Origin: Geosiphon pyriformis uo1
Taxonomy: Eukaryota; Fungi; Glomeromycota
Reading direction: 5' to 3'
Assembly (NCBI GenBank): GCA_016748015.1
Contig: JAAOMT010000607.1
Span: 744,001-808,000, forward strand
DNA: 64,000 nt
Shown: positions 1 through 64,000 of the stretch, one piece after another
How positions within the stretch are numbered: position 1 is the first letter of the stretch
Layout: every line of letters starts with the position of its first letter
Position numbers and translations under genes: made by a program
The notes under the pieces: generated by a model
Databases searched by the model: none
What the model was told of the DNA's origin: nothing
What the model saw: only the letters and a program-made list of their open reading frames with translations

Positions 1-458
1 TAAAATAACAAAAATTTTTATTATTATTAATTATTTAACTATAATAAAAATTAAGAGTATTAAAACTTTTAAAACAAGCTTTAAAAAAAAACTTATTATT
101 TATTTTTATAATATTTAAAAAAATATTAAAGTTTAACAAAAATTTTAACAGTATTTTAATAAATAAAACAATATATATTCTTTAATTTATAAATATTTTT
201 AAAAAAAAAACTAGATTAAAACAATAAATTTTATACCAAAAATTATTTAAAAGCAAATACATAATAAATTTAGAATAACAGCTAAAATAACAAATACTTA
301 TTATAAAATTAAAGCAGTTTTTAGATTTTATAACATATTTTATATTTGTAAAAACATTTTACAAAATTTAATATATTAAAAAGCTTAAAAAACTAAAATT
401 TTAACAAATTTTAAACCAAATTGCTTTAATAATTTTAGATTATTATTTAAAAATTACA

Positions 459-497
<39 letters not shown>
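459..497. repeat. (AAT)n microsatellite in AT-rich intergenic DNA
   Basis: About 13 perfect AAT units read directly from the sequence. Confidence 0.9.
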
Positions 498-498
<1 letters not shown>

Positions 499-1464
499 GA
501 AGTTTATTTTTTTTAATTTTTAATATTTTTTATTAATTAATTTTATATTTAATTAATAATTTTTTTTTATAAAAGTTTTAATTATAAACAATTAAACATT
601 GGAAAAAAAAAAGAAAAAAAAACATTAATAATTTATTTAACAAAAATAAAATAAAATAAAACCAAATAATTTTTTATATATCTTATTCAATTTTTTTAAA
701 TAATAAATAATTTATTAATATATTTGATTTTTTATTTTATTATTTAAAATAAAATAAAATCAAATAACCAATAACAAATAATTAAAAAGAATTATTATAA
801 TTAAAATTATTAAATTGTATTAGATAAATTTCCAAAAAAAATCATATGTATAATTAGAAAACAATATTTTTTTAAGAAAAATAATAATATTATAATAATT
901 AATAATTATAATAATTCTATGTTTTAGAAATAATAACTCAGTAAATAATTACAAAATAAAATGTTTTATCAAAAAAGTGGTTTTTAGCTGTTTATTTTTT
1001 CATATAAGTTAATTTTAAATTTATTATTCATTTAAATTCTGCTTTTTACACAAAATAAAATGAAACAAAATTTTATTACGCTAAATGTCCGTTTTTCAAA
1101 ATACATGCAAGATTATTATTATTAAATTAATGTTGTAATTCATCTGTCTATAAAAGGCTTGATTTTCTTAAAAAATAATTTTCAAAAATTTCAATAAAAT
1201 TACACAATAATAAATATAAACAAATTATTAATCAAAAAAAGTTAATTATAAATTTGCTATATTATTAAAATTATTAATTCGTACTTATAAAATGTATATA
1301 AACAAAAACACAAAGATTTCTTTAATATAATAATTAATAATTTTATTATTGATTTTCAAATTCACACTTATTATGTGTATACTTAATTTTCAGAAAAATA
1401 AGTCATAGTAATTTAAACATTGGATTGGTTCGGAAATATGATTAATTTTTATTGAAAGTGAAAA

Positions 1465-2853
1465 TTATTTATTTCTTGATTTAACATACGCTTTTGCTCT
1501 TTCTTTAACTTTTTCTATTTGGTCACTTGACCCACATTCTTCCTCAAACTTTAACCATTTATTAAAAAGAAATTGCATCACCTTTGAAGAATAACTTGTG
1601 ATACTAGTGACCCGTTCAAATAAAGATCTTGTTGAAAAGAAAGGAGATATTGTAGTTATGATAAAGACAATTTTTTAACCATTTCATCTTTGAAATTTGG
1701 CCAATAACTTACCGAACATTATCTAGTTGATCTGCTTTCCGTTCCATATCAATCCAAACTGACCAAATATCGGAGCGTTTCCGATTATCTTTTACCAGTC
1801 GTTCAAAAATTGTACGACCTCGTTCCGGATCACCATGTTTAAATTCCATGGTAGCAAATTGTGTTGCAATTTGAATTTCTTTTTTGGAAGAATAATATGG
1901 GAGGAATTGTAAAAAGATGATGTGGGAGAGAATTAATATGAAAATGAACATATTTATTTGAATCGAGGGTACAATTTGATTCGGAAATGTTGAAAATGAT
2001 AAGGAAATGATTACTTACGATCTCGTTTGTCAAACCTTTTCAAACAAGTCTTGAGAAGCTCACGGGCAACTTCAATTTTTCCCTGTTTATAAAGAAACAA
2101 ACCAAATTTCGTACAAGCTTCAACATCTTGTGGAAATTTCTTCAACATATTTCTAAAAGTTTCTTGGGCTGCCTAAGAACAAGTTGAAATCAATTTCCAA
2201 CAGAAAATTAGGTTAATTCTTAAAAATATACAATCAAGTTGTCAAGATTATACATGACTAACCTCGAATTTATTATGAGCCTCATAATCGTCAGCCAAAG
2301 CGAAATACAACGGTTTTTCATCACACATTTGTAAAGCTTGTGAGAAAACATTTTTTACATCCTCGTCATTACCAAACCTTACTTCTAAATTAATTAAAGC
2401 TTTATGAACATTCATACGTTCCTTCTCCTCTAATTGACTAATAATCTTCAGGGCACGAGCACCAACTTCACGTGATTTTTGTATTTCACCCATGCCAATT
2501 TGATGAGACATATATTGAACCCAAAGTATGGAAGAATTGGGTGAACCAAGCAAAAGACGTTCAAAGTCTTGATTTGTTTCCGGTTTTCTATGATCTAGGT
2601 CTCCCGTTTCGTCATTTATAAAAATTTTATTTTTTGCTTTTTTGCTTTTCTTATTCAATTGTTCAGGATGTGCCGGGGAAAGAGAGACATCTTTTCGTTT
2701 TTCTCCAGTGACATTATTGTTTCCCGCACTGTCTATGTCAACGTTATCACTTTTAATATCCTTAAAATCTTTTAAATTTCTCCATACCCAATTTCGTTTG
2801 CCACTAGTAAGACATGTTAATGGTTCTCCTTTTAAAGAAGATTTTAAAGACAT
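1465..2853 (-). CDS. RRP5: Rrp5-like rRNA biogenesis protein, C-terminal HAT/TPR domain only (357 aa, 4 exons: 2853-2263, 2172-2019, 1878-1713, 1627-1465)
   Basis: Three GT-AG introns join into one 1074-nt frame ending in TAA. Rrp5 C-terminal motifs: DFERLLLGSPNSSILWVQYM, ARALKII...EEKERMNV..ALINLE, FATMEFKHGDPERGRTIFE, RSDIWSVWIDME, FLFNKWLKFEE...VKERAKAYV. No S1-domain coding sequence is seen upstream, so the 5' end is less certain. Confidence 0.85.
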
Positions 2854-3234
2854 TAATTAGTTTGTTATAGTTGTTATAGGGGTAAAATTAATTAGGGAAA
2901 GTATATTAAATTTTGATCGACATAAAAAATGGTAATGTTAAAAAAAATTTCCATCAAAAAATGGTGAGATTTTTTTTTTTTCAAACAAAGGTATGCAACT
3001 TTAACAATAACGCTTTGCAGGAGATTAAATTATTATTTAAAATTTTAATTCTATTGGATAGGTTTCAATAATCAATTACAAATAAAGGATTAAAGATTTT
3101 CTTATGATATTTAAAATTATACCCTTTTATCCTATCATCCTATAGGAGATTTTTTTTTTTATCTTTTTAACGAAGTTGGGGCTGTTTCAATTTAATTTTC
3201 ACCAACTTAATTTCAAAGAGACATTTTAATTATA

Positions 3235-3272
<38 letters not shown>
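3235..3272. repeat. (ATT)n microsatellite
   Basis: Perfect ATT run in the region between the divergently transcribed RRP5-like and RGS genes. Confidence 0.85.
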
Positions 3273-3273
<1 letters not shown>

Positions 3274-3680
3274 TCACTCTTTTTTTTATTATCTAAATAA
3301 AACCCTTAACTGTAACACAAAATTGGGTAATTATGCAAATAATCACAAGGGTGACGAACAAAGTTTGAAAACTATTAAAGAACTCATGATAAAGAAAACA
3401 TGACACCAAAAAATGGAACAAGTGAAAACAACAAAAGGACCCTTTGTTTCATATTTATTTGATCACTGTCACAGTTTTTTTGGCTGTGCAAATAGTTTAA
3501 AAAATAAATTACACTTTGTTTTTTTTATAATAATATTATATTATATTATATTATATTGAAAAAAAACAAAAAAAACAAAGAGATGATAATTGATAATTCA
3601 TAATTGATAATTGGAAGAGGAAAAGGAAAAAAAAGAACCTGTGCATTTATAAATGTAGATGTCAAGTACAGGACAGTGGC

Positions 3681-3719
3681 GGGGGGGGGGGGGGGGAAAN
3701 NNNNNNNNNNNNNNNNNNN

Positions 3720-3748
<29 letters not shown>
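3681..3748. other. Assembly gap (20 N, 3700-3719) flanked by poly-G tracts
   Basis: N run with G homopolymers on both sides. Confidence 0.95.
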
Positions 3749-3750
<2 letters not shown>

Positions 3751-4238
3751 ATAACCGAATGGGAACTGAAAATATATATATACAGTTTTTCAAATAAATT
3801 TATATTAACATATTTTTTTTTAATTTTATATATATATTTATTTTTTGATTATTGACCATATTTTTTTACCCCGTATTCGTTTTAGGTTTTGTTATATACA
3901 TGTAAAACTTTTACCATGATTGTCATGATTGTCGTAAAGGTAGTGAGATATATGGACTGTGACAATTATTATAATTATTATTATTAAAAGACTTTTGTAT
4001 ATAGGCAGTCATTAAAAACTTTTTGGTTGTGGAATGTCGGAATTTATTTATTTTTTGAAATAAAAAAATTACTAGTATAGTGGAAGTTTCTCGGATAAAA
4101 AAAGTAAGGAAAATAATTCAACTTCTCTTACCTTTCTATTTCTATCTCCTCTTTCCTACCTTTAAAAAAAAAACCCCTACCCCCCACACTCCCCAAAATC
4201 ACAATCATAACCATAATCATAATCACTAGTGACCCAAA

Positions 4239-6246
4239 ATGTCTCGTCACTCTTCTGGCTCTCACAATCACCGTTCACCCTTCTCTTCAAAACGTCGCTC
4301 TTCAATAATCTCCGAAATAACTTCTACCCATTTATCCGTTTCAACTTTAACTTTATCAACAAGTAGTGAAGAAGACTTAACAAAAGCTTTATTGGGTCCT
4401 AAAAAAAACGGTTCATCAATCATATCAAAACGTCGTGGATCAGCTGTATCGATTGATTCAATACAATCAAATTCAAGACGAAATTCAATAGTTTTAATTG
4501 AAGATTTAATGACTATTGGTGGAAATAATTGTTCACAAAATTATGTAAATACTTCATCGATTATGATGAGTTCTAATACACAACCTACCTTAATTGTTGC
4601 TTGCACAGCTACCACTACTATTCCTCCTCCTCCTCCTCCTCCTCCTCCTATTAACAATAGCAATAATAATAACAAAAACAACAACAACAACAGCAACAAC
4701 AATAATAATAATCATAATAATATTAATAATATTAATAGTAGTAATTCAATATTAGAAGATGATTTTTGTTTAGGAAAAATTTCCTTGGATTCAATAGACA
4801 CTCAAGATTTTATTTCAATGACTCGTAATGGATTATTACTTTTCCCTTCATTTCCAAAACCTCCTAAAGATTCTTCAAATGATATCTATGATCATCCTGA
4901 GAGCGATACAGATACATATCCTTCAACTCATAATCGAACTTCTAGAAAATCTTCAGTTGATCATACCATTCATCATTCAAGGTCGTTTTCCGATTCTTCA
5001 ACCATTTCACCAATCCCTTTTTTTAATTCTGGTCGTCCATTAGTCCCATCAGCAAATTATGATAATCACTATCAGTATAAACAAAGGAATCGTCAAACCT
5101 CGAAAAAATTGACAAACTTTTTCGGTGACAAACCTCCCATGGATATTTGTGTACGAGAGATTGAGAAGGAAGGATTAAAGGCAATGTTACATTCAAAGGT
5201 TCCTTTATGCTATTTCTTATATTCATTGTTGGAAGAGTATTCATCTGAGAATTTGGTAAGTTCAAGAGGGATATTTTGTTTGTATTTGATTTTGATTTAT
5301 TATAAATTCATCCAAATCTCATCTTAAAAATAAATGTTCTCATTTACTAAACATCCAATCCTCTATTTATTTATTTATTTATTTTTAGTTTTTCTTTTTG
5401 GAAGTTGAGCAATACGAATCGTACGATTACATGAACTCATCGCAACAATTCGCAACAGCATCTCATATATTTGACACTTACCTCACCCATAACTCTCAGT
5501 TCGAGGTCAACGTGGATGACAAAGTTCGAAAATCGGTTATAGCAGCTTTAAAAAGTCCTCGAGAACCACGTCGATGTTTCGATGATGCAAAACGTGCAAT
5601 ATTCTTATTATTAGAAGTTAGTTTTGCCCGGTTTATTCGTGGTCCAATGGCTGAACAAATGAAACGTGAAATCGGTGAAATCACTACACAGTACTCACCA
5701 AAAGCACGTGACGCGGCTGTAAGACTCTTGTTGAAATTTTTAGAACGTCAAGCGTCAAATTTTAAAGAATTGTCTCCGAATCAACACGGCAGGTCAAAGA
5801 GTAAAAATTTGATTAATATTGCTGGAATTGCTTCCGCAAATTTTATATCTTCCAACAACAACAACAACAACACAAAAAATCCTACTTCGCCAACTTCACT
5901 AATATCTCGAAAAAGATATGAACTTGTGAGGACAATGATTTCGGAATTCGTGCGTACATTGTTGAATCTGGATTTGGAACGACATCAATACGATTCTTTT
6001 AGAAATCGTAGTTGGGAGCCTGCTAGTGATTCATGGAGTGGTGATGACAGTAATGGGAGTAGTACCAACAATAACGAATATGAATCTTGGGATTGTATTG
6101 GTGGTGGTGGTGGTGGTGTTGCTGGTGCTGGTGGTGATATCTCATTCCCTACGGATCAAATGCATGATGGAAAATCGACGAGAGTAAACACTAACAAAAA
6201 AAGGTTCAGGAAGTATTCAATCAAGAATGGAATAAAGATTGTATAG
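4239..6246 (+). CDS. RGS (regulator of G-protein signalling) domain protein, about 624 aa, 2 exons (4239-5255, 5389-6246)
   Basis: A GTAAG...TTTTAG intron splits the RGS motif: LKAMLHSKVPLCYFLYSLLEEYSSENL|FFFLEVEQYE...ASHIFDTYLTHNSQFEVNVDDKVR...CFDDAKRAIFLLLEVSFARF. The N-terminus is Ser/Pro/Asn-rich and low-complexity. Confidence 0.85.
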
Positions 6247-8312
6247 TTTGAGTAAAAAGGATCGGGGTCGGGGAACAGTAGGAAAAAGGACCTTTTTTTT
6301 TCTTTGTGACTGGAGATTAAAGGTACGAAGACAATGATAGGAATTGGAAGATGAAATTTTTTTCCCAATTTTATAAACCAAATAATTTAGAATAGATATG
6401 TAAAAAACAAAAAGTCTCGATTTCCCAGGCAGCCATTTTTTTTACTTTTTCTTTTTTTCGCGGTGGGTTCGAGCCTTTTTTTCTTCAATTTTTTGTGAAC
6501 ATTTGCTTTATCAAAATTTATTTTAGAATCAGCTACATGTGATATTGGTTTGTTAAATTAAAATAAAAGTTACCTTTGTACAGCAATCAACCATGATCAG
6601 CCCATTAAAAAAAAAACAATTAAACCAATCGGGTCTTAAATTGCATTCAACCATTTCATTTCAAAGTTCAAATTTTTGTAATATAAAATTACCAATTAAC
6701 ATTAACATAGACAAAATAAATCTTGAATTACAAACATAATTATAAAGTGTTACAATAATAATAATATTAAATATGATCAAAAATGTTATTTTGCTTTATT
6801 ATACAATATAACACAAGTAATATAACAAATTTAAAAGTATAAATTTTAATATTTTTTTACAATTCATTTTTGTTAATTAAAAATTTTTATAAAAATTGAT
6901 ATAATTATTATTATTTAAATTTTGTTATTTAAATAATATATTATTACAAATTACAATATTAAATTTTTAAAATTAAATTTGTTTTGATTTTTTTAATTTA
7001 TTTTTATTTTGTAATAAATATTATAATATGATAAAAATTATTTTAAAATAATATAATTCATTCTTTATTTACATATAACCAGTTATATAATTGATTTTTT
7101 ACATTTTTATAATTAATTTTATTATATTTTTAATATTTATATTGTTTTAAAATAATATTATAAATTAAAAAATTTTATTTATATTAATAAATATGCGGTT
7201 GGGCTTCACTCGTTAAATTAAATGAAAAATAAATAAATAAATATAGTTTATTAAAATATAATAAAAATTATATTAAAATAATTATAACTTATATATTTTT
7301 TATATATAATTAATTATCTGAATTTATTAAAATTATATTATATATATTATTATAATTTAATTAGATAACAGTTGGATTTTACTTGTAAAATGATAAAAAA
7401 AAATAATTTAATTAAATAATAAACTAATAAATAACAAAAAAATAATAATTAAAAAATGATTTAATTTAAAAAAATAATTTAATATATATATAATTTAATT
7501 TTAAAATTAAAAACCTAATTTTTTTAAAAAAATAAAAAATAAAAAATAAAATAAAATAGGTTATAATTATTTTATGTTTTATTTAACAATTTTTAAATAG
7601 TTTTTTAAGTTAAATTTTAAGAATAAAAATTAAGAAAAAATATATATATATATATATATATATTAAAAGCCAATAAATAAATATATTTAAAAAAAAATTT
7701 TTATTATATAATTTAAAAAAATTAAAATAAAATAAAATAAATACAAAGTAAATTGAAAATTTTTAATAAATTTATTTGTTAATACAGTAAAAAACATAAA
7801 AAATTTTTTTTTTAAAAGAGTTTAATAATATTGGTATTATTATAAAAAATATTAATTTTATTTGCTTAATCTAAATGTTAAGTTTATTTTTATTCTTTAA
7901 GACTAAAGATTTTAATTTATATTATTTGTAAAATAGGTAGTATGAAGTTGTTTTCTCTTTATTTAATAGTTTAATATAAGTCCAGATGACTGGTTATGTG
8001 TAACCTGCGTTTATTGTATAATGTTTGAGTTTTTATGTTTGTAGATAGCACTTTGTTAATATTTTTAATGAAAAATAATTAAATTCAACAAATTTAACAA
8101 TAAATTTTACATTAATATTTATTTTAATCATTATCAGATTTTTTGATAATCTGCTTATTTATTCGCGTGGTAAAGTTAGTTGATTACGCGGCCTCCCTTT
8201 TAATAATATAATAAACACTCCCTTTAACTTTAAATTATTTTAAATTATCAAGATAAATTCTGTTCTATCTACTTTAAGTTCTACATTTACAAAGCCCTTC
8301 AAAGTAAAAACC

Positions 8313-9693
8313 ATGGCCGAAGTTGCAGAACAAACGCACAAGAAGTCAAAGTGGCTACCGTTGGAGTCTAATCCTGAGGTACTGCAAAAGAAAGTGGGAT
8401 GAAGAAAGGCTATTTGCCCATTTACTTAAAAAGAAAAAAACATTGTGGTTTCTTCTGAAAATCTGTGTCGTGGTTCAGTGTTATTTTTGTATTCAGCAGA
8501 TACTCCCAGGATACTTATGAGTTTGACTTTTCCTTTTTATATTGGCTCTTCCTGTGGGTTGCTTGAATCTGACTGATATTTTTTGAGAAAAGGTTATGAA
8601 CAAGGTAAAGAATTTCAGTCATTAAAGTCTTTCAATTAAACTTTTACCTACCCTTGTAAAAGTTAAGTTTCTGAAATTTACCAAATGATTTTTATCACTT
8701 ATCCGCCGCTTTACCCTTCCATATGAAACAATAAAAAAGTATGTCCATAAACTAGGGGTATCAACAAAATGGGCGTTTACCGATGTCTGGGGTACCGTAA
8801 TTTCAATTTAATGTTTCGAAAAATAAAAATATGCCTTTGATTTAACTTTTCCTCATGATATAGTTAACTTGATAATCAAGCATTCTTAATTTTAAATAGC
8901 ACTGGAGTCAGAATTCCTTAATATGATTCCTCACCCAGTCCTTGCAGTCCTACTCTTATACCCAATCACAGCCAATAACGAAAATATTCGTCAAGAACAA
9001 GAAGCACTCTTGGTATCGGCTCAAGAGGCTGGTGCTGGGCAAATTGTTTCCGACAATGTTATTTTTTACAAACAGACTATACCGAACGCTTGTGGGACGA
9101 TTTCGTTGTTACATTCTCTGGCAAATAATCTTGATAAGATTGAGATTGGTGAGATATTACTAAATTTAGTTTTATTCACCAATATTTCAAATTCTGATCA
9201 TTATTTCAATTTTAGATGAGGGTCCAATTAAACGATTAATCGATAGAACTCGTTCATCGAGCCCTGAGGAACGTGCTAAAGTTCTTGAAGGAGATGAAGA
9301 GTTGGCTCAAGCTCACAGAATCTCGGCTGAAGCTGGGCAAAGCAGAGTACGTCTATAATCTAATATTCTTTGATTCATCTCTTTCTAATCCAACAAATTG
9401 ACCTTTTTAGCCATATGAGGATACCAACTTGCATTTCACATGTTTCGTCCAGAAAGATGGACACTTGTATGAACTGGATGGTAGAAAACCATTTCCTATT
9501 AATCATGGGCCTTCTTCAAATTTACTGGAGGTATAGTGAAGATTTTGATTCTTTATTTTCATTAATAATCTCCTCACTAAATAACATCATTGTTTATAAC
9601 AAGGATTCTGCACGAGTTATTAAGGAATTTATGAATCAAAATTCAGGTGAAAGCCAGTTTACTGTAATCGCTTTGGGGCCGAATCAACAATAA
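8313..9693 (+). CDS. YUH1: Ubiquitin C-terminal hydrolase, peptidase C12 (UCH-L3/Yuh1 family), 239 aa, 7 exons (8313-8378, 8593-8604, 8740-8791, 8900-9148, 9216-9346, 9411-9530, 9604-9693)
   Basis: Motifs [24 protein letters not shown], catalytic [16 protein letters not shown] and [12 protein letters not shown] junctions give one 720-nt open frame. Confidence 0.9.
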
Positions 9694-10059
9694 TTGCCCT
9701 TGTTTGAAAGTACGGTTTTTGGGATTAATGTTATGATTATTTTGAAAGACTACACTAAGTGTCATAAGCAGTTGGATGCTCAAGGAATTAAGAATATTGT
9801 GTACTACTCGTTAATCTAGCGAGTTACCGTATATACCTATTGGAGTAATAGAAAAAAGTAATTGTTTTGATTTAGCTATCAAATGGATAATATTTTAGGT
9901 AAAAGACTGATATACATCATTTGTCAGGGTTAAAAAGCTCGATATATGTACGCTCATTCATTAAATGCTAGTTGCAGCAAAAAACGTCAGAACTTTAAAT
10001 ATTTAAACATCATTTAAATAGTATATTACATCATTATTTAAAGAGTGTTAAACTCTGAT

Positions 10060-10720
10060 TGGCTTACCTCAGTAGTCAGGATCAACAAGAACGGGACAGA
10101 ACTGAGAAAAAAAATATTGCAATATTATGAAAAAGTTAGAATCTTTTACAAACATTATCAATATCTCGTCTGGTAAATAATTATACACAATATCAGAAGC
10201 CTTAACAATTACTCATTTCCATTCCATCCGCGTTATGAGGCACGTGTGGAATGAGTCATGTGAAGAAATTCAAATATTTTGTTCATCATTTAATTTTGTA
10301 TATAATATTCAGGTTGCCTCGGTGAGACAATTTTGTACCTCGTAATTAGCCCGAGGCTGCTTAGCCGGTTACATCGACACGTAGCTTGACTTCTGCCTTC
10401 CTTGCCATTAGAACCAAATAAAATTCGACTTTCATTTACAGAGATATTTTTGGCTGCATCTTTGTTTGATAAAGGTTTGGCCATATGCTCCTGATCGAAA
10501 AACTTCATGAACACTTTGGGAAAGCCATCCTTCGTCCAACGGAACTTTAAGATGAATAGGAGAGTGATTTAAGTCATCAAATACTATTCGTCCTTTGGGA
10601 TTCGTGGAGAAAGCTATCAAAATCTTAATCACTGCTGCGAAACATGGGACTTTTCCCATCAGGAAAATATCTTGCTGCGTCATATTCACATTGGTCGCCC
10701 CATGAGTTATCAGATACTTT
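10060..10720 (-). pseudogene. Possible gene relic of unknown family
   Basis: GC-richer, CpG-retaining block with splice-like signals and protein-like pieces (SDNSWGDQCEYDAARYFPDG, RWTKDGFPKVFMKFFDQEHMAKPL), but with stops and frameshifts and no recognised domain. Confidence 0.25.
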
Positions 10721-11277
10721 TAATGAATGGTGTAGCGTAAAATGGACTTAATGAAAAAGAGGAGGAAACGGAATGTGAATTTAGATGAGTCTGTTAAATA
10801 ACATTATCAAAAATAAAAATTGTCTGGAGAAAATAGTGTTCAAATGATTAATCACCGTCGATTCTCAAACTTTTCTGTGTCGTTTCAAATAAAATGAACT
10901 CTCAGTTCTTAGATCGGTGATATTAGATATTTCATGAAGCGTATTAGATGCCATAGGCATTTTTCAATTAGTTTCAATTATATGAAGGTCGAGTTTTAAG
11001 TTTTTTATTGCTTTATGGTTTTCTTTCTTTCACGCTCGCTGCTTTGTCGATTAAACTTTAAAAAAGGAAAAGAAAACCTCTTCAATTTCACTTCCTTATT
11101 GTTTAATACTAACCAGATAATAATAGTCTACAGACAGATTGAAGGTCTTAAGACCTCCTTTGTTACTTATTGAAGACAAGTATAATAGAAAGGGAAAAAT
11201 TTTTTTTTTCGAGATTGATATATATTATATATATTGGTACGATGTTCGGATCGAATCTAATCTCAATTGAATTAGAA

Positions 11278-12114
11278 TTAGGCTTCATAAAGACCATGGA
11301 CTTCTTTTATGATTCTGACAAAATCGTCAACACCATACCCATCCGGACATTCATACCAACCACCATCTCGAATACATCGTTGTTTACCATTTATAAAAAT
11401 GGTACAACTTTTGGTCACGTTTGCTGCTTGTGTGCGCTTCACACTTTCAATCAGTAGTAGAGGTCCAAGCGTAGAATCATTGGCACATGCTGCTATTGGC
11501 GTATAATCAAGACCAATATATTCGGCGCATTTCCGGGTATAATCATGAGTACCTTTTTGCGAAATATCACGATTTAGACAATATAGAAACTCGAGAAATC
11601 TACGTTGATATATTGGTGCAGGAAATACGTGTTGAGAACATAACTCTAAAATGTTCCCTGTAAAATTGTTTAGAGAAATGGGAGTGGGAGATTTGTGTCA
11701 AAGTTTCAGAATTGAGTTATAACCTGTCAAAATTCGCCTCATAGTGCTAAGAACAGTAAGTGAATAAAATTTGGCTGCCTAAAATACTTGACCAAAACAC
11801 TCTTGTTCTCCATGTTTGCAAATAACCCTTAAAGTAGAAGGATCCTGTTCTCGTTTATCTTCAGCAAAACGACCAATATAATCTATTTGAAGTTTCGTAA
11901 TATGATTAACTTTACGTAACACTTTTCTGAAAAGATCCTCACAAACTACCGCGTCTGGACATTGCGACATTGCATATAAAGTTATTGGCACGCGTTCATC
12001 ATTTTTTGAAGAAAAAGTGGTTGAAGACTGAAAACAGTCTAAAGACCAAGTCAAGAAGAAAGAAAGTGGGATGAAAAGTAGTATGAAAATTAAGAAGAGT
12101 CCGGTAGGTGACAT
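11278..12114 (-). CDS. GILT-family (gamma-interferon-inducible lysosomal thiol reductase-like) protein, 233 aa, 2 exons (12114-11793, 11657-11278)
   Basis: Hydrophobic N-terminal signal/anchor, RVPITLYAMSQCPDA active-site region, CKHGEQECFG|NILELC signature, and C-terminal KSCTIFINGKQRCIRDGGWYECP. One GT-AG intron, 702-nt frame. Confidence 0.9.
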
Positions 12115-12526
12115 TTTCGGATAGAAAAATTCGTCCAGCACTATTTAATATGAAGACTTTATTTCCATCCAAATTCCCCAGATATGGATGTTATCATAAT
12201 GTCGCCATATTTTCATCAATTAAGTCATTTTAAAAAGTTGCTGATCCACAAAATAATTGTATCAAAAGTTTTTATTTGGATTAAAATCTGAATTTTAAAA
12301 AAGGATGAATCTAGTTGTAACAACCTGTTACATGAAACAAACTCAAAAATAGCTTCAATTAAGATCGGAAATTTTATTAAATTTTAAAAAAATAAGATGT
12401 AATAATGATGTGTATTATTTATTTTTATTGAACAAATTAAAGTTGGATCATTAATTTCACTAGAAATAAATGCAATATTTAGTTATTGCAAAGTAAGAAA
12501 TAAACAAATAATTGACTAAATCTTAC

Positions 12527-14880
12527 CTAATTTTGACATTTTGCATTATTGTGTCCTAAAAGACCACATCTACTACAAATGTATTTTGTACATGGTTTTC
12601 CTTTTTTTTTAGTAGCAGACTTATAATGTTTGGTTTTTGGGCATCTTTTATGTCATAATACTAATAAATTTTCAACTTGTTTAAGCTTATTTTCTTTATT
12701 GGCATCATTAACTTGATTGTTCTCCAGAATTTGGTCTTGATTTTGAAGCGTAGACACCACTTTTTTATGTTGGCCAATAAATTGTCTTAATTATATTATT
12801 ATCTTACTATGATTGTTATGTTTAATAGCAAGCTAAGCAGTTTGTCATGTAAGTTTCTACACTTTACCATATTTTTGTTTCTTTTATACTGCAAAGTATA
12901 AAACATTGATAATGGTCTTAGATACAGTTAAAAAATTTGGAATTACTATTTTATTAGAAAATTTTTTTGTAGTTTCTTGATTTGCAAAGCAAAAAACTTT
13001 AGTGATTAAATTATTGTCTCTTTTTTCATTAGTATATTATTGTAAGAGTATTATTTAAATGTAAAATTCCACAATTTTTGAATGTAGTATTACTTAAAAA
13101 TAATGATAACAAACAATACCACAAGATATATTAGACAAACATAAACAAAGATAAGAAACAAAATTAACAATTATAATAAAATATAAATGTTTGCTGTTTT
13201 TGGTCATAAGTTTGTAATCTTTCATACTTTTTTAATGTTTTTTTCATTGACTTTAACAACTATTAATATCAATAAAATTTGTTTTATATCATACAGATTT
13301 TTAATGAAATTATCTGTTATATTAGAATTAAAATTTTAAATATCAAAATATTGTTAAATAAATAACTTGAAAAAATACATTAGAAAATAAATTTTTTTAT
13401 CTTATTATAAGTATTAATATTTAATAATAATTGATTTACAATAAAATATAAATATTGTGTTATTTATAAATATTTCATAAATAAAATATAAAACATAAAA
13501 TATTAAGTTATTTGTTTATTAACTTTAAAAAAAAGATTATAGCCAACTGATATGATTTTTATACAAGATAAAAGTATATAATATTCAAAAAAACAATTTT
13601 ATTTTGTTTTATTTTTAAGTTTTGTGTCTAATATACCAGCAAAATTACACAAACTGCTATTTCTTAAAAACATGTGTTTAATAATATTGTTGAAATCTTC
13701 AATATAAAAGGTAGTTTGAGTTCCTACAGTAAATATTTTTAATGTAAATATACAAGTCTATGCTTGTCAACTAAAATAAAAAGCTTTTATTAAATAATTT
13801 TTAGTATTAATATATGTTTTAATAAGTTGTAATTATTGTTTATAGAAATTTTTTTTATATAAATTATTGCAACATAAAAAAAAATTATAAACAAAGCTTT
13901 CATATTAATCATAAAGCTTTAACTTGAAATTTTTAGTAAGTTTTTATTAATGTAAAAAATACAATAAATTTGATAAGTTGTTTTATATACTTAAACAACT
14001 ATTGTATCTGTTACAGAATCAACATCAGTAATAAACACTAATAATTCTATTATTGTTGTTTTTTTTGTGTATTCTAGAATTTATTTATATGATTTAACAG
14101 TTTTATCTAATACAAAAGTTTGTGCAATAAAGTAAAATTTTGTGCTATTGTCTATAATAAAAAAAAAGTAATATCTAATAGCAGTTGGTCTTTGCTATAT
14201 TGTTATTTAAAACAATATTATGATACTTTAACCAAAGAACAACTTGTACAAAAAACATTTAAAATATACAAATAAGTTAATTTTTATTAATTTCAAATTC
14301 TACAATTTATTTAGGATCATTTAATTTGTGATTTATAAAGATTATTAACAAACAGAATATATTGTGCTTTTTATTATTATGAACTTTAAATCTTTGTATT
14401 GCATTTATAAGATTACAATTGAGAATAAATGTAATTGGAAAATTTCATTTTTAATAATTTTTTTTAGATAATAATTGATAGATTTATACATTCCATAAAA
14501 AATCAGATCTTTTAAAAAATATTATCTAAAATTTTTCAATACATCAAAACATATTTTCTAGTATTGGGATATAATAAATAATTGTGTATATTGTTAAAAA
14601 TAGTAAGAATTATTTTGCATAAGTTTTTGATATAGTTGATATTGACATGCCAACTATATTTTTGATATTTTAATTTGGTGTTCTGATAATTTTAAATGTT
14701 GATCTTTTTTTTTGGTCTATATTGGCCAGCAAATTTACATTCAAAAGTGCAATATTTAATACTATTATCTAAATATCATTCTAATTTCTTTTGAATGACT
14801 CCAAATTTTTGTTGTTTACTATATATTTTTATAATTATATTGATATCTTTTTATGTTTTAAAAGCATAGTTAATACAAAA
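12527..14880 (-). mobile_element. Heavily decayed Mutator (MULE)/FAR1-type DNA transposase relic
   Basis: Minus-strand remnants in the expected order: FAR1-like YSKQQKFGVI...TFECKFAGQYRPKK; WLKYHNIVLNNNIAKTN (D..T.KTN); VFITDVDSVTD...IYCIFYI (TD.D...CxxH); IFTVGTQTTFYIEDFNNII (F.AG..T..R.E..N); and C-terminal knuckle YICSRCGLLGHNNAKC. TIRs not identified. Confidence 0.75.
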
Positions 14881-15889
14881 TTTTATAGTTAAATAAATAT
14901 AAAAAAATTTAATACTATTACTTAAATAAAAAAACCAATCTAAAAGATATTAAAAAAACGTGATTAAGAAATATAATAATTTAGAAAAATGTAATAATAC
15001 AGAATAATATGTTGTTATAATTTAAAAATTTAGCAAAAAAATCATAAATTAATATAAATTATCTAATCATAATATAGCACAGTAATAATTCTAAAAAAAC
15101 AATAATTAACATAGTAATAAATACTATCTCATGATAATGGCAAGCACCAGTTTACAATAGCAGTCAACACCAACTAATAATAATAGCAAATACCAAATTG
15201 AGATACCAAAAAAAAAGTATTACAATATGTTTTCTTATAGAACTATAAACATATATATATACAATAGTTTTAATATTGAAAAAAACAACAAGTCATAAAA
15301 CAAATTATAAAAACAAGTTATCAAACAATTCATTTAACAGTTCTATTTTAATTATTTTTTAGTCTTTATTTTTAAATAAATATCTACAAAAATCTTTAAT
15401 CAAAAAAAAATAAAAAAATATTGAAAACTAAATGATTACAACCCAAAGTAATAAAAAACTTATTTGTATTATTTATTGAATGAAACTATCATTTATCAGC
15501 TGAATCTTTTAAAAGAATAATCTCTGATCAAAATTATTCATATTGTTACTAATTAATAAAAGCTTTATTATGAAAATTAAAAAAAGCACTAAAGGCCATT
15601 AATATTCTATGTTTTTAAATTAAAAAAATACATTAGACAATTACAAAGATTGTCTCAAAGAAAATCTCAGACAGCAGATAGATTTCAGTTTAGTCTCTAG
15701 AAAGGAGTATATAAAAACACACAACATTAGAAATTGAGAAATAACTTATATTATAACATTAAAAAAAAAGTCTTTAGTATAACAGTAATATTATTACACA
15801 AATAAAATTGAGAAATTCACAAAAAACTGATTGCAATTAAATAGAATATTGGCAATTAAATATACTAAGAAAACCATTTTATAATAATA

Positions 15890-16811
15890 TTATAACTTAA
15901 GATAATATAAGTTAACACAGAATAATATAAAATAGCATAGAATAACTAGCTGTAATATAAAATAACTAGTTATAATGTAAAAAAATAAAGCAACAACATA
16001 AATAGTAAGTAATAGCTGATAAAAACAAGTAATCAAAAGCAATCTTATAAAATTAGAGATATATATAAAAATGAATAGTTTTAGTAGAATAAAAAAAAAC
16101 AGACAGAAAAACAAGATAGAAAATATTTTTTTTTATTTATATTTATTAGATTTATCTTATTTATATATCTATATTATTTTAAATAAAAAAAATATTCAAA
16201 ACTCCAAACTTATTTATACATAATTCATGAATTCCATGTTTAAAACTGAATTAATTATTTTTCTATTTTTGTTTTCAGTCAAATATTTTTAGTATAAAAC
16301 ACTTCAAACAATAATGACTTAGACCAATTGTTCTTAATCATAACAATTAATAATACTAATTTATTTTATTTTATTTTATTTTATTTTATTTTTATTTTTA
16401 TTTTATTTTTTTCTTTTTTTCTTTTTTATTCTCTTGTAAAATAATAACATTGTAAAATCAACTGTCTGAAAATAAACTTCATAATAGTTTGGTAAAAAAA
16501 AAGCTCTTTCTAAAATTAAATATTAATATTATCTTGTTAGCTTATCAGAAAAGCAAAAAAACACTATTAGATCTTAGTAATTATGCTTAATTAACTTGGA
16601 GAAAATAGTTTATATACTTAAGCTGTGAACAGCCAAACACTTTTTTGTACTTTATAACCAAAAACCTCTACAGGTAAAATTAACAAAAATCTTTAAAAAC
16701 TAATATCAACAACTTATTTTAAGTATTTAGAATAGAGATTTTCAAGCTTTTTATTATCAAAATTTAGAGCACCAAACATTATTACTTTAATTACTAAGTT
16801 TACCTGTAACA
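15890..16811 (+). mobile_element. Degenerate LTR, family B-like (5' boundary approximate)
   Basis: Co-linear similarity to the LTR at 55523-56607: ATAAC decamer repeats, pyrimidine tract, aaatcaactgtctg...cttgttagctta block, gagcaccaaa arm. Ends in CCTGTAACA at 16811. Confidence 0.6.
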
Positions 16812-17724
16812 ATGCTAAATATGTTTGAAATTATAACCAAAAATCTTATTTTTATTTATAAGTACTTGGTTACTTAATTGAAATAAGTTTTTACGAATGT
16901 AATTTTAAAGTTAATTGGTCAGTTTTATATTAAAAATAAGTTTTAAATTAGAATAAAAATAATTTTAATTTTTTAATACATGGTTTTTTACTAGACATAT
17001 ATACATATTCTTCTCTAAAAACAAACTGGTTATTTCTTTTTGTCTTGTGTTTACACTAAAATATTAACTTTAATATAATATATAATATATAGGATGTTAT
17101 ATTTAAAATTGCCATTATATTAATAACTACAATATTAATTGATACATTTAAGTAAATATTATTTAAAATAGTTTAAAAAGTCAAACTTTGCATAATTTGT
17201 TGTTTTATATACTTTAGAATCTATAATTTATATCTAATAAACAAATTTCTATGTTTATATTTATAATATACAAGTTTTTTTTGTGACTTAAATACTGTTT
17301 AAAACAAAAAAAAACTTCTTGTTATACAAAAATAAAAACAGTTACACCAAAAATTTTGATATGTTTTTGTATTACAATATACAAATGGCACGTATCAAAT
17401 TCAAAAACTATGTAATATAATATATGTAATTTATTTTTAATTAATAAAAATAATTAATATTACATAATTTAAAACAGATTGATGAAACAAATAAAGTCAT
17501 GTATTACAATATTAAATTACGTGCTTTCCTGAGATTGTTATTAATTTTTTTGTACAAATCTATTAATTCTTTAAAAAATATACAATTTTTTTTTTTTTTT
17601 TTATTCATTTAATGAGTGAGGTCCAAACACTACTTAGAATTATACATCAATAAAATGATCTAAACTAAGCATGAATCATGCATTTTCTACATGTGACCAG
17701 TCACTTGAGCCAATCAGGACAACA

Positions 17725-20700
17725 CTACATACTTATATTAACAGAAACTGGATTACTAATATCTGAAAAAAATGAACAAGACTTGCAAAAACCAAAATAG
17801 ACACCAAAAGCTTTAGCAATACCAAGTAATTTAATCACACCAGCCGAGAATTCCGAAACCAAACCAGAGACTAAGATAAGAATCAAGCCATCTACAAGAA
17901 TCAGGCCATTTTTTTCCATAAATGCACAATGCTTAGCATAGACCAACCAAATATCATTCTTGAAGACAAGACAAATAGATTACACAAAATCAAAAACTCT
18001 AACACCAGCAACTTTGGGATTATGGAAGATGGAAATAGTCTTCTAAAGCCAACTATTGAAAACAAAACCCTTGTAAAAAGCTGAGAAAACTGGGAAATTC
18101 AAAGCACAGGTCGACAGTAGCTACAACACACCCAAAAAAAAAAGGGAGAGACCAGAAAACACCCTCTAAGAAAACATACAAGATTCCAAGACCTGACAAC
18201 GAGCTGAATCATTAACTACACAAAAAAACACGTGGTTAGATACTTCCATCTTACCACAATACAAACACAAAACACTAAGATAACATTTGTTGTAAATGTG
18301 CTTCCAAACAGCTACAGGAAACTGACAGTACAAAGTCTTCATGAGGTAAGTTTGAGTATTAGCAGTTAGCCTGCTGGTAAAACCAGTAGTCATATGCAAA
18401 TCAGGGTGCCAAACTCTGGAAAAACAAAGCCAATTGACATCTGAACACAAATCACAATCTAAAAATCTAAAACCAGATCCAACCTCCCAATGTGTTCGAC
18501 AAACAGCATAAAAAACATCATGAACAAAGTGCCTAGAATTACCAGATACAACACCACCATCTGCCAATAAAAAATGTTCATCAACACAAGGAAGAAGATA
18601 CCAACCAGAAAGAGACACAGTATTAGCGAGGCTATCAGCATAATTATTCCCTGAGATATCAGAGTGGCTCTTAACCTTGTACTATTTAATTCTCAAATTC
18701 TTACTGCAAATAACATTTCTGATATGCTAATGCTTGACCCAATACTGATTGTGAAAATCAGAATACACTAAGTCAGACTCCAATTTGCAAGCATCCAAAG
18801 CTGTCTGACTATCCAAAAACAGATAGACAGAATGAGCCACAGACACATACTCTAGAGCCAACACAATAGCCTGCAGCTCCACTAAAGTGAATAACATTAA
18901 GCCCTGAATACCGACACCTAAACCCAAATTAATGTTTTCAAAAAAGGCAGCAGCTTCAGCTCTACAACCAATTGTGTCCAAATTTTTTACTGAACCATCC
19001 ATGTACACAGACAAGCTATCAGTGTCAACCTGAGAAAGATAATCACAGACAAATACAAAATCATTAGAACCATGAATGTTCAAAGGGCCAACACCAGCCA
19101 ATGCTGAGAGAAAAGAACAAGAAGCCACAAGAAAAGCAACAGAAATATTGAACCAATCAGGAACTGGACCACGAGAGTCCAGCCTCTTCTACTTCTTAAA
19201 GATGTGCCAACTAAAGACACTACCAGAACAACCACAAAGCTGGTCCATAAAAACAATGCTATACTACTGGAGAGAAGGTAAAACCTTATAAAACAGAGAC
19301 TTACCAAGAACAACAGACATAGGTACTCTACCATGAAACCAGAAAGAGCTGGCCAAAAAGCCATCCAAAGATAACCTGCAGTTGAAAAAAATGTGAGCCA
19401 TACCAGCTAAAAAATTATTTGAAACATTGACACGAATACGAGCAGAAGAGACCAACAGGTGGATAAATCATCAATACTGAACCTGTAAGTCATAAGATCT
19501 GTAACTGAACAAGTGTCCCAAAATCCCACTAGAGTTTGCAAAACTAATAAGCAAAGCAATTTTACTCTCAGATTGACACTGCGAAAAAGACTTCAAACTA
19601 TAAAAGAAGGGGTGGTGAATTGTATCACTAAGAAAGTTCAGTAGAAGACCAGATTTTAGCTTCAAGCTCTTGCAGATTAAAGCATCCCATTTGTTGCACA
19701 CACCAACAGAAATAAAGCTAAACTGTATCTTATAGCTTACAATAGGGTGGAGAACTACTGAAACCAAATACAAGAACTGTTTATTCAAGACAGCTTTTTT
19801 CAACACCAAATTAGTGAAAAAACAAACATCTGAATATGCTCTCACCAAACTAAACTTGGAAAGACCCTCTGTTGAAAAAAAAATACCCAAGTATCTATAA
19901 GACTCTCCTTTTTTGGTGATTGAAATAGGCAGACCACTGATAGTGAGAGAAGAATTGCTGACTCTGCTGTTAATAGGAATCACCACTGTTTTGTTGTTGT
20001 TAATTGAGATATCATTGATCTGAAAAAATTCACTGGCAATATTGAGAATATGTTGAGTAGCACTTTGACTGCTACCAACCCAAATCATATCATCAACAAA
20101 AATGCCAGCAGCAAAAAAAGAAGAATGCTTAGCACAAGACTTGACATGACCATTCTTGGAAATAAAATGAGAATTCAGCCTATATCCACATACACTCTCC
20201 TGGTGCTTGACCTTACACAACAAAAGGTCATAAAATATTTGCCACAAAAGAGGAGAAAAAACCTCTTCTTAATCCAGGCCATCATGTATACAATAACCAT
20301 TTGTCAAACCAAAATCAGTCATAACCCAGTTGGTATGATCATTGTGAATGTTGCCAAAAAAATGAATAAATTTGCTACACATCTTAATTCTGACCAAACT
20401 ATTTTTGAGATGTTCCCAGCCAACTGAATTATATGCTTTCCACATATTCTGCAGAACCAGCCAGAGTTCTCGGTCCTTTTCCAAAGCATCTTCAACCACC
20501 AAACCAATTGCAAAAATAGAAGACTGAGTTGTTGTACCCTTTAAAACCAAGAAATTGTCCCCATGAAGGATATCAAAAGCACTACATGCCAAGGAGATTC
20601 TGTCAGAAAGAATCTTAGAAAGAATTTTACGAGCTGTTTCAATCAAAGCAATAAGATGAGTATTGGTTAAGACACTCTTTCACTCATATGATTTGGAAAT

Positions 20701-22403
20701 CATTAAGACCCAGGCCTTTTTCCAAGGGCCAGGCACTAATTCATCAGACAGACAAAGGTTCAAAATCACTAAAAGCATATCCAGAACAGACTTATTGCAA
20801 TGTTTCCAAAGTTCATTCGAGATACCAGACAAACCAGCAGCTTTGTCATCAAGCAAGTCAGAAACCACCTCAAAGAATTCATCAAAACCAATTGGGCACA
20901 TAACACCAGAAAAAGCCTCATCAAAAACATATTTCAAAGATTGATATTGATGGCGCCAATCAATTGAGATATCATTAGCAACATGACACTTCCTGGTCTA
21001 TCCTTTCATAATTACATTCACCTTAGACTTAACCAAATCAGGCTCCAAAATCAGATCATCATTAACCACCAGATGGTCTAGTACTACTTTATGGAAAGGA
21101 CACTCCAGTATACTCCTGATTATATGACCCTTGTTGACTTTGAAGCTCTCCATTCTCCTATTAATAACAGACTTGATGTTAGCTTTCTTAGCTCTCAGAG
21201 ATTCAGCAAGTTTGGAAGCACAGTAAGACTTTTTAACACCAAAAAGAGCAAAACAAATACAATCAGAACTAGCTTCAGAGTCTATCAGATTTTGAACAAC
21301 AGAAAACTTGACATTGTCCACAGAACTCCAACATTTCATAAGATAAACAAAGTGTCCAGCATCTTCCCACATAAAGCCTTGACAATCCTAGAAACCAAAA
21401 GCTCTAATTTATGAAACTTTGAAGAATCCTTAGTGAAAACTTCATCAAACTCTTTGAATTACTTTTTTTCGAAAATTTTGTTAGCCAAAAGAGTCATAAT
21501 TTTGCACACAACACACCACATAGCGTCCAAATCCAAAAACCTCACAGATACAGCGAATTCACCTGAGAACATTACAGTATTTGCCAGCATAGAATGTTTA
21601 AAATTATTCCATTTGATCTCATCAGCACCCTTAAAATTGAACTTCCATCGATCCTTATTTGTTTGTTTGCGAAGAGAGTTTAATCTTGTATCTAGAAGGC
21701 CACCCAAACCCAAAGACACAGAAACAGCTCTGTGATCTGTGTCAAAATACTCACTAACAACAAAAACACCACACTGCATTATTGCATTCACCAGATTTGA
21801 GGAAACAAACACATAATTAATCATTTTTGAAACACCCCGAGAATTGCTTCAAGTTGACGCCTTAGCAAAGGAGCTCTCACCTAAAGAATTAACCAAACCC
21901 AAGTCATAGCACCATTTAAAACTAGCACATTTATGAGAGCCATCTTTGTTGAAATTACCACCAAGAATGACAAAAGAAGATTCATTTACAGCCCTTGCAA
22001 TCAAGGAATTGATCTCATCAGCTTGGGAAAATTGAGTAGCCAAGAAGGCACCAGTATACAGATCCAGAATTGAAACCGAAAGTTTGTTTTTGAAAAGTAA
22101 TCTAATACAGAGAAGACAATCTGGAATCTCAGAAATCTTATATACATGTCTGACCAAAGATCTGTTCATAACAATTGTGACACCAGCACCTACATAGCCA
22201 GAGTCCAAACCAGAAGAAAATACACAAACATCATTAAATTTGTTGACCAACCAAAGGCAAGCCTTATTTTTTAACTTTGTCTCTGTGAAAATCGAAACCA
22301 AATTGTCCATATCTTTATGTCATCAAACAATATTATCCTGTTTCGCAGGATTGTTCATGCTCCTTACATTACATGTGACAACTTTCCAAACCAAAACACT
22401 CAT
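17725..22403 (-). pseudogene. LINE ORF2: AP endonuclease, reverse transcriptase, RNase H, C-terminal Cys/His knuckle
   Basis: APE: VTCNVRS, IFTETKL, ILGGNFN, INYVFVS, TDHRAV. RT: KAAGLSGISNE, IALIETARKILSKIL, LQNMWKAYNSV, FSPLLWQIFYD, FVDD, YRYLGIF. RNase H: VYMDGS, ELQAIVLALE, FLDSQ, KVKSHS..GN..AD. Knuckle: CLYC...HVFFC. Many premature stops. Confidence 0.9.
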
Positions 22404-24347
22404 TGAGAAATAGAGGCAGCCAACAAACCCAAACCTGAGCACAAATGATCCAATTTTTCCAAAACAGATTCAACCAAAACTTCCAAAGCCACCATTTTGG
22501 ATTCTAAACCACCAATTTTGGTAGTCAAAACTTTAAAACTACTTGGACTGATGACAGGAGCTGTATTACTAATAACAAGAGGAGTGAGATTGGAAATCAT
22601 CGAGACACTATCTAAAACCATATTTGAATTTAAGCCTAAAACTGCAGACACCAGAACTACTGTAAGAGAAGCATTAGATGTAGTTGCCATAGGCACCAGT
22701 TTCATGGAATTCAATTTTTCCAAAATACCAGACACCTGGTCAGCCAAAAGTTCCATAGAACGTTCCAAAGAAGCCAAACAATCATACATGCTATGATCAC
22801 CAGGCAAAGTAGAAGTAAATAAAAAGGTCTCAGCAACAAGAGACAGACCAGCACCAAAAAGAATTGAAGGATACACTCGAGAAAAGAAACCACCAGCTAC
22901 TTAAGTCCAAGTTTTACCACCAAAAGAAATCAGATGAGCAATAAGAGCTTGTTTTCTCTTATAAATACCAGCCAAACAGACCCGATCTTGATCAGTCACC
23001 ACTTACTTCCCACGAATTTTAGAATTCCCACCAACTAAACATACATTAAAAATATGACCAAATTGTTTACACTTGGCACAACAGACCAAAGAAAGACCAG
23101 CCCAGTACAAATTCACACCTCTATAAACCAGAACAAAACCAATAACAGCCAATTTGGATGCCTCATTATTAAAACAGACTACTGCACATCTATTATGAGC
23201 ATATGAACTAAAATTATAACCAATAAAGCAAGTTTTCTCACCATAAAAAGTCACTAAATCTAACAAATCATGAGCTGTTGTACCAACTGGAAGAGTATAA
23301 AGCAACGTCCGATAATGATCTCTGGCCACTTATGACTCCTTGTCATATAATGCCAAAGCAACATGAACAGAATTTTTACTCACAAGAACCAACCATTTAG
23401 AAGCAACCAGGCTAGCCACAGTTGATGACTCAAATTCTACTAAAGCTTTTTGCCACAGGCCAATCAATTGCATCCTAATCAAAATCACTTAACCAAACTT
23501 AGAAAATACTGATTCAATTGCTAATCTGAAAAGATCCACTGGAATCTCCTTGACTATTACTTCCTAATTTGAATAGATGTTTGGTTTCCTAACATTAATA
23601 TTTACCAAAATTTTTTTACTAATTACCAATTCCTTAGCCTTCTTTAAACTCAATTCAGATATAAAAGAGGATCTAATGATCCCAGAAAATTTTGAGAAAG
23701 TTGACGCCCCCCCCAAAACCATCAATTCAATAGAAAATTTTTTTGAGTGCAATTAACTTATTACTATTTGTTTTTCCAGGCACAGCAGACAACTCAACAT
23801 TCAATGCAAACAATTTGACTGGCTTGAAGCTACATTTTTTTATGACATATGATCTGGCAAGTGGCAGCTGATTGAAACTAACAAACTTTGGAGAAAAAAG
23901 ACCAAGCACACTCTCATCATTGTTCATAGTGTCAAATGTTAGAGCCTTTAGAGAGTTGCCCAAAATGTACATTTGGGTGGGAGTTTTTTTCAGCGTAGCA
24001 TTATTTATATCGTCATCTTCACTTGACTCAACATAGCTCATTTCCTTGGCAATTGTGTTCGCCATATTCTCAACATCTGAGAGACCACTTACACTGCTAG
24101 CAACACTTCCAACCTCGCTTCTCTAGAATACTATAGGCCTATCATCAGAAACACCAATATTTTCTAAAGCCAGAGAGCCAATAGACAAATTGACCAAAAC
24201 ACTACCAGCTTCAGGTTTTTTCAGCTTTTTATATGATGCAACATAAGAGTAAACACTTTTCACATGCTTCTTCTTAGTATTTGGGTGGGTCCCCAAACCA
24301 GTTGAACTCTAAACAGAGCCACCAGCAAAAGAGCCTACCAGTTCTAT
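22400..24347 (-). pseudogene. LINE ORF1 (RNA-binding protein with CCHC knuckle and coiled coil)
   Basis: Fragments with LLYTLPVGTTAHDL, knuckle CAKCKQFGHIFNVC and coiled coil LTTKIGGLESKMVALE. The start codon appears decayed to ATA at 24347. Confidence 0.8.
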
Positions 24348-25494
24348 GTCAACAAAGACAGGTAAATTAGAAGAAATAATTATGAAAAGGTAAAAGAAAA
24401 AGAAAAAAAAAGTAAGTTATATTTCCAATAAATCTTCGCTCTCGTTGTGATCAGGGGATCAATGAGAGAAAAAACCAATTTTGTTTTTACAAAAAAATCA
24501 GTTATAAAAAATAATAAAAATAAAGCAACAATCTTATTAGCAAACTTATTTGTATATTTATTTTTAAGAATTAAAATAGTTTTTAATTTTAAATTAAATA
24601 ATCTTTAAATATTTTATATTTATAATGTTTTTTATATGTTTTTTTTCAATTAACAATAATTATAAAAGACAAATAACAATAAAAACTTTTTAAAAGTTTA
24701 AGCATCTAAAATAGTCTAACTATTTAAGCTTATTAAAATTTTACTAAAAAATAAAACATACTTTAATATTAAAATAATAGTCTATAATTTAATTAATATA
24801 AACAAAATCAAATTTTTTATCTTAATTTTAATATTCAAACCTAAATTAGTAAAAAATACAAAAACACTATTTAATATCTTAAAAATATTTAAATTTTTTG
24901 GAAAATTATGAGTAATATATATTAATAATATTTAATTTTACTTCTTTTAAACACTTACAAATTACACAAAATTATTTAAAATAGATATATTATATTAATA
25001 AAAACTATAAAATAAAATTATATTAATACTATATAATTTATTTTTATTTAAAATTTAATTAAACTAAGTTAATATAAAACTTTTAAGATTAAGTTTTTTT
25101 TAATATTAAAAACATTTTTAATTAAAACAATATTATTTTTTATTTAATAATTGCTTAATAAAAGTCATTTTAAATTTTTTTAATAAATAAATTATATTGT
25201 AAAAAAAAAACTTTCCAAAATAATTAATATTAATATATTATTAATAAAATAAAATATATTTAACAAATTGTTTATAAGAACTAAATTATAATTCAAAATT
25301 TTTTTAATAATTCTAATTAAAAATTGTTTTTAAATTAACTTTTAATTTTATTGAAAATTATAATAAATTACAAAAATTTAATTTATCATATAAAATAAAT
25401 ATAAATATAAACTAATTTATAACTTAAAAAATAATATTATAAAAAACAAAATTTTAATATTTTTTACATGATAATTATTATTAATAAACTATAT

Positions 25495-26183
25495 AAACTT
25501 CTTTCTCTTTTATATTTTAAAATTTCCCAAAAAGCTTATTTTTAAAAAAAAAGTTTTTTTATTTTTATTTCAATATTTCTCAAAAACTTAATCTCTTTAT
25601 TGTTGAATTAGCTGCCATTATGAGTAATTTTTTAGTTAAGAAAAGATCTGTTAGAGTTTTGGCTTTAGATTTTGTTAATAAAAGTTTGGCTTAAAAACAA
25701 AGAACTTCACTTGACAAGATTAAACATTTTAGTAATAAAGCAGATTTAAGTTTTGATGAGTCAGAACACATTGTTGATTAGTTTAGTGAAATAGAAACAG
25801 ATAATAATACTTCTGAGTTAATTTATTCAAGTAGTAATACTGGCTATAAAATTGGTAGTGAAGATAAAAAAATGTTCAATTCTAAGACAAATACTCTTAA
25901 GACAAAGTGAATTAATACTAATACTGTTTTTGGTTTTCCAATCAGTTCTTTCAATTTTGACATGAATGAAAATAAAGTTTTTCTTCCCTTTTACTTACTT
26001 ATCTTCTAGATAAAAAGTAAATTGACTTAAAAATTACCAAAACTTAAGTAAAGATATTTGTCAAGAAATTTTTTGCTTTGGACATTAATCTTTCAGCAGT
26101 AGATAGCAAATTGACTACAGCAAAGACTTAGCTTATTAAGAATTTTTTTTCAACTATCAATGATTTTAGAAGGATTATTACTC
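25495..26183 (+). mobile_element. LINE 5' end (5' UTR and start of ORF1), interrupted by LTR element A
   Basis: Similar to 54658-55522 (5' UTR ttctttctc...aagtttttt; KKFFALDINLSAV motif). Cut off at TGTTAC 26184. Confidence 0.75.
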
Positions 26184-27127
26184 TGTTACTTAAAGAAAGA
26201 AAGCTGATCAAAGAAAGAAGGAAAAATGTGATCTAAAAAAATATGACAAAATATGAAAAAACACAGAATAATATGCAATAATATTAGATAATACATTATA
26301 ACATAGGATAACATGTTATAATACAAGATAACACAGAATAATGTATTATAATATAGAATAACATATTATAATGCAAGATAACACAGAATAACGTGTAATA
26401 ATATTAGATAACATATTATAACATAGGATAATTAGCTATAACATAAAAAAACGAAGTAATAGCTAGCAAGAACAGACAATTCAAAACAATTCTGTAAAAC
26501 TAGAAAATATGTATATATAGCAATAGCATTAAAAGCAGAAAAAAGAGAATTCCTAGACAGAAATTCATTAATTATCATTCCTAATTAGAAACATATTATT
26601 CCAAAATATCAATAAATATACTTATTCAGCATCTTAAATCTAATTGCTCACTATCAGCTCTAAATGTTGATAGTAATTAATACTTAAATTACATGAGAAC
26701 AATAGCTCTTATTCACAGCTATTAATGTGATATTAACTTGCATTGTTTTGGCTTAATTTTTTTTATTTATTTTTTTATTTTGTTGTATCTTATTGGTGGT
26801 TTACTAAACTTTTAAGGATTAAGCACTGAGTTATTGACGTCAAAAATTGCCTGGTAAAAGATCTCTGCAAGTGGATAAAATGTGTAAGAATTATAGATTG
26901 CTTATCAGAGAATTGCTGGCCACCAAGCTGAGAAAAAAATTGACAAAATTGTGATTCTGAGAAGCTACAGATAAAATAACATAGAAATTTCTGTCTATTA
27001 TACAAAAGATTTAATCAAAAATCTTTAGAACACAAAAATCTTCAGATTACTACCATCCTATATCCATTGAGCACCAAGTTACAGATTTGTTATTTACTCC
27101 AACTATCTGAAATAATCATCTGTAATA
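26184..27127 (+). repeat. 5' LTR of element A
   Basis: Starts TGTTAC and ends TGTAATA (decayed TGTAACA); followed by the PBS; co-linear with 52331-53276. Confidence 0.9.
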
Positions 27128-27146
27128 TTTGGTGCTTTTTGTAAGG
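27128..27146 (+). promoter_or_regulatory. Primer-binding site (decayed TT-TGGTGCTCTCTGTGAGG), probably tRNA-Met(elongator) or tRNA-Ile(UAU) type
   Basis: tttggtgctttttgtaagg directly after the LTR. Related motifs at 34409, 56608, 58464 and 42907 (minus strand). The tRNA identity is inferred from known 3' ends (...GAGCA-CCA). Confidence 0.7.
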
Positions 27147-30100
27147 TATAATCTTATAAAAAACCAGTATTAACAGCAGTTATCCAAAAGTGGCAGAATC
27201 AGAAATAATAAAAACAAATCATTTAGAATTTGTCAAATCCTTATTTCAGCAGTACCAGCCAACAATTGGGCTTAACCAACAATTATTATCCAGTAAAATC
27301 AGTTTTCAACTTTTACATCAACAAAAGAATCACAGATTTTTTAAAAAGACCAGTTGATATTAAATTAGCAAGAGAAAATTTCTATACAAAATTAATTTAA
27401 CATACCAGTTTACCACAAAATCACAGTTTTGCACCAATCATCAGAGAAATCAATCAAAAATTGAAAGATATACTCAACAACAATTCTCCATTACTTATGC
27501 AAATAAGAGTAAAGGAAAATTACAAACACCAGCAGCAACCCCAAAAGAAATACAATTACCAATGTGGAAGAAACAAAGAATTAAATCTCCACTATATCTA
27601 TTATATTATCACATATCCAGAAATATCATTAATATTACATTAGCAGATGCATCCATATTGAATGCAACATCAATATTTAGATAATTTCTATTTCAAAGTA
27701 AACAAAAAAAAGCAGAATTATTAGGAACATATGGTGATTATTTTGAAAAATTTAAATCATGATTACCAATACCATCTGGATTTCAATTATCACTGCTTCA
27801 ACCAGATTTCAGGACTGTAAGTCTCTGGGAAATAACAGAATCAAAAGAAAAAAAAAATAACAATTAAGAATTCTATTACCATAACCTAATAGTAGAAAAC
27901 CCAGAAGTTAAAACTCCAAAGATTCAAACTCAGAAAAATCAATGCCATTCAAACTCTGATTTTATTAATTAGCAAAACTTACCTTTAGTAATTGTGATCA
28001 ATCAACCACCAATTGACCTAATTGCTGAGCCAATACAGCAACAGCCACCAATACTACTTCAACAACCACCAGTACAACAGCAACAACCAATTATGCCAAT
28101 TGCATACACACCTATCACCAAGCTTGAAAAGTTCACTGGCAAAAAAGATAATATGTAAGTGTGGCTAAATAATATAGAAAAAGCCATTGCAGCCAATAGA
28201 TGAAATAATGTCAGAGCCATGCAAACCATTTCATATTTTCTCCAAGATACTATCAACTCATGGTATCAAAGCTTGATTAACAAATCCCAAGATTTTAATG
28301 CATTTAATCTTGAGTTCCTGCAATATTTTAGCAATAATAACAGCATTAACTGTTTAGCCAATATCTTTACTACTATTAAGCAAAAAAAAACTGAAGCAGT
28401 TACTACTTATTTGGGACACTTTCACAGAAATTTGTGCCAAATTTAAGCAATACAAGCTAATTATTTCACTACATCACAAATCTTGAATTAATTCATTAGA
28501 GGCCTGCACAGTAGCATTCTCTAATATGTATGCCCATTATATTTAGCAGGCCTTTAAGCTGCAGTTACTTATACCAGAGATTTTGAAACTGCAAAATTAG
28601 AAGCCAACCATATCCAAATTGTAAATCTAGTAATAAACAGATCATCTGACTTGGATTCCAAATTGAAACAATTCAGTGATTCAATTAATCAGAAATTAGA
28701 GGAATATTTATCTAACAACAATCAGTTTATTTATCAACTCCCACAACATCACGACAACTCAGAAAACTCCAGTCAGCCTTAAAATCATATGTATTCACAA
28801 TCATCAGTCAATCAACTATAACAACAGAAGACATGTATGTATTATAATTACAGTAAACAAGGTTATCTTAAAGCTAACTGCAGGGCATATTGCAATCAAC
28901 CATGATTGGAGAATCAATATTGAAACCCCAATCACTGATTTTAAACTCCAAACCACTACTTAAATTAAGATTATTATCAATCATATTACACTCAAGTAAC
29001 ACAGCAACCAATCTACCAAACCCCAATTTATCAGATTCCAGCACCAGTTATCTACCAACCACAGCCACAAGTGATATATCAACCTTAACAAATTCAAACT
29101 CTACCACAAAATCTAACCCAGATGTTACCCAGAAACCAAAGACCAAAAATTATTTAGCAAAACTAAAAATCAGCAATGATTGTTCATCAACCAATCCCCA
29201 GTTCATCTAACTATGCCTTAAGATCACATCCCAAAAATTTGGGAAATGGGTACAACCAAAATTCGAGTTCCCAAAACTATCTAAGTCTTCTGGTTACCCC
29301 AGAAAACATCTCAACCAACAACTTAGAAATCTCCCTAAAGCAAACAATTAACAACAACATACCTCCAGCCACTGTCACCAATGACAAATTATTAGCAGCT
29401 ATTTTTCCTTTCAAAATCAAAAAACCAACCAAAACTCCTCTTTTTAGTGGAACCACTCTCAATATGAAATTCATTACTGCCATATACACTGATGTCAAGA
29501 TTGATGGGCAGATCATCAAACTGATCCTAAACAGTGGTTCAGCAGACAGCATTATCACATGACAACTCATAAACCAATTAAGTTGCCAAGTTGATCGTGC
29601 TGTCAGTGCCAGAATTATTACTGCTGATGGAGCCACTAAAACTCCAATTGGCAAAATTGACAATTTTCCCATCAAAGTCAATAGTATCATTGTACTAATC
29701 AAGATTTTAGTTATGGAAGCCACCTAGTACCAAGCTTTTATTGATAATGACTAGTTGTCTAAAACCAACACAGTACTTGACTGGACTATATAAGAGCTCC
29801 AGCTCAGCCAACACAGTTATTACATACAAGTACCAGTAATCTATGGACATTTCAAGCCAATTATTACACAACCACTAATTGAATTTGAAAAAAAAAAGGG
29901 AAAACCTACTTGAAAAGCCTACCAAGTCTTGTGGGCTGATGAAAACCACAATGAATTGCTGCTCATACCTTTTTGAAACAAAGAAAAAGAAATAGAAATA
30001 GAAAATGACTTACTACAAGTGAACACTTTTACTCATACTCCATACACCACCACCACACAAGACCAGTTAAACTACTGTTGACCAAAGCTAATATGCATTA

Positions 30101-30448
30101 ACTGTAACAAAAAATTGTCATCAATAGGCACATGTTGTGGCAATAATAAAGAATGGCCAATGGCAACAAAGTTTTATTGTTATTTCTATGTCCTTAAATA
30201 ATTTAAACAACCAAAGAGACAAGAAAAATGGGACAATAAACTATGTATGGCTTGTAGAGAGATTCTGTTGGATAAAGGAATATGGAATAACATCTCTGGA
30301 TAAGGAGAAACTTGTAATAAATTGTGCCAATACACAATTCTAATTAGTGACTGGATAAGAAAAAAAACTCCCATAAACGCTGCCTGATGACAAGCAGTTA
30401 AATGTCTAAATGGTTGTTCACATGATGACAATAAAATTTGGTATATGG

Positions 30449-31227
30449 TGTTACTCATAGAAATATAGGAAATATATTAGCATAATTATTAGCCAATCAG
30501 AAGTAAGCATAGTAAATGTGGAATTCCAGGATTCCAGGAATTTCAGGATTCCTCAATGAGAAATTGCAGAATTCCAGAATTCCAGGATTCCTGTTGTGAA
30601 GAATCGAGGAATTGAGGAATCTCAATTATGTATATATAGTAATAGTATTAGAAACAGAAAAAACAGAATTGATACCACAGAATTCTTAGCCTAGAAACAA
30701 AAATCATCAAATAAATAATTATTTCATATCTCAATCTACTCTTTACTATTAACACTTCATGTTGATAATAAGTGATACTTAACTACACTGGAACAATAGC
30801 TCTTGATCATGGCTATTAACAAAATACTAATCTGTAAATTGCCTTGGCTTATTTCTTTTCTTTCTTTATTTTTCTTTATTTTATTTTGATTTATTATTGT
30901 GCACTAACCCATTGATTGAAAAGCACTGATTACTGACATCAAAGATTGCCTGGTAAAAGACCCCTGCAAGAGGGTAGGACACGTACAGAAAATACAGATT
31001 ACTTACCAGAAGATTGCCAGCCACCAAGCCAAGAAAAGAATTGACAGACTTGCAAGTTTGAGAAGCTACGGATAAAACAACTATTGAATCTCTGTCTATT
31101 ATACAAAAGACTCCATCAAAATCTTCAGATACAATGCTCGCAGAACCTCATCAATGGAAGTAGCTTCACAAGCACCAAGTTACAGGTTTGTTATTTACTT
31201 CAACAGCAGAAATAATCCCCTGTAACA
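30449..31227 (+). mobile_element. Solo LTR, family C, inserted in element A pol
   Basis: TGTTAC...TGTAACA termini, perfect 4-bp TSD ATGG on both sides, GGAATTCC-type short repeats. The host reading frame resumes across it. Confidence 0.92.
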
Positions 31228-31755
31228 ATGGTTCTTACCAAAATCAAAGAAATGTCATCAAAAGAAATAAGAATAATTAAAAACAACTCACCAGAACCTA
31301 TAAAACTTAATTGGGGCCCAAATTCAGATATTGTCTTAGACCCTATAAACTCAGAACAATTCCATGAACATTACCAAAAATTAGCATCTACAAGGGAAAA
31401 ACAAAAACAACATTTAGAGCAGTTGAACACTCAACTGTGTCAACATTGCTTGATTTTATGTGACTTTTAATATTATAATAAGTGTAATCTTACTTACAAT
31501 CCACCACCACACATAATCTACATAATCCTATAAGAGAAAAAACCAATCAGCAGCTGTGCATCTAAATCAGAATCAATGTTCAATTCCAATTCAAACTTTG
31601 ACAACAATGATGACAATAACAATAGTTCCAGCTCCGTCTAATATGGCAACCAAACTAATAACAATTCAAACTCCGATTCAAACCCCAAACAATACATTGC
31701 ATTCTCAGATTTTTTTAAGGAACAGGAACTTAAATGGTTTAGTGATAATAATAAA

Positions 31756-32154
31756 GGTATTATGCCAGAATGCACACATAATATCAATGCAGGGTTTAAT
31801 CTGAGATATTCAGGAAAAAAAGCCATCAACTTAGAACCACATTCACACACTTGCATTAATCTTAAAATAGCACTAGAAATTCTAACAACCACCATGGTTC
31901 AATTAGCATCTAGGAGTAGTTTAGTGAAAAAAGAAATCAATATACAAAGAGAAATAATTAATACAGAATATATATGAAATATTATTGCAATACTACAAAA
32001 TAACTCAGAAAAGACTTACATCATAAAACCAAATAAAAAGATGACACAGACAATATTTCTGCCTCTGATTAAAGTAGCTCAGTTAGTTTCAGTGGAAAAT
32101 AGAAAAAAATTAGGAATTACAGCAAGAGAGATAAGTGGATTTGGATCCATGAAT
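31756..32154 (+). pseudogene. dUTPase domain of element A
   Basis: Decayed dUTPase motifs 1-5: AGFNLRY, VQLASRSSL, IINTEY..NI, KMTQ, REISGFGSM. Confidence 0.85.
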
Positions 32155-32606
32155 AAAATAAATATACCAGTCAATATGACAGAAGAAGAAATTGTTAACA
32201 AGAGGGAAATTATCTCCATCTATCAACCAATTTCTATTCTACTATATGACCAATACATATTAACAATAGAAAAGAAAGTAAGAAATCAAGCCCAGATTTT
32301 TAAAACAGAGCCAACTATTTGTAAATCAGAAGAAATTGGACTTACTAATCTCTATATACCAGTCAAGAACTATCATTATATCAAAATTTCTATCTACAAC
32401 ATAACTGGAAACGTTATTACCAGTAGAATTTTAGCTAGTAATTAGCATAAAATTATTCTTATAATTTTTATTATTAATTAGCATATTATTATCATTTCAA
32501 TTATTACTTATTATTTAATCAAATTATCAAATATCATTACTCAATCAATAATCCGATTTGTATCATAAAAATTAAGATGATCAAATTACACAATATCTTG
32601 AACCAT

Positions 32607-33623
32607 TATTACAGGTGATTATTTGGGGTGTTGATGAATAACAAACCTGTAACTTGGTACTTAAGATGATTGGTGACAATAATAATCTGAAGGTATTTTA
32701 TTTGAAGGTTTTCCAATTGAGTTCTTTGTATAATGGATAGAGATTCAATGGTAACAGTTTATCAGTAGTTTTCTGAAACCATAGTTTTGTCGATGGCTTG
32801 CTCAGCTTGATGGTTGATGATTCTCCTGGTATGATATCCTTCGTAAGTGTATACCAGTGCTGTTTCCTGACATCAGTTCCTCTGTAAGTCCTCCAAGAAT
32901 AAGTATTGTTTAAGCAAGTTTATTTTTCCATAAGTCTTCCAAGAGTAAGTATTTTTCTAGTAAGCTTTATTTCTCTGTAAGTCCTCCAAGAGTAAATCCT
33001 TTAATCAAGTTAGTAGACAACAAAAAAAATAAAGAAAGATAAAAGAAAAAATAAGAAATAAGCCAAGGTGATTTGCAAGTTAGTATTCCGTCAATAGCCA
33101 TGATCAAGAGCTATTGTTTCAGTATGGTTAAGTATTAGTTACCATCAACATGAAGTGTTGATAGTGAAGAATGAATTTGATATAGTGAATAATTATTTAT
33201 TTGAGGATTAGTAGTAACTAAGCTGAGAATTTTTGGTGTTGATTCTCTTTTTTTTTTAATTTTAATAATTATGATTTTGTGAGTCTAATTGATTCTATGA
33301 GTCTAATTGACTCTGTGAATCAATTGACTCTAAGTCCTATTGATTAATTTTCTAATTTTTGATATTACTGCTATATATACGTATTTGAAATTCCTCAATT
33401 CCTCAATTTTTCATGTCAAGAATCCTGAAATTCTTGGAATTCTGCAATTTTTTTGAGAGGAATTCTGGAATTCTGGAATCCTGCAATTCCTTGTGTGAGA
33501 ATCCTGCAATTCCTGGAATCCTGCAATTCCTCTGAAAGGAATTCTGGAATTCCACATTTACTATGTCTACCTATGATTGGCTAATTTATATGCTAATATA
33601 CTTTCTATATTTTATGAGTAACA
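32607..33623 (-). mobile_element. Solo LTR, family C-related, inverted, inside the 5' LTR of element D
   Basis: T(G>A)TTACAG...GAGTAACA termini and 4-bp TSD CCAT. The empty site gaaccatttaatatag is present in the 3' LTR near 47715. Confidence 0.9.
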
Positions 33624-34457
33624 CCATTTAATATAGTCAAAATTTGCTGAAATTAATGAAAATTGGCCGAAATAATTAATAGTTTAGTGAAATAACTTGT
33701 AGTTTGCTGAAATGTATCTTTAGTTTACCAAAATTGTAACAAAAAGAAAAGTGCAAGTTCAAAAACTAGTACTACAACAAGTTGTATAAAAAAAAAGCTT
33801 CTCTCTTTAAGAAAATATATTTTTTCATAATATTTTATCATAGTATCCTACTTTAAATATCTTAAATTGAAACAAATTACCTTTTACACATCTCAAATAA
33901 AAATTAAAATATTCAAAAACCAAATCTTTGAATTATTATACTTGAAATTTCCTTAACACAACTAACATTTTGAAATTGATTAGCTACCAATTTCAGTAAT
34001 CTGTTAATAACTTCAGACCTAGATAAAAAATGTTTCTCTTGACAAAATTCTATTTCTTTTACATTTTTTTTATTTTTATTTTTATTTTCTTATTATAATC
34101 ATTAAGGTAGCCTACAGATGAGATTCTTGTAGAAGAGTTGACTTTGACAGCAAAATAACTACACATTTTTAGTGAGCTTTCAGATGAGCAATTCCTGGGA
34201 AAAAGTTGATGTTTACTACAATATAATTACACAAAGTAACTGATATAAAATTGGCCATTCTATTTATAAGCCCAGCAGTTCAAATTATAAGAGATAATTT
34301 GAAAATAAATTCAGTTACTGAAGGTCCAACTACTTCCTGAGAATATGAATTCACAGCAAATTAACATTAACAACATTCAAGAAAAGAGACCAAAAATTTC
34401 TGGTAATATTTGGTGTTCTTCCATAGAAATAACACAGCAATAACAACTTCAAAGTGG

Positions 34458-35436
34458 TGTTACCAGACGAAATTAGAAATATTATTTAGCATAAAATTAT
34501 TTTTATAATTCCTATCATTAATTAGCATATATTATCATTTTAAATTATCACTTATTACATTAGCAAAATATCCGAAATTATCATTTAATTAATAACCCAA
34601 TTTGTACATAACACAAATGTACCCTAATTGCAATAATCAATTATGCAATACCCCAAAATATATAACATTCAAAAGTTCACCAAAATTTGTAGAAATTCAC
34701 CAAAATAATTGATAGTTCACCGAAATATCTAATAGTTTGCAGAAATAACTTGTAGTTCACCGAAATGTATCTTTAGTTTAGCAAAATTGTAGAAAAGAGC
34801 AAAGTTCAAGTTCATGGAATAGTGTTACAACAAGTTGTATAAAAAAAAAGCTTTTCTCTTCGAGAAAATATATCTTATTTTAGATTTATCACTTAGAACC
34901 ATTCCTATACACACAAAAAGAAATAAATATTAAATAATTTAAAAAACCAAATTCTTTAATTATTGCACTTGGAAAATCCCCAAAACTCAACTAACATTTT
35001 GAAATTGATTAACTACCAATTTCAGTAAACTGTTAGTGATTCCAGACCTGAATAGAAAATGTTCTCTTGATAAAAACCTATTTCTTTTACATTTCTTTCA
35101 TTTTTATTTTTTTTTTCTTATTACAATTATTAAGGTAGCTTACAGACGAGATTCCTGTAAAAGAGTTGACTTTCACAGCAAAGTAACTACACATTTTTAG
35201 TAAGCTTCCAGATGAGTAATTCCTAGGAAAGAGTTGACATTTACTACAACGTAACTACACAAGTAACTGGCATAGAATTGGCCATTCCACTTATAAGCCC
35301 AGCAGTTCAAATTATAGGAGATAATTTGAAGATAAAATTCAGTTATCGGAGGTTTAAACACTTTTTATAGTCGTGAATTAACAGCATTACAACAAACATA
35401 CAAGAGCTAAGAAGAGACCAAAAATCTCTAGTAACA
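34458..35436 (+). mobile_element. Solo LTR, D-related subfamily, inserted just downstream of element D PBS
   Basis: TGTTACCAG...GTAACA termini, TSD GTGG/GTAG. The empty site aaagtggcaacc is seen at 58506. Confidence 0.9.
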
Positions 35437-38400
35437 GTAGTGACTATACCAGACACAACAACTCTAGAGTATTATCAGTCAATTTACACTTACTGCAAAC
35501 AAAGATTCAACATCCCAGACAGAATTAAAGTTGTCAAAAAATCAGTATACCAATACATTAAAAACTGCATCAACAATTATTTTTTTGGAAACTACAACAT
35601 TTCAGAAGTTAGAAACAATCTTTACAATAATTTATTGCACTATTCACAACTGAAAACTGAAGACCTTAACAGTGAAACACTTGCCATCTACTTCCAAGAA
35701 CTTAATTTTAGCATTATTCAGTATTGTAAAAAAAAATATTCAGTACAGTCTAAATACTCTATTAACTTTGAATTAGAGACAGAAACAAGCAACAAAGGCA
35801 AACAAAAAATGAAACAATACTCAAAAACCACTCCAAACACTCCAATACTACCAAAGACAATTGCCAAACACTTGCAAACACCTAAACAAGGAACCAGTAT
35901 TAAATTACCACTTTCTATTACACTATTTCCAATTTTATTTGCTCGACCACAAACACCAAATTTACTACTTACCTATTTCTCCAAACCAGAAAATTTTCAG
36001 TTATCTAAAAATCCTATTCAACAGCAGGAACCAATATCAACCAGCACCAATATTATTAATTACTTACAAGAAAATAAAAATAATTATTTAGAGAACTTAG
36101 AAAATAAAAAACTGAATCAAAACAAAAAAAACCTACAAAGAACAAAAAAAAAATGGCAACTGCTTATATTACAAAAATCCCAGAATTTACTGGTAAAGAT
36201 AATGATACTAGTCCTCAAAAATGGCTTAACAAAGTTCAAAAAGCAGGAGATACAAATGGTTGGAATGCAGCAAAAATGCTCAAAGCAATTCTATACTTTC
36301 TCTAAGGAATTGTAGGAGAATAGTTAAAAAACTTAGAAGAATCATTTGAAAACTGGCAAGCATTCAAAAATGCTTTCTTATAACAATTTACCAACAACAA
36401 CACCTTTATCACTCTTCACAATTGCTTTCACAATATCAAACAAGAAACCTTTAAAACTGTTATAACTTATCTTGGAAGATTTAACAAACTTCTTTAACAA
36501 ATTTGACAATTAGAAACCAATGAATATTATTCCAATGTCCAGATTTTGGATCAGTTTATAGCAGGGTTAAAAAACAAGTTAATCAAGAAAGTTTACTCAC
36601 ATGTTCCAGAAAACTTAGCAACAGCCATTAGACATGCAAAGAAATATAAAATGGCAATAGAAAAAGCAAACCACACCAAACTTGTAAATTTTGCTATTGG
36701 AAAAACCAGCTTAGCAGCTGAAGAGAAAATTGACCAACTTACAAAAAAAGTTGAAAACTATTTTACCAACCAACAATAATAGCAACAACCACAAAGATAT
36801 TAGCCACCACAGTAATAAAACCAAAACAACTACTTATTACCAACAAACAGCCAAAACCAAAGTTGTTATTATTGTGAGATTCCAAGACATTGGAAACAAG
36901 ATTGCAGAAAGCTACAAAGAGACCAACAAAACAGGAGTAATTAACATTACCCTTCAACACAGCAATTTCATTATCAGCCTCTACCACCAGCCTATTATTC
37001 CTTAAAACCACAACAGCAAACCAATTACTATTAACTTGCTCCATAGTAACAATATTAACAATCTCTACCAACTCAACAGTATTAACAACCACCTACACAA
37101 CAATATCAAATACCAGCCCAAAAATTGGTTTAACATAACCAATTCACACCACAAAATTAATTTCAGAATAATAACAACAGAATCAATTCAAACAACCAAT
37201 TGGTTCTCCAAAATTATGGTTAGCAAAAACCCAATTACTACTATATTCAATCCAGTTATCTCACAATGCCTGAAAAATCGAATTTTTAACAAACTGTACT
37301 TTTTGAAAGTAAAGTTGCAGTACCAAAATCAAACCCTTCTAACAATACTATTTTACCAGCTTAAATTGCTCAAAATGCCAACTTCTCAAATATATTTCCA
37401 TTTAAATTTGAAGCCAATAAATCACCATTCTTGCTTAGCAATGCAGCAGTCAATGAACAAAAAGCAATCACTGCTATATATATTAAAGCTAAGGTAGAAA
37501 AAAAACAAATCCACTTAATTCTAGACAGTGGATCTGTTGGAAGCATTATTACTTACCAACTGATACAACAGCTTGGAAAAAATGTTGACAGATTAGTCCA
37601 AACTGTTATTTTTATAGCAAATGGGATAAAAAAGACATTAGTAGGAGAAATTGACAATTTTTTATTCACCATTGATGGAATCATCATTCCAGTTAAAGTT
37701 TTAGTCATGGATGTACCACAATACCAAGCTCTTGTCAGAAATAATTAGCTTCTCAAGGCCAATGCAAATTTAGATTGAAAAACCCAAGAATTGAAGATTT
37801 CATACCAAGAACAATACACCAAAGTACCTGTCATCTATAATACTTTTAATAAGAAATTTGAAAAAGCTCTAGTATTCGAATTTGAAAAGAAAAAAGAATT
37901 ACCAATTATTGAAACCTTTATGGCTTTTGAATCACCATTCAATTGGGCTGAAGAAACAGAACAAAAAATCTTTGAAGAGACCAGAAGATGGAATGTAGTT
38001 AGATATTCCATACCAGAACCACAAAAACAACTACCTTATATTCCACTTAAATACAAAGATTGTAAAAAAAAACTTTCATTAATGAGAGCATATATTTTTC
38101 CAAAAGAGGAATATGAAACTCCTACCTGTTATTTTTGCAAAGCATACTATAGAGAACGATTTAGATATTTCAAAAGAAGTGAAAAATAAGACAACACTCT
38201 TTGTCTTACATGTGAAGATATGCTATTAGAAGAATACAACTGGATTAATGTTGCAATGAAAGGAGGAGTATGTAATCAAACCTGCCAATATGCCTTATCA
38301 ATTTCGGAAAAAGTCAGAAGAAGAATACTTTTTGATGCAGCATACAACAGTGCTTTTAACAAACTCTACTACTACTCTTATGATGCTGAAATAATCTTTG

Positions 38401-38801
38401 ATCTAGCAATGGCTTTAATTAATAGAGCCATACAGAAAGATATCTACCAAATGAAAAAAGTTGAGTACATTGAATACACAATAGAATTAGCTGAATTCAA
38501 TTATAAAGATGAAGTAGAAACATACTACCAAATTGCAAGTCACACTTATCTAACCCAAGAAGCTCAAATTTAACAATTAGAGCAAATGAACATTCAATTG
38601 TGTAAGGAATACATCATGCCATGTAATGACAAATGGTGTTCAGAATGCTATGCTTTTAGCATCTCCTTGCCCAGCAAAGATGACCAGGAGAAAATTGAGT
38701 TTGGAGAACATAAGTCAGAAGAAAGAATTACAACAACACCAATCTATCTTACTGAAAACCAGTCTGCTATACAACTCAAATATTTTAACAACAATAAAAA
38801 A

Positions 38802-39200
38802 GGAATAAAACCAGAAAAAGCCTACGAAATTGATGCAGAATATGATCTAAGATATCTTGGCAAAAATACTTTGGTTTTTTAACCAAAATTCTTAATCAAA
38901 ATCAACCTTAGAATTGCTCTTGAAATACCACCAAGAGCAATAGTACAAATTGTTTCTCAATCATCATTGGCAAGCAAAAAAATCAATGTTAGAGGAGAAG
39001 TTATAGATACAGAATATACTGAAAATATTATCATCATGTTACAGAATGAAACAGACAAACCATTTAGGATTGAACATGCTGAAAAAATTGCCCAAGCAAT
39101 TTACTTACTCTTAATCAACATTTTGGGTTTACAATCAGTTAACAATAGAGAACAATTGGAAAAAAGTGAAAGAGAAACTCAAGGTTTTGGTTTAATTGGA
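38802..39200 (+). pseudogene. dUTPase domain of element D
   Basis: IDAEYDLRY, LRIALEIPP, VIDTEYTENI, EKIAQAI, ERETQGFGLIG. Confidence 0.85.
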
Positions 39201-39611
39201 CAATTTACAGTTTTAGTAAATATAGCTTTTAATGTACAAAATAAATTTCACCAGATTCTTCAACTTCCCCAACCAATTACCATTTCACTTTTTGGAGAAC
39301 ATAACGAAATTTACACTTGCTCAAAACCCACCACTACTCAACAAATCTTTGAATTTAATGAACAAATCTGTTCAAAGCATAAAATTTTAATCCCAAATGT
39401 TTATATTCCCAAAAGAATGAAAAAATTTCAAGTCACATTCTACAACCTTAATAATTACCTTATTGTTTTATTGAATAAATTAAAGATTGGAATCATACAC
39501 AGTAACATTTTCCAAGATAAAAACTCTTAAATTGTCTCTAATTTCATTGGAATTATGAGACATATTCTACTTCTTAACCCAAACATTATCTCTACTACTG
39601 AAAGCTACTAC

Positions 39612-42600
39612 TGTTACAGATAATTATTTGGAGTTTCAAATCAAATAACAAATCCATAACTTGGTGCTCAATTGATAAGGTGGTTGGTAATACCTGAAGG
39701 TGTTGTTTTATCTGAAGGTTTTATTATAGAGTTCTTTGTATAATGGACAGAAATTCAATAGTTGTCTTTCCAGTCACCTCCTAGAATTGCAATTCTGTCG
39801 AATTTTTTTCTCAGTGTGGTGGCCAGTAATCTTGGCAGAGATGCCCTTCTGGTAAGCTATTCTTAAATTTTCAATTCTTATATCTTTTTTTTGGGGTTTT
39901 TTATCAAGTTATCCATGACATTAATAACTCAGTGCTTAATCTTCAAGTAATTAGTAAAACAAAGAAATAATAAAAAATAAAAAAAATAAGCCAAGACAAT
40001 AAATATTAGTATTCCATCAATAGCTGTGATCAAGAACTATTGTTCTAGTGTGATTAAGTATCAATTACTATCAACATAAAGTGTTGATAGTAGAGAGTAG
40101 AATTAAGATAGAGAATAATTATTTATTGATATTTGTGAATTGGAAGGTCACTTAAATGAAATATAAACTGAGAAGTCTCTAACTAAAAGATTCTGTTTTG
40201 TAATTTTAAATAATTATGATTTGCAAGTCTAATTGATTCTATGAGTCTAATTGATTTCACGAATCAATTAACTCTGAGTTCCATTGATTAATTTTCTAAC
40301 TTCTGATACTACTGCTATATATATGTATTTGAGATTCCTCAATTCCTCAATTTTTTATGTCAGAAATCCTAGAATTCCTAGAATTCTGCAATTCCTTTGA
40401 GAGGAATCCTGGAATTTTGGAATCCTGTGATTTCTCTTATGAGAATTCTGCAATTCCTGGAATTCTGGATTCCATATTTATTATGTCTACCTATAATTGG
40501 CTAATTTATATGCTAATATACTTCTTATATTTTATAAGTAATATTATTCTCTCCTTTAATATTGAGCTCTTGTGAAATCTTCTAAATTTTTCTTTGTATC
40601 AATTTTGTTGCTGTAATTTCTATTGCTATTTTTTTTTTTTTTTTTTTTTAAATCTAATTTTTATACGTAACTAGGATTTTTAATTATAATGGTCTGTTCA
40701 GAATATCTAAGTTCAAATCTTGTATTTGTATTATGTGCATGTTCAGACATAATGTTCTTATTATTATCACTGAATTGAGTTAATTCCTGCTCTATTATAA
40801 GATCTAGAAGTATGATATATTGTTTAATGTTTAAAGCAGAGTTTGAATTTGTTGTTGACAGAGTTTAAATCATCATTGTCATTAGCAAAGTTTGAATTGT
40901 TATTGTCATTAGTGGAGTTTGAATTGGAATTAAGTTCCAATTTTGATTTCCATTTGTTCTTGCTAATTGGCTCTTCTTTAAATATATAATACATGAGAGT
41001 AGATTGTAATTCAGGGCTGTCAAAAGAGTTTTAATGATTTGTTAATTGATTTTTGTACTGCTGATTCTCAAATTCCTTTTTCTTTTCTAAGTTTTTTTCA
41101 TATTGACACTTTCCCAATGCTGACTTTTGGCACAGAAGAAGGCAGTTTTCATATAAGTAAGTATGAATCTGAGTAGTTTTTTCTGGAATTCTTCCAATGA
41201 ATCTTTAAATAATCGGAGTTTTGAATTTTTAGAGATTTGACAGGTTTTATCTAAGGTAAGTTTTCTTGTCTAATAGCAGGGTTAGACTTATTGGGTTTCT
41301 AATGTTTGGGTTTTAAATGATCAAGTTGAAGTTTTAACTTTTAACAAGTTTTACTAAAGGTAAGTTTTTTTCTATACTAGTGGGGTTAAAATTTATTGGG
41401 TTTCAAATGTTCAGGTTTTAAACTATCAGGTCTTGAAGAATCGGAGTTTTAACAAGTTCTATCAAAAGTAAGTTTCTTTATATAATAGTGGGGTTGGAAT
41501 TATTAAGTTTCAAATAATTTTCAGAGTTTTTAATTTAATAAGTTTATCAAAGGTAAGTTCTTTATATGATAACAGGGTTGAGATTATTGGGTTTTGAATA
41601 AACAAAGTTTTAATTTAACGAGTTTTTTTTTTAATGAGTTTATCAATGGTAATTTTCGAATGTTCAGAGTTTTAATAATCAGGTTTTGAATGATCGGAGT
41701 TTCAATTTAATGAGTTTTTTAAAGATAATAGTAAAAATAAGGATTTTGCAAATTCTAAGTGATTTTCTCTTGTTTTCTTTTGGTCTGCCATTTTTCTGCA
41801 TGGTTGTTGCTCATTATTATCACTGAATTAAGTTAATTTCTGCTCTATTATAAGATCTAAAAGCATGATATATTGTTTGGTGTTTGAAGTGGAGTTTGAA
41901 TTTATTGTTGATGGAGTTTAAATTGTTATTGTTATTAGCAAAGTTTGAATCATTGTCATTATCAGTAGAGTTTAAATTGGGATTAAGTTCCAATTCCGAT
42001 TTCTATTTGTTCTTGCTGATTGGCTCTTCTTTGAATATATGATACATGGGAATGAATTGTGACTTAAGGCCATTAGGTAAGTTTTGATGATTTGTTGATC
42101 GATTTTGGTACTACTGATTCTTAAATTTCTTTTTTTTCTCAAAGTCTTTTTCATATTGACACTTTCTCAATGCTGACTTTTGGCACAGAAAAAGGCAGTC
42201 TTTGCACAAGTAAGTATGAATCTGAGTAGTTTTTTCTGGAATTCTTCCAATGAGTCTTTAAATAATTGGAGTTTTGAATTTCTAAAGATTTGATGGGTTT
42301 TATCTGAGGTAAGTTTCCTTGTCCAATAGCAAGATTAGACTTATTGGGTTTTTAATGTTCAAGTTTTAAATGATCGAGTTGGAGTTTTAACTTTTAATAA
42401 GTTTTACCAAAGGTAAGTTTCTTTTTATACTAGCAGAGTTGGAATTTATCAAGTTTTAAATATTCGGGTTTTGAACTATCGGGTCTTGAAGAATTGGAGT
42501 TTTAACAAGTTTTATCAAAAATAAGTTTCTTTATACAATAGCAGAGTTAGAATTATCAGGTTTTAAATAATTTTTGGAGTTTTTAATTTAACAAGTTTAT

Positions 42601-43856
42601 TGAAGGTAAGTTTTTTATACAATAGCAGAGTTGAGATTATTGGGTTTCGAATAAACGGAGTTTTAATCTAATAAGTTTTTTTTTAACAAGTTTATCAACA
42701 GTAATTTTCAAATGTTCGGGGTTTTAATGATTGGGTTTTAAATGATCAAAGATTCAATTTAACAAGTTTTTTAAAGGTAATGGTAAAAATAAGGATTTCA
42801 CGAATCTTAAGTGATTTTCTCTTGTTTTCTCTTGGTCTGCCACTTTCCTGTATGGTTGTTGCTGGTGCTAGTTTTCTGTTGGATTATACTTCACAGGGAG
42901 CATCAAATGTTACAGATGATTATTTGGGGTCTCAAATCAAATAACAAACTCATAACTTGGTGCTTAATTGATAGGGTGGTTAGTAATATCTGAAGATATT
43001 GTTTTATCTGAAGATTTTGTTATGAAGTCCTTTGTATAATAGACAGAGATTCAATGGTTGTCTTTTCAGTCACCTTCTGGAATTGCAATTCCATTAAATT
43101 TTTTTCTCAGCATAATGACTGGTAATCTTGGCAGAAATGCCCTTTTGGTAAGCTATTCTTAAATTCTCAATTCCTATACCCTTCCTTTGGGGTCTTTTAC
43201 CAGGCTATTTATGACTTCAATAACTCAGTGCTTAATCTTCAAGTAATTAGTAAAACAAAGAAATAATAGAAAATAACAGAAAATAAAAGAGATAAGTCAA
43301 GGCAATAAATATTAGTATCTTATCAATAGCCATGATCAAGAGCTATTGTTCTAGTGTGATTAAGTATTAATTACTATCAACATAAAGTGTTAATAGTAGA
43401 GAGTGGAATTAAGATAGAGAATAATTATTTATTAATATTTGTGGATTGGAAGGTTGTTTAGATGAAATCTAAACTGGGAAGTTTCTAACTAAAGAATTCT
43501 ATTTTGTAATTTTAATAATTATAATTTGCAAGTCTAATTAATTCTATGAGTCTAATTGACTCTGCAAATCAATTGACTCTAAGTTCTATTGACTAATTTT
43601 CTAACTTCTGATACTACTGCTATATATACATATTTAAGATTTCTCAATTCCTCAATTCTTTATGTTAGGAATCCTGGAATTCCTGGAATTCTGTAATTCT
43701 TTTAAGAGGAATCCTGGAATTCTGGAAATCCTGTGATTCCTCTTATGAGAATTCTGCAATTCCTCTGAGAGGAATTCTGGAATTCCACATTTACTACATC
43801 TACCTATGATTAGCTAATTTATATGCTAATATACTTCTTATATTTTATGAGTAACA
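39612..43856 (-). mobile_element. Non-autonomous LTR element (family C LTRs 43856-42908 and 40543-39612, about 2.4 kb internal region)
   Basis: Two homologous LTRs, PBS tttgatgctccctgtgaag after the 5' LTR, PPT aaaggagagaataa before the 3' LTR, TSD CTAC/CCAC (empty site ctaccacttgttgg at 63004). The internal region lacks RT and IN and is a tandem duplication of about 1.05 kb. Confidence 0.9.
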
Positions 43857-43989
43857 CCACCTGTTGGAAGAAAAACTTTCTTGAATTAATATAAGTCTCT
43901 TAGAACCTTAACAACAAAAACAATTGAAACAGCTAATAGCTGAATTTGCAAATATATTTGCAAAAGACAACAATAATCTTGGAAAAACT

Positions 43990-46560
43990 AATATTGTCCA
44001 ACATCAGATCCATACAGGAGATGCTCTATCAAAATGACAACAAGCCTATTAAGTTCTATCTACTAGCCACCAATTTATCAAAAAAGAGGTCCAAAAAATG
44101 CTCAATAACAGATTGATTTAATCATCAAAAAGTCCTTGGGTCTCATCAGTGGTTCTTGTTAAAAAGAAAAATAGAAAAATCAGATTCTGTGTAGATTATT
44201 GTTAGCTCAACAGTATAACAATTGAAGATGCATACCTTCTTCTCAAAATTAATGACATATTAGATGCTTTAGGAAAAGCCAAGTTCTTTTCAACTTTAGA
44301 ATTGGAAAATAAATACTGGCAAGTCGAAATGGATCCAAAAGATCGACCAAAAACAGCATTTACCACCCAAAAAAGAAACTATGAGTTCAATGTCATGTTT
44401 TTTGAACTCTGTAATACACCAGCAACATTTCAGCGACTCATAAATGTTGTATATAAAAAACTCTTGTGGTAATGAGTAGTTGTTTATCTGGATGACACTA
44501 ATATATATTCACTAAGCTTTAAAGCCCATTTTATTTACCTGTAAGAAGTTTTTCAATGATTATGGAAAGCAGAATTAAAGTTGAACATTAAGAAATATTA
44601 CTTTAGAAAAACAAACTTAATCTTTTTTGGACATATAGTTAACAAAGACAGAGTCAAACCAAATCCTGAAACAATTAGTGTTGTCAAAAACTTTCAAACT
44701 TCCAAAAATACTACAGAGCTACAAGGATTTATGGAATTAGTCTCTTACTATTGAAAGTTTATTAAAAAATTCTCAGAAATTGCCAAACCACTCAATTATC
44801 TCACCAATAAAAATGTGCCATATCAATGGACTGAAGAACAACAGAAAGCCTTTGACACCTTCAAAACAAAGTTAACAACAGCTTTAGTTCTTGCTTATCC
44901 AAACTTCAACAAACAGTTCCAACTAGCCACTGATGCTTCACATATAGCTTTTGGTGTTATTTTATTACAATTGAATAAAAATGGCCAGGAGCTAGTCATT
45001 GCCTATGTCAGTAGAACACTCAAGCCAACAGAACTTAAATATAACTCAACTGAATTAGAAGCTACTGCAGTCATTTGGACTCTTAAACATTTTCAACAAT
45101 ATCTGAAAAATAGAAAAAAATTTGACATCATAACTGATAATATTGGCCTTAAATGACTTAACAAAAAAAAAACTGAACAAAATACCAAACAGTCTTGATG
45201 GAATGATTTCCTAACAGACTACAAATATATTGTATACCACAAACCAGAAAAACTACACATCAATGTTAACAGTTTCTCAAGAATAAGACAAAATTAACAC
45301 CAACAGCAATCCCATTACAACTACTAACCTATTAACAAGACTAACCAAACAACAATAGATCCCAAAAATTACAACAATCTTAAAAACTATTTAGAGACTC
45401 TTACCATGCCAGAAAATTGGTTTCCAAGTAAAAAACATCGATTATAATACCAATTAAAACAATATTTCATACATTACAACAAAATCTATTACAAAAATCG
45501 CAAAAATCTAAACCAATCACTCAGATTAGTACAAGAAAGTGAAAAAAAAACAATTTTATACAACATGCACACAGATTTTTCTTTAGCATACTTGGAAAGA
45601 GATGGAACAATTTAAAAAACTCTTGAACATTACTTTTGGTTTCACATGCAAAAAAACATTTGACAATATGTAGAATCTTGTAATAGTTGTTAAAGAAAAA
45701 AAGAATTCACCCAACAAAATTTTTAAATCCAATCAAAGTTAAACAACCTTTTGACAGAGTTGGAATTGATTTAGTCAGACCATTATCTATTACAATTCAA
45801 GAAAATTGTCATATTGTAGTTGTAGTAGATTATCTTATCAAATGGCCTGAAGCTAGAGCCATCCAAAAAGCAGATGCAAAATCAGTAGCAAATTTCATCT
45901 ATGAAGACATTATTTGTAAACATAGATACTCAATTGAACTTTTATTTGATCAAGAAATTTGTAAATGATACAATGTTAAAAGACCTCTATTATCATTTTA
46001 TCACTCTCAAACAAATAGACTTGTAGAACATTTCAACAGAACATTGTGTGAATTTTTAGCCAAAGTCTCAACAGATTTTGAGCAGAAATGAGATATATTT
46101 ATTACATCAATATTATTAGCTTACAGAACACTAAAACAAGATACTATGAAACACACACTATTTGATCTTACTTATGGAAAGACAGTAATATTATCAATTA
46201 ATTTCACAGTAAAAACATATCCAGTACAACCAATCAATAAAAAAAATTTTCAAGAAACACTCCAAAGAAAAGCTTATACTTTTCTTAGTACACTGGAAGG
46301 AAAAAAATGGATAGCAGCAACTCATATTGAACACTCTTAAGCTCAACAAATTACCACTAGTTACCAATGAATTTAAAATTGGAAATAAAGTTCTCTTATA
46401 CAAAACTAAGGCTAAAAAACAATGGAGTAGAAAATTTGAAAACAAATGGGATAGACCATTTTATATCCACGAAATTCTAGGCAATGGATCATACAAGTTA
46501 AAATTTAATAACAAAATACTAGCAAAAGTTGCATATAGAGATTAATTAAAACACTATTAT
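43990..46560 (+). pseudogene. RT, RNase H and integrase of element D
   Basis: SPWVSSVVLVKKKN.KIRFCVDY, FFSTL, YLDD, FQLATDASH, HFHM...CNSC zinc-finger remnant, PFDRVGIDLV, VDYLIKWPEA, KWDRPFYI. Confidence 0.9.
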
Positions 46561-46841
46561 TTCAAAAACAATCCTGAACCATTAATTTCACAAATTGGTA
46601 CACATTCCCTTTTAGTTAATTCTGAAGATATTCTTCGAAATTTAGAACCAATAGTTATAATAAAACAACAACCAAACTTGAACACTTAATTTAACATTTT
46701 TCACAATAACTCTTTTAAATACACAAAACATAAAACAAAAATAGTAAATAATTACAAAAAACATTCAAACCCAAAAACAAATAAAAAACCCTATATCCAA
46801 AATAATTTTCATTATTTTTTTAGTTAGTCATTTTTTTTATC

Positions 46842-47549
46842 ATGATTATTTTCCAAAATATCCAACAAATATTCCAAAAATTAATGTTAGCTTTAAAAAC
46901 ACTTCCTAACTTATTTATAATGATTAATAGAAGTTAAATTAATTACATTTAGAAAGAAACCACAGTCCCAATAGTAAATAATTCTCAGAATTATTATCTC
47001 TATAGAAGAAAAACAAAAAGTTACTCTGGAAATCAATTACCAAAACTTTTGAAACAAGCACTAAAAAAAAATCTTTTATTTGCCCCTATTAACATTTCAC
47101 CAAATGCCACAATTTAACAAAAACTTCTACTATTTCTTAATGAACAGAACAATGAACATACCCTTATCTATAAATATTTTCATATTGGAAAAACACTTTA
47201 TGAATGAAAACTGGAACTTGAAACAACCAACATCACTTCTAAAGCTATACAAAAACAAATTCACAATAAATTCAAGACAGCAGCTGGACTAATAAACACT
47301 CACTACAAATTTAGAGCAGCATTTAAACTCTATAATTTATTTAACACTTGTGAAAACGTCCTACAAAATCTAATATTTCATCCAATGAAGATTCAATACA
47401 TTGGAAAGCTTACAAAACTGAAATTTCAACAATTTTCAGACCAAATTACTTCAATTATTTTGGGCTACTATCTTAACATTACAGATAGTACTTGGACTTT
47501 GATAAAGTTCAGTTTTGAGGAGAAAATTATGTTACCAGTAGAATTTTAG
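46842..47549 (+). pseudogene. ORF3 of element D (unknown protein in the env position, about 235 aa), reading into the 3' LTR
   Basis: Single frame from ATG 46842 to TAG 47549 with four internal stops, each explicable as CAA/CAG/CGA or TGG decay. Homologous to 51547-52309. Confidence 0.65.
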
Positions 47550-48508
47550 CTAGTAATTAATATAAAATTATCCTTATAATTCCTATTATTAATTAGTATA
47601 TTATTATCATTTCAATTATTACTTATTATTTAATCAAATTATTAAATATCATTACTTAATCAATAATCCAATTTGTATTATAGAAATTAAGATGATCAAA
47701 TTACACAATATTCTGAACCATTTAATATAGTCAAAATTCGCCGAAATTAATAAAAATTGGCCGAAATAATCAATAGTTTAGTGAAATAACTTGTAGTTTG
47801 CCAAAATGTATCTTTAGTTTACCAAAATTGTAGCAAAGAGAAAAATGCAAATTCAAAAACTAGTACTACAACAAGTTGTATAAAAGAAGAGCTTTTCTCT
47901 TTAAAAAAATATATTTTCTCATAGTATTTTATCATAGCATTCTATTTTAGATATCTTAAATTGAAACAAATTATCTTTTACACATCTCAAATAAAAATTA
48001 AAATATTCAAAAACCAAATTCTTGAATTATTACATTTGAAATTCTCTCAACACAACTAACATTTTGAAATTGATTAGCTACCAATTTTAATAATCTGTTA
48101 GTGACTCCAGGTTTGGATAGAAAACGTTTCCCTTGACAGAATTCTATTTCTTTTACATTTTTTTTATTTTTATTTTTATTTTTATTTTCTTATTATAATT
48201 ATTAAAATAGCTTACAAATGAGATTCCTGTAGAAGAGTTGACTTTGACAGCAAAATAACTACACATTTTTAGTAAGCTTCCAGATGAGCAATTCCTAAAA
48301 AAGAATTGATGTTCACTACAACATAACTACACAAAGTAATTGATATGGAATTGGCTATTCTATTTATAAGCCCAGCAGTTCAAATTATAGGAGATAATTT
48401 AAAGATAAATTCAGTTACTGGAGGTCCAACTACTTCCTGAAAATGTGAATTCACAGCAAATCAACATTAACAACATTCAAGAAAAAAGACCAAAAACCTC
48501 CAATAACA
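47530..48508 (+). repeat. 3' LTR of element D
   Basis: TGTTACCAG...TAACA, preceded by purine tract gaggagaaaa, followed by TSD ACAT and resumption of element A pol. Confidence 0.92.
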
Positions 48509-48799
48509 ACATTGTTGAAATACCAAGAAGAACCATTATTGAATATTTAACCACTGAAGTTGAAGACCAATCACCAAACCACATTCCAAACCTCCTACCA
48601 CTATGTGGATATGTGGACATCACATTACAAGCTATATATGGACAAAATAAATGCTATTTGCTTTAATCAAAACAATTAGAACAAATAAACTTGGGAAACT
48701 TAGACCCACTACAATATATGTAAATCAAGATGCTACTTAACAACTTCACTAATATTTTTGCAAATGAAAATGAGTTTGGCAGAACTGACATCATTTAGC

Positions 48800-51400
48800 A
48801 TCAGATTAAAACTAGAAATATCATGTCAATTAAACAAAGAACATATAAGATATTACCAGCCAGCCATAAAATCATCTGACAGAAAATTAATCAGATGCTA
48901 AACAACAAGTTAATTTAATCATCCATGAGTCTATGGTTATTACCAGTGGTACTAGTTCATAAAAAGAATGGGAAAATTTGCTTTTATGTAGATTATAGAA
49001 AACTCAACAGAATTACCTATGGAAACAGTTATCTGATCCCATAGATCCAAGAATTATTTAATGTTTTTGGTGGAAAGAAATAGTTTTTAACATTGAATTT
49101 AGATAGTAGTTACTAGCAAGTAGCCATGAATCCAGCTGACAAAAAAAAGATTGCATTCACAACAAAAAAGAGAAATTTTGAATTTAAAGTAATGCTATTT
49201 GGCTTAATGAACACTCCAGCCATATTCTAATGACTAATAGAAATTGTTTATACTAGACTACTATAGATATTAATAGTCGTATATCTGAATGACACTAATG
49301 TATTCTTAAAAACATTTGATAATCATTTTTATTATTTCCAGTAAGTGTTCGAAAGACTCAAACAGGCAAAATTAAAATTGAATGCAAACAAATGCTTCTT
49401 CAGCAAAACAGAATTAAAATTCTTGGAACATATTATGAGCAAAGACAGCATCAAAACAGATTGAGATAGTAAAGAAATTTCTAGTACCAACCAATTTGAT
49501 TAAACTATGAGCATTTTTGGGATTTGCAGATTATTATTGCCACTTCATTAGAGACTTTTCCAAACTGGCTCAACCATTTCATTAGCTTCAAACCAAGAAT
49601 ATCAAGTACAAGTAGATAAAAACCCAGCAAGAAGCTTTCAATATACTGTGGGAAAAGCTTATCTAAGCACCAGTATTGATCTATCTAAATCACAGCAAAT
49701 TATTCATCATCACTACTGATGCATCAAGTCAAACATTGAGAGCTGTACTATCTCAGAGAGGACTGGATAGAAGAGAACACCCAGTAGTATACACTAATCA
49801 CAGTTTGAGTTCAGCTGAAAAAAAATATGAAACACCAGCATTAGAACACTTAGCTATCTATTGAACAATCATTAAATGGAAGAAATACTTAAACCAGAAA
49901 TTCGAGGTGTATACTGATTACAAAGGATTGACATCAATCCAAAAGCAAAAATTCAGAGATGATTGCCACATAAGATAAAAAATAGCACTTTTATTATATA
50001 CTTATACTATACATTATAAAAAAGGAAAAAAACACAGAAATGCTGATGGTTTGTCATGAATGAAACATATCTAAAAACATTTTAAACCCAAAAAAATATA
50101 ATAAAAAGATGAATACACAAAAATACCAACAACTTTAACATTATATAAATACTAAACAGTTTAAGAAGAAATTATCTCAAAAAAAACAAAACAACATAAA
50201 ACAACAATCAAAATATTTTATCACCTATCACAATCTATTTTATCAAAAGAACCAAAAGAATTCTAAACAATTAACCAAAGTAATTACAGAACCAGAAAAA
50301 AAAACAATACTATTTAACATGCACTTAAATTTAACAGCAGGACATTTCCATAAAAAAGCAACCATAGAAAGAACCAAAAATAGATACTATTGGCCATTCA
50401 TGTATTTAGATATCATTCAATATGTTCAAAATTGTGATATTTGTCAGAAAAAAGGAAGAACAAGACTCAACAAGCCATTAAGATCAATCAAAGTAAGACA
50501 ACCATTTGATTATATTGGAATTGACTTAGTCAGACCATTAATAATAACTAGCAAAGAGAACAAATACATTGCAATAGCCATGAATTATCTTACTAAATAG
50601 CCAGAAGCAAAAGCAATTCAAAGAGCGGATGCAAAATCCGTTGCCAAATTTGTCTATTAAGATTTGATCTGTTAACACAAATATCCAAAAAAATTATTAT
50701 CTGACCAAGGAACTCATTTTGTGAATAGAACATTAACAGAACTAAGTCAAAGATTCGGAATAAAGAGACCATTATCATCATCATATTATCCACAAACCAA
50801 TAGATTAGTCAAAAGATTCCATAGAACATTGTACAAAGCAATAGTCAAGATCAGCCAAGAAAACCAGAACAAATGAGATTTATTCATACCATCAGTATTA
50901 TTTGTTTATTGGACAATAAAGCAAGATACTACACAAGCAATACTATTTGAATTAGTATACAGTAAAACAGCAATATTACCAGTTGAGATAAAGATCAATA
51001 TATATTTAATAGAACCAATAACAAAAGATAATTTCTAAGAAACATTGCTAAAAAGAACATATGACTTAATGAAAACACTAGAAAACAAATGACAAAAAAC
51101 AGCTAATAACATCCAAAAGTCACAAGAAAAACGTATAACAACCAACTACCAGATAAACCAATCAAATTCAGAATTGAAGACAAAGTACTATTATATTGTA
51201 CCAAAGCAGAAAAACAGTGGAATGAAAAGTTTGATCCAAAATGAGATAGATTATTTTACATACATGAAATTTTGGAAAATAGATCTTACAAGTTATGATT
51301 GGAAAACAGAATTCTAAAAAAAACAGCACATGAAAATCATTTAAAAATTTATCAAACAACACAAGAATTAATATCATTGGTATCACAACTAGAAGCACAA
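48800..51400 (+). pseudogene. RT, RNase H and integrase of element A
   Basis: PVVLVHKKNGKI.FYVDYRKLN, YLNDT (decayed YLDD), FIITTDASS, HLNLTAGHF...YYWP...CDICQ, PFDYIGIDLV, LSDQGTHF, YPQTN.LV.RF. Confidence 0.88.
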
Positions 51401-51546
51401 ATTCTATTAATCAGATCAGAAGATATACCACGAGATATGAAACCAATTATAATCATCAAAACATAGCTACTCACATGCTGAAACTTAGATATTATGCACA
51501 TATAAGTCTTGAGACCACAAAGAAGAAAATAATAAAAATTTCAAAT

Positions 51547-52309
51547 ATGGACCTTTTAAACAAAATTTTAAAATTATCTAAACAATTATTTGATAAAATC
51601 CAAAATTTACATTTTAAATAGAGATTATAATTAATAAAAAAGAGAAAAAATATAGAGATAAGAGAAAAAGAGAAATAGGTAAGAGTTTAACTAAAACTAA
51701 TTATTCCCATTCTTACACTTCACCCAAAAAAAAAATTTTACAAAAAGAAATTAAATATACTTCTCAGGTAAGACATAGAGAAAAAGGAGGAGAAAAGGAA
51801 AAAAAGTGGGAAAATTAGATAGAAGACAAAAACAATTATATACAATATACTTGGCCTTTGAGCTAGAAAAAATTAAAAAATCTTTAACTTGTGGGACCAA
51901 ACTCTCTGAAACAGGAGAGTGAACACCAAACAATGCCCAAAAGTGAAAAGAAAGACTTCTTTCAACATATTGGTTTTACAAAATTAGAGAACAACTAGAC
52001 TTAAAAAACCCATATGAAGACTACAATTAGAAAACTTTCAACAAAGAAGCAATGTGACAAGTAGAAGAATTCATAGAAAGGAGCAATCTAACATTATACT
52101 ACAAAACAGTATGTTAATTATACATTGCTTTCTAATATTGTCTAAATGTACTATTGAATGAATCTTTGAAAAAGATAACAGTTAACAACATAGAACAAAT
52201 GACTAATTAACAGTTCAAAGATCTACAAAAAACTATAATTAACATAATCATCGAAAATTACATGAATAAAGTTTTATTAACAAACATAATTGATTTTGCA
52301 GAAGATTAA
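51547..52309 (+). pseudogene. ORF3 of element A (homolog of element D ORF3)
   Basis: Decayed frame YWFYKIREQL...YYKTVC*LYIAF*YCLNVLLN...ITVNNIEQMTN*QFKDL aligns by eye with D ORF3. At least one frameshift. Confidence 0.55.
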
Positions 52310-52330
52310 TATTAAAAAAAGAGAAGATAA

Positions 52331-53276
52331 TATTACTTGAAAAAAGAAAGCCAATCAAAAAAAGAAGAAAAAATGTGACTTAAAAAAATGTGACAAAATG
52401 TAAAAGAACACAGAATAATATACAATAATATTGAATAATACATTATAACATAGGATAACATATTATAATACAAGATAACACAAAATAATGCATTATAATA
52501 TAGAATAACATGTTATAATGCAGGATAATACAGAATAATGTGTAATAACATCAAATAACATATTATAACATAGGATAATTAATTATAATATAAGAAAACA
52601 AAGCAATAGCTAACAAAAACAAACAATCCAAAGCAATCCTGTAAAACTAAAAAATATATATATATATAGTAATAGCATTAAAAGCAGAAAGAAGAGAATT
52701 TCCAGACAGAAATTTATTAGTTACTATTTCTAGTTAAAAACATATCATTCCAAAATATTAATAAATATACTTATTCAGCATCTCAAATCTAATTGCTTAC
52801 TATCAAGCTCTAAATGTTGATAGTAATTGATACTTAAACCACACAGAAATAATAGCTCTTAATCATGGCTATTAATGAAATACTAACTTGTATTGTTTTG
52901 GCTTAATTTTTTTTATTTATTTTTTTATTTTATTGTATCTTATTGGTGGTTTATTAAACTTTTAAGGATTAAGTGCTGAGTTATTGATGTCAAAGATTGT
53001 CTGATAAAAGACTCCTGCAAGTGGGTAGAACGCATAAGAATTACAGATTGCTTATCAGAGGATTGCTGGCCATCAAGCTGAAAAAAAATTGATAGAATTG
53101 CAATTCCAGAAAGCTATAGATAAAATAACATGGGAATCTCTGTTTATTATACAAAAAACTCAATCAAAAACCTTCAGAATGCAAAAATATTCAGATCACT
53201 ACTATTCCATATCCATTAAGCATCAAGTTATAGGTTTGTTATTTACTTTAACTACCTAAAATAATCATCTATAACA
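52331..53276 (+). repeat. 3' LTR of element A
   Basis: TATTAC (decayed TGTTAC)...ATAACA, preceded by PPT aaaaaaagagaaga; co-linear with 26184-27127. Confidence 0.9.
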
Positions 53277-54492
53277 ATAGCCAGACTGCCATGAATACAT
53301 GTGTCTCAGAGTTAAGTATGTTAGATCCCAATTTTTGTAATTGTTGCTAAATAGAAAAAAAAACATATTGCAAATCTGATTGGTGTTAAGAGTTTGTTAG
53401 TGTTTTGATTAAAAATCAAAAAACATATTGGTATCTTGGATAATGTTTATGCAGATGCTTTAATAAATAAGACTGCTTAATTACTCTTATTATTGTTTAA
53501 CAACATATATAAATGCTTTATTAAAGCTAATAAGTTGCCAGTATTTGGCAATGTTTGTTATTTTGTTAAAGATATATATAAGTTAATAGGTTGTGCTCAT
53601 TAAGAGAATAGTTCTAATTCTAAGATGTTAAATGTTTTGCCAAGTTGTGAAGTTGATTGGGTTCAGACTACTGCTGTTTGACATCTAAATTCACATATGT
53701 TAGCAGATTTAATGAGTAAAATTTTGACTGCTTTGTATACATATTTTATAAAAACAGTATATAGAAGACTGCTTATTGCTGTTAAAAAAAAACTACAACA
53801 AAAATTATTCAGGTGTATTGTGCTTACAATATAAAAAGATTAAATTTTCTGATTATGTGTTTACATGTTTCAAGAAATATGATTCTTATAAGAAGATTTT
53901 AATCAAGTATATTATAGTTTGGAGGTCTTTAGCTGGGTTTTATATTCTATTACCTTCTGTTGTTGTGGAATTTCTTTTTTTATATGTGTTTAATATTAGT
54001 CTATATGCTTTTTTTTATAAAAGCTTTATGCTTAAGAATTGATATAATAAGACTATATAAATGTTTGATGATCATAAGAAGACTATTCAGATTTTGATCA
54101 ATTTTGTGTATAATTTGGGTAAATAATATTATTTTGAATTGTGGGAGTTTAAGTTTAAATATTAGACAGATATAGAAAAGAGTAATTTGGTTGGTAATTT
54201 TGGGGTGTTGTTAGTTAAAACTCATTGTTTAGTATCAAGTTTGTTAAATAAAATGGTTTGTTTGCTCAGTATTGATAATTTTTTTGGAGTTAATTTTGGT
54301 TTTCATAAGCATTGTTTGTTTTTTTTTGGTCTGAATAATGTAACAACAGTCTATATAAAGACTTAGTGTTGCTTTAATTGGTCTGAGTGATTGGTCACAT
54401 GTAAAAAAAGCATAAATTATGTTTAGTTGGAGTTTCTAGTTTTAACTCTGTATACTAAATAGTGATTGAAATACACTCATTAATGAATAATT
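53277..54492 (+). mobile_element. LINE 3' portion (end of RNase H, Cys knuckle, 3' UTR), heavily decayed
   Basis: NVYADAL RNase H end, YSGVLCLQY...DYVFTC knuckle, and 3' UTR motifs gtgattggtcacatgt and cactcattaatgaataa shared with the LINE at 17586. Confidence 0.75.
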
Positions 54493-54657
54493 TTATAATA
54501 TAAAATTATTTATTAATTATATTAAAAAAAAAATAAACTATATAATTTTATTTAAAATAAATAAATTTATTAAAATAAAAGTTATTATACAAATTTATAT
54601 TTATGTTAAAACTTTTATTTTGATATATCTAAATATTATAATATTTAAAATCCAATA

Positions 54658-55522
54658 AAAACTTCTTTCTTTCTTATATTCACAAATCCTCAAAGAGCAT
54701 TTTTCTGAAAAAGAAGTTTTTTATTTTTTTCTTGTTAATATTTCACAATTTTTCTTTCTAATAACCCATTTTTCGTGGACTTAAAAGCTGCTTCTAGTAA
54801 CAACATGTCTAAAAAAAGGACACCAAAGGGTGCTTTTCATGGTTCTATTGGTGGCTTCTTTTCGCAGAAGAAGAAAGTTTTGCTTGAGAACATCAAACAC
54901 TCAGGTGACAAAAAGGATATCTCTTTGAACAAGTCTGAGCTTGGTGACAATGTGTTCTCTGATGTGGATAGTATGTCTGGTAATGAAGAAAGTGCTAATA
55001 TAACTGGCATCAATGTTGGGTCTCTTCTGGATTTAGCTGCCAACACTCCTAAAGCCAAGCATATCAATACTGGTGCCATTTTCAGTTCACTTCTTGGATC
55101 TCCTAATTTTGTTATAGATGATGATGAAGATGTCTCTCTTTCTTCTTGTCTTTTAATCTCTTTAAAAAAAAAATGAGTTGACCCAAAAATTGTTAAATCT
55201 CAAGTTGAAGTGTCTATTAGAAAGTTTTTTGCTTTTGACATTAATTTTAGTGCTGTGGAAGGAAAATCAGTAATGGCAAAGACTCAATTCATTAGAAAAT
55301 TTTTTTTATTAGTCAATGGTTTTAGGGGGCCACTATCTCCTCAAAATTTGAAGAGATCATCCAATCAATGTTTACTTCAGAAAAAAGCATGGAGATGGCT
55401 GCATCATTGGCCAGAGAAAAAGGGATCAATATAAATGGCAATTTTAAGAGACAAAAAATAAGGTTAGATCAGGCTGTGGTGATTAAGGAAATTCCCATAG
55501 ATATGCCTAAAGATATGATCAT
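54658..55522 (+). mobile_element. LINE 5' end and ORF1 N-terminal part, interrupted by LTR element B
   Basis: ORF1-type DLKAASSNNMSKKRTPKGAFHG, RKFFAFDINFSAVEGK and AVVIKEIPIDMPK, homologous to the ORF1 fragments at 23564-24065 and 25600-26183. Confidence 0.8.
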
Positions 55523-57448
55523 TGTTACCCGAGTAGAAAAACTGATCCAAAGTTATGAAGAAATGTGACCAAAACGTGACATAACACAGAATAATGTGCA
55601 ATAACGTTGGATAATGCATTATAACATAGGATAATATATTATAATGTAAGATAACACAGAATAGCATGCAATAACATAAGATAATGTGTTATAATGCAGG
55701 ATAATACAGAATAACATGTAATAATGTCAGATAACGTATTATAACATAGAATAACTAGCAATAATGTAGAAAAACAAAGTAATAACAGAAACAACAAAGC
55801 AATAGCTAGCGATAGCAAGACAATTGAAAGCAATCCTGTAAAACCAAAAGAATATATAAAAGCAAGTAGTTGTAGAAGTGAGAAAAGACAGACAGATAGA
55901 TACGAACCTCTAGACCAGAATTAAAATATCCATACCCCTTTATCCTTTATTATCTTCCCTATTTTATCTCCTGAAATAAACCAATTATTAAAGAAATCAG
56001 AATAATGAATTTATGTTCTCAAACTTTGTGGAATTTACATGAATTAACCCTTGTCTCATACCTCCATTTTAGAACAGATGCTCTTAGCATAACCACCTCA
56101 AACTTATTAATGATTTGGACCAATTGCTCTTGATCACAACGATTGACGATACTAATTTATTTTTTTCTCTCTTTTCTTTTTTTTTCTTTTTTTTTTTCTT
56201 TTTTTTTCTGTTTTATTTTTGTGGAGCAGCAACATAGTAAAATCAACTGTCTGGGAATAGACTTTGTAATAGCCTGGTAAAAGAGGGAAGCTCCCTCTAA
56301 GTTTTTGGATATTAACATTATCTTGTTAGCTTACCAGAAGGGTGAAAAGACAATGCCAGACCCTAATGACTGCACTCATTAGCTTGAAAAAGAAAGCTCA
56401 CATTTATAAAAAACGTTGCAATTGATGAAAGACAAATTCTGTGCCTTATAACTAAAAAACTCAATAGATAAAATTCACATCCAGGAATAGTCCTTCAGAG
56501 ACTGATAATCAAGACTAAGCCAACAGAATTACGTAAAAGATGCATCATTAATAATTGAGAGCACCAAATGTTATCATTTTCCATACCCACCAAGTTTACC
56601 CATAACATTTGATGCTCTCTGTGAGGTTATAAATCCACAGAGACAGAGCATCCCCAAAAATACATAAAAGTGGTGACTATTGGAACAATAGGAAAGAACC
56701 ATTCCTCGTACGGAAAAGCACTATTTCAATACTTTCGAAAAGACCTAGGAATACCAGCAGAAACTGCTTACACAGAAAGTGATTTTTGTAACTATATCAA
56801 TGCAAAAATTGACTGCTTGTTAGGCTGTGCAACTGATACAGGAAAACTTGGAAAACAAATTCATCAAAGCTTACTAGGGTACTCAACAGCCACGATTACC
56901 TGAGCAATTGCTGAAACTCTGCGCATAATTGATACAAACATTAAATATTACATGGCACAACAATTCTCTCAAGTACAACAACCAATGGAATCCGATCCTA
57001 AGGAATACGAAAACAAATCCAACAACTCCGTAACTGTTCAAGCCAAGTCTACAGTCAACAAAAAACCAAGGGTCCTCTCCCCAACAACTCTATCATATCA
57101 TCAGACACTCCAAAGTAGAATTGTATTCAACCCACCCCTAGAAATCCAGTCAGAAACACCACAAACTCCTGGAAATCCACACCCTTGGAATCAACACAGT
57201 TGGACCAAATCACTAGGAGAATATGGATCACTTTTTGGAAATCTTACCCCAGCAGCCAGTCAAACAGAAGGAAACCTGTCAACTTGGGAACAGCCACCAA
57301 TGCAAAACTTAGCAGAATCAGCATCTCCTCTGATGAAAGAAACAGCTATCTTACAACCTATTGGTTCAAGTAACAAAGGAAAGCAACCAGCATTAGCATC
57401 TGGAGAACACTCAAATATGCAGACACCAATCTCTTTAAACATAACCAG
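55523..57448 (+). mobile_element. Ty3/Gypsy family B: 5' LTR (55523-56607), PBS (56608-56626) and gag N-terminal region, interrupted by a family D copy
   Basis: TGTTACCC...CATAACA, then tttgatgctctctgtgagg, then a GTG-led gag extension homologous to those of families A and D. Confidence 0.85.
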
Positions 57449-60012
57449 TGTTACCAGTAGAATTTTAGCTATTAATTAGCATAAAATTACCCTTATAATT
57501 TCTATAATTCATTAGTATATTAATATCATTTCAAATTATTATTTATTATTTAATCAATTATCACATATCACAATTCAATTAAAATAATCTAATTAGTATA
57601 ACAGAAAGTAAGATGATCAAATTACACAATACCCTGAACTTTGTAACATTCAAAAATTCGCCGAAATTTACAGAAATTCGCCGAAATTTATAAGAAATTC
57701 GCCAAAATTTACAGAAATTCACCAAAATTATGAATAGTTCACCCAAATTAATCAATAGTTTAGCAAAATAACTTGTAGTTCATCAAAATGTATCTTTAGT
57801 TTGCCGGAATTTGGGCAAAGAGAAAAAAGTGCAAGTTCATAAACTAGTACTACAACAAGTTGTATAAAAAAAGAGCTTTTCTCTTCTGAAAAATGTATCT
57901 TACTTTAGATTTATCACTTAGAACCATTTCTACACACACAAAAAGAAATAAAAATCAAATAATTCGAAAAAACCAATTTCTTTAATTATTACACTTGGAA
58001 AATCCCCAAAACCCAACTAACGTTTTGAAATTGATTAGCTACCAATTTCAGTAAACTGTTAGTGACTCCAGGCCTGGATAGAAAACGTTTTTCTTGACAA
58101 AAATTCTATTTCTTTTACATTTCTTTTATTTTCTTTTATTTTTTTTACTATAATCACTAAGGTAACCTACAGACAAGATTCCTGTAGAAGAGTTGACTTT
58201 TACAGCAAAGTAACTACACATTTTTAGTGAGCTTCCAGACAAGCAATTCCTGGAAAAGAGTTGACGTTTACTACAATGTAACTACATAAAGTAACTGACA
58301 AGGAATTGGCTATTCCACTTATAAGCCCAGCAGTTCAAATTATAGGAGATAATTTGAAGATAAATTCAGTTATTGGAGATTCAACTACTCTCTGAAAACG
58401 AGAATTCACAGCAAATCAACATTACCAACATTTAAGAAAAGAGACCAAAAATCTCTGGTAACATTTGGTGCTCTCCTACAGAAATAACACAGCAACAACA
58501 AATTCAAAGTGGCAACCACACCAGACACAGCAACTCTAGAGTATTACCAGTCAATTTACACACACTGCAAACAAAGATTCAACATTCTAGACGGAATTGA
58601 AATTGTAAAGAAATCAGTATACCAATACATTGAAAACTGCATCAACAATTAGCTTTTTGGAAACTACAACATTTTAGAAGTTAGAAGCAACCTCTACAAT
58701 AATCTAGTGCATTATTCACATTTGGGAACAGAAGACCTGAACAGTGAAACACTTGCTACCTACTTCCAAGAACTTAATTTTAATATTATTAAGTATTGTG
58801 AAGAAAAATACCCAGTACAGTCTAAATACTCTTTTGACTTTGAATCAGAGACAGAAACAAGCAATAAAGGCAAACAAAGATTGAAGCAATACTTAAGAAC
58901 CACTCCAAACACTCCAACACTACAAAAAACAACTGCCAAACACTTGCAAACACCTGAACAAGGAACCAGTATCAAATTACTACTTTCTATTACACCATTT
59001 CCAATTTCACTTGTTCAATCACAAACACCAAGTTTACCACTTAGTCGTTTCTCCAGACCAGAAGATTTTCAGTCACCTAGAAATCCTACTCAATAGCAGG
59101 AACCAATATCAACAAGTGCCAATATCATTGATTACTTACAGGAAAACGAAAGTAATCACTCAGAAAGCTTGGAAAGTAAGGAAACTGAATCAGAACCAGA
59201 AAAAATTCCAGAAAACGAAGAAGAAATGACAACTGCTTACATTGCAAAAATCCCAGAATTTACTGGTGAAGACAATGATACCAGTCCCCAAGAATGGCTT
59301 GACAAAGTTCAAAAAGCAGGAGATACAAATGGTTGGATTGCAGCAAGAATGCTTAAAGCAATTCCCTACTTTCTCCAAGGAACAGCAGGAGAATGGTTTG
59401 AAAATTTAGAAGAACCATTTGAAAGCTGGCAAACATTCAAAGATGCTTTCCTACAACAATTCACCAACAACAATACCTCTATCACTCTCAGAAACCGCTT
59501 TCGCAATATCAAACAAGAAACATCTGAATCTGTTATAACCTATCTTAGAAGATTTAACAAACTTTTCAGACAAATCCGACAATTGGAAACCAATGACTAC
59601 TATTCTAATGCTCAAATTCTGGATCAGTTTATAGCAGAGTTAAAAGACAAACTGATTAAGAAAGTCTGTCCACATGCTCCAGCAGACTTAGCAACTGCTA
59701 TTAGATAGGCAAAGAGCTATGAAATGGCAATGGAAGAAGCAAATCACACCAAGCTTGTAAATCTTGCAATTGGAGAAACCAGCTTAGCAGCTGAAAAGAA
59801 GATAGACCAACTCACAAAAAAAGTTGAAAGCTACTTCACAAACCAACAACAACAGCCACAACAACCACAAAGATATCAACCCCCACAACAACACAACCAA
59901 AACAATTTTGGATTATCATCCAACAACCAATCTCAAAATTGTCATTATTGTGGAATTCCAGGACACTAGAAACGAGATTGTAGAAAATTACAAAGAGACC
60001 AACAAAACAGGA

Positions 60013-60032
60013 NNNNNNNNNNNNNNNNNNNN
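60013..60032. other. Assembly gap (20 N) with a 296-nt exact duplication on either side
   Basis: 59717-60012 is identical to 60033-60328. Confidence 0.9.
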
Positions 60033-62200
60033 CTATGAAATGGCAATGGAAGAAGCAAATCACACCAAGCTTGTAAATCTTGCAATTGGAGAAACCAGCT
60101 TAGCAGCTGAAAAGAAGATAGACCAACTCACAAAAAAAGTTGAAAGCTACTTCACAAACCAACAACAACAGCCACAACAACCACAAAGATATCAACCCCC
60201 ACAACAACACAACCAAAACAATTTTGGATTATCATCCAACAACCAATCTCAAAATTGTCATTATTGTGGAATTCCAGGACACTAGAAACGAGATTGTAGA
60301 AAATTACAAAGAGACCAACAAAACAGGAGTAATCAACATTACTCTTCACCACAACAATCTTATTACCAATCTCCACCACCAACTTATTATTCACCAAGGC
60401 CACAAAATCAAACAGTTACTATCCACCAGCTCCACAATTAATGCAGCAACAATATCAGCAACCTTTACCAATTCAGCCATATCAGACACTACCCACTCAA
60501 CAATATCAAGTACCAGCAAGAAGATTGGTTCAATATAACCAATTCACACCCCAAAATCAATTGCAGAATAACCACAACAGAATCAATTCAAATAACCAGT
60601 TGGTTCCCCGAAATTCGGGCCAGCAAAGACCCAATCACTATTACACTCAACCCAGTTATCTTACAATACCAGAAGAATCGGATTTTCAACAAACTACACT
60701 TTCTGAAGGTAAAATTGCAGCACTAAGATCAAACTCTTCCAACCACACCATTCCCCCAGCTCAAATTGCCCAAAATGCTAATCTGTCAAATATATTTCTA
60801 TTTGAATTTGAGGCAAATGAATCACCATTTCTGCTTAGTAATGCAGCAGTCAATGAACAGAAAGCAATTACTGCCATGTACACAGAAGCTACAGTGGAAA
60901 AAAAACCCATTTGCTTAATCTTAAATAGTGGATCAGCTAGAAGTATCATCACTTACCAGCTAATACAACAACTCAAATGAAATGTAAACAGACCAGCTCA
61001 AACAGTTATTGTTACAGCTGATGGTATGAAGAAGACTTCAGTAGAAGAAATTGATGATTTCCCTTTTTCAATTGATGGAATCACCATTCCAGTTAAAGTT
61101 CTTGTTATGGATGCACTCCAATACCAAGCTCTAGTCGGAATAATTGGCTTCTCAAGACCAATGCAAATCTGAACTAGGAAACTCAAGAACTTAAAATCTC
61201 ATACCAAGGACAATATACCATAGTATCTGCAATCTGTGGTACCTTTAACAAATGATCAGAAAAAGCTCCAGTATTTGAATTTGAAAAGGAGAAAGAAATG
61301 CCACTTACTAAAACCTACATGGCTCTTGGATCAACATCCAATTGGGCTGAAGAAACCGAACAAGAGATTTTCGAAAAATCAAGGGGATGAAAGAAAGTTA
61401 GATATTCTACACCAGAACCACAGAAACAACCACTCTATATTCCACTCAAATGCAAAGATTACAACAAAAAACTTTCATCAATGGGAGCATGTATTTCTCC
61501 AGAAGAGGAATATGAAACTTGTACCTGTTACTTTTGCAAAGCATGCCATAGAAAATGATTTGGATCTCCAAAAAGAAGTGGAAAATGGGACAACACACCT
61601 TGTCTTACATGTGGAGAAATACTACCAGAAAAATGCAATTGGATTGGTGTAGCAATGAGAGGAGGAGTATGTGATCAAACCTGTTAATATGCTCTATCAA
61701 TTTCGAAAAAAGTCAGAAGAGGGACACCATTTGATACAGCATACAACAGTGCTCTCAATAAACTTTACCACTACTCTCATGATGCTGAAATGATTTTTGA
61801 CCTAGCAATAGCATTAATCAATGGAGCCACTCAAGAAGATGTCCGCCAAATGAAAGAAGCTGAATATATTGAGTACACCATGGAATTAGCTGGATTTGAT
61901 TATGAAGATGAAGTAAAAACCTACCACCAAATTGCAAGCCACACATATCCGACCAAAGAAGCTCAAATTCAACAATTAGAGCAAATGAATATTCAATTGT
62001 GTGAAAAATGTGTTATGCCTTGTGATGACCAATGGTGTTTAGAATGTTATGCTTTTAGCATTCCTCTGCCAGATGAGAATAATGAAAATGAAATCGAATT
62101 TGGAGTATCTGAACAAGTAGAAGAACTACCAACCACTCCCATCTATCTTTTTGAAAAGCAACCACCTCTACAACTTAAATATTTTGACAACCATGGCCAA

Positions 62201-62599
62201 GGAATCAAACCAGAAAAAGCACACGAAATTGATACTGGATATGATCTAAGATACCCAGAAAAAGATACTTTGATTCTCCAACCAAAGTCTTTGACAAAAA
62301 TCAATCTAAAAATTGCTCTTGAAATTCCACCAGGAGCAATAGTTCAAATTGCCTCCAGATCATCATTGGCAAGCAAAAAAATCAATATTAGAGGAAGAGT
62401 TATAGATGCAGAATACACTGAAGACATTACCATCATATTACAGAATGAGACAGACAAACCATTCAAAATTGAACATGCTGAAAAAATTGCTCAAGCAATT
62501 TACTTACCCTTAATCAACATTTCGGGTTTACAATCAGTAAACAACAGAGAACAATTGGGAAAAAGTGAAAGAGGAACTCAAAGTTTCGATTCAACTGGA
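62201..62599 (+). pseudogene. dUTPase domain (trimeric type) of the family D copy
   Basis: KAHEIDTGYDLRYP (motif 1), QIASRSSLA (2), RVIDAEYTEDI (3), EKIAQAI (4), ERGTQSFDSTG (5), all within ORF 61790-62830. Confidence 0.92.
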
Positions 62600-63149
62600 C
62601 AATTTACAGTTCCAGTAAACATAGTTCTTAATACACAAAATGAATCTCACCAGATTCTTCAACTTCCTCAGCCAATTACCATTTCATCTTTTGGAGAACA
62701 TCACGAAATTTACACTTGCTCAAAACCCACCACTACACAACAAATCTTTGAATCCAATGAACAAATCTGTTTGAAGCATGAAATATCAATTTCAAATGTT
62801 TATATTCCCAAAGGAATGAAAAAATTTTGAGTTACATTTTACAACCCCAATAATTACCCTATTGTTTTATTAAACAAATTAGAAATTGGAATCATACACA
62901 GCAATATTTTTCAAGATAAAAACCCTCAAATTGTCTCTAATTTCATCGAAATTATAAAGCACACTCTACTCCCAAATCCAAATATCATTCCCATTACTGA
63001 AAACTACCACTTGTTGGAAGAAAAACTCTCTCAAATCAATATGAGTCCCTTAGAACCTTAACAACAAAGACAATTGAAACAATTGATAGCTGAATTTGCA
63101 GATATATTTGCAAAAGACAACAATGACTTGGGAAAAACAGATATTGTTC

Positions 63150-63905
63150 AACATCAAATCCATACAGGAGATGCTCTACCAAAACGTCAACAAGCTTATC
63201 GAGTGCCATCTGCCAGCCACCAATTGATCAGAGAAGAGATCCAATAAATGCTCAATAACGGATTGATTCAACCATTAAGAAGCCCTTGGGCCTTACCAGT
63301 AGTTTTGGTTAAAAAGAAAAACGGAAAAATTAGATTCTGTGTTGATTATAGACAACTGAATAGTGTTACAATTGGAGATGCCTACCCTCTTCCAAGAATT
63401 GATGACATGTTAGATGCTCTGAGAAAAGCCAAGTTCTTTTCAACTTTAGACCTGGAAAGTGGATACTGGCAAGTCGAAATGGACCCAAAAGATAGACCCA
63501 AAACAGCATTCACCACTCAAGAAGAAAATTATGAGTTTTAATGTTATGCCTTTTGGACTCTGCAATACACCAGCAACATTTCAGCGGCTTATAGATGTTG
63601 TCTATGAAGAGCTCTTGTGGCAATCAGTAGTTGTTTATCTTGATGATACTGATGTATACTCACCAAGCTTTGAAGTCCATCTCATTCACCTGCGAGAAGT
63701 TTTTCAACGATTACGAAAAGCAGGATTAAAGTTAAATATTGAGAAATGTCACTTTGGAAAAACAAGTTTGATCTTTCTTGGACACATAGTTAGTAAAGAT
63801 GGAATCAAACCAAATCCAGGAACAATCAATGCTGTCAAAAACTTTCAAACCCCCAGAAATACTACAGAACTAAGAGGATTTGTGGAATTAGCCTCTTACT
63901 ATTGA
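63150..63905 (+). pseudogene. Reverse transcriptase of the family D copy (one frameshift near 63538)
   Basis: DAYPLPRIDDML, FSTLDLESGYWQV, KTAFTT, MPFGLCNTPATFQR, VYLDDT, KCHFG...FLGH. Confidence 0.92.
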
Positions 63906-64000
63906 AAATTCATAAAAGGATTCTCAGAAATTGCCAAACCACTCAATTATCTTACCAACAAAAACGTACCATACAAATGGACTAAAGAACAACAAAAAGC

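Follow-up and report, generated by a model that had tools for sequence, protein, structure and literature searches.

In MLV, glyco-Gag (gPr80gag) is described as starting at an in-frame CUG upstream of the Gag AUG on unspliced RNA, which gives a long and a short Gag; the 88 extra residues carry a signal peptide, and the product is a type II membrane protein (PMC3042739). In PEG10, a domesticated mammalian gene, an in-frame CUG upstream of the AUG adds 34 residues, and both starts are reported to be used on the evidence of mutagenesis (PMC2800197). Among fungal genes, Neurospora cpc-1 is described with a long, conserved, AUG-less extension read in frame from near-cognate codons (PMC5487733). 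GUG is ranked second after CUG among such codons, and in yeast the initiation context is reported to matter chiefly for non-AUG starts (PMC5666671). Among the titles and abstract openings retrieved from the open-access literature, none concerned a mobile LTR retrotransposon whose Gag starts at a codon other than AUG.

Here we describe LTR elements in a window of 64,000 nucleotides of the Geosiphon pyriformis uo1 genome (contig JAAOMT010000607.1, positions 744,001 to 808,000), whose Gag appears to begin at a GUG. Like glyco-Gag, they have an in-frame near-cognate start ahead of the Gag AUG and would make a long and a short Gag, but the codon is GUG, the extension has 239 residues with a soluble-looking four-helix domain, and the elements are fungal Ty3/gypsy. 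They are not glyco-Gag proper: six extension proteins show no signal or hydrophobic anchor (the highest 19-residue hydropathy is 1.1), the linker has no transmembrane stretch, and neither a CUG start nor a gammaretrovirus is involved. With PEG10 they share a retrotransposon-type Gag and an in-frame non-AUG start upstream of an AUG; they differ in being multicopy mobile families, in using GUG, and in adding a whole domain. Neurospora cpc-1 resembles them as a fungal gene with a long conserved AUG-less in-frame extension, but it encodes a host transcription factor and has several near-cognate codons and regulatory uORFs, whereas the window elements have one fixed codon. Judged from sequence, the GUG start is likely real and would be a variant of the glyco-Gag/PEG10 kind.

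The elements of the window

The window is AT-rich fungal DNA with a few host genes within 1-12 kb (RGS domain, ubiquitin hydrolase), LINE-like pieces, and a nest of LTR elements from 26 kb onward. The elements studied here are decayed Ty3/gypsy LTR retrotransposons, Gag-PR-dUTPase-RT, and every copy in the window is broken, whatever its family. The class to which they belong is reported to make up 41% of the G. pyriformis genome (PMC11952901), and dUTPase-bearing fungal gypsy elements have been reported (PMC2864245). Copy-level statistics were drawn from gene-model proteins and from the contigs of DNA run X1; runs X2 and X3 contributed almost nothing.

The features of element D and of the other copies are collected in Table 1. 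An LTR with TG...CA ends is followed by a primer binding site (PBS), a Ty3-type capsid (PF19259, E 5e-10; PF03732, E 1e-15) that is weakly like Arc, and a CCHC zinc knuckle. With the protease, RT, RNase H and integrase pieces, these are parts of a Ty3/gypsy (Metaviridae-type) element, to which the window elements, unlike the known ones, add an uncharacterised AUG-less N-terminal domain. The order in element D is PR, dUTPase, RT, and the element continues past the window end; other, nested copies have RNase H (44755) and integrase (50139) following their RT pieces. As the 3' LTR falls outside the window, this copy, called the youngest in the initial annotation, is not datable. Its transcription probably starts near 57900, which would give a 5' leader of about 600 nt.

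Gag and pol of element D look like one frame, since the shift of frame near 60413 is due to a one-base difference that the second D copy does not share, and since intact relatives have single long ORFs. Two in-frame stops, at 58650 in the domain and 59094 in the linker, are private to the copy, another letter making up more than 98% of contig depth. Two further stretches deserve mention: a 296-nt exact duplication flanking an N run (59717-60328) is an assembly-gap artefact within gag, and a Cys-rich stretch between protease and dUTPase (61400-62100) has no Pfam match.

Table 1. Positions of features in the window
Feature	Position	Strand	Details
Family A	27187..28101	+	GTG 27190; extension frameshifted; core Gag start region near 28093-28101
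Second family-D copy	34451..36155	+	GTG 34454; extension 35437-36152, one ATG
Internal duplicate within element C	41735..41794	-	ATG 41791 replaces GTG
Element C, non-autonomous	42787..42846	-	GTG 42843; 19 codons resembling family A
Family B	56667..57448	+	GTG 56670; D LTR truncates extension at 57449
LTR uORF ATG sites, A/C/E/F-type	26664, 30759, 52814	+	
LTR uORF ATG sites, A/C/E/F-type	43383, 40077, 33151	-	
Element D, 5' LTR	57449..58463	+	TGTTAC...GTAACA; sits within extension of family-B element
Element D, TATA-like box	57863..57868	+	AATAAA at 57947
Element D, A-rich, T-poor leader	58464..58508	+	in-frame TAA 58485 in both window D copies
Element D, PBS	58466..58483	+	TGGTGCTC...
Element D, AAA-GTG-G, candidate GUG start	58506..58512	+	GTG = 58509-58511; A at -3, G at +4
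Element D, N-terminal domain, ~104 aa	58509..58820	+	four predicted helices: 7-24, 31-50, 55-69, 79-100
Element D, polar linker	58821..59225	+	basic KGK patch, S/T-P motifs, acidic end
Element D, core Gag, Ty3_capsid / Retrotrans_gag	59226..59705	+	starts ATG 59226 (GAA-ATG)
Element D, CCHC zinc knuckle	59940..59981	+	interrupted by stop
Element D, dUTPase domain, in pol	62210..62599	+	
Element D, reverse transcriptase, partial	63516..63791	+	

The initial annotation counted four independent LTR families. We find three deep protein lineages in the window (A, B and D), the fourth (G) being present only in the database, because element C is a non-autonomous relative of A. More precisely, A and C show four synonymous differences within 19 codons, and beyond these roughly 19 common codons element C decays into repeats. 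It spans 39612-43859 on the minus strand, where two LTRs flank a duplicated internal block of ~1.05 kb that combines the first Gag codons with degenerate repeats of ~100 nt. The second D copy is split directly behind its GTGG by a family-D solo LTR (34458-35436) and resumes at 35437; this insertion has a 4-bp target duplication with one mismatch (34454-34457 / 35437-35440).

The LTRs themselves carry upstream ATGs. In 6/6 A/C/E/F-type LTRs there is a 7-codon uORF (MLIV.T-stop type) with a conserved, weak-context ATG that overlaps a GTAA.T donor-like motif, after which come a branch-like motif (TACTAA) and a pyrimidine tract; this region is possibly an intron or a regulatory uORF in U5. The family-B LTR has several ATGs, among them one (56352-56666) that several gene models use and that was not seen in the other families. 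The frame of this ATG closes at a TAA just ahead of the GTG context in the window copy, and it is a possible uORF.

Homologues of the extension were found in the host's own annotation. For family D there are 274, and the 120 among the matches listed are all G. pyriformis gene models, 75-85% identical to the window's D copy, the two D copies in the window being 78% identical to each other. The 36/36 homologues of the B extension and the 14/14 of the A extension are also Geosiphon pyriformis gene models. A search of representatives with a profile that took in core Gag (518 positions) gave 972 matches, of which the best 150 are close relatives, and the ten that were looked up are all from G. pyriformis. 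No relative of the extension appeared in the viral or metagenome contigs searched.

A GTG at the edge of coding conservation

The AAAGTGG motif shortly after the LTR, on which the initial annotation was built, is present in every element, and its reported spacing and the upstream closure of the frame in A and B were found as described. The GTG lies 45 nt from the LTR end in both D copies, 63 nt in A, 59 nt in B, and 64 nt in C; the chance of the motif in one 70-nt leader is ~0.003. In families A and B alike, the frame is closed by a stop at -48, within the PBS. In the two window D copies the stop is at -24, while the majority state of the family is open there and closed at -108. Between this upstream stop and the GTG there is no in-frame ATG in A, B, or D.

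We also agree that GTG is the family state. The single ATG version in the window is in the internal duplicate of element C, GTG is the majority in D contigs, and the direction of decay is G>A, not A>G, contig decay being dominated by C>T and G>A. In the X1 contigs, position 58509 shows no variant, an ATG included, at the 1% threshold, and G>A reaches 3% at 58511; depth at this site is a sum over contigs and not a copy count.

The corresponding residue was surveyed in 314 fetched proteins of families D, A, B, and G, anchored with HMMs. Among the 163 anchored proteins it is Val in 148, Met in 11, and Ile or Leu in 4. By family, the counts are Val 100, Met 6, Ile 2 in D (n=108), Val 29, Met 5 in A (n=34), Val 18, Leu 1, Ile 1 in B (n=20), and Val in the only G protein; a first D set had given Val 106, Met 7, other 3 (n=116), with 4 more proteins that begin one codon later. 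The Met share is probably inflated, since gene models require ATG. The residue before the site is Lys or Thr, which places A at -3, in 29/29 A, 19/20 B, and 95/105 D proteins, and the residue after it is Ala, Val, or Thr in all anchored proteins.

Similarity between lineages begins at this Val, and upstream of it only the Lys/Thr aligns. The D leader looks non-coding, since one-base indels (2.4% of depth) and shifted leader frames fit this: 1-nt and 3-nt indel variants occur among genomic copies, and the frame varies among copies and is shifted in several proteins. GTG accounts for 10 of the 117 Val codons in window elements (8.5%), and it is the codon at the site in the three deep families and in C. 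The chance of this in all three families is ~6e-4, and it stays below 0.02 even if decay lowered GTG from 25%. A conserved near-cognate codon with a favourable context thus marks the 5' limit of the conserved coding sequence. The 80 nt after the GTG form no strong hairpin (-5 to -10 kcal/mol).

The same motif can be read as a 3' splice site, AAAG / TGG, at which an exon ending in A would be joined to TGG to create an AUG, the unspliced RNA being scanned to the capsid AUG. Split starts built by splicing occur in the env of insect gypsy. This reading draws on the AG that precedes TGG at all five DNA sites, on a Thr-Val variant that could read CAG / TG, on a motif resembling a donor (GATA / GTAATT) that A and C have ~520 nt upstream, and on a host intron, read by hand in the ubiquitin hydrolase gene, that seems to end in AAG. 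However, T makes up 7-22% and A 44-59% of the 27 nt ahead of the AG, whereas three host acceptors read by hand have 33-52% T; one of the five sites has a branch-like motif, and each site has 2-4 competing AGs within 31 nt upstream. No donor is common to all families: the A / GT donor is absent in B, D has only GTAACT, and the donor of A and C is closely followed by a branch-like motif and a pyrimidine tract of its own. A splice-made A / UG start is unlikely on this composition and motif content.

Downstream of the GTG, the extension stays in frame with core Gag for 717 nt, or 239 codons, from 58509 to 59226. The region that had been aligned across families corresponds to a domain of about 100 aa that is homologous in four lineages, with similarity from the GTG codon on: D, several subfamilies of A (49-79% identical), B, and G (one protein). 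Identity between lineages is 18-30%, and two-family profiles score the left-out families at a median of 33-59 bits, compared with a shuffle maximum of 13. AlphaFold2 predicts four helices with a pLDDT of 81 overall and about 90 over residues 11-100. These comparisons support a genuine coding role for the extension, kept over the long term by constraint on the protein.

The suggestion of a matrix-like helical domain stood in part, as the helices are predicted but come without a fold match. Pfam has no family for the domain, Foldseek gives no match at E 0.001, VIA-align has its best Z (6.7) with unrelated helical proteins, and the listed fold matches include no matrix protein. 'Matrix-like' thus describes position only, and the absent match shows neither novelty nor difference from matrix. 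Retroviral matrix (MA) is a small N-terminal helical domain, followed by a disordered linker and the capsid. The window domain is like it in being small, predicted to be helical, and placed ahead of linker and capsid; it is unlike it in the second residue, which is Ala, Val, or Thr and not the myristoylation Gly.

The breakage of all window copies might also suggest that the extension is a relic or a non-coding leader, with a GTG that is a decayed ATG or due to chance. The codon differences between the two window D copies, 26 of 84 synonymous against 35% expected, are near neutral in this pair of broken copies; such near neutrality is expected of copies that died after insertion, and dN/dS between window copies is therefore uninformative. 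A decayed ATG runs against the G>A direction and the GTG majority, and a relic runs against a domain that is predicted to fold and is conserved between lineages. This possibility is largely refuted, and we consider it highly improbable.

Loss of ATG between the two starts

The absence of ATG in all frames ahead of core Gag, reported for element D in the initial annotation, is borne out by the counts. The 947 nt from 58279 to 59225 form the longest ATG-free run on either window strand, where base composition predicts 12.6 ATGs (P 3e-6) and dinucleotides 9.8 (P 6e-5). In the D extension, 0 ATG are found over all frames against 7-9 expected, and shuffling codon order gives P 0.004 for zero out-of-frame ATG; downstream of the run, the element has 15-21 ATG per kb. 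The 716-nt extension of the second D copy contains a single ATG, and none of 120 proteins has Met in that column. In 114 D proteins, Met makes up 8 of 21,463 extension residues, 6 of them at the start site, versus 317 of 16,010 in the core. Between TATA and PBS, the ATGs of D differ among four LTR copies, with ACG/ATG/ACA/ATA-type patterns that fit CpG decay.

An ATG-free leader had been proposed across families, and this is shown in D only. In each of the window extensions of A and B, 7 ATGs are found where 10-12 would be expected (P about 0.1-0.2), and their LTRs have ATGs as well. Met is found at 15 of 4,381 extension residues in A, versus 34 of 2,501 in the core; in B it is not depleted in raw counts (25/3,826 in the extension vs 8/2,360; 40/4,807 vs 34/3,836 in a second count). 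All 7 ATGs of the window B extension are at columns that vary as under CpG decay or have minority Met; no B extension column has a Met majority, and those with Met vary Thr/Met/Ile or Val/Met. The ATGs of the window A extension with usable counts are at columns of the same two kinds, and a majority of Met is seen in one A extension column (6 rows). The protein columns suggest that the ATGs in both extensions were derived by decay. An in-frame fusion without a conserved AUG between the starts is therefore found in D, and in A and B by column variation only.

Downstream of the extension, Met is found at the capsid start in 22/22 B and 27/28 A proteins and is also conserved in D, where a purine stands at -3 of the core ATG; in the single G protein the residue is Ile. 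In the scanning model, avoiding out-of-frame ATGs matters only if ribosomes must scan through. Here their loss would serve no purpose unless ribosomes that leak past the first codon had to get to the capsid Met.

We consider it probable that the GUG is a part-time start, and that one RNA gives both a long Gag(-Pol) and a short form. Some ribosomes would initiate at the GUG with Met-tRNAi, and others would leak past it and scan on to the capsid AUG, with the short form as the main capsid. For the two Gag-Pol isoforms proposed initially, one longer by ~239 aa, the 239-codon frame is established and leaky scanning is the best reading of the sequence, while initiation itself stays at the level of inference.

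Three other readings bear on the same data. ATG depletion is also predicted by the splice-made start discussed above. Alternatively, the GUG could be the sole start and keep Gag-Pol low, the capsid Met serving structure or cleavage and proteolysis giving the short form. Relatives whose first AUG is strong nevertheless retain the capsid-start Met, the corresponding residue is Ile in G, and eIF4G2 is reported to start solely from GUG (PMC5666671). Such a start leaves the missing out-of-frame ATGs between the two codons unexplained; against it also stands the purine at -3 of the core ATG in D, and we judge it very unlikely. In a further reading, translation of the extension would come from an AUG in the LTR, through splicing to another leader acceptor, a frameshift, or reinitiation downstream of a uORF, and the Val would be an ordinary residue. 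Gene models do splice into the leader, an acceptor-like motif (CTCTCCTACAG) is found at the PBS end in D, and there are uORFs in the A/C/E/F and B LTRs. Yet the models enter via many acceptors and frames, as ab initio prediction would, in-frame stops occur at -24, -27, -33, and -48, and nothing in this reading accounts for a rare Val codon that is constant across lineages amid a variable N-terminus and has a Kozak-like context. Its probability is accordingly very low. Both the sole GUG and the upstream AUG explain less of the data than a leaky GUG.

Related elements with a weak first AUG

A metagenome scan with the RT kept 80 of 394 matches; 27 ORFs matched the capsid profile and 20 of the 27 were compared. 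Of these, L027, L029, L037, and L070 were set aside with a cut 5' end (L029 is ATG-free over 349 nt), and L055 and L066 with no extension defined. The RT query gave one weak locus in viral contigs.

Seven of the 20 ORFs, in four lineages by the RT tree, show the pattern expected of a leaky AUG (L008, L044, L056, L060, L063, L069, L072). Their first AUG is preceded at -3 by a pyrimidine and followed by 405-1443 nt with 0 ATG (1 in L056), where 5-18 are expected; a second Met then comes shortly ahead of the capsid, and in six of the seven the base at its -3 is a purine. L008 belongs to the sister clade of the window RTs (95/88, 121 columns). Six other ORFs have A at -3 of the first AUG and no ATG depletion (L003, L038, L039, L040, L074, and L054, of which L039 and L040 are identical and L054 is short). 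L045 is an exception, with G at -3, no ATG in 660 nt, and no second Met. L038 and L039 have Met at the capsid start despite the lack of ATG depletion, so this Met alone is no proof of a start. The pattern in the seven relatives is what a leaky first start predicts, and the window GUG would stand where they have a weak AUG. This plain weak AUG at the corresponding place is a further argument against a start made by splicing.

The N-terminal domains of these relatives do not match that of the window (best 11.6 bits; hhalign probability 0.2), and a likeness to the L044 group seen by eye was rejected. In four of them the long Gag ORF begins with TGA-ATG-A, a stop abutting the weak AUG (L044:1318-1324, L056:937-943, L072:272-278, L069:179-185). 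These four start ~50-60 nt past the PBS and have a conserved N-terminal region of ~270 aa without a Pfam family, with 0-1 ATG before the second Met. A CxxCxP motif near the Gag N-terminus, absent from the window domain, is found in L008, L060, L063, L003, L038, L039, and L045.

The helical domain and linker would occupy the place of matrix and p12 in retroviral Gag. The long form may be a minor, cytosolic Gag that co-assembles with the short one, its domain and linker targeting or regulating the particle; we hold the chances of this role, which rests on weaker grounds than the start itself, to be about even. With equal reserve, we propose that a broad Ty3/gypsy group makes two Gag(-Pol) proteins from one RNA by a leaky first start. 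In some lineages this would be an AUG in poor context, which the window lineage would have exchanged for a GUG in ideal context; the long form would carry a swappable N-terminal domain, in the window a four-helix domain of no known family, that all AUG-based annotation misses or mis-splices. The relatives offer a natural comparison between a weak AUG and a strong GUG. If this explanation is true, a Gag isoform with a new domain has stayed hidden in these elements, the start is wrong in hundreds of gene models, and in this fungal lineage GUG initiation is strong enough for selection to hold it.
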